DNA from: a virus
Lineage: Duplodnaviria > Caudoviricetes
Reading direction: 5' to 3' (one strand)
Virus record (IMG/VR): IMGVR_UViG_3300032237_000390
Location: 1-62,236 of that record
Length of the DNA stretch: 62,236 bases
Translations under genes and position numbers: made by a program
The notes under the pieces: model-generated
What the model saw: the letters and a program-made list of their open reading frames with translations, nothing else
Database searches by the model: none
What the model was told of the DNA's origin: nothing
Shown here: in pieces, positions 1 through 62,236 of the stretch
How the letters are laid out: every line of letters begins with the position of its first letter
How positions within the stretch are numbered: the first letter of the stretch is position 1

Positions 1-123
1 GCCAATTATTCAGGAGGGCAAGAAACTTCTTATTGTGGCTCCTTGCCATAATAACGTGGTGAATACATTGGCAGCGAATGTGATGAAGGGGAACCTTAAG
101 ATATGTGCGATACCGCCACCAAA
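1..123. repeat. Terminal direct repeat (assembly circularisation overlap), copy 1
   Basis: 1-123 is identical to 62114-62236, and the GroEL frame continues across the join. Confidence 0.97.
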
Positions 124-871
124 TTTTGGTTACAAGCAGCACGAGCTGATGCAGGACCTTGCGGTTTCAGTTGGAGCTACTTACTTTAGCGAGAGAACCG
201 GTGACGATTTGTCACACGTTGAATACACCGACTTAGGTCATGCGGCTAAAATAATAGTATCAAAAGATAAGACCATCATCCTCAAGTCCAACTTGAGGGT
301 AGATGAAGAAAAAATTAAGGAAAGGGTAAACCAATTATGGGAGGCTCATGCCGCTGCTAAGAGAAAGAACGATAAAGATTTTTTGTTAGAACGCATAGCA
401 TCTTTGACGGGTGGCATTGGTGTTATCTTTGTTGGCGGTAATACTGACCTTGAGCAGAAGGAGTTGTATGATAGGGTTGACGATGCGGTATGTGCAGTGA
501 GGTCAGCGTTAGAGGAGGGTATTGTTCCCGGAGCGGGCAAGGCACTATTTGAGAGCACGGTAGACATACAAGAAGATTGGAGTGAGGAGAAGAAGGTTGC
601 AGCAAGGGTGCTTAATGGAGCGATGGTTTCACCACTAAATCAAATACTTGAGAACGCAGGGATAAAGTTTGGTGATGTTTACCCTCTAACCTGCAATGCA
701 GGTGATGGGTATAATCTAAAGACAGGAAAGTTTGGAGACCTTATAAAGATGGGTGTAATCGACCCACTGAAGGTGACACGAAGTGCCCTTCAGAATGCGG
801 TCAGCGTAGCAACAACCATCCTTAGTACAAATGCAATTATCACTATGGCAAGAACCTATGATGCTAAGTAG
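1..871 (+). CDS. groEL: Chaperonin GroEL, C-terminal part
   Basis: ERIASLTGG, DRVDDAVCAVRSALEEGIVPGAG, GVIDPLKVTRSALQNAVS; in frame with the 61386 start; no GGM tail. Confidence 0.97.
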   Translation, partial: PIIQEGKKLLIVAPCHNNVVNTLAANVMKGNLKICAIPPPNFGYKQHELMQDLAVSVGATYFSERTGDDLSHVEYTDLGHAAKIIVSKDKTIILKSNLRVDEEKIKERVNQLWEAHAAAKRKNDKDFLLERIASLTGGIGVIFVGGNTDLEQKELYDRVDDAVCAVRSALEEGIVPGAGKALFESTVDIQEDWSEEKKVAARVLNGAMVSPLNQILENAGIKFGDVYPLTCNAGDGYNLKTGKFGDLIKMGVIDPLKVTRSALQNAVSVATTILSTNAIITMARTYDAK

Positions 872-1054
872 ATGGAGGTGGGAGTTGAATATGATTCATT
901 CTTTATGGGTTGCAATGACTGCTCATTTGTTTGGTTATTTGTGATGCAGATTGACATAATATATTGGGGTGATGGTGATGTTGAGGAGATATATTCTAAT
1001 GTTGCAGTGTGCCCACATTGTGGTCACGAAAACGAAATACAAATAGACTTATGA
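872..1054 (+). CDS. Small Zn-ribbon-like protein
   Basis: CNDC...CPHC; fills the gap between groEL and groES exactly. Confidence 0.55.
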   Translation: MEVGVEYDSFFMGCNDCSFVWLFVMQIDIIYWGDGDVEEIYSNVAVCPHCGHENEIQIDL

Positions 1055-1308
1055 AAGCAATAGGAAAAAACATTGTTGTTAAGAACGTAGATGAGGAAGT
1101 TAAAACCGCTTCAGGTTTAACATTGACAGGTGACGATACCAATCAACTACGGTATAAGCGTGGTATTGTTATTGAGCCGGGGACAGATGTACTCACTTTA
1201 AAGCAAGGTGATGACATATACTATGACAAGGCTCATGGGTATACCATGATAATACATGACGTTCAGTACTCAATCATCCAAGAACGGGACGTTGTAATTG
1301 TTATTTGA
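1051..1308 (+). CDS. groES: Co-chaperonin GroES
   Basis: From ATG 1051: MKAIGKNIVVK...EVKTASGLTL...GDDIYY...IIQERDV; lies next to groEL. Confidence 0.9.
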   Translation: MKAIGKNIVVKNVDEEVKTASGLTLTGDDTNQLRYKRGIVIEPGTDVLTLKQGDDIYYDKAHGYTMIIHDVQYSIIQERDVVIVI

Positions 1309-1725
1309 TTTTGACTCTCGTATATACTTATTCATTTCAGTAATCATATCACGGTAAATCTTATCACTATACGACACATTTTTTTTATAAAGTGGGTTAT
1401 TGTTGGGTTGTGTAGGTATTTCTTCTCCATTTAGTTTTCTATATATTGACTGAATCATTCTTGTTGATTTAAATGTCAATCCATATAGTGCTTTACGGGT
1501 GTTGAACTTTTCCCTAAAGTTCTCAATCCAACCATCTTGTCGGAGTCGATTAAACCTACCTGTATCCCATGAAAGTAGGTGGTTAAACTTTTCAAAGTCT
1601 GTTACGCTAAAATATTTTTCTGAGTAAAGGAAAAGTAGCATCTCGAGGTCTGCTTGGCTTATGTTATAGCGAGCTCTGACGTAGTAGCGGATAACTCTCC
1701 AAAATTTGAGGTAATCTGATTTCAT
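1270..1725 (-). CDS. Putative winged-helix (MarR-like) DNA-binding protein
   Basis: ISQADLEMLLFLYS...FNRLRQDGWIE...LYGLT pattern; the only - strand gene in the + arm. Confidence 0.55.
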   Translation of the reverse strand: MKSDYLKFWRVIRYYVRARYNISQADLEMLLFLYSEKYFSVTDFEKFNHLLSWDTGRFNRLRQDGWIENFREKFNTRKALYGLTFKSTRMIQSIYRKLNGEEIPTQPNNNPLYKKNVSYSDKIYRDMITEMNKYIRESKSNNNYNVPFLDD

Positions 1726-1735
1726 TTTATTTTAT

Positions 1736-1743
1736 TACATTTG
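1736..1743 (+). promoter_or_regulatory. Bacteroidota-type -7 promoter box
   Basis: TACATTTG (TAnnTTTG), ~20 nt upstream of ATG 1764. Confidence 0.55.
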
Positions 1744-1763
1744 TTGTACAAAAATACACAATT

Positions 1764-1898
1764 ATGAAAAAAGATGTTCCAAATCTTCCAAAGTCTTCAA
1801 TGCTTCAGCCTCCTGCATCTTCAGGTGGTGTAAAGAAAGCTGCTGCTAAGAAAGTTGCAAAAGCTGCAATGGGTAAAGGTAAAAAAATGAAGTACTAA
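1764..1898 (+). CDS. Small Lys/Ala-rich basic protein (44 aa)
   Basis: MKKDVPNLPK...KKAAAKKVAKAAMGKGKKMKY; its stop overlaps the next ATG. Confidence 0.6.
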   Translation: MKKDVPNLPKSSMLQPPASSGGVKKAAAKKVAKAAMGKGKKMKY

Positions 1899-2188
1899 TG
1901 GCTGATAAGTCAAAAATGAAATGCAATCGTGTTGTCTCATCGGATAGACCCGGCAAGAAACGAATGGTATTGGCTTGTGCCAATGGTCAGGAGAAGTTGC
2001 TGCACTTTGGTGCTAAGGGGTATGGTCATAACTATTCAGAGGCAGCACGGTCTTCATTTCGTGCAAGACACAAGTGTGCCGAGTCACACGATAAGTTGAC
2101 ACCACGTTATTGGGCGTGTCATAATTTATGGGCAGGTCCCGGTGGCTCAACGCAATCATCTCCTAAAAACAGAAAAGGGAAATACTAA
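1898..2188 (+). CDS. Basic phage protein (HFGAKGY...FRARH motif)
   Basis: ORF track; tightly packed with neighbours. Confidence 0.75.
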   Translation: MADKSKMKCNRVVSSDRPGKKRMVLACANGQEKLLHFGAKGYGHNYSEAARSSFRARHKCAESHDKLTPRYWACHNLWAGPGGSTQSSPKNRKGKY

Positions 2189-2310
2189 TGAAAGGAACAA
2201 CAGCAAAGGCTAAAAAATTCGAGTCAAAGAAATCATTGGATGGACCAATGAAATTTTTAAAAGGCAATGTATCAAAAGTAACAAAATCATTACCTAAGAA
2301 GAAGAAGTAA
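2188..2310 (+). CDS. Small basic protein (40 aa)
   Basis: MKGTTAKAKKFESKK...LPKKKK; TAATG overlaps at both ends. Confidence 0.55.
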   Translation: MKGTTAKAKKFESKKSLDGPMKFLKGNVSKVTKSLPKKKK

Positions 2311-2645
2311 TGAAAGATGCTTGTTATAAAAAAGTAAAGGCATCGTATGATGTGTTCCCATCTGCGAGAGCCTCTCAGGCTATTGCTAAATGCAGGAAGT
2401 CGTCAGGCTCTGTTCGCAAGACAGAAGCAGGCAGTGCACTAAAGAGGTGGCAGTCAGAGAAGTGGGAAGATACCAAAAGCGGTAAGGAATGTGGGGCGGG
2501 CGGTAAGAATGAGTATTGTCGTCCGACAAAAAGAGTGTCTTCAAAGACACCAACGACCAAGTCGGAGTTAAGTCCATCCAAGCTTGCTGCAAAGAAATTG
2601 GAGAAGAGCAGGGTTGGTATGGGTAAAAGAGTTTCCAAAGTTTAG
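2310..2645 (+). CDS. Basic phage protein (KDACY.KVK...PSA.AS family)
   Basis: ORF track; translationally coupled to the upstream gene. Confidence 0.75.
   Translation: MKDACYKKVKASYDVFPSARASQAIAKCRKSSGSVRKTEAGSALKRWQSEKWEDTKSGKECGAGGKNEYCRPTKRVSSKTPTTKSELSPSKLAAKKLEKSRVGMGKRVSKV
2535..2550. repeat. 16-bp near-palindrome GTGTCTTCAAAGACAC, copy 1 (in CDS)
   Basis: Exact match. Confidence 0.95.
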
Positions 2646-2653
2646 TATATTTG
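2646..2653 (+). promoter_or_regulatory. Bacteroidota-type -7 box
   Basis: TATATTTG upstream of ATG 2668. Confidence 0.55.
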
Positions 2654-2667
2654 TAAAAATATAGGAC

Positions 2668-2922
2668 ATGGCTTATCAAGAACCTGAAAAGAAAAAAGTT
2701 AAAAGAAAGGATATTCCATTAGCTGAGACTCCTATTGTAAAGTGGGAGAACAGTATCAAGAATCCTGCTAACAGACTTAATGTTAATGAGGTTCGCAATA
2801 ACAGGGACACTCCTGTTGATGCTCCAAGAAAATATACAAACCCAAGTTTGTTTAGAAAAATATTTCCTGAGAAGGTTAAGCAAGCTGAGTATAATAAATT
2901 TTACGATATAAAAAACAAATAA
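2668..2922 (+). CDS. Hypothetical protein
   Basis: ORF track. Confidence 0.65.
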   Translation: MAYQEPEKKKVKRKDIPLAETPIVKWENSIKNPANRLNVNEVRNNRDTPVDAPRKYTNPSLFRKIFPEKVKQAEYNKFYDIKNK

Positions 2923-2923
2923 C

Positions 2924-3391
2924 ATGGCAACAGTCCCATTAGATACAAGGTTCATAGGTATAGCACCTGAAGTAAATTTGACTGAAAGAAAGAGTGCTGT
3001 CATCAATACTCAAACACAACCTTACACAATGCAAGACATTGTTGATACTGCGGGTGGTGGTTCATATTTAAAATATGTTGCATTGCTATCACAAGTTGGA
3101 ACTGATGCTCCTACTGCTACAGTTCTTGAAAATACTTTAGGTGAAACAATAACTTATACAAGGTCTTCAGCAGGATTGTACTACATAGTTACAACAGGAA
3201 TATTCCCTGAAAATAAAACTTGGGCTGTTGCAAATACACCAAGTTATAATAGTAATGGTCCTTTTGCGTTACAAATAGGTAGAGTAGGCGATACTGAATG
3301 TATTCTTTATTGTTATTCTTTAGGAGCAAGTTTAATGGATTTAGATACAAATGGAGATGCAACATCAATTGAAATAAGAGTTTATCCATAA
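2924..3391 (+). CDS. Putative virion structural protein
   Basis: YVALLSQVGTDAPTATVLENTLG...IEIRVY beta-rich pattern typical of phage structural proteins. Confidence 0.6.
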   Translation: MATVPLDTRFIGIAPEVNLTERKSAVINTQTQPYTMQDIVDTAGGGSYLKYVALLSQVGTDAPTATVLENTLGETITYTRSSAGLYYIVTTGIFPENKTWAVANTPSYNSNGPFALQIGRVGDTECILYCYSLGASLMDLDTNGDATSIEIRVYP

Positions 3392-3537
3392 TAATATGTT
3401 TATACTTTGTCATAATAATATTGATATATTTCATTTGGTTGAATTAAAACCAAATGCTAAATTATTAAGCGGGCAGCCTCATATTGAGGAGTTTGAAATT
3501 AAGAAAGAGGCAGAAAATAGAATAAAAGAAATTAAGA

Positions 3538-4338
3538 GTGGGAAAAATTAGTTCATATAATGTTGATAGCAATGTAACTCTTTCAGACAAGTTAATAGGG
3601 TCTGACGCAGAGAATACTAATGCTACAAAAAATTATTTGTTAAGTGACATATATGATTTATTTGCTTCTCAAGGGGAATCAAGTTCTATAGGAAGTCCAT
3701 TTTTTGTTCCTGATATTGTTTATTTTGGTGGAACATCATGTGCTGAGATTTATTTGGAAAATGGATACAATACGTATCAACAAGGGTTTTCAGCAATCTC
3801 TGCACCAAATCTAACAACAGTAAAAGGTGGTATTGTTATTTCATTAGATAACAACAATGTAGTTCAAAATATAGATTTATCTGCTTTAGAAACTATTGGA
3901 GTATATGCTCAATCTGTTGTGCCAAGTTGGAATGGGTGGGGTATATATTTTAGAAACTTATCATTAATTAGTACATTAAACCTATCTAATTTAACAACAG
4001 TAAAAAGTGGTGTATATATAGACAGTTGTGATATTTTAACAAATCTTAATATAAATAATTTACAAGAAGTTTCAGGTAATTTTTTTATAAATACTAACCC
4101 ATTGTTAACAACACTTGATGTTTCAAGTTTAACTATATTTGATAATGATTTTTATGTTATTGATGGTGCTTTAAATCAAACTTCTATAGATGGTATATTA
4201 TATCAACTTGCAGTTGTTATTAATTTACAAAATAGAACTGTTAATTTAAGCGGTGGCACAAATTCTGCACCAAGTGTAACGGGTGATGGGTATGTGGCTA
4301 CGCTTATATCAAATGGCTGTACAGTAATAACAAATTAA
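3538..4338 (+). CDS. Putative fibre/receptor-binding protein with L-domain-like leucine repeats
   Basis: N-terminus resembles that of the 6635 fibre; repeats LSALETI / LSNLTTVKSG / LQEVSGNFFI. Confidence 0.6.
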   Translation: MGKISSYNVDSNVTLSDKLIGSDAENTNATKNYLLSDIYDLFASQGESSSIGSPFFVPDIVYFGGTSCAEIYLENGYNTYQQGFSAISAPNLTTVKGGIVISLDNNNVVQNIDLSALETIGVYAQSVVPSWNGWGIYFRNLSLISTLNLSNLTTVKSGVYIDSCDILTNLNINNLQEVSGNFFINTNPLLTTLDVSSLTIFDNDFYVIDGALNQTSIDGILYQLAVVINLQNRTVNLSGGTNSAPSVTGDGYVATLISNGCTVITN

Positions 4339-4348
4339 ATAAAATAAA

Positions 4349-4747
4349 ATGAAAACAACAAAAACAAACAAACAGTTATTGGAATTGGTTCGAAGTTTAA
4401 ATGCAACTACTGCAGAGAAGGGAAGTAAAAGAGAAGTAAAGCTTAAAAAAATTGCTGAAAAGATTAAGCCAATCTTTGAACAGTATGATGAGAAGCGTCA
4501 AGAAGTTAGGTTAGACAATGCTTATTGTGATGAGAAAGGGATATTAGAGTTAGATGAGAAAAGTGATTATAAGTATACAAAAGACGGAATTAAAAAGATG
4601 AATGGGGATATGAAAAATCTCCTTGAACAAACTTTTGATTTTTATGAATTTACATTTTCAACCGAAGGTATCGAAGACCTTAAATTCCTTGCAGGATGGG
4701 TAGAGGGAATCGAAGCTGAAAAAATTAATGACGATGAAACTAACTGA
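4349..4747 (+). CDS. Hypothetical protein
   Basis: ORF track. Confidence 0.7.
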   Translation: MKTTKTNKQLLELVRSLNATTAEKGSKREVKLKKIAEKIKPIFEQYDEKRQEVRLDNAYCDEKGILELDEKSDYKYTKDGIKKMNGDMKNLLEQTFDFYEFTFSTEGIEDLKFLAGWVEGIEAEKINDDETN

Positions 4748-4913
4748 ACAAAGCAAAGGTCTTGGTGATACCATAGAGAAAATCACCACCGCAACAGGAA
4801 TTAAAAAAGTTGTTGATACTGTAGCTAAAGCTACAGGTAAAGATTGTGGTTGTAAAAAAAGAAAAGATGCACTTAATCGTGCGTTCCCTTATGAAATAAA
4901 AAAAATAGGTTAA
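4728..4913 (+). CDS. Small phage protein (GLGDTIEK...CGC..R)
   Basis: ORF track; recurrent phage motif. Confidence 0.7.
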   Translation: MTMKLTEQSKGLGDTIEKITTATGIKKVVDTVAKATGKDCGCKKRKDALNRAFPYEIKKIG

Positions 4914-4915
4914 TT

Positions 4916-5182
4916 ATGGCATATCAAAAATTACAAGCAGGCAGAGCTTCTGTAGTCACTAAAAGTGACACTGTAAACATTCCTGATGTATCAGGAGGTG
5001 TTAACAATGGATGTGTTCTCTATGTTGGTACAGCAGGAGTAGGAGGAGTTCTTCGTGTTCTTACTGTTGGAGGTGATGATGTTACGTTTTATAATGTAGC
5101 TAATGGAACATTTATTCCCGTTCAAGTGCTTAGAGTATTTTCATCAACAACAACAGCGAGTAATATATTAGCACTATGGTAA
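4916..5182 (+). CDS. Putative small structural protein
   Basis: LYVGT.G.LRV...GTFIPVQVLRV..TTAS.I.AL beta-rich pattern. Confidence 0.65.
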   Translation: MAYQKLQAGRASVVTKSDTVNIPDVSGGVNNGCVLYVGTAGVGGVLRVLTVGGDDVTFYNVANGTFIPVQVLRVFSSTTTASNILALW

Positions 5183-5201
5183 TCGCTATATCCATACAAA
5201 T

Positions 5202-5492
5202 ATGATGAGCAATCAAGAAAAAAGTAGACTTGATTTTATGGCTGAAGAGTTAGAGAGTTTAAAGAAAGAGTTGTCTGAAGTAAAAGCTCTTATAAAAGAT
5301 ATGCATAATCTTTTAGCAGGCAATCCTATTGATAGAGAATCAGATGGATTAATAGGCGACTTTAAAAGAGTTGAGAGAGAAATGTATGCCATTAAGTATG
5401 AGTTGAAAAAATATAAGTCATATTTTTATGCTCTTGTTACATTAGTTGGATTTGGTGCTTTAAAAGTTATTATTGATTTTTTAAAAAAATAA
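5202..5492 (+). CDS. Coiled-coil protein with C-terminal TM helix (lysis-associated?)
   Basis: C-terminal YFYALVTLVGFGALKVII; sits before the holin and endolysin. Confidence 0.55.
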   Translation: MMSNQEKSRLDFMAEELESLKKELSEVKALIKDMHNLLAGNPIDRESDGLIGDFKRVEREMYAIKYELKKYKSYFYALVTLVGFGALKVIIDFLKK

Positions 5493-5743
5493 TGGCAAAT
5501 AAGATGAAGAAATTTTTAGAATGGTCAAAAGGATTTTTATCTGAGAATGGACAAGCATCAAGTAAAAGATTTGTTGGTATTTTTAGTGCAATAGCACTAT
5601 GTTATACCTTATATGTAAGTCACAATTCTGAAAATAAACCATCAGATGCATTAGTTTATTCTGTTGCTGCTTTATCTGCTGCAGCTTTAGGAATAAGTGC
5701 TGCTGAAAAGATATTTAAAAAAGATAAAGATGAAAATATCTGA
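5492..5743 (+). CDS. Putative holin
   Basis: Two TM segments and a charged C-terminus; precedes the endolysin. Confidence 0.65.
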   Translation: MANKMKKFLEWSKGFLSENGQASSKRFVGIFSAIALCYTLYVSHNSENKPSDALVYSVAALSAAALGISAAEKIFKKDKDENI

Positions 5744-6194
5744 GCATTTATCACTTGCTGAAATGACAAGAAGTGAGACTGCAAAGCGTAAAGGCATAAG
5801 CAATACTCCTACTGCTGAGCATTTGGAGAACTTTAAAATTTTGGCTGAGAATGTATTTGAGAAAATAAGGGTGCATTTTGGTGTACCAATACATATCAGC
5901 TCCGGCTATCGTAGCAAAGAGTTGAACGATGCCATAGGTGGTAGTCAAACAAGTCAACATAGCAAGGGTCAAGCAATTGACATTGATATGGACGGTAGTA
6001 GTGATGGTGTTAGTAACGCTGATATATACAATTTTATCAAAGATAAACTTGACTACGACCAATTAATTTGGGAGTTTGGAACAGATGAGAATCCTGATTG
6101 GGTTCATGTCTCTTATTCAAAAGATAAAAACAGAAAGCAGCGTTTAAAAGCTGTAAAAACCAATGGCAAAACATCTTACACTAATCTTCCTTAG
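5730..6194 (+). CDS. Endolysin, peptidase M15 family
   Basis: SSGYRS, SQH..GQAID and WVHVSY zinc-peptidase motifs; probable start is ATG 5730. Confidence 0.9.
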   Translation: MKISEHLSLAEMTRSETAKRKGISNTPTAEHLENFKILAENVFEKIRVHFGVPIHISSGYRSKELNDAIGGSQTSQHSKGQAIDIDMDGSSDGVSNADIYNFIKDKLDYDQLIWEFGTDENPDWVHVSYSKDKNRKQRLKAVKTNGKTSYTNLP

Positions 6195-6618
6195 CTTAAT
6201 CTTATTCTCTTGCATTACAAGAAAAGCTACTATATCAAAATCTTACGTGGAATCACATGTAGATAGTGTGCTTTCAGATAAAAAAGACAGTGTTTCAGTT
6301 CAAAATAACGGTATAAGTGTAGAAGAAACAACGGATGAAATTGAGATTGTGCCTATAGATACCTCAAAGCCTCTTATTATTGGTGGTAAAGAGTACTTTA
6401 ATGCATCTGTTAAGATAAAAAATACCCATAAAAAAACTTTAGATACCTCGAAGGCTATAGTATCAAAGTCATCTGATAGTAATATCAAGTTAAGCAAGTC
6501 TGAAAATAAAGATACTTTTATTAAGACTATAGATAAAAAGCCAAGTTATTTAAATTTGTGGTGGTTAATATTAATACCTATAGGGGTGTTGTTAATCAAA
6601 CGCTATCTTCCAAAATAA
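6163..6618 (+). CDS. Putative unimolecular spanin
   Basis: N-terminal lipobox LFSC plus C-terminal TM helix LWWLILIPIGVLLI; follows the endolysin. Confidence 0.7.
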   Translation: MAKHLTLIFLSLILFSCITRKATISKSYVESHVDSVLSDKKDSVSVQNNGISVEETTDEIEIVPIDTSKPLIIGGKEYFNASVKIKNTHKKTLDTSKAIVSKSSDSNIKLSKSENKDTFIKTIDKKPSYLNLWWLILIPIGVLLIKRYLPK

Positions 6619-6619
6619 G

Positions 6620-6627
6620 TATCTTTG
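6620..6627 (+). promoter_or_regulatory. Bacteroidota-type -7 box
   Basis: TATCTTTG just upstream of ATG 6635. Confidence 0.55.
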
Positions 6628-6634
6628 TAACACT

Positions 6635-9600
6635 ATGGCTAAGATAAGTACATACCCCATTATATCTACACCTACATTAAATGACCTTTTAATAGGTACT
6701 GATGTAGAGAATGTTAATGAGACAAAGAATTTTTCTATTGGAGATATTGCTAATCTTATAGTAATAGGCAATTACATTCCTTATGTTGGGGCTCTTGAAG
6801 ACGTTTTTTTAGGTGCATTTAACATTTCTGCAAATTCTTTTATTAACACCAATGGTACAGTATCTGATTTTTTAAAAGCTGACGGGTCACTTGACTCTAC
6901 TGTTTATCAAATTGCAGGGAACTACATAACAAGTCTTACGGGTGAGGCTACAGGTTCAGGACCGGGTGTAACTACTGTAACATTAAGTAACGGTGCTGTT
7001 ATAGGAAAGGTTCTTACGGGGCTTACTATTACGGGAGGTTCTGTTTCTTCTACTGATAGCATACTTCAAGCTTTTGGTAAGCTACAAAATCAAGTAAACA
7101 GCCTTGTTGGAGGTGTTATATATAAGGGTACTTGGAACGCATCAACAAATAATCCACTTATTCAAAGTGGAGTAGGTACAAAAGGTTGGTACTATGTGGT
7201 AAATGTTGCGGGAAGCACCAACATTGATGGCATTTCAGATTGGAATGTAGGAGATTGGATTATTTTTGACGGCACTGCATGGCAACAGGTAGATAATACG
7301 GACACTGTAGTGTCTGTAAACGGGCAAGTTGGTGTTGTTGTTCTTACTACTACAAATATTTCAGAAGGAACTAACCTTTATTTTACTGATAGCAGAGCAC
7401 GTTCTGCTATAAGTTTGACTACCACGGGAAATAGTGGTGCTTCTACCTACAGTAATTTAACAGGTGCATTTAATATTCCTAATTACACCCTATCGGGGCT
7501 TGGTGGTGTACCAAGTACAAGGCAGTTGTCCATTAATGGAACCTCATACGACTTAAGTGCTGACAGGTCTTGGTCAGTAGGTACTGTGACGAGTGTTGGA
7601 ACGAGTGCACCGCTAACGGGTGGTACTATTACGGGGTCAGGCACTATAGGTATTACGCAGGCGGGTGTCAGTTCAGACGGGTATCTGAGCAGTACCGATT
7701 GGAATACGTTTAACAACAAGCAGAACGCACTAACAAACCCTGTTACGGGTACGGGTACAGTATATTATCTTCCTATGTGGAGTGGTGTAAGTGCTCTTAC
7801 AGACAGTATTCTTTCTTACGCATCAAATACAGTAACATTTAATTATAATTCTGTTTCGGGTGGTACTGTAAACTATACAAATACAAGTGGTACTACTTAT
7901 ACCTATACTATTCAAATGAATAATACAGGTAGTCCAAGGCAGACGTATCATTCATATACTGATGGCAATATCCTTCAGCAGATTAATTCTAATGTAGTTA
8001 GTAAAAATCTTCAGAGTGGTCAATTAGTATTACCATATTATACAACAACAAGTTCATTTACAGGTACCAATGTTGGGTATCTTGGATTTGATTCAGTGGG
8101 TAATATATTAACAGTTCCTGTGCCAAGTCTTTCCGGGTATGTTCCAACTACAAGGACATTAACAATTAACGGTACTAATTTTGACTTAAGTGCAGATAGA
8201 ACATGGAGTGTTGGTACTGTAACATCTGTAGGATTATCTATGCCATCTGCTTTCACAGTCACTTCATCACCTGTTACAGGAAGTGGTACTATAGCGGTTA
8301 CAGGAGCAGGAGTAGCAAGTCAGTATGTAAGGGGTGATGGTACATTAGCTACATTTCCTAATGTAGGTGGCGGTGGAGGTGGTACTGTTTATTATTTAAA
8401 CGGTAATACATCTCAAGGAAGTATAGGTGGTACTACAATGTATCAGCTTTCTACAGCAGCTCAATCAGGTGCTTCTGCTAATTTTACAAGAAGTACAACA
8501 GGAGTGATTGCTTCATTCATAACTGATGTAGGTCAACCTAATCACCTATCAATCCCTGCAGGTATATGGGTGTTTGAGTGTTATTTATCTGAAACAGGTG
8601 GTGGTTCAAATCACGCAACTATACAAGCTATTGTTGAGAAATGGAATGGAACAACTATTACTGTTATTGCTACGGGATCAGCAGAAGAAATAACAAATGG
8701 TTCTACTAAAGACCTATATCAATTTGCGGTATCAATACCAACAGGAGTAACTTTATTAGCTACAGATAGAATAGTTATTCAAGTTCAAATTGCTAATGCA
8801 AACGGAAAGACTGTTACACTATATACTGAGAACTCAAACATTAGTAGTGTAACAACAACCTTTGCAAATGGAATAGCATCATTAAATGGGCTTACATCAA
8901 CTTCTCAATACTTTGCAACAGGTACAAGTGGAACAGACTTTGCAATTAGTTCAGCAACAGATACACATACATTTAACCTACCAACGGCAAGTGCAACAAA
9001 TAGAGGTGCATTGAGTAGTGCTGATTGGACTACGTTTAATGGAAAACAAGATGCTCTTCCTTCTCAAACAGGTAATAACGGTAAGTACTTAACAACAAAT
9101 GGAAGTCTACTTAGTTGGGCGTCTGTCGATGCTCTTCCTTCACAAACGGGCAACAGTGGGAAGTATTTAACGACCAATGGTTCTGCTGCTTCATGGGCAA
9201 CAGTTGATGCCCTGCCTTCACAGACAGGAAACAATGGTAAATATCTTACTACCGATGGTACAAGTGCTTCTTGGGTAACGGTATCAACAAGTAATATATA
9301 CAACTCAAATGGAACATTAACTTCTAATAGAACATTAACAAGTGGAGGATTTAATCTAACATTTACCGGTAGTAATACTGCTTCAAGTGCAATAGCAAGA
9401 GGTATATTAATGAATCATACACTTGTTGCTTCTGCGAATAGTGATGTATTAGTTGGATTAGAAATTAACCCTACGTTTACTATTGGTGCATTTACAGGGG
9501 TGAGTAATATTGGTTTAAGAGTTATTGGTGCAGATATAGTTATTAATACTTTAAATATTGGTCTTGGTAGCGGTTCTGTTGCAACAAATACAAGAGTAGG

Positions 9601-11053
9601 TGTAACTGCTTTAAATGCAAATACCACAGGTTCAACAAATACGGCAGTTGGCTATGAATCACTATTAACTGTGTCAAATGGTGTTCAAAATACAGCAATA
9701 GGTTATAGGTCAGGTAGATTAACAACCGCAAACCAAGGTACATTTGTTGGTGAACAAGCGGGAGTAAATGTTTTAGGTGGTGGAGGTAATGTTTTAATTG
9801 GTTATACATCAGGTCAAAACATTACAACAGGCTCATTTAATGCAATTATAGGAACAAATACAAGACTTGGAACAACATCTGCAAATAATGCTATTATAGG
9901 CTCAAGTTCAGGATTTGGTATTACAGGTAATAATAATGTATTTATTGGTAATGATTCAGGTAGATATTATAGTGCTTCAAATACCGCTGCTACGGCATAT
10001 ACCAATAGTATCATGATTGGTTATCAAACTAAACAATTAGCTGATAACCAAACTAACCAAATTGTAATTGGTTATGCTGAAACAGGTCTTGGTTCAAACA
10101 CTACCATAATAGGTAATGCTTCAACAGTAACATCTGCTATTCGTGGACGATTATTATTGGGAACTACGACAGATAGTGGTTCTTATCAACTTGATGTAAA
10201 TGGAGATGCAAGGGCAGGAGTTATGACTGTAACAAGGATTAATACTGATGGTCTTGCAAATGCAAATAACTTTTCAGGTGCATTTAAAGTTATTGAATTA
10301 AGTGGGACAACGGCATACGGTGGTTTGGCATTTATATATGATGGAGCTGCTTGGAGATGGAGAGAAGGAACTACAACAGGCTTTATAAATTTAGGTGGTA
10401 GTAGTAGTGTATCAATAAGTGGTATTCCTTATAATTCAACAGGTAATTATAATGTAACAATAGGTAAAAGTGCTGGTGGAACAGGAGCTTCACAATATAA
10501 TGTTGCATTAGGTTGGCAATCATTATATAATAATACTTCAGGTGGAGGAAATATTGGTATTGGACCTGCAAGTTTATATAATGTAACAACAGGAGTAGAT
10601 AATATTGGAATTGGTTATTATGCAGGAACTTCAACAGCATCAAATGTAAATGCTAATCATAATCAGACAATATTTATAGGATTAAATACAGGTTGGTCAT
10701 CAGGAGGCACTGCACTTACTAATACTACCATTATTGGTCATCAGGTAAGAACAGATTTATCAAATGTATTTATGCTTGGTAAATCAACTCAAACAATAAT
10801 GATAGGACAAGGAACTTCTGTTGGTTCAGGAGCAATTTTACAAATAGATTCAACAACCAAAGGTTTCCTTCCACCAAGAATGACTCTTACACAAAGACTT
10901 GCTATATCAAGTCCTGCAACAGGACTCGTTGTTTATCAGACAGACACTACAGAAGGACTATATCAATATACATCAACAGGATGGCAGCCACTTGCTTCAG
11001 GTGGTGGAGTGGCAGGAGCATCAGGATTATTTAACTATTACAATTTTACATAA
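6635..11053 (+). CDS. Long tail fibre protein
   Basis: 1472 aa, G/S/T-rich; YKGTWNA, VVSVNGQVG, N.A.G beta-roll repeats, STTKGFLPPRMT module. Confidence 0.85.
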   Translation: MAKISTYPIISTPTLNDLLIGTDVENVNETKNFSIGDIANLIVIGNYIPYVGALEDVFLGAFNISANSFINTNGTVSDFLKADGSLDSTVYQIAGNYITSLTGEATGSGPGVTTVTLSNGAVIGKVLTGLTITGGSVSSTDSILQAFGKLQNQVNSLVGGVIYKGTWNASTNNPLIQSGVGTKGWYYVVNVAGSTNIDGISDWNVGDWIIFDGTAWQQVDNTDTVVSVNGQVGVVVLTTTNISEGTNLYFTDSRARSAISLTTTGNSGASTYSNLTGAFNIPNYTLSGLGGVPSTRQLSINGTSYDLSADRSWSVGTVTSVGTSAPLTGGTITGSGTIGITQAGVSSDGYLSSTDWNTFNNKQNALTNPVTGTGTVYYLPMWSGVSALTDSILSYASNTVTFNYNSVSGGTVNYTNTSGTTYTYTIQMNNTGSPRQTYHSYTDGNILQQINSNVVSKNLQSGQLVLPYYTTTSSFTGTNVGYLGFDSVGNILTVPVPSLSGYVPTTRTLTINGTNFDLSADRTWSVGTVTSVGLSMPSAFTVTSSPVTGSGTIAVTGAGVASQYVRGDGTLATFPNVGGGGGGTVYYLNGNTSQGSIGGTTMYQLSTAAQSGASANFTRSTTGVIASFITDVGQPNHLSIPAGIWVFECYLSETGGGSNHATIQAIVEKWNGTTITVIATGSAEEITNGSTKDLYQFAVSIPTGVTLLATDRIVIQVQIANANGKTVTLYTENSNISSVTTTFANGIASLNGLTSTSQYFATGTSGTDFAISSATDTHTFNLPTASATNRGALSSADWTTFNGKQDALPSQTGNNGKYLTTNGSLLSWASVDALPSQTGNSGKYLTTNGSAASWATVDALPSQTGNNGKYLTTDGTSASWVTVSTSNIYNSNGTLTSNRTLTSGGFNLTFTGSNTASSAIARGILMNHTLVASANSDVLVGLEINPTFTIGAFTGVSNIGLRVIGADIVINTLNIGLGSGSVATNTRVGVTALNANTTGSTNTAVGYESLLTVSNGVQNTAIGYRSGRLTTANQGTFVGEQAGVNVLGGGGNVLIGYTSGQNITTGSFNAIIGTNTRLGTTSANNAIIGSSSGFGITGNNNVFIGNDSGRYYSASNTAATAYTNSIMIGYQTKQLADNQTNQIVIGYAETGLGSNTTIIGNASTVTSAIRGRLLLGTTTDSGSYQLDVNGDARAGVMTVTRINTDGLANANNFSGAFKVIELSGTTAYGGLAFIYDGAAWRWREGTTTGFINLGGSSSVSISGIPYNSTGNYNVTIGKSAGGTGASQYNVALGWQSLYNNTSGGGNIGIGPASLYNVTTGVDNIGIGYYAGTSTASNVNANHNQTIFIGLNTGWSSGGTALTNTTIIGHQVRTDLSNVFMLGKSTQTIMIGQGTSVGSGAILQIDSTTKGFLPPRMTLTQRLAISSPATGLVVYQTDTTEGLYQYTSTGWQPLASGGGVAGASGLFNYYNFT
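9050..9283 (+). repeat. Three tandem 78-bp coding repeats (DALPSQTGN.GKYLTT.G...SW..V)
   Basis: Units start at 9050, 9128 and 9206. Confidence 0.9.
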
Positions 11054-11054
11054 T

Positions 11055-11342
11055 ATGACATACACAGCACCCAATGGACACATAATTGTGTCAAGCCCTA
11101 ATGGACCTGTAACTTATTCTTGTGAACAAACAGGAATGATTGAAGGAACATTCTTTAGTTTAGAGACAACTTCTGCAGCCACGTCAATTGGCATTCAGCA
11201 GATACAGATTACAAGAGTGATTGACACTAATAGTATTACAATCACCATCAAGGAAAGCACCTCTGAGGAGCTAATTGCTTATCAGAAACAAGTTGATGGT
11301 GGTGCTTCAGAACAAGAAATTCTTAACCTTTTTAATCAATAA
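11055..11342 (+). CDS. Small protein, possibly a fibre assembly factor
   Basis: Probable start is ATG 11055 (MTYTAPNG...), right after the fibre stop. Confidence 0.6.
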   Translation: MTYTAPNGHIIVSSPNGPVTYSCEQTGMIEGTFFSLETTSAATSIGIQQIQITRVIDTNSITITIKESTSEELIAYQKQVDGGASEQEILNLFNQ

Positions 11343-11345
11343 ACA

Positions 11346-11765
11346 ATGCCTGCAAATACTTCGCCTATTTTCACGCTCACACCAAGAGCGGTAACAGCAT
11401 CAATAGCAGCAGCAAACACTGCTCGTGATGGTTCAGGAACTCTTATAGATGTCATGACTGCAGGAAGCAATGGTTCAAGAGTGGACTTTATTATCTTCAC
11501 ATCTTCTCAAGCTACACCTGCAGCTTCTGCTGCAAGGGTACAGAGAGTTTATATCACTGATACATCAGGTCTTAACTCAAGAATTATTTCTGAGGTGGTG
11601 CTATCTGCTGTCACTGCATCAGCAACAGCTATTGGTGCCACTGTAACAATCACATTTACTAATGGACTCATTTTAGCAAGTGGTCAGAAGGTGCAAGTTT
11701 CACAATCAGTGTATGGTTCTGTAGCAGATGGTACAGCAGTTCTTGTTCGTGGTGGTGACTATTAA
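11346..11765 (+). CDS. Putative tail/fibre-associated structural protein
   Basis: MPANTSPIF...GGDY; beta-rich. Confidence 0.65.
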   Translation: MPANTSPIFTLTPRAVTASIAAANTARDGSGTLIDVMTAGSNGSRVDFIIFTSSQATPAASAARVQRVYITDTSGLNSRIISEVVLSAVTASATAIGATVTITFTNGLILASGQKVQVSQSVYGSVADGTAVLVRGGDY

Positions 11766-11775
11766 AATATAATTT

Positions 11776-14265
11776 ATGTTTGGATTTCCAATAGGAAATG
11801 GTAACGCAGGGTTTAATGATTTTGTAGAGAAATTTACAAATAATGCTGATAGTGGATTTCCTAATATTCAGCAAAGGGAAGTGTTCTATTCTGTAAAGGA
11901 TGGGATATGGAATGATACATCTGTATGGCAAACCGCTTCAGGAAGGGTTGGTTTGTTGCCTACTGCAAATGATGATGTTTATATTAGAAATTCTATTACA
12001 TATTCAGTAATACCTACTGCTATATCTGCATATAATTTATTTATAACAGGAACATTTAATTATGGATCAACAGGAAGTAATATTAATATTTTTGGAAACC
12101 TAAAATGCACAGGAACATTAAATCATTTAACAGGAACTATTAATTTATATGGTAGTGAAAATTATATTAATAACTATGTATATAGTATTTCCGAAGCAAA
12201 CATAACCTATGCAAGAAATGATGGTATTCCACAACCAATAATGCCTTTAACTTATAATTTTGTCAGTATGTCAGGAATTAGTCCAAAGTTTTTAACTTCA
12301 GATTTAGTTTCAACAGGTACGGCAATTACTCCTGTTATATCTTCTACATTTGATACAAGAGGATATAATGTTACAATAGAAAGTGGAATTATATTTAATA
12401 CATCAATAGGAGATTTTATTGCAAATGGTAGTACATTAATTTTTAAAGGTTTAGTAACTTGGTTTGGTATAAGAAGGTATGAAATTATAAATTCAATTTT
12501 AGAATTTAGAGGTGGTTGGACTTGGAATCCTCCAATAGGTACATTTGCAAATAGTGTAATTAATTTTACAACAAATACACAAAATGTACAAGTAAACTAT
12601 AGTGGTTCAGGGGCACATATTATTGATGCAAATTCTGTTAATATTGTAGGAAATATAACATTGAATATTGCAGCAGCAGGAAATGACTATCTTGTTTTAA
12701 ATTGTCCTATTAATGGTTCAACTGCAAGTAGTCAACTTACAAATAGGTCATTATTACAATTTGGTAATACTGCATCTGTTCCATCAATGTCAACAGGAGT
12801 TTTTGATTTTTCAACATTTGCAAATACAATAAATTACGGAGGTAACTATTCAGCAACAATACCATCATACTTTACAACATTCCATAATCTTACAATAAGT
12901 GGAACAGGAACTAAAACACTTGGTGTTAATACTACATTGAATGGGAATTTGAATGAAAGTGGATTATTTGACACATCAACATTTACATTATTTGTAAGTG
13001 GAACTACTACAGTACAAAATAGTGGAACATTTACAAATTCAGGTGGTGGAAATATGACTTTTGTTGGTTTATTAAGTGTAGGAACAGGAGCAACTTATGG
13101 TTTTATATCATTTACAGGAAATCCAAATATTGAATGTAGAGGAGGTTTTTTAATTGAAGCATCAGGTACAAATAATGCAGGTACAGGTACTTGGACATTT
13201 ACAACTAATAATCAAACATTAAATAATAATAATAATACAAGTACTTTAATTGTATTTGAAAATATAGTTGTTTCAGGTGCAATAACATTATCAATAACAA
13301 ATGCAACCAAAATTGTTCAAGTTACAAGTTCAATAAATGGAACATTAAGTACAAGTAAAGTTGATAATAAGGGTGTTTTATATCTTAATAGTTTTACAAC
13401 ACCAATGAGTACAGGTTCTATTGATGTAACAACTTTTGCAAATACTATTGGATATATAGCAAATGGAAACTTTACTATACCAAGAACTTCTTATTATTCT
13501 TTATTTACTTCAGGAACAGGTACTAAGTCTTTGAGCGGAAATACAACACTTGCAGGAAATTTGTCTGTTGGAAATGGAAAATTTGAATGTTTAACATACG
13601 ATTTATCGGTTGGTGGAACTACTACTATAGCTACTCAAAGTCTTATAAATTCAGAATTTTCAAAAACAGGAGCAGGTAGTTTGTTATTTACAGGGATTTT
13701 TGTTTTAGGTAGTGCAGCAGGAGGAATATTAACTCTTTCAGGAAACCCAACTATAGAGTTTAGGGGTGGAATAACTACAAATGCAATAAGTGGTACTCCA
13801 AATTTTGGAACAGGTACTTGTACGTTTACAACTAATAATCAGAATATAACATCTAATTCTAATAATTCAACAAATATTACATTATATAATGTTATTATTT
13901 CAGGAGCAATAACAATAACAAATGTATCTACAATAAGACAATTTGTAATAACTAATTCCATAAATGGAGATAATATTAATAGCAAATTATTAAATTCAGG
14001 AACAATAACTTATCAAGGTAATGCAACACCAATGGTAACAGGAGTGCTTGATACATCAACAAACCTTAACACTTGGATATATGGATTAAATAATCAAGAC
14101 ATAAAAGGTGGATTAACAATTCTTACAAAACAAGTTTATCGCAACCTTACACTAAACGGAACAGGTGTTAAGACATTACAAGGATACGTTTCAGTACTAA
14201 ATACATACACCTTAACTTCTCCTGCTACATTAGCTCTAAACGGATATACATTAACAAACCCATAA
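11776..14265 (+). CDS. Putative receptor-binding/adhesin-like protein with three ~200-aa repeats
   Basis: Repeated EFRGG...FTTNNQ...PMSTG..D.STFANT...SGTGTKTL; visibly AT-rich DNA. Confidence 0.7.
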   Translation: MFGFPIGNGNAGFNDFVEKFTNNADSGFPNIQQREVFYSVKDGIWNDTSVWQTASGRVGLLPTANDDVYIRNSITYSVIPTAISAYNLFITGTFNYGSTGSNINIFGNLKCTGTLNHLTGTINLYGSENYINNYVYSISEANITYARNDGIPQPIMPLTYNFVSMSGISPKFLTSDLVSTGTAITPVISSTFDTRGYNVTIESGIIFNTSIGDFIANGSTLIFKGLVTWFGIRRYEIINSILEFRGGWTWNPPIGTFANSVINFTTNTQNVQVNYSGSGAHIIDANSVNIVGNITLNIAAAGNDYLVLNCPINGSTASSQLTNRSLLQFGNTASVPSMSTGVFDFSTFANTINYGGNYSATIPSYFTTFHNLTISGTGTKTLGVNTTLNGNLNESGLFDTSTFTLFVSGTTTVQNSGTFTNSGGGNMTFVGLLSVGTGATYGFISFTGNPNIECRGGFLIEASGTNNAGTGTWTFTTNNQTLNNNNNTSTLIVFENIVVSGAITLSITNATKIVQVTSSINGTLSTSKVDNKGVLYLNSFTTPMSTGSIDVTTFANTIGYIANGNFTIPRTSYYSLFTSGTGTKSLSGNTTLAGNLSVGNGKFECLTYDLSVGGTTTIATQSLINSEFSKTGAGSLLFTGIFVLGSAAGGILTLSGNPTIEFRGGITTNAISGTPNFGTGTCTFTTNNQNITSNSNNSTNITLYNVIISGAITITNVSTIRQFVITNSINGDNINSKLLNSGTITYQGNATPMVTGVLDTSTNLNTWIYGLNNQDIKGGLTILTKQVYRNLTLNGTGVKTLQGYVSVLNTYTLTSPATLALNGYTLTNP

Positions 14266-14270
14266 TAACG

Positions 14271-14278
14271 TATATTTG
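14271..14278 (+). promoter_or_regulatory. Bacteroidota-type -7 box
   Basis: TATATTTG upstream of ATG 14306. Confidence 0.55.
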
Positions 14279-14305
14279 TAATAACTAACTTAAAAATACA
14301 ATAAT

Positions 14306-14647
14306 ATGGCACCCGGAAAATTTATTGGAACATTATTTCAATCTCGTGACACAATGCATATTGCTCACCTTCAAACAACTTCATACGCTGAACATAGAGC
14401 TCTTGGTATGTACTATGACAAGATTCTTGACCTTACTGATTCATTTACCGAGAAGTACTTTGGTCGTAATGGCAGGGTTGAGTTAATTATACCTGAATCA
14501 AAAAACCAAGACGCTGTATCACACATGAAATTTATGCAAGTTACAATTGAAGCTGAGAGAGATAATTATTCTTCAGACCTTCAAAACATAATGGATGAGA
14601 TGCTTGGTCTTGTTAATGAAACTCTTTACTTGCTTACGCTCGTATAG
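14306..14647 (+). CDS. Ferritin/Dps-like four-helix protein
   Basis: HIAHLQT.SYAEHRALG.YYD...D.F.E, resembling the Dps ferroxidase-site pattern. Confidence 0.7.
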   Translation: MAPGKFIGTLFQSRDTMHIAHLQTTSYAEHRALGMYYDKILDLTDSFTEKYFGRNGRVELIIPESKNQDAVSHMKFMQVTIEAERDNYSSDLQNIMDEMLGLVNETLYLLTLV

Positions 14648-14671
14648 TAATAAAATAAAATCTAATCTAAT

Positions 14672-14899
14672 ATGGATATAAGGAAAATATCTGTTGGTCC
14701 CGACTACAAGGGAGGGGCTATGCATTATATAGTAGGGCAAGATGTTCTTGGGGAAACCAATAAAATACATCTTATCAAATACGATAATGAAAAACAGTCT
14801 TTTAAGGTTTACATTATTAATGATACTCAAGAGGTAATCCTTTGGAAGGAGTTTAACTCAACCATCCCTATATCTATAGAATATAATATAAACTATTAA
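14672..14899 (+). CDS. Hypothetical phage protein
   Basis: ORF track; translationally coupled to the next gene. Confidence 0.7.
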   Translation: MDIRKISVGPDYKGGAMHYIVGQDVLGETNKIHLIKYDNEKQSFKVYIINDTQEVILWKEFNSTIPISIEYNINY

Positions 14900-15462
14900 T
14901 GAGGTCACCATTTAACTTCATAGCAAAGCCGGTAAATGGGAAAAGATACGACAATACAAAGGAGATAGGTGGAATTGAAATAATAACAAGTACATCAGAA
15001 GAAGACCACAAGTTCTCAAATAGATATGCTAAAGTCGTAGAACTTCCATTAGAATACAATGGTCCCATTTCAATTGGGGACATATTGCTTGTACACCATA
15101 ATGTATTTAAGTTTTATAATGATATGCGTGGTAATCAAAAAAGTGGTAGAAGCTTCTTTAAGGATGACCTATTCTTTATTGAACCTGACCAATTTTTTAT
15201 GTATAATAATGGTTTCACGTGGAACACTTACAATAAATATTGTTTTGTAAAACCAATCCCTGCAATAGATTCATACGTTAAGAAACCATTTACTAATGAG
15301 CCTCTTATGGGAAAGATGGTTTATCCTAATGACTATCTCTTGACACAAGGAGTACAAGAAGGGGACATAGTATGCTTTCAACCCGATAGCGAGTATGAGT
15401 TTACTGTAGATGGAGAAAAGTTATATAGAATGTTTGACCACCAAATAACCATAAAACTATGA
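14899..15462 (+). CDS. Tandem GroES-like protein
   Basis: Two GroES-like units: FIAKP...GGIEI...AKVV...IGDILLV and FVKPI...GKMVY...GVQEGDIVCF...VDGEKLYRM. Confidence 0.55.
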   Translation: MRSPFNFIAKPVNGKRYDNTKEIGGIEIITSTSEEDHKFSNRYAKVVELPLEYNGPISIGDILLVHHNVFKFYNDMRGNQKSGRSFFKDDLFFIEPDQFFMYNNGFTWNTYNKYCFVKPIPAIDSYVKKPFTNEPLMGKMVYPNDYLLTQGVQEGDIVCFQPDSEYEFTVDGEKLYRMFDHQITIKL

Positions 15463-15935
15463 ATGTAATCTTATCGGACAATGTAATTCAATTCCCTGAT
15501 GAGTATGTCGAAGATATACTCGACAATGAGTTTGTTGACATATATGACGGAGAAAATGTTTTTAAAAACATACAACCAAGGGACCATGATGATGAGTTTG
15601 CTTTGTATGTAAATGATTTATTTCCTGATTATAAGGTTGTTTGGAACTTTATTAGAAAGTCTCCAAAGGGTCAAGAAGAGCCAAACTTTGTGCATACGGA
15701 CGAGATGATGGGAGACCTGACTGCTATTCTTTATTTAAGCAAAGAAGCTCCAATAGAAGATGGTACGACTATTTACGACCACAATATGAAACCATCATTT
15801 GTAGCTTATTCAAATTTTAATAGGATGCTTATTTTTGATTCAGCTTTACCCCACTCTCGTAATATATATGAGAACTTTGGGACAGGTGATTTAAGTCGCC
15901 TAATACAAGTTGCATTTTTAAAGAAAAACAAATGA
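15459..15935 (+). CDS. 2OG-Fe(II) oxygenase-like protein
   Basis: HTD...TAILYL...DGT...FNRMLIFD...HS...RLIQV (HxD...H...R). Confidence 0.8.
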   Translation: MNVILSDNVIQFPDEYVEDILDNEFVDIYDGENVFKNIQPRDHDDEFALYVNDLFPDYKVVWNFIRKSPKGQEEPNFVHTDEMMGDLTAILYLSKEAPIEDGTTIYDHNMKPSFVAYSNFNRMLIFDSALPHSRNIYENFGTGDLSRLIQVAFLKKNK

Positions 15936-16210
15936 GTAAAGATATAAAGCTTAGGATAATAGAAGCGGGAAAGCAAGCCGTTGAGCAACTAATAAAGGTT
16001 GCAAAGGAGGATATTATTAAGCCCGACCCTGATGATGAACTTGCTGCAGATAGATTAAAGAACGCTGCTGCTACAAAGAAGCTTGCTATATTTGATGCAT
16101 TCGAGATACTTAACCGTATTGATGCAGAAAAAGAAAGTCTTGATATGTTAGAGAACGGAGTTAAAAGAACAGATACAAAACAAGGATTTGCAGAACGAAG
16201 GTCAAAATAG
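15932..16210 (+). CDS. Putative terminase small subunit
   Basis: Small helical protein overlapping the start of terL; call is by position only. Confidence 0.5.
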   Translation: MSKDIKLRIIEAGKQAVEQLIKVAKEDIIKPDPDDELAADRLKNAAATKKLAIFDAFEILNRIDAEKESLDMLENGVKRTDTKQGFAERRSK

Positions 16211-18434
16211 TATATATAAAATAGTTAAAGACTATGTTTCTAAGGTCGCTTTATCTAATAAGAATAATGTTCGGTCTTGGAAATATGGCTATAATGAACA
16301 GTATGATATGGTCATCATATCAAAGACGGGTCAAATAGGTGACATTATAAATATATCAGGACTACATATTGCACTTCCACTTGCACCCAAAGAGTGTCTT
16401 CAAAGACACCAAAAATCATCAGAACAATATTGGGAAAGAGAAGAGTTGCCTAAGAACTTAGAAAAGATTCAATCTATATTTCAATGGAATGACATGCCAT
16501 CTGAGTTTAAAGATAAATGGGTCGACTATATTGAACAGCAATTTGATTATAGGGAGCAAGGCTTTTGGTTTATGAATAACGGAAGACCAACATATATTAC
16601 GGGGGCTCATTGGATGTACTTGCAGTGGTCAAGTATTGACATTGGATACCCCGATTATAGGGAAGCAAATAGAATATTCTTTATTTTTTGGGAGGCATGT
16701 AAAGCTGACCCAAGATGTTTTGGTATGATATACCTAAAGATAAGACGTTCAGGATTTTCTTTTATGTCATCCTCAGAGTGCGTCAATATAGGTACGCTTG
16801 CAAAAGACGCAAGGGTTGGCATACTATCTAAGACGGGTGCTGACGCTAAGAAGATGTTTACGGATAAGGTTGTTCCTATTAATAGTAGGCTGCCATTTTT
16901 CTTTAAGCCCGTTATGGATGGTATGGATAAACCTAAAACAGAACTTGCTTATAGGGTTCCTGCATCAAAGATAACAAAAAAGAATATGTATGATGTTGAT
17001 AATGAAGAAGTTAAAGGTCTTGATACTACAATAGATTGGAAGAATACTGAGGAGAACTCATACGATGGAGAGAAGTTATTATTCTTAGCTCACGATGAGA
17101 GTGCTAAGTGGGTTAAGCCAAATAACATTTTAAACAATTGGAGGGTTACCAAGACCTGTCTTAGGGTCGGTAGTAAAATTATTGGTAAGTGCATGATGGG
17201 GTCTACCTCAAATGCACTTAGTAAGGGTGGAGACAACTATAAGAAACTATATGAAGACTCACGTATCGATTTGCGAAATGCTAACGGTCAAACAAAAAGC
17301 GGAATGTACGCATTGTTTGTTCCGATGGAATGGAATATGGAAGGATTTATAGACATACACGGCATGCCTGTATTCAGAAAGCCAATATCTCCTATCCGTG
17401 GAGTAGACGGTAACGATATTGTAAATGGGGCTATTGATTATTGGGAGGCAGAGGTTGATTCTCTTAAGAACGACTCAGATGCATTAAATGAATTTTATAG
17501 GCAGTTCCCTCGAACCGAAAGCCATGCTTTTAGAGATGAGAGTAAGTCTTCTCTATTTAATCTAACTAAGATATATCAGCAGATTGATTACAATGACTCT
17601 TTGATAAAGGAGCATCATACAACAAGGGGTATGTTTCATTGGAGAGACGGGGAGAAGGACTCAAGTGTTGTTTGGACTCCCGATAATAGGGGTAGATTTT
17701 TAATTAGTTGGATACCAAATAGCAATATACAGAACAATATATCTACTCGAAATGGAATAAAATATCCCGGCAATGAACATCTTGGGACGTTTGGTTGTGA
17801 CTCGTATGATATATCTGCAGTAGTTGGCGGAAGGGGCTCCAATGGGTCGCTTCACGGAATGACTAAGTACCACATGGACGAGGCTCCTGTAAATGAATTT
17901 TTTCTTGAATACATAGCTCGACCTCAGACGGCTGAAATATTTTTTGAAGAAGTACTTATGGCTTGTGTGTTCTACGGTATGCCTATACTTGTAGAAAATA
18001 ACAAACCAAGGTTATTGTATCATTTTAAAAATAGGGGATATAGGGCATTTTGCATGAACAGACCCGACAAGCATTATGCAAAACTAACTAAGACTGAACG
18101 TGAGCTTGGTGGTATACCTAACTCTTCTGAGGATATAAAGCAGGCACACGCTTCAGCAATTGAGTCTTATATTGAAAAGCATATAGGAATGGATTTAGCA
18201 GGTACATATAGAGACCCTGATGAAATGGGAACAATGCACTTTACAAGAACCCTTGAGGATTGGGCAAAGTTTGATATAAATGATAGAACAAAGTTTGATG
18301 CTTCGATTAGTTCAGGATTAGCTATTATGGCAAATCAAAAACACGTATATTTACCCGAAAAAAAAGAATCAAAAATTAGTGTTAATTTCGCAAGGTATAC
18401 TAATAGTGGGAATACAAGTCAACTTATTAGATGA
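16188..18434 (+). CDS. terL: Terminase large subunit
   Basis: KIRRSGFS (Walker A region), LAHDES (Walker B), FGCDSYD and VENNK nuclease motifs; lies before the portal. Confidence 0.9.
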   Translation: MQNEGQNSIYKIVKDYVSKVALSNKNNVRSWKYGYNEQYDMVIISKTGQIGDIINISGLHIALPLAPKECLQRHQKSSEQYWEREELPKNLEKIQSIFQWNDMPSEFKDKWVDYIEQQFDYREQGFWFMNNGRPTYITGAHWMYLQWSSIDIGYPDYREANRIFFIFWEACKADPRCFGMIYLKIRRSGFSFMSSSECVNIGTLAKDARVGILSKTGADAKKMFTDKVVPINSRLPFFFKPVMDGMDKPKTELAYRVPASKITKKNMYDVDNEEVKGLDTTIDWKNTEENSYDGEKLLFLAHDESAKWVKPNNILNNWRVTKTCLRVGSKIIGKCMMGSTSNALSKGGDNYKKLYEDSRIDLRNANGQTKSGMYALFVPMEWNMEGFIDIHGMPVFRKPISPIRGVDGNDIVNGAIDYWEAEVDSLKNDSDALNEFYRQFPRTESHAFRDESKSSLFNLTKIYQQIDYNDSLIKEHHTTRGMFHWRDGEKDSSVVWTPDNRGRFLISWIPNSNIQNNISTRNGIKYPGNEHLGTFGCDSYDISAVVGGRGSNGSLHGMTKYHMDEAPVNEFFLEYIARPQTAEIFFEEVLMACVFYGMPILVENNKPRLLYHFKNRGYRAFCMNRPDKHYAKLTKTERELGGIPNSSEDIKQAHASAIESYIEKHIGMDLAGTYRDPDEMGTMHFTRTLEDWAKFDINDRTKFDASISSGLAIMANQKHVYLPEKKESKISVNFARYTNSGNTSQLIR
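16394..16409. repeat. 16-bp near-palindrome, copy 2 (in terL)
   Basis: Exact GTGTCTTCAAAGACAC. Confidence 0.95.
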
Positions 18435-20866
18435 AAGATATAGTAGTTAATATATCAGCTACCGGATTTCCGGGGCAATTTGTTTCAGATAGTGAAAAAG
18501 CTACTGATGCATTTGGACTTCAAGTGGGTCAAGCTATACAATACGAATGGTTTAGAAAAGATGGTAACCAATGTCGCTATTATAGTCAATGGAGAGATTT
18601 TAACAGATTGCGTTTATATGCAAGAGGTGAGCAGTCTGTAGAAAAATATAAGAATGAACTTGCTGTAGATGGCGACTTGTCATATTTAAATTTAGATTGG
18701 ACTCCCGTACCTATCCTTCCAAAGTTTGTTGATGTGGTTGTTAATGGAATGTCTGATAGACTTTTTAAGGTTAAGACTTATGCACAAGATGCAATGTCTC
18801 AATCTAAGAGAAGCAAGTATCAGGATATGATAGAGGGTCAAATGGCTGCTAAGGATGTTCTGACTACCATACAAGAGTCTACAGGAGTTAATCCGTTTAT
18901 GATGGACCCTGAAGAATTGCCTGAAACAGATGAAGAGTTGTCTTTATATATGCAGTTAAACTACAAGCCTGCAATAGAGATTGCTGAAGAAGAAGCTATT
19001 AATACAATATTTGACGAGAATCATTATCAAGATACAAGGAAACGAATTGACTACGACTTAACCGTTATTGGAATTGGTGTTGCTAAACACGAGTTTCTTC
19101 CCGGAGCAGGAGTTCAAGTGTCTTACGTAGACCCTGCTAATATAGTATACAGCTATACCGAAGACCCGTTCTTTACTGATTGTTTTTATTGGGGAGAGAT
19201 AAAGACTCTTCCTGTAACTGAGTTAATGAAGATTGACCCAACACTTACACGTGAGCAGTTGGAGGAAATATCAATGTATAGTCAAAGTTGGTACAACTAC
19301 TATAATGTTGCTCGTTTTTATGAGAACAGTTTATTCTATAGAGATACCTGCACGTTGTTATACTTTAATTATAAGACCACAAAGAAAATGGTCTATAAGA
19401 AAAAGATTCTTGAAAATGGTGGAACTCGTGTAATTGAAAAAGATGAAAACTTTAATCCTCCTACTGAAATGATGGAAGAGGGTAAGTTTGAAAAGATAGA
19501 AAAGACTATTGATGTATGGTATGACGGGATAATGGTTATGGGAACAAACATTATTCTTAAGTGGGAGATGGCTGAAAACATGGTTAGACCAAAGTCAACA
19601 TCTCAACACGCATTGCCAAACTATGTTGCAGTAGCACCACGTATGTATAAGGGTGTTATTGAATCATTGGTTAGAAGGATGATTCCTTTTGCTGATTTAA
19701 TTCAGTTAACACACTTAAAGCTTCAACAAGTTATTGCTCGTACTGTACCTGATGGTGTGTTTATTGATGCTGATGGTCTTAATGAGGTTGATTTAGGAAC
19801 AGGTAATGCATATAACCCTGAAGATGCTTTGCGTCTTTATTTTCAAACGGGTAGTGTTATTGGACGTAGTTATACTCAAGATGGTGAGTTCAATAATGCA
19901 AGAGTTCCTATTCAGCAGCTCACGTCAAATTCAGGGGCAAGTAAGACTCAAATGCTTATAGCCAATTACAATCATTACATGGATATGATTAGGTCTGTAA
20001 CAGGACTTAATGAGGCAAGGGACGGTTCTACACCTGACCCTAATTCTTTGGTTGGCGTTCAAAAACTTGCAGCATTAAATTCAAATACAGCTACTCGTCA
20101 TATTCTTGAGGGAGGTCTTTATATATACAGGTCATTAGCTGAGGCTTTAACGTATAGGGTTGCAGATATATTAGAATATGCTGACTTTAAAGATGATTTT
20201 GCAAATAAGATTGGAAAATATAACGTATCAATACTTAATGATATTAGCGATTTATATATATATGACTTTGGTATTTTTATAGAAATATCTCCTGATGAAG
20301 AACAAAAAGCTCAGCTTGAAGCAAACATTCAGATGGCATTGTCTAAGGGTGATATTAACCTTGAGGATGCTATTGATATACGTGAGATTAAGAACATCAA
20401 ACTCGCAAACCAACTTCTTAAAATGAAACGTATTAAGAAGCAGGACAGGGAAGAGAAGATGGCAATGCAACAACAGGCTATGATTTCTCAGCAACAATTA
20501 AAATCTCAAGAGTTAGCAGGTCAAGTTGCTATGCAAAAAATACAAGCAGAAACTCAATCTAAGATGCAAATAAAACAAGCTGAAGCAGCATTTGATATTG
20601 AGAAGATGAAGAATGAAGCTGACTTCAAAAGAATGTTAATGGCAGAAGAGTTTAATTATAATATGCGACTTGCGGGAATTGAACAGTCTGCTGTTAATTC
20701 AAGAGATGATATGAAAGAAAAGTCAAAAGCTAAACGCATTAGTCAACAAAATACAGAACAATCAAAGCTTATAAATCAGAGAAAAAATAATCTTCCTCCA
20801 ATGAAATTTGAATCAAACGAGGACAGCTTAGATGGCTTTGATATGGCTGAATTTGAACCTCGATAA
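18431..20866 (+). CDS. Portal protein
   Basis: 811 aa after terL; Q-rich coiled-coil C-terminus as in P22/crAss-type portals. Confidence 0.85.
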   Translation: MKDIVVNISATGFPGQFVSDSEKATDAFGLQVGQAIQYEWFRKDGNQCRYYSQWRDFNRLRLYARGEQSVEKYKNELAVDGDLSYLNLDWTPVPILPKFVDVVVNGMSDRLFKVKTYAQDAMSQSKRSKYQDMIEGQMAAKDVLTTIQESTGVNPFMMDPEELPETDEELSLYMQLNYKPAIEIAEEEAINTIFDENHYQDTRKRIDYDLTVIGIGVAKHEFLPGAGVQVSYVDPANIVYSYTEDPFFTDCFYWGEIKTLPVTELMKIDPTLTREQLEEISMYSQSWYNYYNVARFYENSLFYRDTCTLLYFNYKTTKKMVYKKKILENGGTRVIEKDENFNPPTEMMEEGKFEKIEKTIDVWYDGIMVMGTNIILKWEMAENMVRPKSTSQHALPNYVAVAPRMYKGVIESLVRRMIPFADLIQLTHLKLQQVIARTVPDGVFIDADGLNEVDLGTGNAYNPEDALRLYFQTGSVIGRSYTQDGEFNNARVPIQQLTSNSGASKTQMLIANYNHYMDMIRSVTGLNEARDGSTPDPNSLVGVQKLAALNSNTATRHILEGGLYIYRSLAEALTYRVADILEYADFKDDFANKIGKYNVSILNDISDLYIYDFGIFIEISPDEEQKAQLEANIQMALSKGDINLEDAIDIREIKNIKLANQLLKMKRIKKQDREEKMAMQQQAMISQQQLKSQELAGQVAMQKIQAETQSKMQIKQAEAAFDIEKMKNEADFKRMLMAEEFNYNMRLAGIEQSAVNSRDDMKEKSKAKRISQQNTEQSKLINQRKNNLPPMKFESNEDSLDGFDMAEFEPR

Positions 20867-20885
20867 AAGTTAATTATTTTTTGTA

Positions 20886-20893
20886 TAAATTTG
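20886..20893 (+). promoter_or_regulatory. Bacteroidota-type -7 box
   Basis: TAAATTTG upstream of ATG 20915. Confidence 0.55.
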
Positions 20894-20914
20894 TAATAAA
20901 TTAAATTCAATCTA

Positions 20915-21988
20915 ATGGAGATTAAAGTAAGAGCAATAGAAACAATCGAACCCAAAAGTGTTCAAGAAGTAGAAAAAGAACTACTCCAAAAGCATGATGA
21001 GGAGATAAATAGTGTACAAGAATCTGTACAAGAAATTGTACAAGAACCTGTAGAAGAAGAGTTAAGTGAAGAAAAAGTTCTTTCATATATTGGTAAGAGA
21101 TATAATAAGCAAATTAATTCATTTGATGAATTGGTAGCCGAACGTCAAGAAAGCGAACCGCTTCCGGAAGACGTGGCTGCTTATATGAAATATAAAAAGG
21201 AGACAGGACGTGGATTTGAAGACTTCCTCAAGTTGAAGAAGGATTTTGAAACTATGGACCCTGACAATCTTCTTAAAGAATATCTTGCTATTACCCAAGT
21301 CGGACTTGACGAAGACGACATTGATTCTTTGATGGATGATTACAGGTACGATGAGGACCTTGATGATGAATCAAAAATTAAGAAGGTTAAAATAGCAAAG
21401 AAGAAAGTTATTGCTGAAGCTAAAAGGTTCTTTACTGAACAGAAGGAGAAATACAAACTACCTCTTGAGTCAAGTGGGTTAGGAGTTTCTCAAGAAGAGA
21501 AAGCAGAATTTGAAGCTTATAAGCAATATACTCAACAGGCAAAGACTATGCAGGAGGAAAATGACCGAAAGCGTAAGTGGTTTGACCAAAAGTCCGAAGA
21601 GGTCTTTAGTAAAGACTTTAAAGGTTTTGAGTTTAACATTAACGACAAGAAGATTTCTTTTACTCCCGGTGATGCTACTGAACTTAAAAAGATCCAATCA
21701 AATCCAATGAACTTTATTAATAAGTTTTTGGATGAAAGTGGTCTTATGAAAGATGCAGCAGGATACCATAAATCTTTGTCAGTAGCAATGAATCCTGAAA
21801 AATTTGCCAAGTTCTTTTATGAACAAGGATTGGCAGATGCAACCGAAGATGTAATGCGTAAGACAAAAAATATAAATATGTCTGAACGTAGAGCACCTGA
21901 AGCTGTGAATAAAGGAGGTATGCAAGTAAAAGCGGTAAATCAAGACTCAGGAAGAGGCTTGCAAATCCGTAGTATTAAAAAAGTTTAA
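20915..21988 (+). CDS. Putative capsid scaffolding protein
   Basis: Acidic and helical; lies between portal and capsid genes. Confidence 0.7.
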   Translation: MEIKVRAIETIEPKSVQEVEKELLQKHDEEINSVQESVQEIVQEPVEEELSEEKVLSYIGKRYNKQINSFDELVAERQESEPLPEDVAAYMKYKKETGRGFEDFLKLKKDFETMDPDNLLKEYLAITQVGLDEDDIDSLMDDYRYDEDLDDESKIKKVKIAKKKVIAEAKRFFTEQKEKYKLPLESSGLGVSQEEKAEFEAYKQYTQQAKTMQEENDRKRKWFDQKSEEVFSKDFKGFEFNINDKKISFTPGDATELKKIQSNPMNFINKFLDESGLMKDAAGYHKSLSVAMNPEKFAKFFYEQGLADATEDVMRKTKNINMSERRAPEAVNKGGMQVKAVNQDSGRGLQIRSIKKV

Positions 21989-22008
21989 CAATTTAAAAAA
22001 CAAAAAAA

Positions 22009-23430
22009 ATGGCAGTTTTAACAAGTCCGGGTTATCAGCTTCAGCCAAGTGCGGAGCAGGTCCCATTGTCAACTAACTATATTACCAACTTCAACTTCTT
22101 GAATCAGTATCTTCCTGATACTTATGAAAAAGAATTTGAGCGTTATGGTAATCGTACTGTAGCATCTTTCCTTCGTATGGTAGGTGCTGAAATGCCTTCT
22201 AACTCTGATATGGTTAAATGGGCAGAGCAAGGTCGTCTTCACACAAAATATGTAAACTGTGATTCTTCGGCTTCTGCTGCTGCTGATTCAGCTACAATCA
22301 CTGTTGCTGATTCAGGTGTTACAGCTATTGCAATTCGTGCAGGTCAAACTGTTTTTATTTCTGACAACGCAACAGGATTGTCAAATAAAGGCATTGTAAC
22401 CGCTGTAAACGTTTCTGCAAATACATTTGATGTTGCTTACTACGAAGGTGGTGGTCAAACATTCTCAGGTACAGCAGTACTATCAGTTTGGGTATATGGT
22501 TCTGAGTTTAAAAAAGGAACTGTAGGAATGATTGGTTCTCTTGAAGCTCAAGACGAATTCTTTTCTAACTCTCCAATCATCATCAAGGACAAATACGCTG
22601 TAAGCGGTTCTGATATGGCTCAAATTGGATGGGTTGAAATCACAACTGAGAACGGTGCTACAGGATACCTTTGGTATCTAAAGAGTGAACACGAAACTCG
22701 TCTTCGTTTTGAAGATTATCTTGAGACTGCAATGATTGAAGCCGTTCCTGCTGAAACAGGTTCAGGTGTTGCTAACGCATCTCTTAACCCAACCTATGGT
22801 AATAAAGGTTCAGAAGGTATCTTCTACACCGTAAATGACCGTGGTAACGTTTGGGGTGGTGGTAACCCAACAACATTGCAAGATTTTGATGCAATCATTT
22901 CTCGTCTTGACAAGCAAGGTTCTATCGAAGAGAACGTAATCTTCGTTAATCGTGCTTTCAGTTTTGACATTGATGATATGCTTGCTTCTCAAAACAGCTA
23001 TGGTGCAGGTGGTACATCTTATGGATTGTTCCAAAATGACAAAGAGATGGCTCTTAACCTTGGATTCACAGGATTCCGCAGAGGTTATGACTTCTATAAG
23101 TCTGATTGGAAATACCTAAATGACCCAACTATGCGTGGTGGTTTACCTACAGGTGGAACTGCTTCAGGTACTGTAACAGGTCTTTTGGTTCCTGCAGGTT
23201 CAACAACCGTGTATGACCAAATCCTTGGTAAGAACGCTAAGCGTCCTTTCTTGCATGTTAGATACCGTGCTTCTGAAACAGAAGATAGAAGGTACAAGAC
23301 TTGGATTACAGGTTCTGCAGGTGGGGCTCAAACAAGCGACCTCGATGCAATGGAGGTTAACTTCCTTTCTGAGCGTTGCGTATGTACCCTTGGTGCAAAC
23401 AACTTCGTATTGTTCCGTTACGGGTCTTAA
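22009..23430 (+). CDS. Major capsid protein
   Basis: Position and size (473 aa); strongly biased codons (CGT/GGT/AAC); followed by a terminator. Confidence 0.85.
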   Translation: MAVLTSPGYQLQPSAEQVPLSTNYITNFNFLNQYLPDTYEKEFERYGNRTVASFLRMVGAEMPSNSDMVKWAEQGRLHTKYVNCDSSASAAADSATITVADSGVTAIAIRAGQTVFISDNATGLSNKGIVTAVNVSANTFDVAYYEGGGQTFSGTAVLSVWVYGSEFKKGTVGMIGSLEAQDEFFSNSPIIIKDKYAVSGSDMAQIGWVEITTENGATGYLWYLKSEHETRLRFEDYLETAMIEAVPAETGSGVANASLNPTYGNKGSEGIFYTVNDRGNVWGGGNPTTLQDFDAIISRLDKQGSIEENVIFVNRAFSFDIDDMLASQNSYGAGGTSYGLFQNDKEMALNLGFTGFRRGYDFYKSDWKYLNDPTMRGGLPTGGTASGTVTGLLVPAGSTTVYDQILGKNAKRPFLHVRYRASETEDRRYKTWITGSAGGAQTSDLDAMEVNFLSERCVCTLGANNFVLFRYGS

Positions 23431-23447
23431 TCCGAAGTATTATATAT

Positions 23448-23485
23448 AGGGCGGGGTGTCTTCAAAGACACTCCCCCTTATTTTT
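23448..23485 (+). terminator. Intrinsic terminator built around 16-bp element copy 3 (23456-23471)
   Basis: AGGGCGGG-GTGTCTTCAAAGACAC-TCCCCCT-TATTTTT. Confidence 0.7.
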
Positions 23486-23506
23486 AATTAAATTAAATTA
23501 TATTAA

Positions 23507-24253
23507 ATGAAAAAGAATTTAACGTCATCAGATAAGATATATAAACTTAAAGGAGAGGCAGCACCATTGTCTTACACTTTACCATCGAGAAATAATAGAA
23601 GATACCCTCTTCTATGGTTTGATGAAGAAAATAATGTCAATAGACCTCTTAGATATGCTATAAATCAAAAGAGTCCCTTTGAAGATGAGCAGGACGGAAA
23701 CTTTATAGTAGAACCTATTATATTTGAAAACGGTTTCCTTAGTGTCCCAAAAACAAACCCTGTTTTGCAGCAGTTTCTTCATTATCATCCTTTAAATGGA
23801 AGGACATTTGTTCAGGTTGATTATGAAAAAGATGCAGCCGAAGAAGTAGAAAGTTTAAGTGCTGAAGTAGATGCATTGGTTGAAGCTCGTCAACTCAGTA
23901 TAGAACAACTTGAAAATGTATCAAGGGTTCTATTTGGAAAAGACCCATCAAGGTATACCACTGCTGAGCTAAAAAGAGATGTTCTTATTTATGCTAAAAA
24001 AGACCCAAAAGGGTTTATTAATATGCTAAATGACCCAATGCTTAAGGTTCAGTCAAATGTTCACATGTTCTTTGAAAATAAATTATTGACATTTAGGAAT
24101 GGCAGAAAAGAAGTTTGGTTTAATACAGCTTCAAATAAGAAGAAAATGCTTACGGTACCATACGGGGAAGAACCTTATTTTAGTGTGGCTCAATTCTTAA
24201 AAACTGATGAAGGTATTGATGCTTTAAAAATGCTTGAAAATAGCCTATCTTAG
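23507..24253 (+). CDS. Hypothetical protein in the head module
   Basis: ORF track. Confidence 0.75.
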   Translation: MKKNLTSSDKIYKLKGEAAPLSYTLPSRNNRRYPLLWFDEENNVNRPLRYAINQKSPFEDEQDGNFIVEPIIFENGFLSVPKTNPVLQQFLHYHPLNGRTFVQVDYEKDAAEEVESLSAEVDALVEARQLSIEQLENVSRVLFGKDPSRYTTAELKRDVLIYAKKDPKGFINMLNDPMLKVQSNVHMFFENKLLTFRNGRKEVWFNTASNKKKMLTVPYGEEPYFSVAQFLKTDEGIDALKMLENSLS

Positions 24254-24280
24254 ATTATGTAGACTCATGTTTTAAATTTC

Positions 24281-24310
24281 GGGGGGTACTTCTGTACCCT
24301 CCTTTTTTTT
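24281..24310 (+). terminator. Intrinsic terminator
   Basis: GGGGGGTAC-TTCT-GTACCCTCC followed by T8. Confidence 0.85.
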
Positions 24311-24313
24311 ATT

Positions 24314-24321
24314 TATCTTTG
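24314..24321 (+). promoter_or_regulatory. Bacteroidota-type -7 box
   Basis: TATCTTTG upstream of ATG 24336. Confidence 0.55.
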
Positions 24322-24335
24322 TAAAAAGTGCACAG

Positions 24336-25094
24336 ATGATTAACTCAGTTAGAAATACCGTTTTGTCTGTTATAAATAAAAATAACTATGGATATATATC
24401 TCCATCAGATTTTAATTTGTATTCAAAACAAGCACAGATGGAATTGTACGAGGAGTACTATTCTCAGTTTAATAAAGTATTAAATATGGAGAATGCTCGT
24501 ATGTCGGGTACTTCATACGCTAATTTATCAAAAACAATTAGAGAAGTAATAGAATATTTTTCAGTAACATCTTCTTTGCCACAAGTATCTGCAGGAACAA
24601 ATAGGTATTATTTGCCTTCCTTAACAACAACAGGATACGATTATTATATGATTAATAAAATACTCTGTTATGACGCATCGGGAATGACAAGAGTATATAA
24701 AGGAGAAGCTGAAAAAGTTAATCATAGTTATATTACTATGTTAAACACTTCATTGCTTACATCTCCAACAGAAACTTATCCTGCGTATATACAAGAAGGT
24801 GATGTGATGACTGTTTATCCATCAACTATTAATCTTCCTAACGAAATAGACGCTCAATATTTTAGGTATCCTAAAGACCCTAAATGGACATATATAACTC
24901 TTATTAATGGTGAGCCATCATTTGACCAATCTCAACCCGACTATCAAGATTTTGAATTACCTAATGAAGATGAATATAAGTTAGCTGTAAAAATATTGCA
25001 ATATTGTGGTATATCTATAAGGGAAGCGGAAGTAACTCAATTTGGAATGGCACAAGAACAACACGAACAACCAACATTTAGTCAGCAACAATAA
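24336..25094 (+). CDS. Putative head-tail ring/tail tubular protein
   Basis: Size and position between capsid and the large tail gene. Confidence 0.6.
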   Translation: MINSVRNTVLSVINKNNYGYISPSDFNLYSKQAQMELYEEYYSQFNKVLNMENARMSGTSYANLSKTIREVIEYFSVTSSLPQVSAGTNRYYLPSLTTTGYDYYMINKILCYDASGMTRVYKGEAEKVNHSYITMLNTSLLTSPTETYPAYIQEGDVMTVYPSTINLPNEIDAQYFRYPKDPKWTYITLINGEPSFDQSQPDYQDFELPNEDEYKLAVKILQYCGISIREAEVTQFGMAQEQHEQPTFSQQQ

Positions 25095-25100
25095 TAAGTT

Positions 25101-26024
25101 ATGGCATACATTTCTCAGTTTGAATATTACACAAATAATGGAACTAATCCTGAAAATAAAAATTGGGGTTCTTATCAATATGTTAGCCTATACGATATAG
25201 TAAATAATTTCTTGTTAATGTATTCGGGCAATCACTCGTTAGTAAATAACGAGGAGCGTTACAAAATATTATTTCACGCAAAACGTGCGATACAAGAATT
25301 AAATTATGATGCCTTTAAAGAAATAAAAGTATTAGAGCTTACGGTTGATGACGGGCTTAGATATATTTTACCTCCTGATTTTGTAAATTGGGTTAGGGTT
25401 AACCTTTACAAAGATGGCTATTTAAGACCACTTACAGAAAACATTCAGGTTCTTTCGTCAACAGCATACCTACAAGACCAACAAGGCAAAATACTTTTTG
25501 ACCAAGATGGCAATGTGCTTCAACCTGAATTTTCTGAAATTGACTATGACAGACTTAGGGGAACTAAGAAAAGCATATATTTAAATCCACAAAGTAGGTA
25601 TGATGGTCAATTTGGATGGGAGGTTAATGGAGTTTGGTATTTTGACTATAGTCTTGGAGAAAGGTATGGGTTAAATACTGAAACAGCAAACTTTAATCCT
25701 ACGTTTAACATAGACAAAAAAGCAGGTGTTATTAATTTTAACTCTGATATGTATAATCAATCTGTAATACTTGAGTATATATCAGATGGTATGGAGAATG
25801 GTAATGATTCAAATGTATCGGTAAATAAGTTATTTGAGTCCTATATATATGCATATATACGATATGAAATACTTAACTCCAAGTTAGGTGTTCAGGAGTA
25901 TATAGTATCTCGTGCAAGAAAAGAAAGAGGTGCTTTGTTAAGAAATGCTAAAATAAGAATTAGTAACATACATCCGGGTAGGCTCTTAATGAATCTACGT
26001 GGTATGGATAAGTGGTTAAAATAA
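25101..26024 (+). CDS. Putative head-tail ring/tail tubular protein
   Basis: Position; ORF track. Confidence 0.6.
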   Translation: MAYISQFEYYTNNGTNPENKNWGSYQYVSLYDIVNNFLLMYSGNHSLVNNEERYKILFHAKRAIQELNYDAFKEIKVLELTVDDGLRYILPPDFVNWVRVNLYKDGYLRPLTENIQVLSSTAYLQDQQGKILFDQDGNVLQPEFSEIDYDRLRGTKKSIYLNPQSRYDGQFGWEVNGVWYFDYSLGERYGLNTETANFNPTFNIDKKAGVINFNSDMYNQSVILEYISDGMENGNDSNVSVNKLFESYIYAYIRYEILNSKLGVQEYIVSRARKERGALLRNAKIRISNIHPGRLLMNLRGMDKWLK

Positions 26025-26025
26025 T

Positions 26026-29000
26026 ATGGCAAATATCACAAGAAATTTTGTAGCAGGTAGAATGAATAAGGTTGTTGATGAACGACTTATTCCTAATGGA
26101 GAATATATTGATGCACTCAATATTCGTATGGGCTCTACCGAGAAATCTGAAATCGGTGTTATTGAAAATGCAAAAGGAAACCTTCCGCTTACTTCTTTAG
26201 CTTATATAGACGGAACTCCACTTAGTTCAAATGCTAAGTGTATAGGTGCCATAGAAGACAGTGCACACGAAACTATTTATTGGTTTATACACGATAAAAC
26301 TTTTCCTGTAGGTGCTACGGGAAAGCTTGACATGATTGTTTCTTTTAATGTGTATACAGGAATACTAACGTATCACGTTATTAGTGTTGATGATGGAAGT
26401 GGTGTAAATACTACTTTAAATTTTAATGAAAAATATCTTATAACAGGAGTTGATATAGTAGAAGATTTATTGTTTTTTACAGATGATTATAATGCTCCAA
26501 GGTTTATAAACATAAAAAGAAACTACGCAAATCCTGTTGGTAATATAGACCAATTTTCATCAGAGTCTTTACTTGTCATAAAACAACCTCCAATTGCAGC
26601 ACCTGCTATACAGCCTATAGTTACAGGAGGTCAAGATAATTTTATGCAGACAAGGTATATTTGTTTTGCTTATAGGTACAGGTATCAAGATAGCGAGTAC
26701 TCTGCAACTTCACAATTTTCTGCACCTGCATTTATACCAAAACCATTTGAGTTTAGCATTAATAGTTTTTTGAACGAGGGGATGGTTAACCTTGCAAACT
26801 CAACTATTATTACATATAATTCAGGTGGACCTCTTGTTGTAGGTATTGACCTTCTTTTTAAAGAAGCTCAAAATAATACAATAAGAGTTATTGAAAAGCT
26901 TAACAAGTCTATTCTTGGTCTTGCAGACAATACAGACTACACATACGTTTTTACAAATAGTAAGATATTTACAATACTTCCTGAATCTGAAATACTTAGA
27001 TTATACGACAACGTACCATTGTTTGCTAAGGCTCAAACTATGATGGGTAATAGACTTATGTATGGTAACTATGTTGAAGGATATGATTTAGTAGATAAAT
27101 TTGGTCAACCCGTAAGGTTTGAATATACCGCAAATTTGGTAACAGAATCAGTTGATACCACTCCTCTTGTTGACACAACGGGTACGGGTAGTTATAGTAT
27201 TAACGGAGCTCAAACAGTACCTAATGCAGTAATGTATTTTGATTTAACAGGTGCTGAATTAATAGCGGGTTCTTCAATTAGTGCTGAGATAAGACTTGAC
27301 CATGCTCAATTTACAGGGAATACACCATTTCCTACAGAAACAACAGAAAATGTTAATATAACTTTTTCGTTTATATTAAATAGAGATTATACATCTGTTT
27401 ATGATTTGGCTACAAGTGTAGAGTTTCAAGACGCTGTTGGAACAATAGGAAATATTAATCCCGTATATCCATTTACTCCGGGAGGCACTACACTAACCGA
27501 CCAATTAAATGATGCATTGCCATTAAATTTAGATGCATTAACAAAATATGCAAGTGGTATTAGTGCAAGTGGTCAACCTATAGCTATACTTACAAACCCT
27601 GCAAGTCAACTTATAGGTTTACAATTTATAGCAATGAGGTATGTAAATAGTACAACATCACCTACATTTAATGTATTTGAATATTACTCTGTTGTATTTG
27701 CAGAAGTTACATATCAAAAAATAAATTCACCAAGAAGTCTTCACAGTAATCGGGGGTATGAGATTGGTATTGTTTATATGGATGAATATAATAGAGCTTC
27801 AACTGCTTTGGTTAGTCCTAATAATACAGTATCTATACCTTGTGCTAATTCAAGTGTAAAAAATTCAATTCAAGTAACAATACCTCCAACACAAAGAGCA
27901 CCTTATTGGGCTAAGAGATATAAATTTGTTATTAAACCTGATGAAGAAAATTACGACACTATATATAGTAGTATATTTTTTAATGACCCATTGTCTAATG
28001 ATGCGTATTTTTTACTTGAAGGAGAAAATGCAAGAAAGGTTGAGCAGGGTGATAGGCTTATTGTAAAAGCTGATACAGGTGGTCCAACAACATCTTGCGT
28101 ATATGCAACCGTTCTTGAAAAGGAATCAAAGGCAGAAGGATTTATAGAGATACCAAGTGCCCTTGACCCTGCTGTAAACATACCCGTTCCATCAGGTGTA
28201 TATATGAAAATAAACCCAAGCAACTTTGCTGTTGTTCAGGATGAACTTTCTATTATAGCACCCGGAACTGTTCAAGTGGACCAAAATAATCCAAATGAAT
28301 ACCCCATACTTAGTTATGATATGAATAGGTATGATACAGCAACATCTGCTTGGGTTGATTACGATGTTCCTGCAGGTAGTAGGATAAAAATTAATTTTAA
28401 ATTTCAAAGACTTGGAACAGGCGATGGTAATAATGCTTGTGAAAAAAGAATATATACTTTAGAAAAAACATTAACATCTTCTGCGGATTATGCAAATATG
28501 CAAGATTGGTGGAATGGAGATAATGTTGAGAATGTAATTACAGAAGGTGTTGTAGATGTAGGTGCAGGCGGAGGTACAATAGACAATGAATATATATCTA
28601 CATTGGCATCTTCAAATACAGATATACCGACTGCTATAGGAACAAACTATTATAGGTTTTATAGAAATACGGCTACAAATCAATTGTCTTTATTATTGAC
28701 GGGTACAGTTAGATGTGGTGGTATAGCATCAGGGTCAAAACGAAGGTCTACTATTATTGCAACTGTTGAGGTATTTAGGGCTGAGACAACATTAATATTT
28801 GAGACTGAGCCGCAAGATGCATTACCTGACGTATTTTTTGAAAACAATTTATCACTTGCAATTGATGCAGATGGTAACCATAGTGGTAATATTCAAGACC
28901 AAGATATTGCATTGGGGACATCGGGTGTTATAGATACCGAGTTTTTTAACTGTTTTTGTTTTGGTAATGGAGCAGAAAGCTATAAGATAAGAGATTCAAT

Positions 29001-30447
29001 TGTAGGTAAAACATTTAATCTTGGTAATAGGGTTACGTCTGTTTCTGCTGAAAATTATAAGGAGGCTGATAGGTTTGCTGATATTACATATAGTGGTATT
29101 TATAATACTGAATCAAATGTAAATAAACTCAATGAGTTTAATTTAGGTTTGCTCAACTTTAAACCACTTGAACAATCTTTTGGTCCTATTTATAAGATGG
29201 ATGGAAGAGAGACTGATATTCTTACTCTTCAAGAAGATAAAATATCATACGTACTAACAGGCAAAAACTTACTATCTGACTCTACAGGTGGTGGTGTAGT
29301 GGCATCTGTTCCTGAAGTATTAGGCACTCAGATTGCAAGGGTTGAAAAATATGGAATAAGTTTTAATCCTGAGAGTTATGTTCAATGGGGATATGACCGT
29401 TACTTCACAGATGTTAAGCGTGGTGCTGTAATACAACTTAAAGGAAGTTCGTATAGCAATGAACAGCTTAGAGTTGTATCAGAAAGTGGTATGAGGACTT
29501 GGTTTAGAGACACGTTTATTGAATCGTTTAGCACTCAAAAACTTGGAGGCTTTGACCCGTATCTTAATGAGTATGTTTTAAGTACAAATAATACTCAACT
29601 ACCTGCTGTAATTGAATGTGTTAATTGTGGTGTTTCTCAAACTGCAACAGTAAACTATGGTGCTCCTCTTACGTATTGTGTAAATGTAGGTAATACGGTT
29701 GGTGATGTTATTATAAATTATGAAGTTCCTGTTTCTTCAACAAATAATTTTGCTGTATTTGCTACATATAATGGTGTTACGGTTAGTTCAGGAGTTGTTG
29801 ATGTTTCGGGAACTATTACCGTAAATAAAAACTCAAATATTATCGACTATGTTGACATACAAATAGTTCCTACAGAAGGAACTATAACAATAAGTGTAAC
29901 TGCAGATTGTCCACTTTTTGATGAACTTACTATAGTAGAGGTTTGTATAACAAGTGCTGCTGAAGCGGGTAAGTTTATTCATAATGAATACAGGTATACC
30001 AATGGGGCATTTGTATCACCTCTTCAGTCTAACTTGGTTACATTTTCTTCAGATACTACTAACCCTCTTGTATCAAGATATAATTTAATTACAGGTGCTG
30101 TTGGTACGGGTGGGTTCCCTCCTGCAGGTAGCACAATGAGAATTGCATCAAACAAAATAGGATTTGATACTTTTGATTTTGATATAACTCAAGATAGTTT
30201 TAGATACTATAGAAGTAATACTTTGTATAATAATAATACTACTGATATAACTAATTTACTTGCAGCAGCAACAGATGCTACACCTGTATTAGGTGCAGCT
30301 CCATATTTTTATGCAGATTTCACCGTACCTTCGGTAGGTCAATATTTGTATTTAATATGGGATTATAGAAATTCATTACCTATTGAATTGTGTTATGCAA
30401 CTACGACTATAAGAGATGCGTGTTGCGAGTGCTCAACACCAATTTAA
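26026..30447 (+). CDS. Tail stabilisation/nozzle ('muzzle') protein, N-terminal part
   Basis: GRMNK.VDER..P.GEY.DA.N, LFFTD..N.PR.IN, NRLMYGNY, YGIS.NPES and GGFDP motifs of podovirus stabilisation proteins. Confidence 0.75.
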   Translation: MANITRNFVAGRMNKVVDERLIPNGEYIDALNIRMGSTEKSEIGVIENAKGNLPLTSLAYIDGTPLSSNAKCIGAIEDSAHETIYWFIHDKTFPVGATGKLDMIVSFNVYTGILTYHVISVDDGSGVNTTLNFNEKYLITGVDIVEDLLFFTDDYNAPRFINIKRNYANPVGNIDQFSSESLLVIKQPPIAAPAIQPIVTGGQDNFMQTRYICFAYRYRYQDSEYSATSQFSAPAFIPKPFEFSINSFLNEGMVNLANSTIITYNSGGPLVVGIDLLFKEAQNNTIRVIEKLNKSILGLADNTDYTYVFTNSKIFTILPESEILRLYDNVPLFAKAQTMMGNRLMYGNYVEGYDLVDKFGQPVRFEYTANLVTESVDTTPLVDTTGTGSYSINGAQTVPNAVMYFDLTGAELIAGSSISAEIRLDHAQFTGNTPFPTETTENVNITFSFILNRDYTSVYDLATSVEFQDAVGTIGNINPVYPFTPGGTTLTDQLNDALPLNLDALTKYASGISASGQPIAILTNPASQLIGLQFIAMRYVNSTTSPTFNVFEYYSVVFAEVTYQKINSPRSLHSNRGYEIGIVYMDEYNRASTALVSPNNTVSIPCANSSVKNSIQVTIPPTQRAPYWAKRYKFVIKPDEENYDTIYSSIFFNDPLSNDAYFLLEGENARKVEQGDRLIVKADTGGPTTSCVYATVLEKESKAEGFIEIPSALDPAVNIPVPSGVYMKINPSNFAVVQDELSIIAPGTVQVDQNNPNEYPILSYDMNRYDTATSAWVDYDVPAGSRIKINFKFQRLGTGDGNNACEKRIYTLEKTLTSSADYANMQDWWNGDNVENVITEGVVDVGAGGGTIDNEYISTLASSNTDIPTAIGTNYYRFYRNTATNQLSLLLTGTVRCGGIASGSKRRSTIIATVEVFRAETTLIFETEPQDALPDVFFENNLSLAIDADGNHSGNIQDQDIALGTSGVIDTEFFNCFCFGNGAESYKIRDSIVGKTFNLGNRVTSVSAENYKEADRFADITYSGIYNTESNVNKLNEFNLGLLNFKPLEQSFGPIYKMDGRETDILTLQEDKISYVLTGKNLLSDSTGGGVVASVPEVLGTQIARVEKYGISFNPESYVQWGYDRYFTDVKRGAVIQLKGSSYSNEQLRVVSESGMRTWFRDTFIESFSTQKLGGFDPYLNEYVLSTNNTQLPAVIECVNCGVSQTATVNYGAPLTYCVNVGNTVGDVIINYEVPVSSTNNFAVFATYNGVTVSSGVVDVSGTITVNKNSNIIDYVDIQIVPTEGTITISVTADCPLFDELTIVEVCITSAAEAGKFIHNEYRYTNGAFVSPLQSNLVTFSSDTTNPLVSRYNLITGAVGTGGFPPAGSTMRIASNKIGFDTFDFDITQDSFRYYRSNTLYNNNTTDITNLLAAATDATPVLGAAPYFYADFTVPSVGQYLYLIWDYRNSLPIELCYATTTIRDACCECSTPI

Positions 30448-30462
30448 AATAAAATATAAAAC

Positions 30463-32385
30463 ATGGCAATCAGTGCAACATTTTATTTAGATTCACCTTC
30501 ACTTAGTTCTGCTACAGTGATTTATGCTGATGCAAATCTTACTGTACCTGCTACTAATGGGTTTTATTCCGATGGCACAATAGTTAGAGAACAGCTATCA
30601 GGAGTTCTTTTACCTCAAGTTGTTTGTCCATCGTGTGCAATTCCATGTGGTGGAACAATAGCTGCTTCAGGAAGTCAAGGTGTATATACCCTTAATACAA
30701 GCTTAGGCATTAATACAGGAGCAGTAATAGTAAGGTTTAATCCATTTTTAATACCCGATGGTATTATTGCGGTATATGACAGTTCATATTATAATGGACT
30801 GTCTTCTCCTGTTTACGGATGGCTTCAAGCTGCTTCAAGTAGTTTACCAACATACATAGGAGATTCAACATATAATTGCAATATTGTTGGCACAAGCCCA
30901 CATACATTGCCTGTGTATAATTATACAGGAGCTTCTTTTGTAGCAACAGGAGGCACTGAAACGTTTTCAGTAATTGGCTCACAATTAGACCTTACTACAA
31001 ATCCTCCGGGTATATGTGTAATGGTTATACCAAAAACTGCAGCATCTCCATCTACATTAGCTCTTAAGTTTTATGGACCTTGTACATCAACAACATTTGA
31101 TATATCAGTTACTTGTCCTACTGTATTGCCTTCGTTTTTATCATCTACAGTTGGAGCTTCTTCTTCTGCGGCTTGCTCTGATACAATAGACCAAACATAT
31201 TACGTTGCTTATGTCAATGGAGGTGCGGGAATACTTGGTCTATATGATTTAGTTTTTAGTGACCAAAATGGTGAGTTTAAGTTAGGTGCAGGGTATTATC
31301 TTACTACAGCAGCAGGCAGCTATAATTGGTTTAGGGTAGATTCTAATGGAGTTATAATAGGATTTGGTAATTGTTCTATTGCTTCTTGTGAGTGTCATGA
31401 TGGTATAATAAATACAAATGGCAGATACAGTTTTTATGATTGTGATGGTATATTATTTGCAGGTGGAGCAGAACTTAATTCAGAAATATGCTATAATATA
31501 AATGCTCCTCATAGTGCTAATATTACAAATGTTGGTCCTGCCGTAAGTTGTACTTGCGGAACACCTCCTCCTGTTTCTTATAACTGTATTGATGGTGATT
31601 GCATAAATCCGGGTGATGGAACAGGAACTTATGATACAGTATTTGATTGTCGGGCAAATTGTAGTGGAATACCTGAAACATATAATTGTGTTGATGGTGC
31701 TTGCGAAGACCCCGGTGATGGGTCAGGAACCTATTCAACAATAGGTGCGTGCTTAACTGCTTGCGGTGTCACTCCTTCATATAATTGCGTTAGTGGAAAC
31801 TGTATAGACCCCGGAAATGGAACAGGAACTTATAGCACATTAATTGCCTGTCAAAACAATTGTACTCCACCACCTGTTACATACAATTGCGTTAGTGGAA
31901 CTTGTATAGACCCGGGTGATGGGTCGGGCACTTATAGTACTTTATCTGCATGTCAAGCTGATTGTACAATACCTCCACCTGTTACATACAATTGCGTTAG
32001 TGGAACTTGTATAGACCCGGGTGATGGGTCGGGTACTTATACTACATTATCTGCGTGTTTATCTGCTTGTGGTGTAGTAGAATCATATAACTGTGGTCCA
32101 CATTTTATATGTTATGACCCGGGTGATGGTACAGGCACTTATTCTACTTTGTCAGCATGTGAAGCTGATTGTACATACTTTACGTCAACGTATGATTGTG
32201 TTGATGGAACTTGTGTAGACCCCGGAGATGGAACGGGTGCTTATGCTGATTTGGCATCTTGTATAGATTCAGGTTGTCAAAACGCTTGGGAATGTTTAGG
32301 TAATCCATTAGGATGTGTAAATGTAGGAAGTTTTGGTAGCTATACATCTGAAGCAGAATGTTTAGGTGATGGATGTGGAGGATAA
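30463..32385 (+). CDS. Cys-rich repeat structural protein
   Basis: C-terminal YNCxxGxCxDPGDGxGTYxTxxxCxxxC repeats. Confidence 0.75.
   Translation: MAISATFYLDSPSLSSATVIYADANLTVPATNGFYSDGTIVREQLSGVLLPQVVCPSCAIPCGGTIAASGSQGVYTLNTSLGINTGAVIVRFNPFLIPDGIIAVYDSSYYNGLSSPVYGWLQAASSSLPTYIGDSTYNCNIVGTSPHTLPVYNYTGASFVATGGTETFSVIGSQLDLTTNPPGICVMVIPKTAASPSTLALKFYGPCTSTTFDISVTCPTVLPSFLSSTVGASSSAACSDTIDQTYYVAYVNGGAGILGLYDLVFSDQNGEFKLGAGYYLTTAAGSYNWFRVDSNGVIIGFGNCSIASCECHDGIINTNGRYSFYDCDGILFAGGAELNSEICYNINAPHSANITNVGPAVSCTCGTPPPVSYNCIDGDCINPGDGTGTYDTVFDCRANCSGIPETYNCVDGACEDPGDGSGTYSTIGACLTACGVTPSYNCVSGNCIDPGNGTGTYSTLIACQNNCTPPPVTYNCVSGTCIDPGDGSGTYSTLSACQADCTIPPPVTYNCVSGTCIDPGDGSGTYTTLSACLSACGVVESYNCGPHFICYDPGDGTGTYSTLSACEADCTYFTSTYDCVDGTCVDPGDGTGAYADLASCIDSGCQNAWECLGNPLGCVNVGSFGSYTSEAECLGDGCGG
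31579..32382 (+). repeat. Seven plus one degenerate ~33-35-aa four-Cys coding repeats
   Basis: Visible in both protein and DNA (e.g. GTTACATACAATTGCGTTAGTGGAACTTGTATAGACCCGGGTGATGGGTCGGG occurs twice). Confidence 0.9.
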
Positions 32386-32401
32386 AAATAATATATAAAA
32401 A

Positions 32402-33205
32402 ATGAACTATACTTTAACATACAGTGAATCAGTACAAGGGTGGGCTTCGTTCTACTCCTTTTATCCCGATTGGATGATAGGGATGAATAACTATTTCTAT
32501 ACATTTAAAGGAGGTAATTTATACCGACATAATGTAAATGAAACACGAAACGAGTTCTATGGAGAACAATTTACCTCAAAATTAGTGAGTGTATTTAACG
32601 ATGCCCCTCTTGAAAACAAGTTGTTTAAGACTTTAAATTTGGAGGGAGACAATACTTGGTCTGCATTAATGGAGACAGATATACAAAACTCAGGTTTTAT
32701 TGAAGCGGATTGGTTTGAAAAGAAAGAGCAGTCTTGGTTTGCCTTTGTGAGAAACGAAGGAACAACCCCTGCTGCCCCTTCAGAGTATGCTCTAAGGTCA
32801 TTGAATGGTATAGGCAGAAGTCTCTCTATAACAGGTCCTGCAGGGGCTAAAAAAATATCTTATCAAATATCTCCTGAGCCTATAGCAATTGGAAGTATTG
32901 TAAGCATAGGAGATTCTTTATATTATGCATTGCCCCCAAGCTACTCTACTCCTGTATTATGTGGTAAAATAACAGATATTGTAGTTGATTATCCAACAGG
33001 TGATAACTACCTTATTGTAGACACAACTGTTACAGGAGGTAGTATTCCGCCAATAGCTACACCATACACATTATACATAAAAAATTCTGTTGCCGAGTCC
33101 CATGGGGTATTGGGTCACTATTGTGTGTTTACCCTCGAAAACGATAACACTGACAAGGTTGAGCTGTTTGCAGCAGAGTCAAATATAATGAAAAGTTATC
33201 CTTAA
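32402..33205 (+). CDS. Probable C-terminal part of the stabilisation protein, encoded as a separate gene
   Basis: TLTYSE..GW.SFYSF.PD.M...N.FYTFKGG.LY.HN...KLFKTL.LEG...VELFA. Confidence 0.65.
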   Translation: MNYTLTYSESVQGWASFYSFYPDWMIGMNNYFYTFKGGNLYRHNVNETRNEFYGEQFTSKLVSVFNDAPLENKLFKTLNLEGDNTWSALMETDIQNSGFIEADWFEKKEQSWFAFVRNEGTTPAAPSEYALRSLNGIGRSLSITGPAGAKKISYQISPEPIAIGSIVSIGDSLYYALPPSYSTPVLCGKITDIVVDYPTGDNYLIVDTTVTGGSIPPIATPYTLYIKNSVAESHGVLGHYCVFTLENDNTDKVELFAAESNIMKSYP

Positions 33206-33216
33206 TTTTGTAAGGA

Positions 33217-33624
33217 ATGGAATTCAATATACGACCATTAAACGATACTGATTATGATACCATTTTAAAGGGATGGTGGAGTGATTGGGGGTGGGAGCCT
33301 CCACAAAAAGACTTCCTTCCTGACGATGGCAAAGGTGGTATAATTGTGATGAAAGGAGATGAGCCTATATGTGCAGGGTTTATTTATACCACCAACTCAA
33401 AGGTGGCTTGGGTTGATTGGATAATATCCAATAAGGAATATAGGGGTGATGACAGAAAAGAAGCTATATCATTATTAGTTAGCACGCTAACTAATATATG
33501 TAAAAATACGGGGCATAAATATAGCTATGCTCTAATAAAACACCAAAGTCTTATAAGTACCTATGAAAATTTGGGTTATATAAAAGGCGATGGATACACA
33601 GGAGAAATGATTAAAGTATTATAA
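33217..33624 (+). CDS. GNAT-fold acetyltransferase-like protein
   Basis: IRPL...ISNKEYRG...YENLGY; typical position before the ejection proteins. Confidence 0.65.
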   Translation: MEFNIRPLNDTDYDTILKGWWSDWGWEPPQKDFLPDDGKGGIIVMKGDEPICAGFIYTTNSKVAWVDWIISNKEYRGDDRKEAISLLVSTLTNICKNTGHKYSYALIKHQSLISTYENLGYIKGDGYTGEMIKVL

Positions 33625-33625
33625 T

Positions 33626-34495
33626 ATGGCAGCATTTACAACAATAGCAGCAGGAATAGGATTAGCAGCTACAGCAGGCTCTACGGGTATGTCTTTTGTT
33701 CAAGCGGGTAAGCAGAATAAACTTAGAAGACAAGCTGAATCTGATGCAGCAGAAGCAATGGCTGCAGCAAGAAAAAAACTTGATGTAAATTTTTATGAGC
33801 AGTTGGCTATTCAAAAAGAACCATACGAACTTGCAAGAGAAGCATCGTTAGTGCAAGGTGTTGAAGCGTTACAGGCGGGTGTAGAAGGGGAGCAAAGAGG
33901 TGCAGGTGCGGTTGCGGGTCGTGTTCAGATGGCTCAAGATAAAGCACAAGCTGATATTCGTTCAGCTATGGGTCAAGACCTTTCAAGTCTTGAAAGATTG
34001 ACTGCGGGAGAAGATAGTAGGTTAAGAGATATGCAAGCTCAACTTGACCTTGGTGAAGTTTCAGGTGCTCAACTTGCAGCAAGAGATGCACAACAAGCTG
34101 CATCACAAGCCACTCAGCAAGGTATTCAAGGAGTCATTAGTATGGGTCAACAAGCTGCAGCAATGGCTCCATTATTTGGACAATCTGCAGGTGCAAAGGG
34201 AGCAGGTCAAATACAGGATATTGCACAAAATCAATATGGACTTAATCAATCTAATATTCAAAAAAGTATTGCTTCATTGGGTACTGTAGATGGTGTAAAC
34301 CTTAGTGGTGTTGCAGGGATGAATCCAATGCAATATCAAGATTTTATGAGTAGCTTAAAACCAAGTACTTTACAAAATATAAAATTAAATCTTCCAATAA
34401 CTTTATCTTCTTTTAGACCAAGTGAATACGGGCTGCAAACAAATACAATACCGGGTTTAGCAGCATACGCAATACCGGGTATTGGTGGATATTAA
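33626..34495 (+). CDS. Putative internal virion (ejection) protein 1
   Basis: A/G/Q-rich with a hydrophobic N-terminus; position. Confidence 0.65.
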   Translation: MAAFTTIAAGIGLAATAGSTGMSFVQAGKQNKLRRQAESDAAEAMAAARKKLDVNFYEQLAIQKEPYELAREASLVQGVEALQAGVEGEQRGAGAVAGRVQMAQDKAQADIRSAMGQDLSSLERLTAGEDSRLRDMQAQLDLGEVSGAQLAARDAQQAASQATQQGIQGVISMGQQAAAMAPLFGQSAGAKGAGQIQDIAQNQYGLNQSNIQKSIASLGTVDGVNLSGVAGMNPMQYQDFMSSLKPSTLQNIKLNLPITLSSFRPSEYGLQTNTIPGLAAYAIPGIGGY

Positions 34496-34507
34496 AATAA
34501 ATAAACA

Positions 34508-36298
34508 ATGGCAGGAACATATTATAGTTACGCTGAACGGAATGCAAGTGATGAGATAAATTGGGCACAGGTCGGTAAGAATGTTACCGACATGCTTAAG
34601 AAAGAAAGTGATGTTCGAGAAGAAAAAAAAGCTGCCATTGATAAAGCATCAAGAGAGTTTGGCGAAACACTATCTAATGCTCCTCAAGGTGAACACCAAG
34701 GTATAAACCAATGGGCTTTGACTTATGCTGATAGTGCACAGCAAGCAAGGCTAATGCAGGATAGGCTTTTAAAGTCGGGTCAACTTAAACCAAAAGACTA
34801 TTTTGTTATGCGTCAAAATATTAATGACGGCACTAAAGAAGCATTTGGTCTTATTAAAGAATACCAAGCTGAGTATAAGGACAAGATGGATAGGTATCAG
34901 AATGGTGATTCTCAAGCATTAGAGCAATGGCTTATGGCTGAGGCTGAAGGGTTTGCTAATTTTAACAACTCTGAATTATATATTAATCCAACAAACTTTA
35001 GTGTCAATGTTGCAAAAAAAGAAAAGCAGATAGTAGATGGTAAAGAAGTTTATGTAATGAGTAAAAATCCTAATGACTTTACTACGGTAAATGCCATGAG
35101 AAATAGGATTAAGGGTAGGTTCAATAAACTTGACGTATCTAAAACTCTTCAAGGCGGTGTTAACGTATTGGGCAAAGATGTTGATTCAATATTAAAATTA
35201 GGTACTCTTACAGGCGGTGGGTCTATTACAGAAATTATAGACATAACAAAAAGAAAAGATTTTGGTAAAGAAGTAGGTAGTGCTGTAAGTCTTTTTGAAA
35301 GAGCTGAGGATACATATCTTGATTCAATAATGTCAATTCCAAATAATACAAGTTCTATATTAACAGACTATGTTAACGTAGACCCTAAAACAAAAAAAGC
35401 ATATACGTATACTTGGGACCCTAAAGAAGCAGGTGGTAATGTTATTCTATTAAAAAATGATAGTGCAGGTAGACCTGTCCCCGAATTTACTGATGAGCAA
35501 AATGAGGTGGTTAAAAATGCTTTGCGTGAAAAGTTTAGGATAATGCTTGATAGAGAAGTTAATGTTAAAGCCACTCCACAAGCACAGCTTCAAGAACGCA
35601 GACCGCCTACTGAAGGTGAAATAAAGCGTGGTGAAAAAAGCAAGAATGAAATGGCTGCAGCAGGTGCATGGAATCAATTATATACAGGTAAGACTGCTGC
35701 TGAGAAACAAGCTGCTGCAGATATATTATTGGGAACTCCAATAGCACAGGAGCAAGGGCTTCTTGAAATTGATATGTCTAAATATGGTATTATTTCATTA
35801 AGGTATCAAAATGCTGCTAAGAATAGAGACATTAAATATCTTGATAATAACAATGAGCCAATTAGTTTATATGACTTTGCAGGGAAAGGAGTAGAGTTAC
35901 ATGGTGTTGTAGATAGAGACAAAGCTGTTAAAGCAGGTGGTGGTGGTAAGGGATATGGAAGACTGTCTTATGAGGAAAAAGATATTCCAATTAAAGCATC
36001 AAGACAAGGAAAGTCTATAACAACAGAAAGTGCTACTGCTGAAATACTACCTGATTTGTTTACTATAAAATCAGAAAGGTCAGCAGAAAGACTTAAGTCG
36101 ATATTACCATCAGGATTTAAAGTAGCAGATATTGGAGGATTATTTGGAAATGATGTTCAGGTAACTGCACCAAATGGAAAGACATATACATATAACGCTA
36201 ATGTTACTTCTACAAAAGCAGAAACAGAGAAAGATGCTCTTGCTCAGTTCATAAAGTTAAACACAGGAACGTCAGGTGGTACCGGTGAATTAGATTAA
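34508..36298 (+). CDS. Putative internal virion (ejection) protein 2
   Basis: Position and size. Confidence 0.6.
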   Translation: MAGTYYSYAERNASDEINWAQVGKNVTDMLKKESDVREEKKAAIDKASREFGETLSNAPQGEHQGINQWALTYADSAQQARLMQDRLLKSGQLKPKDYFVMRQNINDGTKEAFGLIKEYQAEYKDKMDRYQNGDSQALEQWLMAEAEGFANFNNSELYINPTNFSVNVAKKEKQIVDGKEVYVMSKNPNDFTTVNAMRNRIKGRFNKLDVSKTLQGGVNVLGKDVDSILKLGTLTGGGSITEIIDITKRKDFGKEVGSAVSLFERAEDTYLDSIMSIPNNTSSILTDYVNVDPKTKKAYTYTWDPKEAGGNVILLKNDSAGRPVPEFTDEQNEVVKNALREKFRIMLDREVNVKATPQAQLQERRPPTEGEIKRGEKSKNEMAAAGAWNQLYTGKTAAEKQAAADILLGTPIAQEQGLLEIDMSKYGIISLRYQNAAKNRDIKYLDNNNEPISLYDFAGKGVELHGVVDRDKAVKAGGGGKGYGRLSYEEKDIPIKASRQGKSITTESATAEILPDLFTIKSERSAERLKSILPSGFKVADIGGLFGNDVQVTAPNGKTYTYNANVTSTKAETEKDALAQFIKLNTGTSGGTGELD

Positions 36299-36319
36299 AA
36301 AATAGATTAAATTCGCATA

Positions 36320-39300
36320 ATGGACGAGTTACAGAAACTGTACGACTTATTAGTTAGAGAAGGCAAGTACACTAAATCCTTTGATGAATTTAAAGTAAAG
36401 TGGGGTTCTGAACAAGGATACCAAGACAAAGTATTTAATGTCGTGTCAAGAGATGGTTTTTATACAAAAGACAAAGAGTCTTTTATTAATAAATATGCTG
36501 CTCCTGAATTAAAAAAAAAAGAAAAAGGAAACGTACCAAGTTCTATGGAGTTACCATCAGAGGATGGAAAATTGGTATCACAAGAACCTATTGAGACTCT
36601 TGCTGTTGGTCCAATGGGGATAACAGGTCTTCAAAGAACAGCAGAATATGTACCTGCAAAAGAACAAAAGAAACAAGGAGACGTATTAAACTTAGTATCT
36701 TCTTTAAATAAAGGATTTTATCAAAACTTAATAGGTAGTCCTGTAAAAGGATTGGGTACTTTACTTGAAGGAGCTACGGGTAAAGGATACGTTAGTGATG
36801 CATTAATTAAGTTTGGAAACTATTTCAATAAAACAATCGATGAGATTACTCCTCAAGATGAGGAATATAAAAATAGTTTAACCGACCAATTTGGACAAGC
36901 ATTTGGACAGGTTGCGTCCATGGTATTAACAGGTAAGGCAGGTGCTATTGGTAAAGGTACAGGTGCTGCTGCTGAAGCTGAGGCTGCATTGGCTTCACAA
37001 ATAATACCTACAACATCTACTGCAGCAACAGTAGGTAAACAATTTGTTTCAGATTTAGCCAACCCTGTTTCCGTAAGTGCAGGTCTTGCAATGGGTCAAT
37101 CCGAATTTGACAGGGCAAAGGAAGCGGGTGCTTCAGATGAGCAAGCATTTAATGTATTTTATAAAAACGCTGCCGTTGGTTCTGTATTAGAACAACTTCC
37201 TGTTATGCAATTCTTGAAAAGATTTGAGAAAGCTTCTGCAGGTGGGCTTTTAAATTACATAAAAACTAAAGGTGTAGCAGGGGTAACGGGTGGTCTTGAG
37301 GAGATGACTACCGAGGTATTGCAACAATTGTATGCAAATAAAACAGCACAAGAAGTATACAATATTAATCAAGATTTATTTGAAGGAGTTGGGGCATCGG
37401 GTGGTGTAGGATTTGGTGTAGGATTTTTGCTTAATGCTATGGGTGCAAATGCCAAGCTATTAAGAAAAGAGGGTAAAAATACTGAGGCTGATGTTGTTGA
37501 AAAACAAATAACTGAGATTGAAAACCAAGCACAAAGAGGTGGTCCATCTTCATATAGTGTTAATGGTATATCCATTCAACCAATTATAAATGAAGAGGGT
37601 ATTCAGCAAGACCCACGTGATGTTGTCAGTAATATGATAGACAACATGACTGCTACTGACCTTTCAAAAATGAACATAGATATTACAAATGACCCTGAGC
37701 TTAAGATTAAGTTGCAGGATAAAATTGTAACGTCATCTATTAAGGAGCAAGTTCGTGAATCTAATCCTAATCTTAATGAGGAACAGTTGGATGAGATAAC
37801 AAATCTTGAAAAAGAATTAAGAAAGTTTGAAGGTAATACAACGCAGTCGGGCAAAGATAAAGCTGCTGCTATTCGTTCACAAATTAAAACCATACAAGAA
37901 AATGCCATTCAAGAACAAAGCACAAATGAAAGCGTGTTACGCACAGAACAACCCGAAGTGGGACTGCAGCAAGTGGGCGAAGGAAACGTCCAACCTGAAG
38001 TCACTACCGAAGGGACCCAAGAAGTCGTCACCCCGCAAGAAGAAGTAGTTGCATCCGAAGAGATGGCTACTCAATTAAATGATTTAGTAGACAACTTTAC
38101 TATAGCTTATTCTCAAGTTCCTGTCGGTCAAACAACAAGCGAGAAAAGAGCGTCAACTACAAAGGCAAACAAGGCAATTAAAAAGTTAAATGACTTTTTT
38201 GGATTTACTTTTGGCAGCAGGGCAAATGAAGAACAGGCGAGTAAACAAGATGCCTTGACAAATATCAAATCATTGTTAGACCCGAACAGTTCATTATCAC
38301 AATTTGCAAATATTACAGAGTTAATTAATGCATATAAAAGTGATAAGCAAAATAATGTAGAGTCACAATTGGTTAAAGATGTTGACACTATATTTGGTGT
38401 AGCTCCCGTAGTGTCTTCAAAGACACAGGAGGTTGCACCTGTAGTAGAGCAGTACGTTCCAATAGTTCCTAAGAAGATTACGCATGATAAGTTCACAAGG
38501 GATAATGCTATTGATTATGAGGAGGGCGAAAGAGAAACCGATAGTGGCAGAACTGTAACATACCTTGCGTCATTAACCGTTGAGGCACAAGATGAGAATG
38601 GTGATACCATAGGTAGCCTTACAAAGATTACCGATGAAGATGGTATAGTTAGTTGGAATGCTGCTGATGTTGATGGCAATGAACTTTCATTTGATGGTTT
38701 TGATTCTAAAGATGAAGCTAAACAAGCACTTGCTGATAAAGTAAATAAAGTAATAAAAAAAGAATTTGATAAAGAGGCTAAGAAAAAAACTAAGGCTAAA
38801 GAAAAAAAATCTAAATTTGCAAAAGATGAAACAGTACGACCCCAACCAACAAGAGACAGAGCAGGACGGTCAGAGAGCAGCACAATTACGCCTCTTGAAG
38901 GTTCGCCATCAGTTCCGGGAGTTAACGGACCGGACCCACAACTTGTTGCCGTTGCAGAACAATATGCAAAAGAAAACGGAATCCCTTTCAAAAGACAAGC
39001 AGAGTACGTTAAGGTAGACGAGGAAAGAGCAAAAAGAATAGCTGATGCTTACGAAGCAATGGCTAATGACCCTCAAAATCCAAAAGTAAAAGAAGCTTAT
39101 CAGAATCTTATAAAGCAAACTATTGCTCAATACGAAGCATTGGTGAAGGCAGGATATAAGTTTTGGTTTATGGATTTAAATATTCCAAGCAATGCAGAGT
39201 ATGCTTCTACTCCATATAATGCCATCCGTGATTTAAGAAAGAATAAAGAGATGGGAGTCTTTGCCACAACTGATGGCTATGGTGATAGTGGATTAACTGA

Positions 39301-42300
39301 ATTGGACGTAGAAGGAAATCCATTATTAGCAGATACAGGAATACAATGGGGTGTTGGTGGATTAGATGGTCCAAAGAAAAACGTATTAGCTAATGACCTT
39401 TTCCGTGCAGTACATGATGCTTTTGGACATGGTTTAGAGGGCTCAGGATTTAGAGCAAGAGGAGAAGAGAACGCTTGGCAAGCTCATGTTAGATTATTTA
39501 CAGGGTCTGCTATTGAAGCTTTGACAAGTGAGACAAGAGGTCAAAACTCTTGGTTAAACTTTGGTCCTAATGGAGAAAGCAATAGAAATGCAAAAGTAGA
39601 AGATACCGTTTTTGCAGAACAGAAGGTTGGCTTAATGCCTGAATGGACTTCAAAAGAAGGTCGTGCAGCAGATATGAAGCCTGCTAAAAAAACTGCACCT
39701 GAAGAAGGACCAACTGCAGAAGACTTAGCATCTATAGATGCTATGCTTGATTTAGATATGAATGACGAGGACAATATGTTAAGTGTCCTTAATGCTCTTG
39801 ATAAAATTGATAATGCAATATCTAAAAGACTACGTGGTAATGCTAACGATGCATTACTTGCCATACCGTTATCTACTGTTCAAGTAGTTATTAAAGCTAT
39901 TAAAGCATTAGTAAAAGGTGGTATGATGTTACGTGATGCCATCAGGAAAGTGGCTGCTGATAATAACATATCTCAAGATTCTGTTAAGGATATACTAAAC
40001 ATCTCTCCCATTCAAGATGCATTTAATGAATTAATGGGTAAGGTAGATGAGATGATACAACGTCAAACTGCAAGAGGTACTGAGCAAAAGAAAATGGTAA
40101 GCAACATTGACACGCTTGTAAGAAACTCTGAGGTATACCAAAACGCAAATGATGCACAGAAGAAAATATTAGAAAGGGAAGCAAGGACTCAAGCAGGTGC
40201 AAGAGAAAGACGTGCTCCCTCAATTGGTCGTATTCTTGGTGCACTTAAGGACATAACAAATGTATCAAGGCAAGATAAGTTAAAAATAATAAGTCAGATA
40301 AGGCAGTTGTCTAAAGATGCTGCTAAGGATTTAGCTAAAGAAATAAAAGACTTGGCTATACAGGGAAAGATTACCGTTAATCAAGCTGCAAATATTGTAT
40401 CAAGATTTGGTAAAGTTAATATGCTTAGTGAAATATCAGTGTCAAAGTTTGTTGACTATATGACTAAGGTATTTAATGATGCTGAGTATGCTTCTAAGTT
40501 AAGCACTGCTAAGTCATTAAAGAAAGATATTAAGAAACTCTCTAAGCTTAAAGACAAAAACGCAAACCTAAGAGACTTGGGTCAGAAGTTTTCAGAGATA
40601 GACCCATCAATGGTTCAGAATATTGATGAATATAATAATGTAGCTTCAAAAATAAAAGAAGCTATTAAGGGCTCAACAATAAGAGGTCAGAAAGTTTCAC
40701 TTGCCGATATGGTTAATATTGATGAGGCTACTGAATATATAAATAAAACATTGGAAGCTCAAGATAAATTGATGCGTGAGGAAAAAGCTGCTGAGATACA
40801 AGACTTAATGGGTATTGATGTGTCTGAGTTTAGCTATGATGATATGATGGCTTTATTGGAAAAGAAAGAGCCAATAACAAAATACAACGAAGGTATAATT
40901 AGAAGTGTAATTAATAAAGCATTTGGTGTATACTCTTCTTTAATAAAGGAAACAATTTCTACCGGTAAAGACCCATTCACAGGAGAAGATGTTGAGTTTA
41001 CTAAGTCTCAAAAAGATGTAGTAAAAAGATTTATGGACATGGACTTGAGTCTTCTTAAACCAAAAGAAGCACTACAAGCTGTTGATGCTCTTGCAAATTT
41101 CTTGCAGAATAAGTCAACTGCAAAAATGGAGACCGTTGTATCTCAATATACAGGAATTAAAAATGCAAAAGATTTAGCTGATAAAGGAATTAAAGCTTAC
41201 CCACTACAAAAGTATTGGTCTAAGTGGCTTGGTAAATTCTTGGGAGAGCAGGTGACAAACCTTAATATTTTTTTTGAAAGAATGTTTAAAGGATTTGAAC
41301 GTGGTGGCATGGTCATGGATAAGATGGGAGTTACTGATTTAATTAATGGTAAGTCATCGGCAGAGAGAGAATCAAATAACATTGTAGAAAAATACATAAA
41401 AGATTTTTATAATAGACAAGCTAATGGAGAATCTTTTAATAGTGAATATAATAATGTTGAAAGAGGGTTAGCTGCGTTCATGATGAGGAATGTCATTGGT
41501 ACTGAGCAGGAAATGGCTAATGAGTTTGAGAGAAGAAGAGGACTAATAGAACAATCAATTGAAGTACTATCTAATGGTAATGAAAAAGAAAAAGCAAGAG
41601 CTGAGCTTTATCAAAAAGCTTATGATAAAATTGTAAAAGATTCTAAAAATATAAAAGACATATCATCTAATGTTGACAAAACAAATTTAGAAGCTATTGA
41701 CTTTTGGAAAGAACAATGGAATAATAAGTATGAACAACTTTCTGATGTATCTCAAAATGTTTACAACAAAGTATTAGACAAGGATATAAACTATGTACCT
41801 GATAGATTTGTAAGAGTTGCTTCAGATACGGGTCCTATTGAATTAGACAACGAGCAGTCTGCTTTTCACGAGAATAACGGAACAATATACCAAAGAGAAA
41901 CAGGTGTGTTAATGACAGCAACAAGACCTGATGCTTTGCCTGTAGACCCTGAAAGTGGAGACGTAAGTAGGTATATTGATTTATCATTTGATAATAACAA
42001 TTCCAATTCAATGTATGATGCACTTGTTGATATAAATACTGCAGCTCCTATAAAACAAATACAATCTTTTACTAACTCTTCTGACTTTAAAAAGATTGTT
42101 CCTGAAGAAGGAGATGCAAGAATATTAAAGAATAGAATACAATTATATGTAAGAAACATTAGGAATAAGAATCCATTCAGCACTGATGAGATGGCTAAAG
42201 CTGTTAAGGGATTAAATAAAATTGCTGCCATTGGTGTTGGTCAAGCATTGGGTGGTGTTACTCAGCCAATAAAACAGGTTATACCTGTTGCTATGAATAC

Positions 42301-43891
42301 CATTATCAATGCAGGTGCATTAGATATAGGTGGTGTATTCAATGCAGATAAATTAAAATTCTTAATGGATTCAGGGTATGGCATCGCCAATAGGGGTGTT
42401 GAATCTCAAGCTCAAATAGAATCAATAAATAAATTAATTGAAAAAGCTTCTAAGACATCAGGCGAAAAAGCAATGAAGTTTATAGAGGATGCTAATAAAA
42501 AGTGGTTGGATTTGTTTTTAGTTAAGCCTGACGTATATATAGCGAGAGCTTCTTGGTTAACCTACTATGAGCAGGCATTGAAAAAACAAGGTGTTGATAC
42601 AAAGAACATGGACTACAGTAAGCATGAACTAAATAAAGATGCTGCTAACTATGCTCAAAGAATGGTTGATAGACAACAGAACGTATCTGATACTGACCTT
42701 TCCGGTAAGTTGTTTTCAAATAAAGAATCAGCAAACCAATTGTTGGTTAAAACAATTATGCCATTTGCAAGTTTCAGGATGAATCAATCTGCAAGATTAG
42801 GTGCTGACCTTGCAACACTTATGAATAAAACATCTACTCAAGAAGATAAAAAAATAGCAGCCAAATCTGTTTCAGGTTATGGTGTTGAGATGGTTACATT
42901 TAGATTGGTGTCAATAGCTTCTGCTATACTACTTGGAACTCTTGCTAAGAAAATTATGGGTAGAGAAGAAGATGACGAAGAAAAAGAAAAAAGAATTAAC
43001 AACATTATTAAAGGGGCAAAGACAGGAGCTTTTACAGATATATTCTCGCCACTTCCAATTGCAGATAAGTTGGTTCAACAAGGAGGCAGTGCTATATTAA
43101 ATAAAGTTGAGGAACTAACCAATGTACCTATTTCAATATTCGAACCAAACAAACAAGATTATTTACAGAACGCAGGTTTATTTGGTATATCTATAGAAAG
43201 AGCAGGTCAATTGTTTGAGTTGTCTAAGTTAGCTACAACAGGTGAATACACTGATGATTATGGAAAAGAAAAGACAATATCAGACGATGATATGAATGGT
43301 TTAAAGATGCTGATTGCTCCGGCTATAATGACTAACATTGGATTGGCTCCATCTGAGGTTAATACTATTGTAAGGTATGCTATAAAAGATGCTAAAAAGA
43401 AACCTACGGGTGGTGACGGTAGTCAAGAAAAAGCTGCAGAAAAAAAAGAAACTATTAAACAAAAAACTGAAGCACTTGAAAATGTAAAAGAAGAAATATC
43501 TGACCCTGATTTAATCAATGCAATCGATGAAAAAATTGATGAGTTGGATGCTACCAAAGAAGAAAGGGCTAAAATTAAAGCAAAGAATAAAAAAGAACGA
43601 GAACTAAAAAACAAACTTCTTACTGACCCTGACACAGGAGAGGAGTATGATAACGAGTCTGAATTAAAAAGATATAACAAGCCTTTATGGGAACAAAACT
43701 TTGGTCCTAATTCAGATTGGTATCAACAACATCTGTATGAAAACGAGGCAGATAAATTAATGAATAAAGAAATAAGAAAGATGGAAGATGAGGAGCAAGG
43801 ATATTATGCACCTGTCAAAAAGAAAAACTCTGATGGTAGTTTAAAAAGAAAGTCATCAGGATTTGGGTCATCTAAATTTGGCGGGGGTTAA
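36320..43891 (+). CDS. Giant internal virion/ejection protein (polyvalent-like, 2523 aa)
   Basis: Size, Gly/Ala-rich membrane-like segments, internal HDxxGH domain; last gene of the ejection triplet. Confidence 0.75.
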   Translation: MDELQKLYDLLVREGKYTKSFDEFKVKWGSEQGYQDKVFNVVSRDGFYTKDKESFINKYAAPELKKKEKGNVPSSMELPSEDGKLVSQEPIETLAVGPMGITGLQRTAEYVPAKEQKKQGDVLNLVSSLNKGFYQNLIGSPVKGLGTLLEGATGKGYVSDALIKFGNYFNKTIDEITPQDEEYKNSLTDQFGQAFGQVASMVLTGKAGAIGKGTGAAAEAEAALASQIIPTTSTAATVGKQFVSDLANPVSVSAGLAMGQSEFDRAKEAGASDEQAFNVFYKNAAVGSVLEQLPVMQFLKRFEKASAGGLLNYIKTKGVAGVTGGLEEMTTEVLQQLYANKTAQEVYNINQDLFEGVGASGGVGFGVGFLLNAMGANAKLLRKEGKNTEADVVEKQITEIENQAQRGGPSSYSVNGISIQPIINEEGIQQDPRDVVSNMIDNMTATDLSKMNIDITNDPELKIKLQDKIVTSSIKEQVRESNPNLNEEQLDEITNLEKELRKFEGNTTQSGKDKAAAIRSQIKTIQENAIQEQSTNESVLRTEQPEVGLQQVGEGNVQPEVTTEGTQEVVTPQEEVVASEEMATQLNDLVDNFTIAYSQVPVGQTTSEKRASTTKANKAIKKLNDFFGFTFGSRANEEQASKQDALTNIKSLLDPNSSLSQFANITELINAYKSDKQNNVESQLVKDVDTIFGVAPVVSSKTQEVAPVVEQYVPIVPKKITHDKFTRDNAIDYEEGERETDSGRTVTYLASLTVEAQDENGDTIGSLTKITDEDGIVSWNAADVDGNELSFDGFDSKDEAKQALADKVNKVIKKEFDKEAKKKTKAKEKKSKFAKDETVRPQPTRDRAGRSESSTITPLEGSPSVPGVNGPDPQLVAVAEQYAKENGIPFKRQAEYVKVDEERAKRIADAYEAMANDPQNPKVKEAYQNLIKQTIAQYEALVKAGYKFWFMDLNIPSNAEYASTPYNAIRDLRKNKEMGVFATTDGYGDSGLTELDVEGNPLLADTGIQWGVGGLDGPKKNVLANDLFRAVHDAFGHGLEGSGFRARGEENAWQAHVRLFTGSAIEALTSETRGQNSWLNFGPNGESNRNAKVEDTVFAEQKVGLMPEWTSKEGRAADMKPAKKTAPEEGPTAEDLASIDAMLDLDMNDEDNMLSVLNALDKIDNAISKRLRGNANDALLAIPLSTVQVVIKAIKALVKGGMMLRDAIRKVAADNNISQDSVKDILNISPIQDAFNELMGKVDEMIQRQTARGTEQKKMVSNIDTLVRNSEVYQNANDAQKKILEREARTQAGARERRAPSIGRILGALKDITNVSRQDKLKIISQIRQLSKDAAKDLAKEIKDLAIQGKITVNQAANIVSRFGKVNMLSEISVSKFVDYMTKVFNDAEYASKLSTAKSLKKDIKKLSKLKDKNANLRDLGQKFSEIDPSMVQNIDEYNNVASKIKEAIKGSTIRGQKVSLADMVNIDEATEYINKTLEAQDKLMREEKAAEIQDLMGIDVSEFSYDDMMALLEKKEPITKYNEGIIRSVINKAFGVYSSLIKETISTGKDPFTGEDVEFTKSQKDVVKRFMDMDLSLLKPKEALQAVDALANFLQNKSTAKMETVVSQYTGIKNAKDLADKGIKAYPLQKYWSKWLGKFLGEQVTNLNIFFERMFKGFERGGMVMDKMGVTDLINGKSSAERESNNIVEKYIKDFYNRQANGESFNSEYNNVERGLAAFMMRNVIGTEQEMANEFERRRGLIEQSIEVLSNGNEKEKARAELYQKAYDKIVKDSKNIKDISSNVDKTNLEAIDFWKEQWNNKYEQLSDVSQNVYNKVLDKDINYVPDRFVRVASDTGPIELDNEQSAFHENNGTIYQRETGVLMTATRPDALPVDPESGDVSRYIDLSFDNNNSNSMYDALVDINTAAPIKQIQSFTNSSDFKKIVPEEGDARILKNRIQLYVRNIRNKNPFSTDEMAKAVKGLNKIAAIGVGQALGGVTQPIKQVIPVAMNTIINAGALDIGGVFNADKLKFLMDSGYGIANRGVESQAQIESINKLIEKASKTSGEKAMKFIEDANKKWLDLFLVKPDVYIARASWLTYYEQALKKQGVDTKNMDYSKHELNKDAANYAQRMVDRQQNVSDTDLSGKLFSNKESANQLLVKTIMPFASFRMNQSARLGADLATLMNKTSTQEDKKIAAKSVSGYGVEMVTFRLVSIASAILLGTLAKKIMGREEDDEEKEKRINNIIKGAKTGAFTDIFSPLPIADKLVQQGGSAILNKVEELTNVPISIFEPNKQDYLQNAGLFGISIERAGQLFELSKLATTGEYTDDYGKEKTISDDDMNGLKMLIAPAIMTNIGLAPSEVNTIVRYAIKDAKKKPTGGDGSQEKAAEKKETIKQKTEALENVKEEISDPDLINAIDEKIDELDATKEERAKIKAKNKKERELKNKLLTDPDTGEEYDNESELKRYNKPLWEQNFGPNSDWYQQHLYENEADKLMNKEIRKMEDEEQGYYAPVKKKNSDGSLKRKSSGFGSSKFGGG
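37902..38048 (+). CDS. Candidate overprinted 48-aa basic protein in the +1 frame
   Basis: MPFKNKAQMKACYAQNNPKWDCSKWAKETSNLKSLP...; A-rich leader before the ATG. Confidence 0.5.
   Translation: MPFKNKAQMKACYAQNNPKWDCSKWAKETSNLKSLPKGPKKSSPRKKK
38411..38426. repeat. 16-bp near-palindrome, copy 4 (in the giant gene)
   Basis: Exact GTGTCTTCAAAGACAC. Confidence 0.95.
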
Positions 43892-43901
43892 ACAATAACC
43901 T

Positions 43902-44648
43902 ATGACAAAACAAAGTGGTATCACTAAGAGAAGAAGATTATTCTTTGACATAGAGACTTCTCCCAACATCGGGTTATTTTGGGAGGCAGGATACAAGAAG
44001 AACATAGACTATTCCAATATAATAAAGGAACGGGCTATCATCTGTATCTGTTACAAGTGGGAGGATGAGAAGGAGGTAAGTGAAGTTCATTGGGATGCAA
44101 AGCAATGCGACAAGGCACTGCTTACTAAGTTTATAAAGGTTGCAAATGAGGCGGATGAAATGGTGGGTCACAATGGGGATAGGTTCGACCTCGCTTGGAT
44201 TAGGACAAGGTGCTTGTTCCACAGAATAAGTATGTTTCCCACATATACCACAATTGATACACTGAAGGTAGCAAGAAGAATATTTAGATTTAATTCAAAC
44301 AAATTGAATTATATTGCTGACTTCTTGGGTATAGGTCAGAAGATTAAAACGGAATTTGGATTATGGAAAGACATAGTTTTAAGGAAGGACGCAAAGGCAA
44401 TGCAGAAAATGATTCTGTATTGTAAAAAAGATGTTGTTTTACTTGAAAAAGTTTTTAAAGAATTAAACAATCATGTATTGTCAAAGACACATTATGGTGT
44501 TATATTTGGAGAAGATAGAGGAAGCTGTCCCGAATGTGGTTCTAATGAAATTTTAATTCACATGAGAAGAGTAATGGCTTCGGGGATTAAAAAAATAGTT
44601 TATAAATGTAAAATTTGCGGAAAGTCTCACTCAAAAATTGACAAATGA
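43902..44648 (+). CDS. DEDD/RNase H-like 3'-5' exonuclease with C-terminal Zn ribbon
   Basis: FDIET, GHNGDRFD, YCKKDV; CPEC...CKIC. Confidence 0.85.
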   Translation: MTKQSGITKRRRLFFDIETSPNIGLFWEAGYKKNIDYSNIIKERAIICICYKWEDEKEVSEVHWDAKQCDKALLTKFIKVANEADEMVGHNGDRFDLAWIRTRCLFHRISMFPTYTTIDTLKVARRIFRFNSNKLNYIADFLGIGQKIKTEFGLWKDIVLRKDAKAMQKMILYCKKDVVLLEKVFKELNNHVLSKTHYGVIFGEDRGSCPECGSNEILIHMRRVMASGIKKIVYKCKICGKSHSKIDK

Positions 44649-44833
44649 TACCTAAAAAATTGGAAAAAATGAGTCTTGAACAACAGGAGTCCTACTTGTT
44701 AGCTAAGTTAATTGAACTGCAGAAGAAAGAAGAGATATACAGAAGGGCACTTGCAAAGGTAAGGGGCAAAACTAAGATAGATACAGGTGATTGGGAGCGA
44801 ATGGACCTAATGGAACTAAAGGGTGAAGATTAA
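44645..44833 (+). CDS. Hypothetical protein
   Basis: ORF track. Confidence 0.6.
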   Translation: MIPKKLEKMSLEQQESYLLAKLIELQKKEEIYRRALAKVRGKTKIDTGDWERMDLMELKGED

Positions 44834-45092
44834 AGTCAAATATAAAAAATTAGGTAAAGAAAAAGCTTGGGGTTTAGCAGACTCAGATGGTACTGTTTAT
44901 ATTGACCCAAGATTAAAAGGAAAGAAGGCACTTGAGATATTAATACATGAATGCATTCATATACTTTGGGAGAACGATAGCGAAGAAGAAGTAATTAAAA
45001 AAAGTGTTGCCTTGTGTAATACTTTATGGAATCAAAGATATAGGAGAATAGAAGAAGACAAAGAGCAACCCCTACAAGATGGTAGTCTATAA
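44823..45092 (+). CDS. Small zincin-like (HExxH) protein
   Basis: VYIDPRL...ILIHECIH...EE. Confidence 0.7.
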   Translation: MKIKVKYKKLGKEKAWGLADSDGTVYIDPRLKGKKALEILIHECIHILWENDSEEEVIKKSVALCNTLWNQRYRRIEEDKEQPLQDGSL

Positions 45093-45509
45093 GTATCTTA
45101 CATATTTAAACTCTTTTTGCTTATCGTAATAAGCCATCACCTCTACATCATTGTAAGAATCTTCACGAGTCAGTCTGCCTCCCCATTTAATTTGACCTAC
45201 AAGATTAACTGCCTTCCCGTATATTATACCATCTTCGCAAGCCCATATTATAACGGGAACCAATCTTTTATCTATCAGTTTAATTAGCTTTTTAACTGAT
45301 ATTGGTAGAGGGTATGCATCCCTTATTGTTTTGTTTCTTCCTTTAACTTCAACATAGGATATAAGATTTTCGTCCTTATCGAACACCTTGTAGTCTACAT
45401 CATGCGGGTCCAACTTTTTAAATGAACCATTGAACACGTTTACGAATGTTTCGATTGCTTTCTTTTCCTTTAACTTGTCTTGGTCTGTTTCAAAAGTCAT
45501 CGTCTTCAA
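45087..45509 (-). CDS. PD-(D/E)xK nuclease-like protein
   Basis: VDY...YVEVKGR. Confidence 0.65.
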   Translation of the reverse strand: MKTMTFETDQDKLKEKKAIETFVNVFNGSFKKLDPHDVDYKVFDKDENLISYVEVKGRNKTIRDAYPLPISVKKLIKLIDKRLVPVIIWACEDGIIYGKAVNLVGQIKWGGRLTREDSYNDVEVMAYYDKQKEFKYVRYL

Positions 45510-45675
45510 TTATTTTTATTACTTGCCTTAAGTCTTTAAGCAAATTAATTATATCTTTTTTTGCATCAACATATTCCCTATCTACTAAGCTTTCGTATAT
45601 AGTAGTTATTGATATATGAAACCCTTCTGTCATGAAGGATATTCTGTGTGCCCTTTCTTTCTCCTTGTTATTCAT
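45490..45675 (-). CDS. Hypothetical protein
   Basis: ORF track. Confidence 0.6.
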   Translation of the reverse strand: MNNKEKERAHRISFMTEGFHISITTIYESLVDREYVDAKKDIINLLKDLRQVIKIIEDDDF

Positions 45676-46216
45676 CGAACATTTTTATTATTTTTCTTTC
45701 AATTATAAATTCGTGTCCTTTTGGTGTGTGCTCATCTATAAACTTAAATACTCTATTTAATCTTTTGTTTGATAATTTTGATTCTTCTTTTAATTTTTTT
45801 ATTTCTTTTTGAAGGTGCCCATTTTCTATCATTAGTACTTCTATTTTACTACTTAACCTAAACACCTCAATTTTTAAATCTTCTTTTTTACTAATGAATT
45901 TTGGGTCTCTATCTGCCATAAATATATCTCTACATTTATGATACTTTTTTAATAGTTCTTCATCTATTTCAAGTAGTTTTCTTACTGAAGATAGATAGTG
46001 TATTATTGTTGTATGGTCTTTGTTAAGAGACATACCAATCCTATTAAGAGAATAATTAAGCTCTCTTAATATATATGCATACACCATTCGTGCCTCAACA
46101 ACACATCTTCTCCTATTTGTTTCCATCAATCCAACTGACATTACCATCTCTACTATGTTTTTTAAAGTATCTATATCACTGTTGCTCTCCTCTGTAAACT
46201 TCTGTGTTAATTCCAT
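45668..46216 (-). CDS. DnaA domain IV (Bac_DnaA_C)-like HTH plus coiled coil
   Basis: R.R.VVEAR.V..Y.LR...SL..IG...KDHTTIIH. Confidence 0.8.
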   Translation of the reverse strand: MELTQKFTEESNSDIDTLKNIVEMVMSVGLMETNRRRCVVEARMVYAYILRELNYSLNRIGMSLNKDHTTIIHYLSSVRKLLEIDEELLKKYHKCRDIFMADRDPKFISKKEDLKIEVFRLSSKIEVLMIENGHLQKEIKKLKEESKLSNKRLNRVFKFIDEHTPKGHEFIIERKIIKMFDE

Positions 46217-46424
46217 GTTGATTTAATTCTTTTATTCTGTATTCTTGTAATTTAGATAACTTTCCTTCAGGTCTTTTAACTTCGCAAAACAACACATCGC
46301 TATCCCTTGGGATTGCGATAAGGTCAGGAATACCATTCTTGTTTGTTCTAACAAGTTTAATTACATAATATCCTTGAGCCTCAAGTTCTTTTATCCTTCT
46401 GCTCTGTATCTGTTGCTCTGTCAT
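46176..46424 (-). CDS. VRR-NUC / Holliday-junction-resolvase-like nuclease
   Basis: GIPDLIA...FCEVK...G.LSKLQ. Confidence 0.85.
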   Translation of the reverse strand: MTEQQIQSRRIKELEAQGYYVIKLVRTNKNGIPDLIAIPRDSDVLFCEVKRPEGKLSKLQEYRIKELNQHGINTEVYRGEQQ

Positions 46425-46589
46425 TTAATCTTGATTTCTTTTGTAATGATTTCAACTAATGTATTAAAGTCTTTTGATTTTAATACACAATCTAATTCAT
46501 CATTGTCCCAATACTTATTGTACTTGTCTCTTGGTATAGCGTTCCATAATCCGGTAAAGTGGTTGTAATGAAATACCCAATCATAAAGT

Positions 46590-46781
46590 TTACTCATGTT
46601 TTAACATTTGTTTTATTTTTTCTAAATATAGACAATAGTCCATGGCTTCTTCTTGAGCATGGTTAACCCAATCTAATAACTGAAGGTCATTCCTATCAAG
46701 GGTTGTTCCGTATTTAAGTTGCCCCTTGTCAGACCTTTCCTTGTACTTATCTATTAATGCTTCAAGTATTTTATCTTTCAT
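46590..46781 (-). CDS. Small phage protein (KYGTTL...HAQEE.MD)
   Basis: ORF track. Confidence 0.7.
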   Translation of the reverse strand: MKDKILEALIDKYKERSDKGQLKYGTTLDRNDLQLLDWVNHAQEEAMDYCLYLEKIKQMLKHE

Positions 46782-46852
46782 TAGAAATATGTTTACAATT
46801 ATGGTTTAATTTATTTAAAACAATGGTTTTTATTAATGAATTAGAAATATAT

Positions 46853-47086
46853 TTAGTCTACCATATCTAAGTCAACATGGGATTCTCTCATCAACTCATG
46901 AAGCTTATCTCTTATTTCTTGATAGGCATCATACTTATCTTGTGGCAAATCATCAGGTGCATACTTTGTTTTAGCCCTTAATTCATTGTCAAGTTCATAT
47001 AATACCCTCCAAAAGTTTAACCCATTATTTGCAAGTTCATATTCCTGTTGGTCATCCGGTAAATTAAATTCTAATATTGCTTTCAT
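46853..47086 (-). CDS. Hypothetical protein (MKA.LEF.LPD)
   Basis: ORF track. Confidence 0.7.
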   Translation of the reverse strand: MKAILEFNLPDDQQEYELANNGLNFWRVLYELDNELRAKTKYAPDDLPQDKYDAYQEIRDKLHELMRESHVDLDMVD

Positions 47087-47203
47087 ATTTAGTAGTAATG
47101 CTGCATGAATTTTTCTTAAAAATCATGCAATTTTAAAGTATATCTTAATATTTATGTGTAATATTTGCTACATTAATTCGGTTTTTGTCCGATATATAAT
47201 ACA

Positions 47204-47440
47204 TTATTTGACATATATTTCGTTGTAGTATTCTCTACCTATTCTATTTTCATCATTTGTTCCTGAATCAAATGCATCTATTATCTGCTCTTTCTCCATT
47301 GCTTTGGCTTGTTCTAATATATCATTCATCTCTTTACCATCTCCCTTCATCTCAAATCTCTCATACAACTGAATGAATAACCATTCTACTGCTGTAACCA
47401 TTTTGTTGGTGTCACCAATATGGTCTGTTTGTTGTGGCAT
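47204..47440 (-). CDS. Hypothetical protein (TAVEWL...AK.MEKEQI.DA)
   Basis: ORF track. Confidence 0.7.
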   Translation of the reverse strand: MPQQTDHIGDTNKMVTAVEWLFIQLYERFEMKGDGKEMNDILEQAKAMEKEQIIDAFDSGTNDENRIGREYYNEIYVK

Positions 47441-47442
47441 AG

Positions 47443-47634
47443 TTATTTAAATTTGTCAAGTTTTTTGCTCTGTTTACTTGACATCTCTATCTCCCAATAG
47501 TGTTCGCATATCCCTGAATAGTATGGGGTATCGATAAAGTATGACTGAGAGTACTCTGATGGTATGGCTTTATACCTATAGCAGGTTTCTTTTAGTGGGC
47601 AGTCATTACCCGGACACATTGTTATATCAGGCAT
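47443..47634 (-). CDS. Small Cys-rich protein
   Basis: DITMC...CP.KETCYR...QSYF. Confidence 0.7.
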   Translation of the reverse strand: MPDITMCPGNDCPLKETCYRYKAIPSEYSQSYFIDTPYYSGICEHYWEIEMSSKQSKKLDKFK

Positions 47635-47938
47635 TGTTTAAAATATTTGATTGTGACATTAATTCTTTTATGGACATGTTAATCTTTGCACATACTTTAA
47701 TAAACTCTTGTAACTTATATAGGTCGTCTTTAAGAAAAGCAAACCTATGAGCCAAGAAGTATTCGTATGGTGCACAACTCTCATCAAGTGTTATCTCCTC
47801 CAACTGAAGACCTAACTCCCTCTGAGGCAACACAACAATAGCAAACTCAATAGTATAAACCTGACCCTTCTTTACCCATTTACCTTTTGGTATATCATTG
47901 GGTCTGTCTTTATCATTTATGCACGCACATCTAATCAT
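47627..47938 (-). CDS. Hypothetical protein
   Basis: ORF track. Confidence 0.7.
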   Translation of the reverse strand: MIRCACINDKDRPNDIPKGKWVKKGQVYTIEFAIVVLPQRELGLQLEEITLDESCAPYEYFLAHRFAFLKDDLYKLQEFIKVCAKINMSIKELMSQSNILNNA

Positions 47939-49367
47939 AAAAATCTTTTTTAAAGTGTGATAATGTATAGTCCATTTTCTTTGTTACTGCTTTGTAAATG
48001 TCGTGTTCAATACCGTCCTTACTAAACACCCAATACACGTGGTTGAACGCTCTCTCTTTTGTTGTCATCCTATCCTTGCTCTGCCAATAGCTTGTAGCAC
48101 TGAAATCAATGTTGTAGTACACCAAGTAGTCAGCTTGCCTGAGACTGATTCCTTCCCTTCCGCTCACAATCTGCAATGCTATCGACTTGTCAGTGTCTTC
48201 AAAGACACTTAGCTGTGTTGTTAACTCATCTCCAAATACTGATTGCAACGCAGAAAGTTCTTCCTTAAACTTATAAAATATTCCAATCTTACACCCACTA
48301 AAATGTTCTTTAATAAATTCAGCCTTGCTTTTATCAAGCACCATTGAATTTCCGCTTTCAAATTTAATTGTTCCTGAGCACAATTGATGAACTTTCATCA
48401 TTAATTTTGCGGGTGTATCTGCAAGTATCACCTCTTCTTTCCCTTCAACAACTAAATCTTTCTTTAATTTATTTATAAGCTGAATGGTACTCGGCTTTAA
48501 CTCTACTTCAAGAATCTCTTCAGTAACTTGAGTAACAAATCCCGCTTCAGCTTGGCTATAGTTTATAATATATGGCTTCATTGCATCCATTATACTGTTT
48601 AGCCCATTGCTATAGTCGTTCATGTACAACCCGTTTATCTTCTTTTGCTTAACCTTTACGTGCTTCTCAGCAAACTTGTAAAAGTTTCTGAACTCTCTGA
48701 ATGGGTTGTTCTTTATGCCATACACTTGATGATACATCTGAGAGTATGACTCAGGGGTTGGGGTGCCTGACATAAGTATAACATACGGGTTGTGTTTCTC
48801 AATAAGTAGTTTAATCTGCTCTGCTCTTGAGCTCGGCTTGGCAAATGCACCTAAGCTATGAGCCTCATCAACTACAATCAAGTCCCAATGCAAGTCGGGG
48901 TCAATAGTATGTAGGCTTTCATAGTTTATAACACAAATAGAAAAAGATGGCTTAAGCAAATCAAAGTCATTTGTAATTGAGCCGATAGCTTTCTTCTTTG
49001 TTACAAATAGTATTTGCTCCACCCCCAACTTGTCTGCTATTCCAAGGCTTGTTAGCGTTTTACCTGTCCGCACCTCCATAGCAAGGTAGAGGAATTTGTT
49101 TTCTAATAGTAAACTTTTACCTCTATTTATAATATCAATCTGATAATCTCTGAACTCCATCTTTACTGATTTATAATATTCGCAACTATCTATTATTTTT
49201 TGTACAACTTCGGGGTCGTTTCCATACTTGGATACTTTTATTGTCTCAATAGCTTTACCTCTTCCCACCTTGACCTCCTTAGTAGTTAGTATAATCTTCT
49301 TTAAGGTCTCGCAGTAGTCAACCATCTCGCTATTACTATACCCCGGTATCCGCTCAATTAGATTCAT
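47931..49367 (-). CDS. Superfamily 2 (SNF2-like) helicase
   Basis: RDYQ, MEVRTGKT, DEAH, SGTP, GREGISL, QSKDR; the helicase core starts at ATG 49160. Confidence 0.9.
   Translation of the reverse strand: MNLIERIPGYSNSEMVDYCETLKKIILTTKEVKVGRGKAIETIKVSKYGNDPEVVQKIIDSCEYYKSVKMEFRDYQIDIINRGKSLLLENKFLYLAMEVRTGKTLTSLGIADKLGVEQILFVTKKKAIGSITNDFDLLKPSFSICVINYESLHTIDPDLHWDLIVVDEAHSLGAFAKPSSRAEQIKLLIEKHNPYVILMSGTPTPESYSQMYHQVYGIKNNPFREFRNFYKFAEKHVKVKQKKINGLYMNDYSNGLNSIMDAMKPYIINYSQAEAGFVTQVTEEILEVELKPSTIQLINKLKKDLVVEGKEEVILADTPAKLMMKVHQLCSGTIKFESGNSMVLDKSKAEFIKEHFSGCKIGIFYKFKEELSALQSVFGDELTTQLSVFEDTDKSIALQIVSGREGISLRQADYLVYYNIDFSATSYWQSKDRMTTKERAFNHVYWVFSKDGIEHDIYKAVTKKMDYTLSHFKKDFYD
48193..48208. repeat. 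16-bp near-palindrome, copy 5 (in the helicase gene)
   Basis: Exact GTGTCTTCAAAGACAC. Confidence 0.95.
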
Positions 49368-51759
49368 CCTCTTTCTTTTTATGAATAATTATCCACCTTC
49401 CTTGTAGGTCTCTTCCTTCTTCGGGAATCGTTCCCTCTTTGAATAGTCCGTAAGATATTAACCACTTGTAGAATCGTGTTCTGCTTATAGTCATCTTAGC
49501 TTTTGGTCCGTAGTCGGGATACTCGCTGATGAAATCGAAATACAAATCTTGTTTGTATAGTCTTACTCCAACCTCAAGGCTTGTATTCCTTGGCTGACCA
49601 TCAACTAATCCACACCATTCTATAAAGTCGTGGCATGTCTCTGCTGATAGCTGACGAATCTTAAGGTTCACAAATTTACTCTTTACAAGACCTGTTCTCA
49701 AGTACGACTTAAGGCAACCTATCATGTAGTTATCAAACTCACACCAATCATCGTCTGACCAATCTCCAAACATCAACTTACCGAACTCGTCCAACGGGGT
49801 GAACGCTTTTGTATAGTACTGATGCAACTCTAACTCCCACTTCCTACGAGCAAATGAATTGCCTGAGCCTTTGATGGCATAGTTCGTAGTGATAGCAATC
49901 TTAGGAGACTTGCTGAATGGTATCTTAATAGCATCCTTGTTCTTCTTCTCGAGCGTAAGACCTTCGGTCACTACGCTGAAGAGACGCTCGAAGTCGAAGT
50001 GTTTCTTTACGTCATCAAAGCATAGTATCTGTGTATCTGCTGACACCAACTGATAAGCAAAGCTACGCTCAAACGTAAATGATTTACCATCAATGGTAAC
50101 CAACTTCTTCATCTTGCTCAGTGCGTTCATGAGCAATCCCTTTCCCGTTCCACCTTCAGGGTTGTCGCTTATGACTTCGTCATTAAGGATGACCGCAGGA
50201 CAGAACGACAAGTTCTTGTACCCGTGCTGAAGAAATCCAAGAGTGCTCTCCATTGCTTTAACTCTACCATCGTCATCATTACAAATGTTTCTCACAAACT
50301 TCTTAAAGTCGCATCCGTCAGTGACATCACACATTGTAAAGTTCCTATCTATAACGTGGTCTTTCCAAACGTATCCTCCCAAGTCCAAGTAGTCTATCGG
50401 TATTATCTCATCCTTGACAATCTTAACTGCACAATTCTTATAGTATAAGTATGCTGAATCTTTTGTGTCCTCAATAAAGTATATGTCAATCGTTGATAGC
50501 ATTGACAAGAACTCCTCCTTAAAGAATCGTGTATTGTCAGCAAAGTAGTTATATACTCCGATGTCGTCCAACTCAAGTAGGTGACTAAGTACATAGTCTT
50601 TTATCTCCTTCTCTGATGTGTGGTCGATTAAATTATTTGTCACTTTGACAAATACATAGTTCTTCCCACCTTCAGGGCAGTACTTGTAGAACCCACTATC
50701 CTCTAAGAACTGCTTGAACTGAATGTGCATCACCCTTATGACTCCTTTATCGTTCTTAGTCCAAAAGGTTTGTTTAGCATTTTCCTCCTCAACCTTAGAC
50801 AAAACAGCTTCGATAGTATCGCTATCCAAATTGGAGTCTTGCAATTGGTAGCGAATCTCTTTTTTTGATACACCTCTTCTTAGCTTTGCTTTGATTTGGT
50901 TTACTCTCTCCTCGTCCTCATAGTACTTCGTTCCAAAATTAGCCGTATGCTTGTACGCTGAATCAATCGTGGTCTGAATCTCTCTTATGCTAAAATCCTC
51001 AGTAGCGAATTGATTTAGTACGTAGGAGGCAAGGCTCTTGTTTATTCCAAAGTCATTAAAAGCCATAGCGAGAATGTAGGCATTGTGATTTCGCTGTCCC
51101 TCAGCCATCGGGTACTTCTTCTGCCACCACTTTACAAGTATCTCAACTATCTTATTCTCGTCTGTGATTGGTATAGTAGCTTGGTCTTTAGCTTTGTTCA
51201 CCTCTGTATACTCAGCCTCCTCAATGATGTCCCAAATAGACGAGTTCTCATTAAAGTGAATTAGAGGGTCATAGGACTCGTAACACACTCGGCTAAGGTT
51301 CTTGCTCGTCTTATCGAAATAAGGCGAATTAAAGTACTTCTCTAAGCTATTAAAGTAGTTTACGTGGTTGTCTACATCTGCGGGTATCTTAACCAACACC
51401 TTCAGTCCGTTCCCCGATGGTGATATAAAGACGGAGTACACATACTTATTCTTGCTTAGGTTCTCCTTGTCTTGAAGTAGTTCCTTCTGCTTTACATACC
51501 CATCAAAGTCTAAGCAAATCAGTCCACTGTGCTCGGTGATTGCTGAGTCTGTTCTCTTATTGAACTTACCACTGAAACATATTGCGGGCAACTGCTTCTT
51601 AAGTTCATTCCTCTCGGGCTTCCTCTTCTCTAACCTAATCTTCTTTACAAGCTCCTTGGTAGCCCCGTCCTTGATACGCTCAAGGATAACACGAACATCT
51701 CTAAAGAAGGGGGTCTCTGTCTCCTTTATGTTTTGAAAGATTGTTATTTGATATGTCAT
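49354..51759 (-). CDS. Primase-helicase (BT4734/VirE_N-like AEP + PriCT + SF3 helicase)
   Basis: KKQLP...SG.F...ICLDFD, SPSGNGLK, GQRN, GGTGKG Walker A, FDD, ITTN. Confidence 0.9.
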   Translation of the reverse strand: MTYQITIFQNIKETETPFFRDVRVILERIKDGATKELVKKIRLEKRKPERNELKKQLPAICFSGKFNKRTDSAITEHSGLICLDFDGYVKQKELLQDKENLSKNKYVYSVFISPSGNGLKVLVKIPADVDNHVNYFNSLEKYFNSPYFDKTSKNLSRVCYESYDPLIHFNENSSIWDIIEEAEYTEVNKAKDQATIPITDENKIVEILVKWWQKKYPMAEGQRNHNAYILAMAFNDFGINKSLASYVLNQFATEDFSIREIQTTIDSAYKHTANFGTKYYEDEERVNQIKAKLRRGVSKKEIRYQLQDSNLDSDTIEAVLSKVEEENAKQTFWTKNDKGVIRVMHIQFKQFLEDSGFYKYCPEGGKNYVFVKVTNNLIDHTSEKEIKDYVLSHLLELDDIGVYNYFADNTRFFKEEFLSMLSTIDIYFIEDTKDSAYLYYKNCAVKIVKDEIIPIDYLDLGGYVWKDHVIDRNFTMCDVTDGCDFKKFVRNICNDDDGRVKAMESTLGFLQHGYKNLSFCPAVILNDEVISDNPEGGTGKGLLMNALSKMKKLVTIDGKSFTFERSFAYQLVSADTQILCFDDVKKHFDFERLFSVVTEGLTLEKKNKDAIKIPFSKSPKIAITTNYAIKGSGNSFARRKWELELHQYYTKAFTPLDEFGKLMFGDWSDDDWCEFDNYMIGCLKSYLRTGLVKSKFVNLKIRQLSAETCHDFIEWCGLVDGQPRNTSLEVGVRLYKQDLYFDFISEYPDYGPKAKMTISRTRFYKWLISYGLFKEGTIPEEGRDLQGRWIIIHKKKEDESN

Positions 51760-51911
51760 TTATGTGTCGATTTTATGTCACCTAAGTTATTGATTATTAA
51801 ACTGCTGTCGATTATGTCGATTTTTTTTCTAATCTATATTCTATAGAAAAATAATAATATATAAAATATATATATAGAGTATAGGGAGTATTAATTTGTC
51901 ATTTCTGTCAT
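51752..51911. other. Origin-like element A
   Basis: Repeated TGTC(G)ATT units, IHF-like site at 51783-51795, long (AT)n tract; directly upstream of the primase. Confidence 0.55.
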
Positions 51912-51940
51912 AAAAAAAAGGGGGGAAAGTCCCCCCTTTG
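51912..51940 (-). terminator. Intrinsic terminator
   Basis: - strand GGGGGGA-CTT-TCCCCCC followed by T8, after the 51961 gene. Confidence 0.85.
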
Positions 51941-51960
51941 TAATTGGTATAGGATAAGGA

Positions 51961-52230
51961 TTAAAACGGAAGATTTTCTTCAGGTTCTTTTACCATTGGC
52001 TTAGGCTCTCCCTTACCTTTTGGCTCAAAGGTATCAAGCTCCATGTAGTAGTTACCGCTACGTGCAGTCTTGACGTCTAAGTTTACCCATCCGTTCTTCT
52101 GATGGTTTCTAAGGAAGGCAATTGCCTCGTCCACCTTAACGGATACTCTTCCGACTACGAAGTCCGGTGCGTCTTCTCTTCTTTTGAATACGAATCCATC
52201 CGCAAAGGTCTTTTCTTTTTGTTCTGCCAT
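51961..52230 (-). CDS. Putative ssDNA-binding protein
   Basis: Small beta-rich protein ending EENLPF; next to the exonuclease and SSAP genes. Confidence 0.6.
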   Translation of the reverse strand: MAEQKEKTFADGFVFKRREDAPDFVVGRVSVKVDEAIAFLRNHQKNGWVNLDVKTARSGNYYMELDTFEPKGKGEPKPMVKEPEENLPF

Positions 52231-52260
52231 TGTACTTTGTTTTTGTTATTAAGAAAATAG

Positions 52261-52276
52261 GTGTCTTCAAAGACAC
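52261..52276. repeat. 16-bp near-palindrome, copy 6 (intergenic)
   Basis: Exact GTGTCTTCAAAGACAC. Confidence 0.95.
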
Positions 52277-53010
52277 TAATCAAGTGTCTCGTCAATATAA
52301 TAGTTTGCTATATCATCTGTCGGTGCATTGCCAAAGTATTTGAAGTATACCTCCATGGCTTTCTCAACCTTCAACTCGCCACCCTTAATGAAGTTTTCTG
52401 ATGGTCTGAATATTCCAAGCTGAGCGGTTCCCTTGTCAATCACATAGAACACTAATGGTTTGCCAAACAACTGCTGATATATGTAACACTGAGAGTCATA
52501 GTTATAAGCCTTCGCTGACCACTTGAATTTGTTTATATCTGACGTGGTCTTAAGGTCAATGATACTATCATCTGTTACTATGTCTGCCTTGCCTTTCCAA
52601 TCCAACCCCTTGATGTCTGCTATCATAGGTTGCTCGTACTTGTTATTGGGTCTGTATATCTCGTCATAGAACAATATGTTACCCTTCATAACAGACACGA
52701 GGTTTGTGATTTCCTCCACTTCCTTTGTTAGTAGGCAGAAGCTAAGGCTATTGTCCTCCACAAACTTCTTATACTCTTTCGTTGTACGTGTGCTCACGTC
52801 TACGTGTGGGACGAACTCTGCTTTTTCGGGTTCAATGAGTAGCTGATGGAATAGCCTTCCCTCAGCAAAACTTTTATTGTCTTCTCTGTGTGCCCGAAAA
52901 TTCTTAGGGTTGGTGAGTAGTGCACCAATATCTGAATTGGATAGGTAGTACTTACCCATCCCATTGTAGTACTCGTTGTCATCTTTGAGTGCATTTATTA
53001 TGTCGTGCAT
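52276..53010 (-). CDS. RecE/ExoVIII-like PD-(D/E)xK exonuclease (DUF3799-like)
   Basis: LSNS, G..FH...EP, KGKAD...IDLKTT, Y.YD.Q..IY. Confidence 0.85.
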   Translation of the reverse strand: MHDIINALKDDNEYYNGMGKYYLSNSDIGALLTNPKNFRAHREDNKSFAEGRLFHQLLIEPEKAEFVPHVDVSTRTTKEYKKFVEDNSLSFCLLTKEVEEITNLVSVMKGNILFYDEIYRPNNKYEQPMIADIKGLDWKGKADIVTDDSIIDLKTTSDINKFKWSAKAYNYDSQCYIYQQLFGKPLVFYVIDKGTAQLGIFRPSENFIKGGELKVEKAMEVYFKYFGNAPTDDIANYYIDETLD

Positions 53011-53011
53011 A

Positions 53012-53590
53012 TTATCCGTTTACAAGGTTAACAATATCCTTCTTAACTGCGGGGCTCATCTTATACTTGGTACTCAACTGCTGACCAATCTTATCAATGC
53101 CGAGTGCCTTGTTGCCTTGTATGTATGCAACAACTCTGTCCCATGCCTCAGTACCCTTCTTAAGTTCGGTCAACTGAGGTGGCGGAGCGGGTTCGCTTAC
53201 AATTTCGGGAACGTCCTCTCCCGTCCACAGACTGAGTCCCAATCCGTGCATAGCAATAGCCTTGGCTGTGCTACGCTGAATTGATTTGGTTATATCTGTC
53301 GAAGTTACCTTGCTGATAGGAATTGAATTGTTCTTGAAGTCCATAACGGGTAGGTAGTCAATGTGCTCGATGTCATTAACCACAATCCCAACTTTTACAT
53401 AGGCAGTAACACCATCGGTAAAGTAATTAAGTCCCGTGTGGTCGCTCTCGTACACCTTGCGTTGTGCATCGGGGTAGATGGTCTTAAGCATAGCCCAAGC
53501 ATTTGCCCAAGATAGGTAGTCAAGATTACCCTTGCGTTCGATTTTTTCCTTGACACTGATGGCTGATAGCTTTCCGTAAACTGATTCCAT
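53012..53590 (-). CDS. Sak/DUF1071-type single-strand annealing protein
   Basis: YLSWA.AW, LPVMD..N, QR...KAIAMHGLGL.L..GED. Confidence 0.9.
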   Translation of the reverse strand: MESVYGKLSAISVKEKIERKGNLDYLSWANAWAMLKTIYPDAQRKVYESDHTGLNYFTDGVTAYVKVGIVVNDIEHIDYLPVMDFKNNSIPISKVTSTDITKSIQRSTAKAIAMHGLGLSLWTGEDVPEIVSEPAPPPQLTELKKGTEAWDRVVAYIQGNKALGIDKIGQQLSTKYKMSPAVKKDIVNLVNG

Positions 53591-53605
53591 TGTATTTGAT
53601 TTTGA

Positions 53606-53908
53606 TTAAATAAAAACTGCCTTGTCCATTTCTTTAACAATTTGCATATAGTCTGCGTCATCCTTGACCCTAAATGATACGCTATTGATTCCGTGTATAA
53701 CTGATGAGTGCTGTATCTCGTACCCATTATCGTTCATATACTTTTGTATGTACGTTATGGTCATAGGTCTTTTATGGCAGAGGTAATATAACAAATGCCT
53801 TGCATCAACTATCTCCCTCTTCTTAGACTTAGAGAACAACTCCTCCTTGCTTATTCTAAATAAGTCAATAACCCTATCTGTATACTGATTAAAAATATCT
53901 TGCTTCAT
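53606..53908 (-). CDS. Stand-alone DnaA domain IV-like protein
   Basis: ISKEELFSKSKKREIVDARH...Y...HSSVIHG. Confidence 0.8.
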   Translation of the reverse strand: MKQDIFNQYTDRVIDLFRISKEELFSKSKKREIVDARHLLYYLCHKRPMTITYIQKYMNDNGYEIQHSSVIHGINSVSFRVKDDADYMQIVKEMDKAVFI

Positions 53909-53966
53909 TTAATTTTATTTAGCGTGTACGAATATAGTTAATATGTTCAATACTCGTCACATTTTT

Positions 53967-54230
53967 TTAATAAGTACTTTCCCACAATACGTCCTCTGCC
54001 AACTCAAGTTTAACGTACACTTGATTAGCAAGAAGAAACCCTTTTGTCTTAAGCATTTCAATGTAGTTACCTCCCGCATAAACCACGACATCAGTGGTAT
54101 CTACATGTAGATTCTCTTTTGGATATTGATGTTCAAATACGCTTCTTGGGACGATTCTGCCCGTGTTAATAAACTCTTCTTTTGATTCTATCCCGCTCAT
54201 AGAAGGGACGATAAGTTCTGTTTTCTCCAT
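53967..54230 (-). CDS. Hypothetical protein
   Basis: Probable start is ATG 54230, after an AAATCAAATTAAC leader. Confidence 0.65.
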   Translation of the reverse strand: MEKTELIVPSMSGIESKEEFINTGRIVPRSVFEHQYPKENLHVDTTDVVVYAGGNYIEMLKTKGFLLANQVYVKLELAEDVLWESTY

Positions 54231-54252
54231 GTTAATTTGATTTAATTTCGTA

Positions 54253-54260
54253 CAAAGATA
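54253..54260 (-). promoter_or_regulatory. Bacteroidota-type -7 box
   Basis: - strand TATCTTTG, 22 nt upstream of ATG 54230. Confidence 0.55.
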
Positions 54261-54348
54261 GTACATTTAATTTACAACTGAATATATATTAGCCAAATTA
54301 ATACCCCCCATAGTATGAGTGATATGGCTACCTTAAAAAATAATTCTT

Positions 54349-54570
54349 TCATTGCTTCCAATTTGTAGGTATGTCAGTGTCCCAACCACTCCCGTTCATC
54401 GGGTTGTCGTAGACTCTGATGTCGTCTGAATAATAGTGTTTGATATGTCCACCCGATAGTCTTACCATCCACACCGAATTGGCATCTACTCCATAGTCAA
54501 TGATAAGAATAGCCCGTCCCTCCCCGTGAGGAGTATGGACGGGTATTGATGTTTTGAATTCGTGTATCAT
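54349..54570 (-). CDS. Hypothetical protein
   Basis: ORF track. Confidence 0.7.
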   Translation of the reverse strand: MIHEFKTSIPVHTPHGEGRAILIIDYGVDANSVWMVRLSGGHIKHYYSDDIRVYDNPMNGSGWDTDIPTNWKQ

Positions 54571-54830
54571 TTCTTGAGCCGTTTAAAGAACCAATAGATT
54601 TCATCTACTACTGCGTAGCAAATGTTTATTGGTATGATGATAAAAATTATTATGAATATTTCAATTAAGCTCTTCATGATTTGGGTATTCGTCAAGTAAC
54701 ATAGACAATATTTGCTTGCCTTCATCCAACTCCATTATGATTTTAAATAGGTCGTATGTGCTGATGTCCATCTGTTTCATCTGTTCGATGATACTTGGTA
54801 ACTTGGGGTTATTGATTAGTCGTGTCATAG

Positions 54831-55127
54831 TTATCTCATATTTTTTACATTAATACCTATCTCCTCCAACTTGTCAAGCACGCACGTTGGTAAGGCAAAG
54901 ACCCCATCGTAGTCGACCAACTCCTTGTCCTTGAACCATAGACCACCTTCAGCATACCAATCTTCACCTCCCGTCTTATCGTCATACACCTCGAACCACC
55001 CATATTCAGAATGATTGATGCCCACTGATACGCTCAATTGTATATTACCTTCCTCTTTGATAGTGCCGTATGAATTCCCGAGGGATAGGGATTCAACTGC
55101 CTTGAACTCATAGATTTGTTTGTCCAT
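54831..55127 (-). CDS. Hypothetical early protein
   Basis: ORF track; AATCA leader. Confidence 0.7.
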   Translation of the reverse strand: MDKQIYEFKAVESLSLGNSYGTIKEEGNIQLSVSVGINHSEYGWFEVYDDKTGGEDWYAEGGLWFKDKELVDYDGVFALPTCVLDKLEEIGINVKNMR

Positions 55128-55138
55128 GTTAATTTGAT

Positions 55139-55363
55139 TTAAAAAGTTAATGTTTCAAAGTCTGTGAACATAAATATTTTTGCCTTGTGGAAACGTTTCT
55201 TCAAGGCATTCAAAAGTATGTCATTGTCATACTCTTCGTACCCGTCACGCTCTTGCATTACAAGTGGATTGATTACCTCAACGATGTCTTGCTCCGTGAG
55301 GTCGGTCAATAGATAGAAATCTTCTTCTTCGTAGGCTGTTGTGTTGATTCTGAATACTTGCAT
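55139..55363 (-). CDS. Hypothetical early protein
   Basis: Probable start is ATG 55363 (MQVFRINTT...), after ATCAAATCAAATCAAA. Confidence 0.7.
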   Translation of the reverse strand: MQVFRINTTAYEEEDFYLLTDLTEQDIVEVINPLVMQERDGYEEYDNDILLNALKKRFHKAKIFMFTDFETLTF

Positions 55364-55381
55364 TTTGATTTGATTTGATGA

Positions 55382-55424
55382 GGACTGCATCGGGAGTCGA
55401 ACCCGAACTACGACCATCGCAGTC
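55382..55424 (-). ncRNA. tRNA-like minihelix A (acceptor stem + T-arm, no anticodon arm)
   Basis: GACUGCG-(11 nt)-UCGGG-UUCGACU-CCCGA-UGCAGUC-C. Confidence 0.75.
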
Positions 55425-55430
55425 TGAGGA

Positions 55431-55601
55431 TTACTCCTCGGTGAAAATATCTACACCATACTTCACCTTCTTGGGTATAGGGTAGATGGTATAAAGGGCA
55501 TCGAGGTATCTGAGGAATTCTTCCCTATCCTTGTCGGATAGGTATAGGATTCTGTCAATTGTCCCTTGTAGTAGCATAAGCCTTTCGTGTTCTGATAACA
55601 T
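55431..55601 (-). CDS. Hypothetical 56-aa protein
   Basis: MLSEHERLMLLQGTIDRILY...DIFTEE*; below the ORF-track cutoff. Confidence 0.6.
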   Translation of the reverse strand: MLSEHERLMLLQGTIDRILYLSDKDREEFLRYLDALYTIYPIPKKVKYGVDIFTEE

Positions 55602-55626
55602 ACGTTTACGTTTAAGTTTACAATGA

Positions 55627-55642
55627 GTGTCTTTGAAGACAC
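55627..55642. repeat. 16-bp near-palindrome, copy 7 (reverse orientation)
   Basis: Exact GTGTCTTTGAAGACAC. Confidence 0.95.
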
Positions 55643-55713
55643 GGATTACTAAGTTACTGAATACTTTTTACACCGATTTTTTTGCTTTTGTTATTTAATT
55701 TTAATTTGATGAG

Positions 55714-55767
55714 CACACGGGGAGGGAATCGAACCCTTCACTTGACAGACCATTCTGCACCCCGTGT
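55714..55767 (-). ncRNA. tRNA-like element B (acceptor stem, mini D-arm, T-arm, no anticodon arm)
   Basis: ACACGGG-GU-GCAGA-AUGG-UCUGU-CAAGUGA-AGGG-UUCGAUU-CCCU-C-CCCGUGU-G. Confidence 0.7.
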
Positions 55768-55808
55768 AAAACCCCAATGTAGACACATCGGGGGTAGTAA
55801 ACCAATCA

Positions 55809-56915
55809 CTATGCACCATAACTCAATACTTCGTGCTCTGCGAACCAATCATTACATCCACTGCAATGGTAGTTACAGAACCCATCATGAACAAGGTCAT
55901 GAAAACAATTTATACAGACGGGCTTCTCATTTTTCACATCAAAGTCATTGTCATCGTCAATAAACTCGTCAAGATACAACTGCCTACCAATAATTCTCTC
56001 AGCCTCCAACACCTCCTCTTGGTCTTCCTCCCACCACTTCTTAGTCTCAGCCTCCTTGATAAAGCTGAACGTCTGACTATAACTCTCGTGAACCTCTTGC
56101 CCTCTGTACTTCTCGGCAAGATTAAAGTATATCCAACACGTCAACACCCTTCCGTCTTTCATCTTGATAGGTATCTGCTTTCTACAATACCAATGAGGGT
56201 GACCCTCAAGGGCATCCAACTCATTTACCTTGTCATCAGTAACCTTAAACACATCAACCTCAACATTGTGCCCGATACCCTTCATATCGAGGAGGTAAGG
56301 CAACCCGCTAATGATAAGCGGGTAATTGTCTTGCGTCTTACCTTTGCCAACATGCTTAGATGAGGTCAAGAACCGATTGTAATTGCTGTATCCCTTCTTA
56401 AGGGTACCATACACCGCAACCAAATTATCCTCAAGAACATTATTCTTGCTATACCAAACACCATCACGCTGTGTCCACAACTCTTTGTTGTATATCTGAT
56501 ACGTCCGATTGCGTGTATTGATTGTCACGAACCTACTATTATGCTTCTCCAACTCCTTCTTCCACTTGTGTCTTGGCACTTTACCCAATGACTCAGCAAG
56601 CACCCTTGAGTCACTCTTCTTGGCATCCCCCAACCCGAAGATTGTGCCGTTCATCATGAGCCACTCATTGCGATTCGCACCGCATCTGAAGGGGTGGGTA
56701 TTCTCTTTACCAATTGCACCGATTGTAGCATAGCGAAAGTGAGCAATGAACGGACGCTCTGTATCCAACACTGCGTGCTGAGATGATTTGTGATAGGTAA
56801 CCTCAAAGGTATCCAACCAAATAATTCCCAACCCATGTGGATTGATTCTGCCTGAGGTCTTGGCGACCTCCTTGGGTAGCAGTTTACCCTTCTGCTTGAT
56901 AATAATTACACACAT
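55809..56915 (-). CDS. Class II (Ntn) glutamine amidotransferase fused to gamma-glutamylcyclotransferase (AIG2-like), with C-terminal Zn finger
   Basis: N-terminal MC, NPHGLG, HFRYAT, HPF, NG; then VAVYGTLKKG...LD.LEG.P..Y.R; CINC...CSGC. Confidence 0.9.
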   Translation of the reverse strand: MCVIIIKQKGKLLPKEVAKTSGRINPHGLGIIWLDTFEVTYHKSSQHAVLDTERPFIAHFRYATIGAIGKENTHPFRCGANRNEWLMMNGTIFGLGDAKKSDSRVLAESLGKVPRHKWKKELEKHNSRFVTINTRNRTYQIYNKELWTQRDGVWYSKNNVLEDNLVAVYGTLKKGYSNYNRFLTSSKHVGKGKTQDNYPLIISGLPYLLDMKGIGHNVEVDVFKVTDDKVNELDALEGHPHWYCRKQIPIKMKDGRVLTCWIYFNLAEKYRGQEVHESYSQTFSFIKEAETKKWWEEDQEEVLEAERIIGRQLYLDEFIDDDNDFDVKNEKPVCINCFHDLVHDGFCNYHCSGCNDWFAEHEVLSYGA

Positions 56916-56934
56916 TTGATTTGATTTGTGAGCA

Positions 56935-56950
56935 GTGTCTTTGAAGACAC
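56935..56950. repeat. 16-bp near-palindrome, copy 8 (between promoter and start codon)
   Basis: Exact GTGTCTTTGAAGACAC. Confidence 0.95.
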
Positions 56951-56978
56951 AGAACTCGATTAATGAACTGATAATGCA

Positions 56979-57010
56979 CGAAGATAATACAATAATTGAA
57001 CACTACCAAA
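56979..57010 (-). promoter_or_regulatory. Bacteroidota sigma-A-like promoter
   Basis: TTTG-N20-TATCTTCG on the - strand. Confidence 0.6.
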
Positions 57011-57011
57011 T

Positions 57012-57167
57012 TTATTTTTTGGCACTGAACCTACTCCGATTCAGATTTGGATGAAGGTATAAGTACTTGTAGTAAGCCTTCTCGACCGCCTCCCACTTGG
57101 TATGGGCAACGATTAGACAGACCAACTCTTTGTCATAATACACCTTGAATAAGTGATTTGATTCCAT
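57012..57167 (-). CDS. Hypothetical 51-aa protein
   Basis: MESNHLFKVYYDKELVCL...SAKK*; AATCA leader directly after hammerhead 1. Confidence 0.65.
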   Translation of the reverse strand: MESNHLFKVYYDKELVCLIVAHTKWEAVEKAYYKYLYLHPNLNRSRFSAKK

Positions 57168-57180
57168 TGTGATTTGATTT

Positions 57181-57249
57181 GGTTAAGACGGGGTTCACAC
57201 GGTTTCCCGTGTGATTCCGTTTCGCTGAACTACAGCTCATCAGTTAACC
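57181..57249 (-). ncRNA. Hammerhead ribozyme HH1 (type I)
   Basis: GGUUAA-CUGAUGA-GCUG(UAGUU)CAGC-GAAA-CGG...CCG-UC^UUAACC; predicted cut 57187/57186. Confidence 0.93.
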
Positions 57250-57430
57250 TTCCCACCTCGATTGCCAACTCAAGACCCCACTCAAGGGCATCATTGATGT
57301 CAGCATAGCTTTGACATAAGCTTTCACTCCCGTCATCATGTAGCTTGTAAACATCGAACAACCCGCTTGCGAATACTTCCTTTGCTTTGTCGGTTACTTC
57401 TAACCATACGAACCCGTCTTTAATTGTCAT
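57230..57430 (-). CDS. Hypothetical 66-aa early protein
   Basis: Probable start is ATG 57430; ends ...RLTDEL* inside HH1. Confidence 0.7.
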   Translation of the reverse strand: MTIKDGFVWLEVTDKAKEVFASGLFDVYKLHDDGSESLCQSYADINDALEWGLELAIEVGRLTDEL

Positions 57431-57459
57431 TTTGATTTGATTTATTTGGTTTAAAAATA

Positions 57460-58014
57460 TTATGCAATGCAATACATCTCAGATAAAACATTCACCGCCT
57501 TACTTACGTCCTCGGGGCGAACAACTATAAAGTAATTTGGTTTCCACTCACCCGCTGTGTCCGATTCCATTCTCCTGTTGGGTATCCCTTCCCTGTTCAA
57601 CACCTCTTCAACCCCTTCCAACGCACTCTCATTGTGGGTATGGAACACTGAGTAATTTGGGGTATCAAAATTCCCCGTCAATCTACTCGTTACATCAAAC
57701 TCCACCTCGTTCGATACATTCTCCACCGCACCATCGAAGTCAGCAACATTAACCCACTCACCATTCCACGCACGTCCATTGAGATACCATTGCCCCCTCA
57801 CTTGTTGGATTCGCACCCCTCTGAGCCCGTTTAACCTTTCCTTGGTAGTTTTACTTTCCCACCCCGCATTGGTGACCCATAGCCCATCAGCTCTATTCTC
57901 AGCTATCTTGTTGTCGAACAGCCACAGCGAACGTCCATCCGTTCTGCTGTTGTCAATTTTTTGTGTGATGCCATGCTCGAAGGCAAAGGCAATTTCACGT
58001 GTGATTTTCCGCAT
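57460..58014 (-). CDS. Hypothetical early protein (GW.S.TTKERLN motif)
   Basis: ORF track; AATCA leader. Confidence 0.8.
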   Translation of the reverse strand: MRKITREIAFAFEHGITQKIDNSRTDGRSLWLFDNKIAENRADGLWVTNAGWESKTTKERLNGLRGVRIQQVRGQWYLNGRAWNGEWVNVADFDGAVENVSNEVEFDVTSRLTGNFDTPNYSVFHTHNESALEGVEEVLNREGIPNRRMESDTAGEWKPNYFIVVRPEDVSKAVNVLSEMYCIA

Positions 58015-58026
58015 GTGATTTGATTT

Positions 58027-58078
58027 GGTTAAGACCCCCCGAAGGGGGTTTCGTTCATTCAGAACTCATCAGTTAACC
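58027..58078 (-). ncRNA. Hammerhead ribozyme HH2 (type I)
   Basis: GGUUAA-CUGAUGA-GUUC(UGAAU)GAAC-GAAA-CCCCC(UUCG)GGGGG-UC^UUAACC; predicted cut 58033/58032. Confidence 0.95.
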
Positions 58079-58228
58079 TCGATTGATTCGCTTTACCATA
58101 CCGCCCCATGATTCCCGACCCTTACAGCCATATCCTTGGGTAGCACATGATGACAAGGTAAGACCAAAGATGAACAGACAAAGGATGATGATTAAGTAAA
58201 AGACGTTCAGTGAATTTGAATTTTTCAT
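58073..58228 (-). CDS. Small lipoprotein (51 aa)
   Basis: MKNSNSLNVFYLIIILCLFIFGLTLSSC-ATQGYGCKG...; hydrophobic signal plus LSSC lipobox. Confidence 0.7.
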   Translation of the reverse strand: MKNSNSLNVFYLIIILCLFIFGLTLSSCATQGYGCKGRESWGGMVKRINRG

Positions 58229-58311
58229 ACTAATTTGTTTTTTTTGGGTAAAATAGAATTGGTTACAAAAAAAGATAAGACGAATGAAAAGAAAATAATT
58301 GCTAAAAACAT
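58225..58311 (-). CDS. 28-aa membrane peptide
   Basis: MFLAIIFFSFVLSFFVTNSILPKKNKLV*; AATCA leader; ATGA overlap with the next gene. Confidence 0.55.
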   Translation of the reverse strand: MFLAIIFFSFVLSFFVTNSILPKKNKLV

Positions 58312-58363
58312 AGTGATTTGATTTTTTGGTTTCCGATGGGGGTCACACGCTCTGTGTGTAATT

Positions 58364-58412
58364 CCGTTTCGCTCTTATGAGCTCATCAGCAAGGGCAATT
58401 ACCCTTGGACGG
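58364..58412 (-). ncRNA. Hammerhead ribozyme HH3 (type III)
   Basis: CCG-UC^CAAGGG(UAAUUG)CCCUUG-CUGAUGA-GCUC(AUAA)GAGC-GAAA-CGG; predicted cut 58408/58407. Confidence 0.92.
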
Positions 58413-58440
58413 TTACACAGCCCCGAAGGGCTGTGTAATT

Positions 58441-58456
58441 GTGTCTTCAAAGACAC
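58441..58456. repeat. 16-bp near-palindrome, copy 9
   Basis: Exact GTGTCTTCAAAGACAC. Confidence 0.95.
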
Positions 58457-58461
58457 CCCCC

Positions 58462-59334
58462 CTAAAGAAAGGGGTTGATGTCTTGATGGTATTCACCCTT
58501 CAGTATGTATTTCCTGAAGTGCCTTGCCAATTTCAGAACCTCATCCACCTTCTCAACCTCACCATTGTACATTGATAGAAGGATAGGGGTGATGCTCTTC
58601 AAAAACGTTTCGTGCGAGCCATTGGGCTTGTTAATACTGAAATCAACAAGCTCATGAAATAGCTCGTAACGTCTCATCATCTGCTTTACACTCTCAAAAC
58701 GAGACGGCAAGCGGAATTCAAGACACCCACCCTTTACAAGGGCTGTTTGATACTTAGTGTGCCAATTGGTGGTCTCATTGTAGCCCTGCAGACGCTTGTT
58801 GTAACCGCAATAGCTGTTGCCTAACCTTTTACGAAATAAGGCTAAAATAACCCCGCAATTGCCCCTCACAGCCTTTCTGAGGTCATCACCACTGAGCCCA
58901 TCAACAGCGATGGTGATATGACCCCCGCAACGCTTATCAGAAGGGCTGTAGCGGTCATCGATAATCTTCTCAGCTTTGTGCATTAGGTCGAAAACCTTAG
59001 TCCGCCATGTGCTCTGAGGGAGCAAAGGTAGAATGTGAGTCACAGCCTCATATCCACATGACCCATCATTTTCGAACCCGCAGAAAAGTTCATACTCCTT
59101 AACTGCACCTCGGTGCAGTGAGTTTTTCTCGACCTCGAAACCGATGGTGAACTTAGAACGATAGTCACCGAAAGATTCGATTAGGTTACCCCTTTGAGCC
59201 TTCTTAAGGTTCACAATGTCTGAGCTCTTTGCACCACGTCCGAGGTGGTTAGGTGAGGGCTTATGGTGGTAAGATGCCACCCGACCCCTTGAGGTTTCGC
59301 CCGTTAACGTGTACTGAATTCCTTTGTCTTGCAT
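58462..59334 (-). CDS. Putative amidoligase (COOH-NH2 ligase type 2, glutamine-synthetase-like fold)
   Basis: IGFEVE, DGS.GYE.VT.IL, CGGHI, LEFR; probable start is ATG 59334. Confidence 0.8.
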   Translation of the reverse strand: MQDKGIQYTLTGETSRGRVASYHHKPSPNHLGRGAKSSDIVNLKKAQRGNLIESFGDYRSKFTIGFEVEKNSLHRGAVKEYELFCGFENDGSCGYEAVTHILPLLPQSTWRTKVFDLMHKAEKIIDDRYSPSDKRCGGHITIAVDGLSGDDLRKAVRGNCGVILALFRKRLGNSYCGYNKRLQGYNETTNWHTKYQTALVKGGCLEFRLPSRFESVKQMMRRYELFHELVDFSINKPNGSHETFLKSITPILLSMYNGEVEKVDEVLKLARHFRKYILKGEYHQDINPFL

Positions 59335-59350
59335 AAAAGTGATTTTTTTT

Positions 59351-59410
59351 GGTTTATACAAGTGTCTTTGAAGACACTTGTTTCGGGCATTCAGCCCTCG
59401 TCAGTAAACC
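59351..59410 (-). ncRNA. Hammerhead ribozyme HH4 (type I); stem III contains 16-bp element copy 10 (59362-59377)
   Basis: GGUUUA-CUGACGA-GGGC(UGAAU)GCCC-GAAA-CAAGUGUCUU(CA)AAGACACUUG-UA^UAAACC; predicted cut 59357/59356. Confidence 0.93.
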
Positions 59411-60024
59411 TATTGCGGAGCAATTGCATCAAGCAAAAAGTTGATTGCCCCTCTTATTTGCTCACCCGTATTGGTAGTTTTAATTTGCCCTGCATCGTCT
59501 ATTCGCACTGAAATATTCCCATCAGGATGCTTGAAGGTCAACGTGAAAATTGTAGTTGAGCGGGTTTCCACCTCAGCCCCTTCTTCGCCCTCGCCACCTT
59601 CAGAGGCGGTCTCTTCACTTGCCTTTGCGAATTTCAATAACCCTTCGACCGACCTATTTGGTTCGTCACCGCTCCTTTCCACCTCATCGCATTTTGTCTT
59701 AAATGTTTCCACCACCTCAGCAGATACATTCGCCACCTTTACCAATTTGTAAAAAAACGATTTTTGCCACCCGAAAACTTTTTGACCGAATTGCTCAGTC
59801 GTCCATGTGATACCCTCTTCTCTTAATTTAGCCTTTCCACCTTCTGAATTAAACCACTCAAAAGCTTTGCGGACATGTTGAGACAAGGCAAGAGATTGCT
59901 CGAACTTCTTCTTCTGACCATTTTGAATGGTACGTTGAATACTTCTAATTTCGCTCAGATTCAATGCAGACGCTACGTCTGTCTGTCTGAGAAAGGCTGA
60001 TTCAATTGCTAATAAATTGCTCAT
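59410..60024 (-). CDS. First early gene; possible HTH-containing protein
   Basis: WTTEQFGQKVFGWQKSFFYKLVKVA resembles an HTH; first gene after the early promoter. Confidence 0.75.
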   Translation of the reverse strand: MSNLLAIESAFLRQTDVASALNLSEIRSIQRTIQNGQKKKFEQSLALSQHVRKAFEWFNSEGGKAKLREEGITWTTEQFGQKVFGWQKSFFYKLVKVANVSAEVVETFKTKCDEVERSGDEPNRSVEGLLKFAKASEETASEGGEGEEGAEVETRSTTIFTLTFKHPDGNISVRIDDAGQIKTTNTGEQIRGAINFLLDAIAPQ

Positions 60025-60062
60025 AATGTAGATTTTTTGTTTAGTGATTGATTAATTTGAGT

Positions 60063-60095
60063 GCAATATATGTTTATTTTTCTGACAATTCCAAA
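60063..60095 (-). promoter_or_regulatory. Early promoter, Bacteroidota sigma-A-like
   Basis: TTTG-N21-TATATTGC on the - strand, upstream of ATG 60024. Confidence 0.55.
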
Positions 60096-60247
60096 TATTT
60101 ATGCAAGTATTTTTTTAAATAGGCAATATTTTTTTCATTTCAGCGTAAATGAAGGGCTTTACAGCGGGTTGATTAACGTAGAATGTATGGGAGCAGACGA
60201 ATAGGACGGGGGCTGAGCCCTTTCGCTTTGCCCTTTCACTTTGAATT

Positions 60248-60263
60248 GTGTCTTTGAAGACAC
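60248..60263. repeat. 16-bp near-palindrome, copy 11
   Basis: Exact GTGTCTTTGAAGACAC. Confidence 0.95.
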
Positions 60264-60531
60264 TCAATGATAATCAACGGGTTATGGGGGTTACCTAAAG
60301 TAAAACTTTAGTTAGGGGGCGGGTCACATTGATACGAAACGGGGGCGGGGCGGTCCCGTTCAATGATGGAAAAGTCAAAAAATTGCTGAGGGCTGAGCGA
60401 ATTCGGACCCCCACCCCCTTCAAAAAAGGTCGTTTCCGCCTGACGGCTCGGCTCGCAGAACCGCTATGTAGCCCCCACACTACTATTGTCTAAATAAAAT
60501 TTATACGTACCTTTATACCAAACTATATAGT

Positions 60532-60732
60532 ATGCAATACAATGATTTGACTGTTAAGAATGGTCGTTTGATAAACAATAGACCAAATAGCATGACGGGT
60601 ATCCAACAGGCTGCTCAGATTAAAAAGGAATTAAAGAAGGCTGAAAAAATTCAAATGTATTCTGAGGCGGTATCTCTTGGTATGCAAAAAGCCGAGATGA
60701 TTGAGAAGATGAAGGGCATGGATATGGACTAA
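60532..60732 (+). CDS. Hypothetical protein
   Basis: ORF track; followed by a terminator. Confidence 0.7.
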   Translation: MQYNDLTVKNGRLINNRPNSMTGIQQAAQIKKELKKAEKIQMYSEAVSLGMQKAEMIEKMKGMDMD

Positions 60733-60750
60733 TTTTACGGTTTGATTTTT

Positions 60751-60779
60751 TGCCCTGTGTTTCTACACGGGGCATTTTT
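60751..60779 (+). terminator. Intrinsic terminator
   Basis: TGCCCTGTGT-TTCT-ACACGGGGCA-TTTTT. Confidence 0.8.
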
Positions 60780-60809
60780 ATTTATACTACCTAATAATCG
60801 GGTAGTTAA

Positions 60810-60968
60810 TGATAGATTTTATGTCGATTTTCTTTTTATAACTTATTGATAATCAATTTACTGATAGATTATGTCAATTATTTCTTTACTTTCTAATGGG
60901 AAATAAATAATAAAAGGAGGTAATATATATATATATATAGGGAAAGAAGAAGTTGTCATTTTTATCAT
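60810..60968. other. Origin-like element B (similar to 51752-51911)
   Basis: GATTTTATGTCGATT, IHF-like site at 60839-60851, GATTATGTCAATT, (AT)n-AGGG, TTGTCATTT. Confidence 0.5.
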
Positions 60969-61018
60969 TTTTATTTTAATATCTTTGTGGTATTATTTAA
61001 CCCATTAAATTTTTTAAA

Positions 61019-61309
61019 ATGGAAAAGTTTTTAAGTATCCCTGTAGCAAGTGAGCAGTATCAATTGGTATCTGCAACAGACATTGTTTTAATTGAGCAAA
61101 ATTCAACAACAACTGTTCACTTGCACTACAAGTCAAGTACAGCAACTGATGTTGTGACAATCACTCATGCTGCAGCTCCTGCAGGTGATGAGAGTATGCG
61201 TGATGCTATTCAAGATGCTCTTGTAAATGCATTGGCTACATCATGGACAAATGTGTCGTATCAAGTTGATGGTCTTCCGTTTGCAGTATCAGGTATTGCT
61301 ATTGCTTAA
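61019..61309 (+). CDS. Small protein, possibly structural
   Basis: Own -7 box (TATCTTTG 60980-60987) and own terminator. Confidence 0.75.
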   Translation: MEKFLSIPVASEQYQLVSATDIVLIEQNSTTTVHLHYKSSTATDVVTITHAAAPAGDESMRDAIQDALVNALATSWTNVSYQVDGLPFAVSGIAIA

Positions 61310-61320
61310 ATCATTAAGAA

Positions 61321-61345
61321 AGCCATCCTTCGGGATGGTTTTTTT
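61321..61345 (+). terminator. Intrinsic terminator
   Basis: AGCCATCC-TTCG-GGATGGTT-TTTTT. Confidence 0.88.
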
Positions 61346-61362
61346 ATGTCGCAAATATTATC

Positions 61363-61370
61363 TAAGTTTG
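61363..61370 (+). promoter_or_regulatory. Bacteroidota-type -7 box for groEL
   Basis: TAAGTTTG upstream of ATG 61386. Confidence 0.55.
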
Positions 61371-61385
61371 TGAAAATTAAATCAA

Positions 61386-62236
61386 ATGGAAATAGGATAC
61401 TCACCAAAAGACTTACGTTTTGGAGAAGAGGGCAGGCTAAAACTTATCAAAGGTATTAATGCTATTGCAAGTGCTGTTAAAAGCACTTTAGGTCCTAATG
61501 GTAATACTGTTGTTATTGAGTCGCCCAATCACACCCATGGTATAACCGTCACAAAAGATGGTGTAACTGTAGCAAAGGCAGTTGACCTTTTAGACCCCGT
61601 AGAGAACATTGCAGTCAAAATGATGAAGGAGGCAGCCGACCGTACAGCTACTGCTGCCGGAGACGGTACAACGACCGCTATTGTCCTCACAGAGGCATTG
61701 GTTGAGATGGGTATCTCTGAGATGAAGCCAACTCATAACAGGACTGAGGTTTTGCGTAGTATGTTGGAGCTATCAACAAGTGTGGTGGAGAGCCTGCGTT
61801 TACGCAGCAAAAAACTCTCAGGCAGCATGTTAACTGATGTGGCAACTATTAGTGCGAATAATGACAGGGAGTTGGGAAAGATTATAGCTGAGGTATACAA
61901 AGAGGTTGGAAAGAATGGTATTGTAACTGTAGAGCGTTCACAGACATCGGAGACCTATGCCGAGACCACTATGGGGTTGAAGATAGACAGGGGCTATTTA
62001 AGTCCGTTGTTTATCAATGACCAAAAGAAAGACGAGTGTGTATTTGAGGACACTATGGTATTGGTTGCTGACATTGAGATAGGTAACATTCTTAATATTG
62101 AGCAGATACTCAAGCCAATTATTCAGGAGGGCAAGAAACTTCTTATTGTGGCTCCTTGCCATAATAACGTGGTGAATACATTGGCAGCGAATGTGATGAA
62201 GGGGAACCTTAAGATATGTGCGATACCGCCACCAAA
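61386..62236 (+). CDS. groEL: Chaperonin GroEL, N-terminal part (continues across the junction to 871; ~532 aa in total)
   Basis: Absent from the ORF track. ATG at 61386 reads MEIGYSPKDLRFGEEGR...VKSTLGPNG...VTKDGVTVAK...AGDGTTTA (GroEL ATP-binding motifs). Confidence 0.97.
   Translation, partial: MEIGYSPKDLRFGEEGRLKLIKGINAIASAVKSTLGPNGNTVVIESPNHTHGITVTKDGVTVAKAVDLLDPVENIAVKMMKEAADRTATAAGDGTTTAIVLTEALVEMGISEMKPTHNRTEVLRSMLELSTSVVESLRLRSKKLSGSMLTDVATISANNDRELGKIIAEVYKEVGKNGIVTVERSQTSETYAETTMGLKIDRGYLSPLFINDQKKDECVFEDTMVLVADIEIGNILNIEQILKPIIQEGKKLLIVAPCHNNVVNTLAANVMKGNLKICAIPPP
62114..62236. repeat. Terminal direct repeat (assembly circularisation overlap), copy 2
   Basis: Identical to 1-123. 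Confidence 0.97.

Follow-up and report, generated by a model that had tools for sequence, protein, structure and literature searches.

On the minus strand of IMGVR_UViG_3300032237_000390, a Caudoviricetes sequence of 62,236 nt that was analysed as a whole and is here called the window, two short elements, A and B, fold into a 12-bp stack of acceptor and T arm carrying a canonical T-loop. Element A is a member of a large family of AUGGUCNNAG minihelices, a family apparently undescribed so far, and element B is a variant with a mini D-arm that belongs to one lineage and lies outside A's family. Both are positionally equivalent to hammerheads at corresponding junctions. Our preferred reading, held with some reserve although we lean towards it, is that A and B mark, in cis, the sites at which host RNase P, and perhaps RNase Z too, would cut the early polycistronic RNA.

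Structure and surroundings of the two elements

The folds reported in an earlier note on this DNA are present on the minus strand (Table 1), where the sequence and the minimum-free-energy folds agree, and the motif AUGGUC that it had read in both elements is found in both. A and B show the features of a tRNA-type fold, namely a 7-bp acceptor on a 5-bp T stem, a T-loop of the form UUCRANY and the G53-C61 closure, with A forming a 7+5 stack and B either a 7+5 stack with one A-C mismatch or an 8+4 stack. The interval between acceptor and T stem measures 11 nt in A and 22 nt in B, and neither element forms a cloverleaf with an anticodon arm. Strict descriptor scanning of the entire window, on both strands, returned A and B as the sole matches; a loose descriptor scan of the loci was too noisy to be used, with 293 matches vs 137-166 in shuffles. 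Fold energies were unremarkable against shuffled sequences, with -15.4 kcal/mol for A (z -1.57; 14 of 200 shuffles equally stable) and -21.4 kcal/mol for B (z -2.69; 3 of 200), so that energy by itself argues only weakly for either element.

Table 1. Positions of elements A and B, their parts and neighbouring features in the window
Feature	Position	Strand	Description
Element A	55382-55424	-	Anticodon-less tRNA-like minihelix (sequence and fold)
A, acceptor	55424-55418 with 55389-55383	-	7 bp, one G-U pair
A, interior		-	11-nt linker AUGGUCGUAGU, then 5-bp T stem, T-loop UUCGACU
A, discriminator	55382	-	C
Hairpin 5' of A	55426-55439	-	5 bp, GUAA loop; 1 nt 5' of A
A-rich leader UCAUCAAAUCAAAUCAAA	55364-55381	-	18 nt; between A and AUG 55363
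74-aa ORF	55139-55363	-	Begins at AUG 55363, downstream of A
Element B	55714-55767	-	tRNA-like, mini D-arm, without anticodon arm (sequence and fold)
B, acceptor	55767-55761 with 55721-55715	-	7 bp
B, interior		-	GU, 4-bp mini D-stem (loop AAUGGU), 6-nt connector
B, T arm		-	4 pairs and A-C mismatch (alternatively 8+4 stack); T-loop UUCGAUU
B, discriminator	55714	-	G
Hairpin 5' of B	55768-55793	-	9 bp (55793-55772) and UUUU; between stop of 368-aa gene and B
CUCAUCAAAU motif 3' of B	55704-55713	-	
Recurrent hairpin copy GUGUCUUCAAAGACAC	55625-55644	-	Between B and next ORF (AUG 55601)
368-aa gene	55809-56915	-	Upstream of B; anchor for finding relatives
Type I hammerhead	57181-57249	-	Core motif; cut after C57187, 19 nt before AUG 57167
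Type I hammerhead	58027-58078	-	Core motif; cut after C58033, 18 nt before AUG 58014
Type III hammerhead	58361-58415	-	Rfam RF00008, 38 bits, E 1.3e-4; gathering score 48.5

Known RNA classes did not accommodate the two elements. As the earlier note had expected, ARAGORN rejected A and B as tRNAs and reported 0 tRNAs in the window; on 35 family loci it called no element, and the few tRNA genes that it did report lie elsewhere. The tRNA family RF00005 gave no match to A or B at E<=10, and over the window no Rfam family reached its gathering score. At E<=10 the matches to A and B consisted of a mascRNA resemblance and tmRNA T-loop fragments, and nothing else. The former, A as a mascRNA-menRNA (RF01684), scored 22.6 bits vs a gathering score of 42.5 (E 0.99). 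The latter, A and B as the tRNA-like domain of tmRNA (RF00023), were 15-nt T-loop matches alone, of 11-13 bits, the 3:70 pair being C-G in A, A-U in B and G-U in no family member, and an ARAGORN tmRNA search of the window found none. Neither element is a hammerhead (RF00008), since the CUGAUGA ... GAAA core is absent from both; it occurs at three other sites in the window.

A and B share a layout of hairpin, element, A-rich leader of 16-38 nt and AUG, and both adjoin borders of mosaic gene cassettes. As with t-elements, they are placed on the sense strand of a polycistronic unit, between a stop and the next start. The UAA stop (55433-55431) of ORF 55431-55601 sits inside the hairpin 5' of A, which is identical in the locus L006 and has analogues immediately 5' of minihelices in L022, L074, L082 and L119; the hairpin 5' of B differs in sequence in L006 and is retained there at the same site. 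Directly 3' of both elements stands CUCAUCAAAU, as had been claimed, and these are the only two exact copies in the window, where 14 matches occur at no more than one mismatch. The spacing of 18 nt between A and AUG 55363, likened in the earlier note to that of the hammerhead cuts, indeed compares with 18 and 19 nt between the type I cuts and their AUGs, and hammerhead cuts also precede a AAAUCAAAUCA-type leader, as seen after A. In L006 the CUCAUCAAAU motif after B is followed by an AUG 19 nt on; in the window a 190-nt deletion, together with a change of ATG to ATA, has removed the corresponding ORF, leaving B without a following ORF. The protein encoded by the 368-aa gene resembles class II glutamine amidotransferases at its N-terminus and contains a gamma-glutamyl cyclotransferase domain (Pfam PF06094, E 2.7e-21; PHROG 2520). 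About 19 nt upstream of the AUG of this gene lies a plain hairpin, and similar hairpins occur at many junctions.

The minihelix family of element A and the single-lineage element B

Members of the family are 42-43 nt long and combine a 12-bp acceptor/T stack with a linker AUGGUCNNAG of 10-11 nt and a T-loop UUCGAYU. Model R2, made of 27 sequences from other phages with the window excluded, matched A with 45.2-45.3 bits (E 1.8e-8 and 1.9e-9), which places A within the family; model R1 gives A 59 bits. The earlier note had proposed a check for covariation across related phages, and compensatory changes are plentiful across the 27 diverse members, in which 323 of 324 stem cells are paired (99.7%). 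The observed values of paired percentage, both-side changes and covariation score were reached by 0 of 500 shuffles, and those of the two measures that count pairs or pair types by 347 and 4 of 500, while controls with a slid register were 43-58% paired; the acceptor columns were unconstrained by the retrieval pattern with which members were collected. Among the 324 cells 11 are wobble pairs (G-U or U-G), an indication of RNA on this strand. The stack is divided as 7+5, 6+6 or 8+4, always with 12 bp, and acceptor sequences differ freely among members. By position, 92 of 95 members have the T-loop UUCGACU, 86 a purine at 73 and at least 90 a C at 74, and CCA follows the discriminator in one.

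The family is represented in cultured phages of Gordonia, Streptomyces and Mycobacterium (among them Gordonia phage Cafasso on G. rubripertincta with four copies, Streptomyces phage Dagobah on S. coelicolor with two and Mycobacterium phage LittleCherry on M. smegmatis with one) and in more than 120 bacterial loci, with enrichment in Actinomycetota phages and mobile elements. Its members often form same-strand arrays in successive intergenic gaps between small genes: Cafasso carries copies in three gaps among CDS 149-154 and a fourth elsewhere, and a Nonomuraea locus has five on one strand, 266-770 nt apart. Where a genome holds several copies, the stems differ and the shape stays constant. Elements start at a median of 10 nt past the upstream stop, and the AUG follows them at 16-38 nt. 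All family counts exclude 59 long-form loci of IMG/VR, almost identical to one another, that fit the pattern of A; these lie near tRNA genes and have no obvious adjacent 5' acceptor strand. That A belongs to a very widespread family was not known to the earlier note, which was made without searches. No description of the minihelix was found in Rfam or in the literature searched; the supplementary motif lists of PMC5737381 and PMC3088659 may contain relevant entries. The Pleft non-coding RNA, described as abundant in mycobacteriophages L5 and D29 (PMC5712189), was rejected as a carrier, R2 giving none in D29 and a partial T-arm-like match in L5 (E 0.009).

Element B is identical at 54 of 54 positions to its counterpart in its closest relative, L006, in which the neighbouring ORF matches at 138 of 171 (81%) and the spacer before that ORF at 21 of 41. 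R2 finds in B a local T-arm match only (15.1 bits, E 0.15), which leaves it outside the family; B contains AUGGUC, as A does, and differs in its D-stem and its longer connector. A scan for B-like architecture elsewhere gave 91 distinct matches, of which 32 had at least 11 of 12 stack pairs; when the upstream sequence was reversed or shuffled as a control, 25 and 26 reached that level, and enrichment was seen for perfect 12/12 stacks alone (10 vs 2 and 4). Since these figures are near those of chance controls, no B family is claimed. Element A is identical to that of L006 at 41 of 43 positions, and both changes fall at the variable NN positions of the family.

Exchange with hammerheads and a proposed processing of early transcripts

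With the 368-aa gene as anchor, 80 related loci were retrieved. The junction after this gene showed a Hammerhead_3 match in all nine relatives searched with Rfam (E 8e-8 to 0.03), and a motif census of 81 junctions found a strict hammerhead core at 11, a variant core at 27, a tRNA-like element at 3 (those of the window, L006 and L007) and neither at 40. Of 22 homologues of the ORF after A, 7 are preceded by a hammerhead and 2 by a tRNA-like element, and the other 13 have no such element upstream. As about half of the junctions carry neither element, processing at any given junction would be dispensable. In the 80 loci T-loop cores lay 12 times on the coding strand and once on the opposite one, and strict hammerhead cores 88 times vs 0. 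The hammerheads exchanged with minihelices have an intact catalytic core, and an exchange partner of this kind argues that cutting matters. The rare and sporadic occurrence of the elements in this phage group, the lack of family support for B and the loss of the ORF behind it speak against RNase P/RNase Z signals. Over the whole records of 50 relatives R1 matched four at E<=0.01, and in the Elemovirus isolates, the nearest named phages, no element stood before the homologous ORF.

According to the reading that we prefer, A and B would keep, on a leftward early transcript, only what tRNA end-processing enzymes measure. The retained parts would be the coaxial acceptor/T-stem stack of 12 bp, the canonical T-loop and a few nucleotides including GG, which may cap the T-loop to form an elbow like that of a tRNA. 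A cut by host RNase P at the 5' border of the element would make the upstream mRNA terminate right past its stop codon and protective hairpin, and the downstream mRNA would begin with the minihelix, which would serve it as a base-paired cap. Alternatively, an RNase Z cut after the discriminator could free the downstream mRNA with an unstructured leader of ~18 nt. With the features that the enzymes measure retained and cuts at their edges, the minihelices would do the same job as the hammerheads that this phage and its relatives have at equivalent junctions. We infer both the enzymes acting on A and B and cleavage itself. The role as processing signals that the earlier note had proposed is supported by comparative anatomy; a hammerhead-like cut on the 3' side, which requires RNase Z, is the less certain half of its proposal. 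A purine at 73 and C74, with CCA almost absent, are no less suited to RNase P contacts than to RNase Z. The conserved linker AUGGUCNNAG and C74 exceed the known minimal need of these enzymes, an observation that tells against a bare RNase P/RNase Z substrate, and they could mark another partner.

That same surplus of conservation (linker, T-loop UUCGACU in 92/95, purine discriminator and C74) would also be expected if minihelices of 42-54 nt, excised by RNase P and RNase Z and then given CCA, acted in trans through their shape as tRNA-mimic decoys or sponges, with acceptor-end-modifying or -cleaving defence toxins, tRNA-modifying enzymes or EF-Tu as proposed targets. We regard such a role, which the earlier note had offered as its alternative, as unlikely. 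It would agree with multiple copies per genome that differ in stem and not in shape and with the enrichment in Actinomycetota phages and mobile elements, and acceptor-end nucleotidyltransferase toxins are known in Actinomycetota hosts. Excised plant mitochondrial t-elements are, in the account cited, stable RNAs (PMC1920247). Against decoys, the tight stop-to-start placement and the swap with hammerheads fit a role in cis and would be unneeded in trans, and acceptor sequences vary so freely that they preserve neither the identity for one synthetase nor a sequence-specific target. Both roles might be joined in one element, which would serve in cis for RNase P/RNase Z operon cutting, interchangeably with hammerheads, and once excised as a CCA-tailed 42-nt defence decoy, within a widespread undescribed class of Actinomycetota and Bacteroidota phages and integrative elements; one tRNA top-half freed per early message could then soak up defence enzymes that target acceptor ends or elbows. 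We give little credence to so far-reaching a combination.

It also seems rather improbable that the elements are uncut structural insulators or stabilisers, stable compact folds that would prevent an A-rich ribosome landing site from pairing with coding RNA upstream and would block exonucleases. A plain hairpin does take a similar place ahead of the 368-aa gene, as others do at many junctions, 40 of 81 junctions manage without ribozyme or tRNA-like element, and the spacing to the AUG is held at 16-38 nt. For this purpose, however, a plain hairpin would be enough, which leaves the invariant tRNA T-loop, the GG linker, the exact 12-bp stack and the conserved positions 73-74 unexplained, and the partner in the exchange is a ribozyme whose catalytic core is intact. 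A role in terminating transcription, or as sites of recombination or integration in the DNA at cassette borders, we consider very unlikely. Their position at the borders of mosaic cassettes, their GC-rich stems and the frequent targeting of the T-arm portion of tRNA genes by integrases would agree with this, but no U tract follows them and a terminator scan makes no call there; coding-strand bias and G-U wobbles fit RNA rather than a DNA site, the 5' acceptor strand is present, unlike in attP fragments, and same-strand arrays of up to five copies lie within operons. Decayed tRNA gene remnants, now functionless, are scarcely credible, for despite the likeness to tRNAs, a 94-nt odd tRNA-like gene in L032 (ARAGORN tRNA-???) and intermediates with extra arms such as L022:1740, the stems have stayed perfectly paired through many compensatory changes, identity with L006 (B 54/54, A 41/43) exceeds the 81% of the flanking ORF, the loss of arms is precise and leaves an exact 12-bp stack, and the genomic position is constant across unrelated phages.

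Related systems and implications

A close parallel to the proposed cis processing at A and B is offered by the t-elements of plant mitochondria, which, as described by Forner et al. (2007, PMC1920247), guide RNase P and RNase Z to the places where mRNA ends are made. In that description they are, like A and B, non-decoding tRNA-like folds in mRNA precursors beside coding regions, with a conserved T-arm GGTTCRANYCC; their edges set mRNA 3' and 5' ends and they can be released as small RNAs. They differ from A and B in being organellar, non-canonical cloverleaves of ~74 nt, as against a 42-nt minihelix with a fixed linker motif, and in having mapped RNA ends. Other RNAs reported as cleaved by RNase P include phage M3 RNA, C4 antisense RNA and operon mRNAs (PMC11143913). 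Hammerheads flank prophage genes in the report of Perreault et al. (2011, PMC3088659), and those described there lie, as the minihelices do, between genes of long phage transcripts and just 5' of start codons. The two types of element swap at the same junctions in this phage group; hammerheads are self-cleaving, with a 5'-OH and a 2',3'-cyclic phosphate as the resulting ends, whereas minihelices lack a catalytic core and would depend on host enzymes, which leave a 5'-phosphate.

A tRNA-like fold within a longer transcript is likewise seen in mascRNA and menRNA (MALAT1, NEAT1; RF01684), RF01684 being the sole whole-element Rfam resemblance of A; these RNAs differ in being eukaryotic and in forming a cloverleaf with a reduced anticodon arm. 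An RNase P cut at that fold makes the 3' end of the upstream RNA. In phage T7, RNase III sites between early genes punctuate the polycistronic transcript and leave protective hairpins, with an enzyme and a recognition structure that differ from those proposed for the minihelices. The tRNA-like domain of tmRNA and the tRNA-like module of bacterial YrlA Y RNAs resemble A and B in having acceptor, T-arm and a D-loop-like stretch with no decoding anticodon arm, but tmRNA needs a G3:U70 pair and an mRNA-like domain, unlike A and B. YrlA of M. smegmatis is cut by RNase P and gains CCA (Chen et al. 2014, PMC4201824); YrlA RNAs are circularly permuted, running from the T arm through a closed acceptor hairpin to the D arm, and adjoin a Ro60 gene, whereas A and B have the normal tRNA order and no Ro60 neighbour, and the permuted topology rules out a YrlA identity.

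A clearly defined RNA family with strong covariation comes out of the analysis. Gene and tRNA finders overlook it, and its members carry no annotation in the cultured phages of Gordonia, Streptomyces and Mycobacterium or in the many actinomycete genomes that contain them. Their presence in cultured phages makes the idea directly testable at the bench, and the family offers a compact natural part of ~42 nt for operon insulation or processing. If the preferred reading is true, phages of at least two bacterial phyla would recruit host tRNA-processing enzymes by means of a minimal tRNA mimic, a form of mRNA punctuation documented so far mainly in organelles and in a few eukaryotic long non-coding RNAs, and tRNA mimics and self-cleaving ribozymes would be evolutionarily interchangeable modules.

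Two tRNA-like minihelices in the early-gene block

The IMG/VR record describes a complete genome of 62,236 bp with direct terminal repeats, and Elemovirus (Flavobacterium podophages) was found to be distant kin of this phage. Structural and replication genes occupy the + strand and the 45-53 kb region; from 52 to 62 kb the - strand carries small early-type ORFs in a leftward block, and both minihelices, elements A and B, are located within it.

Features of the window that are discussed in the text
Feature	Position	Strand	Description
Element A	55424 to 55382	-	7-bp acceptor-like stem, 11-nt linker AUGGUCGUAGU, 5-bp T stem, loop UUCGACU, discriminator C
Element B, 5' part	55767 to 55714	-	7-bp acceptor, 2 nt, 4-bp D-like stem with loop AAUGGU
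Element B, 3' part	55767 to 55714	-	6-nt connector, T arm with loop UUCGAUU, discriminator G
368-aa gene, upstream of B	55809-56915	-	amidotransferase-like N-terminus and gamma-glutamyl cyclotransferase domain
Promoter-like sequence, upstream of the 368-aa gene	56916-57015	-	TTTG, ~20 nt, TAtcTTcG
74-aa ORF, downstream of A	55139-55363	-	
Hairpin core GUCUUCAAAGAC	2537, 16396, 23458, 36627, 38413, 48195, 52263, 55629, 56937, 58443, 59364, 60250		palindromic

The folds that the earlier note had claimed for both elements were reproduced exactly by minimum-free-energy folding, with unexceptional energies (z -1.6 for A and -2.7 for B). As that note had anticipated, ARAGORN counted no tRNA across the window, and an Rfam scan of the window gave no match reaching the gathering score. 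A strict acceptor/T-arm descriptor, run over both strands of the whole window, matched A and B only, and CUCAUCAAAU lies 3' of both without a third exact occurrence in the window. The spacing between A and AUG 55363 is 18 nt, and a small hairpin holding the upstream stop codon sits 1 nt 5' of A. The hammerhead ribozymes to which A and B had been likened were also located, as three CUGAUGAG...CGAAAC cores on the - strand (expected number 0.01). Type I ribozymes account for two of them, with cuts 18 nt before AUG 58014 and 19 nt before AUG 57167, and the remaining one is of type III (Rfam 38 bits, E 1e-4). Sequence, folds, motif, spacing and hammerheads all agreed with the initial observation in every particular.

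The 368-aa gene is a fusion whose class II amidotransferase-like N-terminus begins MC, and it is kept in at least 80 related phages. Its promoter-like sequence, which we take to be of the Bacteroidota type, is followed by a 5'UTR hairpin ending ~19 nt before the AUG. Twelve copies of the hairpin core GUCUUCAAAGAC are present in the window, where 0.79 would be expected; with one exception they are oriented with the surrounding genes. In 80 related loci the coding strand has 168 copies and the opposite strand 9. The core stands 5' of hammerheads and minihelices, and in one relative (L044) makes up stem III of a hammerhead. It probably serves, at the RNA level, as a 3'-end or stability hairpin.

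A family of minihelices around element A

Minihelices of the same shape with differing stems were detected in the related loci L027, L038, L074 (two copies), L072, L022, L034 and L082, and in a model-fitted alignment of 12 matches 91.9% of the cells were paired, with double-sided changes in 10 of the 12 pairs. More than 107 IMG/VR loci matched a pattern restricted to the linker and T-arm core; among them, 35 distinct sequences share a regular 42-nt form, consisting of a 6-bp acceptor, AUGGUCNNAG, a 6-bp T stem, UUCGAYU and the discriminator. The 12-bp total of the stack is common to this form (6+6) and to A (7+5). One cluster of 59 further, near-identical long-form loci was left out of the family counts; in these contigs (L090-L195; for example L091:5200-5345) the linker/T-arm pattern is matched, the adjacent 5' acceptor strand is absent, and the neighbourhood includes real tRNA genes as well as an ARAGORN tRNA-??? 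whose T arm is similar. Relatives also carry intermediate tRNA-like forms: a 94-nt element (L032:6895-6988), called by ARAGORN as tRNA-??? with a 4-base anticodon, and a 61-nt three-way junction (L022:1740-1800; z -4.3) whose short extra arm ends in a 4-nt loop.

Across 27 diverse members aligned without gaps, 323 of 324 cells were paired and 8 of the 9 variable pairs had changed on both sides, whereas slid controls were 43-58% paired. None of 500 shuffles matched the observed percentage paired, the cells changed on both sides or the covariation score; measures counting pairs or pair types were matched by 347 and 4 of 500, respectively. Since the acceptor columns lay outside the retrieval pattern, their pairing counts as evidence independent of it. 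A covariance model (R2) derived from the 27 members, with the window excluded, matched A with 45 bits (E 1.8e-8 in the 563 kb searched, 1.9e-9 in the window with filters off), which makes A a member of the family. Only the T arm of B was matched (E 0.15), and B therefore stands outside it. None of the elements in the 35 family loci scanned was called as a tRNA by ARAGORN, whose five tRNA genes there (in three loci) lie elsewhere; Rfam 15 holds no family for the minihelices, the best whole-element likeness of A being mascRNA-menRNA (22.6 bits, E ~1).

BLAST against cultured phages revealed the element, unannotated, in phages of Gordonia, Streptomyces, Mycobacterium, Arthrobacter and Corynebacterium. 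Gordonia phage Cafasso carries four copies on a single strand, three of them in intergenic gaps among CDS 149-154, Streptomyces phage Dagobah carries two and Mycobacterium phage LittleCherry one. In Cafasso (L199:2501-4700), a cassette of a short CCGCGAGGCGG-like hairpin, GGCACCCAACA and a Shine-Dalgarno sequence recurs downstream of each minihelix; the whole intergenic module, and not the minihelix alone, appears to be repeated. In bacterial genomes more than 120 loci match the pattern, mostly in Streptomyces, Nonomuraea and Streptosporangium but also in Hymenobacter and Corynebacterium, and 124 of 139 matches combine a perfect 6-bp acceptor with at least five of six T-stem pairs. Same-strand arrays are frequent among these loci; one in Nonomuraea, with five copies 266-770 nt apart next to GntR, NUDIX and WhiB genes, resembles an integrative element or prophage. 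Elements start a median of 10 nt past the upstream stop codon (45 copies examined). Leaders, read by eye because automatic next-start distances were unreliable, span 16-38 nt in Bacteroidota-type phages and reach up to the Shine-Dalgarno sequence in actinophages.

Among 95 distinct well-paired members drawn from IMG/VR and bacterial loci, the T-loop is UUCGACU in 92, the discriminator is a purine in 86 and a C follows it directly in at least 90, with CCA in a single member. The commonest triplet at this position is CUC (30/95), and B likewise has G and then CUC.

Exchange with hammerheads at the same junctions

The 368-aa gene served as anchor to retrieve 80 related IMG/VR loci. In these relatives the stop codon of the gene is typically followed by a GC-rich hairpin around GUGUCUUCAAAGACAC, then a type III hammerhead, an A-rich leader of 20-25 nt and the AUG, and Rfam placed a Hammerhead_3 match at this junction in all nine loci searched (E 8e-8 to 0.03). 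In the window the order is stop codon, 9-bp hairpin with UUUU, B and leader, B occupying the position of the relatives' ribozyme. A motif census of 81 such junctions gave 11 strict cores, 27 variant cores, three tRNA-like elements (in the window and in L006 and L007, the two relatives closest to it) and 40 with neither. Upstream of homologues of the 74-aa ORF (22 loci) there is a hammerhead in seven, a tRNA-like element in two (the window and L006) and nothing in 13. Minihelix and hammerhead substitute for one another at shared junctions. Across the 80 related loci (534 kb), the strict hammerhead core was found 88 times on the coding strand and never on the other, and the T-loop core 12 times and once, respectively.

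The variant core (CUGAUGA-UUCC...GGAU-GAAAC, with U,U and not G-C at positions 10.1/11.1) is common ~60 nt past the 368-aa gene (L012, L015, L017, L022-L025, L028, L030-L035 and others) and scores lower in Rfam (30-36 bits); such hammerheads may be slow or regulated ribozymes.

Beyond the window, B occurs only in L006 and L007, in identical form. Its 54/54 identity with L006, against 138/171 in the adjoining ORF and 21/41 in the spacer before B, its hammerhead slot, and the AUGGUC, T-loop and 3' CUCAUCAAAU in common with A suggest that B is functional. The spacer retains its hairpin despite the differing sequence. In L006 an AUG lies 19 nt after B; in the window (55602-55713 versus L006:4199-4507) a 190-nt deletion and a change of ATG to ATA have removed the small ORF after B. 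A scan of other phages for B-like architectures gave attractive single cases but overall, perfect stacks excepted, about as many as the controls, and hence no family is claimed for B.

Candidate signals for host processing enzymes

The conserved parts are exactly those read by tRNA end-processing enzymes, namely the 12-bp stack, the canonical T-loop and GG, which could cap the T-loop into an elbow, and the decoding parts are removed. Acceptor/T-arm minihelices are substrates of both RNase P and RNase Z. The 3' end of tRNA pairs with RNase P RNA, with which purine 73 and C74 are consistent, and RNase Z can be blocked by CCA, so that the scarcity of CCA fits an unblocked enzyme. In plant mitochondria, mRNA ends are generated by both enzymes under the direction of tRNA-like t-elements (PMC1920247), RNase P cleaves several RNAs of phages and operons (PMC11143913), and gene-flanking hammerheads of prophages have been interpreted as operon-processing devices (PMC3088659). 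Given these features and precedents, together with the hammerhead swap, A and B are most likely host-enzyme processing signals. The role that the earlier note had proposed, equivalent to that of the ribozymes, agrees with the layout and the swap, while the enzymes and the cutting are what we infer. A cut by RNase P at the 5' edge would leave the upstream message ending at its own hairpin. The downstream message might then retain the minihelix as a paired cap at its 5' end, in parallel to the type III hammerhead, or RNase Z might also cut past the discriminator and leave an 18-nt leader, as would the window's type I hammerheads. Against processing count the sporadic occurrence of the elements, R1, another covariance model of the minihelix, matching 4 of 50 whole records of the phage group, and the roughly half of junctions with neither device.

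Alternatively, the minihelices may act in trans as decoys; their invariant linker exceeds what a minimal substrate requires and may be a sign of some other partner. Terminators or DNA-level sites are unlikely in view of the coding-strand bias, the G-U pairs in the stems, the missing U tract and the arrays inside operons. That A and B are relics, a reading for which covariation across related phages had been put forward as the test, is very unlikely, as conservation and the covariation present among the 27 members of A's family contradict it.

A tRNA-like processing signal is an already known kind of element, and we found no description of this minihelix in the literature, motif lists in supplementary files aside. 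The novelty appears to lie in its compact form of 42 nt, in its wide spread among phages and mobile elements from two bacterial phyla, and in its interchangeability with hammerheads.

Follow-up and report, generated by a model that had tools for sequence, protein, structure and literature searches.

Gene content of the locus

The window, that is, the whole 62-kb stretch of viral DNA that was analysed (62,236 nt), is a complete podophage genome, and the host of this phage is probably a member of the Bacteroidota. The source phage is freshwater or marine. The features described here belong to a leftward gene block, which contains small genes and then replication and recombination genes, and they are found near its beginning, where hammerhead ribozyme motifs lie between the genes on the coding strand (Table 1). 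About 230 nt of AT-rich non-coding DNA precede the 204-aa gene. The 290-aa protein has homologues encoded at 46 viral loci, with 54–69% identity. The junction upstream of the 66-aa gene (57431–57459) contains an A-rich leader only, with neither a ribozyme nor any other processing element, so some cistrons in the cluster would not be separated. A promoter and a terminator were sought for the block and none could be placed. The packing and order of the genes suggest that the block is read as a single transcript, and it is from the gene order that the operon may be called early.

Table 1. Positions of genes, ribozymes, leaders and structured elements in the leftward block
Feature	Position	Strand	Remarks
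204-aa gene	59410..60024	-	upstream of hammerhead 1; no family match
Hammerhead 1, type I	59351..59410	-	stems I/II/III 6/4/10 bp; GUA
Leader after hammerhead 1	59335..59356	-	22 nt, A-rich, no Shine-Dalgarno; ATG at 59334
290-aa gene	58462..59334	-	hammerheads 1 and 2 on either side; no family match
16-nt palindrome copy	58441..58456	-	GUGUCUUUGAAGACAC; 5 nt past stop of 290-aa gene
11-bp hairpin, UUCG loop	58413..58438	-	abuts stem III of hammerhead 2
Hammerhead 2, type III	58362..58414	-	stems I/II/III 7/4/4 bp; GUC
Two overlapping small ORFs	58073..58311	-	between hammerheads 2 and 3
28-aa ORF	58311-58225	-	hydrophobic
51-aa ORF	58228-58073	-	lipoprotein-like, judged by eye; no family match
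Hammerhead 3, type I	58027..58078	-	stems I/II/III 6/4/6 bp
Leader after hammerhead 3	58015..58032	-	18 nt, UUAACCAAAUCAAAUCAC; ATG at 58014
184-aa gene	57460..58014	-	after hammerhead 3; Pfam Kyano_Gp96, phrog_554, function unknown
66-aa gene	57230..57430	-	last codons extend into hammerhead 4
Hammerhead 4, type I	57181..57249	-	stems I/II/III 6/4/4 bp and distal 8-bp helix
Leader after hammerhead 4	57168..57186	-	19 nt, UUAACCAAAUCAAAUCACA; ATG at 57167
51-aa gene	57012..57167	-	after hammerhead 4
Candidate second tRNA-like element	55715..55767	-	after stop of 368-aa GGACT gene
tRNA-like minihelix	55383..55424	-	same block, further down; 7-bp acceptor-like stem

Anatomy of the four hammerheads

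Our own motif scan, which covered both strands and demanded at least 4 bp in stem I, 3 bp in stem II and 3–4 bp in stem III, found exactly four hammerheads in the 62-kb window, three of type I and one of type III, all on the minus (coding) strand. These are the same four that the initial annotation had placed on that strand at 59351–59410, 58364–58412, 58027–58078 and 57181–57249. When the sequence was shuffled 300 times with its dinucleotides preserved, 15 matches were obtained, a mean of 0.05 per window with a maximum of three in one shuffle. In all four copies three helices surround a correctly placed CUGA(C/U)GA and GAA core, the G10.1–C11.1 and A15.1–U16.1 pairs are present and the cleavage triplets (GUA, GUC, GUC and GUC, in order) conform to N-U-H; the full cores that had been claimed, with CUGANGA, GAAA, the A15.1–U16.1 pair and a GUC or GUA triplet, are there in each. 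The arrangement is that of the clustered phage hammerheads, with four motifs within 2.3 kb, on the coding strand and at gene junctions, presumably in one transcript.

Hammerhead 1 has GGUUUA/UAAACC as stem I and GGGC/GCCC as stem II, its long stem III includes the 16-nt palindrome of the genome, and its first G is the final base of the TAG stop codon of the 204-aa gene. In hammerhead 2, stem III is formed by CCG/CGG and an A-U pair, and stem II by GCUC/GAGC. Hammerheads 3 and 4 share the stem I GGUUAA/UUAACC. In the former, stem II is GUUC/GAAC, stem III is capped by a UUCG loop and the UAA in stem I is the stop codon of the 51-aa ORF upstream; in the latter, stem II is GCUG/CAGC, the 4-bp stem III is followed by an internal loop and then by the 8-bp helix with a GAAA loop, and the upstream 66-aa ORF stops within the stem II loop, at 57230. 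Each motif thus sits at a gene junction, as had been annotated and as the ORF ends confirm: the upstream ORF ends 1, 6 or 20 nt inside the type I motifs and 49 nt ahead of the type III motif. The predicted cuts fall after positions 59357, 58408, 58033 and 57187 (59357/59356, 58408/58407, 58033/58032 and 57187/57186 for hammerheads 1 to 4), and would release fragments of 949, 375 and 846 nt; these lengths, and the distances of 22, 18 and 19 nt between the type I cuts and the next ATG, were recomputed with the same values as before.

Predicted folds and model scores

The minimum-energy fold is the exact three-way junction for hammerheads 1 and 3, two of the four, with a z of −5.9 for hammerhead 1. 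For hammerhead 4, stems I and II and the distal helix form. Hammerhead 2 folded alone forms stems I and II and not its 4-bp open stem III, which is likewise absent from the minimum-energy fold of the whole intergenic region. This 162-nt stretch is highly structured over its whole length (z −6.6).

The Rfam families used for comparison were RF00008 (Hammerhead_3), RF00163 (Hammerhead_1) and RF02275 (HH9). The Rfam search proposed in the initial annotation gave a divided answer: there was no match in the window at the curated gathering scores, and in E-value mode only Hammerhead_3 stood out, at 58361–58415, with 38 bits against a cut-off of 48.5 (E 8e-6). HH9 reached 17.5 bits at 58018–58081 against a cut-off of 52, and Hammerhead_1 gave no listed match in the window in this mode. 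The shortfall is explained by the Rfam models having been built from other lineages and is not a biochemical criterion; routine Rfam annotation would overlook these four copies. Two models built from related viral copies, R1 for type III and R2 for type I, score the four window copies at 40–75 bits. R2 gave 50.5 bits (E 9e-12) on hammerhead 1 and 39.7 bits (E 1e-8) on hammerhead 4, both copies being outside its training set, and its alignment of hammerhead 4 ends at 57192 with a shifted register; hammerhead 3 (75.4 bits with R2) and hammerhead 2 (67.7 bits with R1) are copies inside the training sets. With the filters off, neither model found another site above 14 bits in the window. The lack of any match at an Rfam gathering score would fit the idea that the motifs arose by chance or are decayed relics that have lost their cleavage activity. 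We consider this idea extremely improbable, since four motifs were found against 0.05 expected, their cores are intact, independent models recognise them with E values of 1e-8 to 1e-12, and relatives conserve both their pairing, through covariation, and their position.

Fast cleavage at cellular Mg2+ needs a tertiary contact between stems I and II, through their loops or a pseudoknot. The loops are conserved: that of stem II in type I copies is U-N-A-R-U, with U1 in 98/98, and near-invariant positions are found in loops I and II of type III. A comparison of the type I loop II with the flanks revealed no convincing tertiary contact, pseudoknot or covarying partner, and the single strong signal resembles shared ancestry inside one sub-lineage. 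Given this result and the open 6-bp stem I, the speed of type I cleavage at cellular Mg2+ is uncertain.

Leaders and conserved hairpins

Leaders without a Shine-Dalgarno sequence had been described as what the ribozymes expose. Such leaders do follow the type I cuts, but the A-rich AAAUCAAAUCA leader precedes at least ten minus-strand genes, seven of which have no type I cut site, and it is neither made by the ribozymes nor specific to them. After a type III cut, the downstream RNA would begin with the entire ribozyme. The palindrome found past the 290-aa gene is a recurrent companion of type III copies: of 80 type III hammerheads in relatives, 46 have its hairpin at most 25 nt upstream.

Conservation in related viruses

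The stems were said to differ between copies and to keep their pairing, a pattern that extends to the relatives. Among 76 distinct type III copies, pairing is kept in 97.4% of the cells, and changes on both sides affect 12 of 16 pairs (306 cells); among 37 type I copies the figures are 99.3% and 9 of 16. The copies were collected by a scan that demands pairing, and these percentages are in part built in; the informative part of the covariation is the variety of pair types together with the controls in which partners were slid. Sliding the partners by 1–3 columns left 32–42% paired in type III, and 23–42% over both types together, against 97–99% observed. The compensatory changes touch all three stems, and the core columns are invariant in both sets.

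A survey of related phages had also been suggested. At the 46 loci with a gene for a homologue of the 290-aa protein, there were 111 matches to R1 and 13 to R2, all of them (124/124) on the gene strand. Five complete relatives contain 2–4 type III copies per genome, within 1.9–3.7 kb and on one strand in each genome, and in the other viral loci with at least two copies all copies share the same strand (27/27). The placement with respect to the reading frames is similarly regular. In type I, the distance from the cut to the ATG has a median of 23 nt (interquartile range 21–24; 106 copies), with an ORF start at most 40 nt away in 102 of these copies, and the upstream stop codon lies within ribozyme positions 1–13 in 63 of 103, being the UAA of stem I in 32 and the core UGA in 17. 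In type III (80 copies), the median distance from the 3' end to the ATG is 21 nt and the upstream stop is found at a median of 31 nt ahead of the ribozyme.

A stop codon inside stem I or the core implies that a terminating ribosome must unfold the ribozyme, which raises the question of whether the motifs are conditional regulators, with cleavage set by the timing of upstream translation, Mg2+ or another signal instead of constitutive processing. The cut might also tune or shut down the downstream gene through decay of the 5'-OH RNA, rather than stabilise it, in the manner of the glmS ribozyme, whose 5'-OH product is the degraded one. The initial annotation had suggested that such ends may resist decay. 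The overlap with the stop codon, seen in those 63 copies and in two of the three type I copies of the window, speaks for conditional control, and cleavage that is slow or conditional would be in keeping with the short stem I of type I, with no tertiary contact detected, and with the weakness of stem III in hammerhead 2; regulated cleavage of phage hammerheads was raised by Perreault et al. (PMC3088659). However, the same junction can be filled by a type III hammerhead or by a minihelix (see below), both with the stop well upstream, so the overlap with the ribosome is not a constant feature, and the ribozymes are minimal and uniform, with no visible ligand-binding extension. Cleavage governed by such signals is, in our judgement, rather unlikely.

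tRNA-like elements at the same junctions

Of 45 assessable loci, 40 have a type III hammerhead at the junction after the 290-aa gene, as counted by eye from the match table against the locus coordinates. In the remaining five (L019, L022, L041, L046 and L051) a tRNA-like minihelix takes its place, and L041 and L046 have a minihelix also at the junction equivalent to that of hammerhead 1. The junction before the 290-aa gene carries a type I hammerhead in the window, type III in three loci, a tRNA-like element in two and only a hairpin in others. A complete relative with only two hammerheads has three minihelices in the same block, and the four complete relatives with 3–4 hammerheads have none there.

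The minihelices are composed of an acceptor plus T stack of 11–13 bp, a GUUCGANUC T-loop and a GG-containing bulge. GUUCGA-UC is invariant among them and AUGGU is present in most bulges. They resemble tRNA in the coaxial stack of around 12 bp, the 7-nt T-loop of tRNA consensus and the D-loop-like GG. Eleven of the 12 pairs change on both sides, and 20 minihelices were found on the gene strand and four on the opposite one, against around 2.75 in shuffles for both strands combined. Two of the seven that were folded prefer a different structure. The window itself contains an element of the same kind as these hammerhead replacements, the minihelix at 55383..55424, in which the acceptor-like stem is accompanied by a bulge of 11 nt that includes AUGGU and by a stem of 5 bp capped by a GUUCGACUC T-loop; a 19-nt leader and an ATG follow. 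The R3 model scores it at 44 bits, the copy being inside the training set, and its best Rfam match is mascRNA-menRNA, below threshold. The candidate second element, which combines an acceptor-like stem of 8 bp and a T-arm with an additional hairpin, is recognised by R3 in the T-arm only (15.5 bits, E 0.04). ARAGORN found no tRNA in the window nor in nine related loci scanned.

The tRNA-like swap at a hammerhead junction suggests, on comparative grounds, that the cut itself is what matters. The earlier interpretation is partly supported: the swap and the gene-strand bias lend comparative support to cleavage between cistrons as the function under selection. The ribozymes could instead be carried along by a small intergenic cassette, mobile or recombining, that spreads within and among phage genomes, and be kept as harmless, cutting mRNA without benefit to the phage. 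This would agree with the differing occupancy of a given junction between relatives, with identical copies within one contig (for example two in L089), with the identical stem I and leader of hammerheads 3 and 4, with the presence of the GGUUAACUGAUGAG form in at least 120 viral stretches, and with self-cleaving ribozymes being common in selfish elements, as noted by Perreault et al. (PMC3088659). Against it stand the core and pairing, maintained with many compensatory changes in more than 100 diverged copies, the absolute strand bias, the tightly fixed spacing to stop and start codons, and the fact that one junction carries either cleavage module in 45/45 relatives; neutral passengers would decay, and not be swapped for a different element of similar predicted effect. 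We therefore regard passengers as improbable.

The exchange of elements bears equally on the proposal that pairs of ribozymes excise the intervening RNA and that its ends are then ligated, perhaps by a host enzyme of the RtcB type, to give circular or spliced products like those of retrozymes and viroid-like RNAs. Four tandem ribozymes would indeed free the three pieces given above with ligatable ends, and RtcB was found in a control Bacteroides genome. The phage genome, however, encodes neither RtcB nor an AAA_33-type kinase, and in the available account of Perreault et al. (PMC3088659) circular or spliced products of clustered prophage hammerheads were sought and none found. Moreover, the RNase P/Z products of the interchangeable tRNA-like elements would have a different end chemistry, which argues against a need for ligatable ends and leaves excision and ligation very unlikely indeed.

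Discussion

The four motifs are probably functional hammerheads that serve as cutting modules between cistrons in the first ~3 kb of the leftward block. In phage T7, RNase III cuts the polycistronic early mRNA between cistrons, and the upstream mRNAs end in hairpins. The logic of cutting between cistrons would be the same here, but T7 relies on a host protein enzyme acting on long double-stranded stems, whereas the window RNA would cut itself and its relatives would offer a tRNA-like substrate; the end chemistry differs as well. TRNA-shaped cutting signals for RNase P and RNase Z are known from mitochondrial tRNA punctuation and from the MALAT1 mascRNA. The phage minihelices are likewise tRNA-shaped elements between or after coding parts, but they measure only ~40 nt, have no anticodon arm and are putative RNase P/Z substrates.

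The core idea of phage hammerheads that process transcripts is already published: Perreault et al. 2011 (PMC3088659) reported hammerheads in clusters in prophages and suggested that these process long phage transcripts to mRNAs the length of a gene. In vitro, they saw the predicted cleavage in three tandem sets, one each from Clostridium scindens, Azorhizobium caulinodans and Agrobacterium tumefaciens (PMC3088659). Both those clusters and the window have several hammerheads of mixed type on one strand, flanking single genes or short blocks. As far as the clusters are portrayed in the parts of that report drawn on here (PMC3088659), the window differs in belonging to a lytic-type podophage lineage, apparently of Bacteroidota, in having a stereotyped cassette whose stop codon falls within stem I or the core and whose A-rich leader, of ~20 nt, is fixed, in the conserved 16-nt palindromic hairpin that accompanies its hammerheads, and in the tRNA-like minihelices that replace them at orthologous junctions. 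In the haloarchaeal viruses HF1 and HF2, according to the same source (PMC3088659), an early gene of a polycistronic transcript has a hammerhead 13 nt before its start codon, and a 5' end has been mapped at most 3 nt from the cut site. There a single ribozyme with a variant core sits at the transcript's 5' end, and the archaeal virus comes from a high-salt setting, whereas the window has four with consensus cores between internal cistrons. In fungal and plant RNA viruses (PMC13725137, NAR 2026), type I hammerheads occur in UTRs; the 5' end that had been predicted was verified in vivo, and the ribozyme was proposed to take part in translation initiation. There too, in the sections consulted of that article, a short intergenic UTR is taken up by a type I hammerhead whose cut lies a few nucleotides ahead of the next ORF's start codon, but those are eukaryotic RNA viruses with cap-independent translation and the window is a DNA phage with bacterial, Shine-Dalgarno-less translation (PMC13725137).

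In the mechanism that we propose, the selected unit would be a cassette made of a stop codon, a hairpin, a cleavage module, an A-rich leader of ~20 nt and an AUG, in which a hammerhead of type I or type III or a tRNA-like minihelix may act as the module; for the minihelix, the cut would presumably be made by RNase P and/or RNase Z of the host. A type I ribozyme, beginning at or over the upstream stop codon, would fold after its 3' strand is transcribed and cut 18–22 nt ahead of the next AUG. The upstream mRNA would then keep its stop codon and have the compact ribozyme at its 3' end, which would carry a 2',3'-cyclic phosphate, and the downstream mRNA would begin with a 5'-OH on a short A-rich leader with no Shine-Dalgarno sequence. 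A type III ribozyme would cut directly past one or two terminal hairpins, so that the upstream RNA ends in a hairpin, and its whole body would stay as a structured 5' end before the downstream leader. For the phage, the cut may bring uncoupled stability and translation of neighbouring cistrons, as well as protective structured ends.

Four hammerheads in the leftward gene block

Four complete hammerhead ribozymes were found on the minus strand, both by direct reading of the sequence and by a motif scan of the two strands of the window, which returned precisely these four and no others (hammerheads 1–4, numbered in the leftward, coding order). The same scan gave 15 matches in total over 300 dinucleotide-preserving shuffles, equal to 0.05 per window. 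The coordinates and strand agree with those of the initial annotation, whose predicted fragment sizes (949, 375 and 846 nt) and cut-to-AUG distances (22, 18 and 19 nt) were also reproduced, as was its remark that the stems vary among the copies and yet keep their pairing, stem II being GGGC/GCCC, GCUC/GAGC, GUUC/GAAC and GCUG/CAGC. The minimum-energy fold of hammerheads 1 and 3 is the hammerhead junction; in hammerhead 4 stems I and II and the distal helix are formed, and hammerhead 2, folded alone, forms stems I and II and leaves unpaired a weak stem III of 4 bp. One junction in the cluster contains no cleavage module. The Rfam check proposed for these elements gave zero matches at gathering scores in the whole window. 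Hammerhead 2 reaches 38 bits with Hammerhead_3 (cut-off 48.5; E 8e-6 in 4 kb and 1.3e-4 in the whole window), hammerhead 3 reaches 17.5 bits with HH9 in E-value mode, and hammerheads 1 and 4 are absent from the matches in that mode, so that all four would escape routine Rfam annotation. The only addition from the E-value run of the whole window was a sub-threshold STnc370 match at 61313-61378.

The record is rated 100% complete and placed in the direct terminal repeat class (IMG/VR annotation), and it is a permuted circle, since the phage-encoded GroEL gene is divided over its two ends. Genes for groEL and a 10-kDa co-chaperonin are also annotated in the closest GenBank genome. After its small genes, the leftward block encodes a gamma-glutamyl cyclotransferase-like protein, a Sak-like annealing protein, an exonuclease, a primase/helicase and a helicase. 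Similarity to named DNA sequences is weak, with 60-80% identity covering no more than 12% of a 7.2-kb query; the nearest are a freshwater “Caudoviricetes sp.” genome and 68 records of Flavobacterium podophages (Elemovirus). The start regions of the window are A-rich and carry no Shine-Dalgarno sequence, which we take to fit a Bacteroidota host. ARAGORN called no tRNA and no tmRNA in the window.

Coordinates of the ribozymes, minihelices, palindromes and main genomic features (window positions unless an accession is given)
Feature	Position	Strand	Description
Hammerhead 1	59410-59351	-	type I, open stem I
Hammerhead 2	58414-58362	-	type III
Hammerhead 3	58078-58027	-	type I, open stem I
Hammerhead 4	57249-57181	-	type I, open stem I
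Clear minihelix	55383-55424	-	gene junction, leftward block, downstream of hammerhead cluster
Candidate minihelix	55715-55767	-	gene junction, leftward block, downstream of hammerhead cluster
Palindrome copies (16 nt each)	2535, 16394, 23456, 38411, 48193, 52261, 55627, 56935, 58441, 59362, 60248		
Terminase, portal protein, virion proteins, three giant proteins	about 1-44.6 kb	+	gene annotation
Leftward block	about 60.1 kb down to 45.1 kb	-	opens with small genes of unknown function
GroEL gene (phrog_5725), phage-encoded	61386-62234 + 35-868	+	two pieces at opposite record ends
elemoB_14-3B type I copy	NC_062741.1 17213-17270	-	model match
elemoB_14-3B type III copy	NC_062741.1 19025-19079	-	model match

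Hammerheads in related viral loci

Homologues of the 290-aa protein, encoded between hammerheads 1 and 2, were found in 46 viral loci at 54-69% identity. Our scan of these loci made 102 raw matches to the hammerhead motif, all on the gene strand. In an alignment of 76 distinct type III copies 97.4% of the cells pair, and in one of 37 type I copies 99.3%; both were gathered with a scan that demands pairing, so that the weight falls on how varied the pair types are and on the slid controls. Changes on both sides of a pair occur in 12 of the 16 type III pairs (306 cells) and in 9 of the 16 type I pairs, and sliding the partner by 1-3 columns lowers type III pairing to 32-42%. A mutual-information scan of 98 type I copies found no convincing pseudoknot or other tertiary partner for loop II; the lone strong pair, between loop position 5 and the first tail base, was rejected because it seems to mark a sub-lineage whose stem I is longer.

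Covariance models were built from the two alignments (R1, type III; R2, type I) and run with filters off. R1 matched hammerhead 2 only (67.7 bits) and R2 matched hammerhead 3 (75.4 bits), both copies being part of the respective training sets, whereas the R2 matches to hammerhead 1 (50.5 bits, E 9e-12) and hammerhead 4 (39.7 bits, E 1e-8) concern copies outside the training set. Neither model gave a further match above 14 bits, and the window thus has four hammerheads only. Across the 46 homologue loci there were 111 matches to R1 and 13 to R2, on the gene strand in 124/124 cases. Five complete relatives each contain 2-4 type III copies, spread over 1.9-3.7 kb and on one strand per genome, and no type I copy by R2. 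A cluster near the head of the gene block is therefore a family trait. It is not universal among relatives, since neither R1 nor R2 finds a match at E <=0.01 in MW202828.1, the closest GenBank genome.

The type I class was also followed with a search string of 14 nt common to hammerheads 3 and 4 (stem I and core), a gap and CGAAAC. This was found in at least 120 viral stretches. In 80 loci fetched among the matches listed, 89 of 101 occurrences of the string are complete type I hammerheads by our scan, and wherever a locus has more than one copy, all of them lie on a single strand (27/27 loci). The class, which Rfam-based annotation passes over entirely, is common in viral contigs: this single 14-nt form occurs in at least 120 stretches there, compared with 13 in 185,579 species genomes. 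Of the species-genome records, five bear what we take to be Bacteroidota names, including Paraflavitalea, the sole complete isolate genome; most of the others are short contigs from metagenome-assembled genomes.

The cultured Flavobacterium phage vB_FspP_elemoB_14-3B (Elemovirus) contains one type I and one type III copy in its block of small genes. At locus positions 2095-2176 of this phage, the annotated gp69 start (2133) falls within the type I hammerhead; the real start looks like the ATG at 2176, 24 nt past the predicted cut, and the TAG that overlaps stem I seems to close a small unannotated ORF. A different arrangement is seen in an IMG/VR contig of 82,750 bp (L090), where six type I hammerheads lie on a single strand and each is followed by the repeat AAAAGUSAGGYGCASACUAUAACAGGC instead of an ATG. 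This suggests another use of the same ribozyme class, perhaps the processing of a repeated non-coding RNA array.

tRNA-like minihelices at the same junctions

The junction that follows the 290-aa gene was inspected by eye, by comparing model matches with homologue coordinates, in 45 of the loci (the truncated L050 was left out). A type III hammerhead begins within ~70 nt after the gene in 40 of them, and the other five (L019, L022, L041, L046 and L051) contain at this place a tRNA-like minihelix of ~40 nt. It is composed of an acceptor-like stem, a bulge of 9-12 nt, usually with AUGGU, and a T-arm whose loop reads GUUCGANUC, the stems summing to 11-13 bp. A further minihelix is found in L041 and L046 at the junction equivalent to that of hammerhead 1. 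Scanning for the minihelix detected 20 copies along the gene strand and, on the opposite one, 4 weaker copies, compared with ~2.75 on both strands summed in mononucleotide shuffles. Both-side changes occur in 11 of 12 pairs in an alignment of 17 sequences, and the drawn structure is the minimum-energy fold in five of the seven that were folded. ARAGORN calls none of the minihelices a tRNA in nine related loci and the window, and the best Rfam match to the window elements, mascRNA-menRNA at 22.6 bits, lies below the cut-off. The complete relative with just two hammerheads has three minihelices in the same block, and the four with 3-4 hammerheads have none.

Two unrelated elements, hammerhead and minihelix, therefore fill one slot of the same cassette, and the sole property predicted to be common to them is an endonucleolytic cut. 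In our view this sharing of a slot is the best evidence now at hand for cutting as the probable function.

Stop codons, leaders and start codons

The distance from the type I cut to the next ATG-initiated ORF has a median of 23 nt (IQR 21-24; 106 copies in the loci with the search pattern), and an ORF starts within 40 nt of the ribozyme 3' end in 102 of the 106. On the other side, an upstream ORF of 40 codons or more terminates close to 103 of the 108 distinct type I copies. Its stop codon lies within ribozyme positions 1-13 in 63 of the 103, being the UAA of the GGUUAA stem I in 32 of these and a UGA of the CUGAUGA core in 17. In the window, the stem I UAA of hammerhead 3 serves as the upstream stop, the first G of hammerhead 1 is common to the upstream TAG, and the ORF before hammerhead 4 extends into stem II. 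For 80 type III copies in the homologue loci, the median gap is 31 nt from the upstream stop to the ribozyme and 21 nt from the ribozyme to the ATG (ATG within 40 nt in 65/80). In both types, therefore, the AUG is separated from the structured element by ~17-21 nt of A-rich RNA without structure, irrespective of the position of the cut. Between hammerheads 2 and 3 there are two tiny overlapping minus-strand ORFs, one (58225-58311) encoding a hydrophobic peptide of 28 aa and the other (58073-58228) a 51-aa product with no family match, in which a signal peptide and a lipobox-like LSSC were recognized by eye.

The near-identical leaders might be thought to be made for, or by, the ribozymes. This was rejected, because the same leader precedes ribozyme-free genes: the motif AAAUCAAAUCA is found ahead of at least 10 minus-strand genes of the window, and a type I cut before three only. 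Between 53590 and 59334 (minus strand), leaders of the AAAUCAAAUCA(A/C) type, without Shine-Dalgarno sequence, lie 0-5 nt ahead of the ATGs of many genes, with or without a ribozyme. The leaders are thus the general translation start region of the leftward block.

Palindromic hairpins and transcription signals

A 16-nt palindrome, GTGTCTT(CA/TG)AAGACAC, has 11 exact copies in the window against 0.07 expected, about seven of them at gene junctions and about four within long ORFs. One junction copy forms stem III of hammerhead 1. In the relatives the palindromic hairpin is found ahead of many type III hammerheads and minihelices; a half-site lies within 25 nt upstream of the ribozyme in 46 of 80 type III copies of the homologue loci, and several minihelices stand directly 3' of the same hairpin that also precedes type III hammerheads. 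Candidate roles for it are protection of RNA 3' ends, termination, and binding of a phage protein, as DNA or as RNA. Hammerhead 2 lies in an intergenic region of 162 nt (58309-58470, minus strand) that is very highly structured (-64.4 kcal/mol, z -6.6); a GGGGG/CCCCC closing helix surrounds the ribozyme together with three hairpins, of which one is the palindrome and another has 11 bp and a UUCG loop. The downstream part of this region, CCCCCAUCGGA, is common to two related loci (L026 and L027). Upstream of the leftward block, in an otherwise AT-rich region, a GC-rich gene-free stretch (60290-60480, minus strand) adjoins the palindrome copy at 60248 and may represent a structured RNA or have a regulatory role.

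No promoter was located for the leftward block with the two patterns scanned. The Bacteroidota-type pattern gave 5 matches against 4.0 expected, none of them upstream of the block, and the sigma-70 pattern gave 15 against 15.8. A weak TTTG-N21-TATATTGC, seen by eye ~50 nt upstream of the 204-aa gene that precedes hammerhead 1, is not relied on. Terminator-like sites number 17 against 6.1 expected, and most of them coincide with hairpins of the ribozymes and junctions. A search of sequencing runs for 56900-60100 listed no RNA run. Of the enzymes for end healing or ligation, RtcB (PF01139) and the AAA_33 kinase (PF13671) were looked for, and neither is present in the phage genome.

Discussion

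We propose that, in these podophages of ~60 kb, hammerheads of types I and III and minihelices of ~40 nt would be interchangeable modules of one punctuation cassette, in which a self-cutting RNA is swapped for a presumed substrate of RNase P/Z at the same junctions; on the comparative evidence, we regard this proposal as evenly balanced between right and wrong. The order of the cassette is stop codon, 16-nt palindromic hairpin, cleavage module, A-rich leader and AUG. The leftward block would be transcribed as one or a few long RNAs, and each module would cut between cistrons. With a type I module, the cut would leave the folded ribozyme, bearing a cyclic phosphate, at the 3' end of the upstream mRNA, and the downstream mRNA would begin with a 5'-OH, 18-22 nt ahead of the AUG. 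With a type III module or a minihelix, the upstream mRNA would end in the palindromic hairpin and the downstream one would bear a structured 5' element, followed by the leader. The likely gain would be the independence of neighbouring cistrons in stability and translation. As the ribozyme often contains the upstream stop codon, its folding must compete with translation of the upstream gene, and this leaves room for a regulatory reading, with conditional cleavage.

Clustered phage hammerheads are already known. Perreault et al. (2011; PMC3088659) describe prophage genes as often flanked by multiple hammerheads, report in vitro cleavage for three tandem sets, and propose the processing of long phage RNAs to mRNAs the length of an operon or a gene; circular or spliced products were looked for in that work and not found. 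The same paper describes a hammerhead of a halovirus that lies 13 nt upstream of an early start codon and agrees with a mapped 5' end (PMC3088659). A 2019 review calls the biology of bacterial and phage self-cleaving ribozymes largely elusive (PMC6765202), and a 2026 paper, which describes type I hammerheads before ORFs of RNA viruses, notes the type from bacteria and phages (PMC13725137). Our search of the main texts of the articles covered found no report of hammerheads in Flavobacterium or other Bacteroidota phages and none of an interchange between hammerhead and tRNA-like element. The cassette and the hammerhead/minihelix swap may be new. Ribozyme insulators are used as synthetic parts in the design of genetic circuits, and the compact phage unit, which runs from the stop codon through ribozyme and leader to the start codon, is a natural analogue of them.

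The window is an unusually clean case, with four consensus ribozymes within 2.3 kb of a complete phage genome. The family context is more useful, through the absolute placement by strand and junction, the fixed spacing to stop and start codons and the replacement series at one orthologous junction; from these together we argue that an RNA cut separating cistrons is probably the selected function. The cultured Elemovirus with both hammerhead types makes bacterial hammerhead biology directly testable. If the proposal is true, it would be the first comparative evidence that selection on phage hammerheads keeps the cut itself, and these podophages would be the bacterial-virus counterpart of mitochondrial tRNA punctuation.
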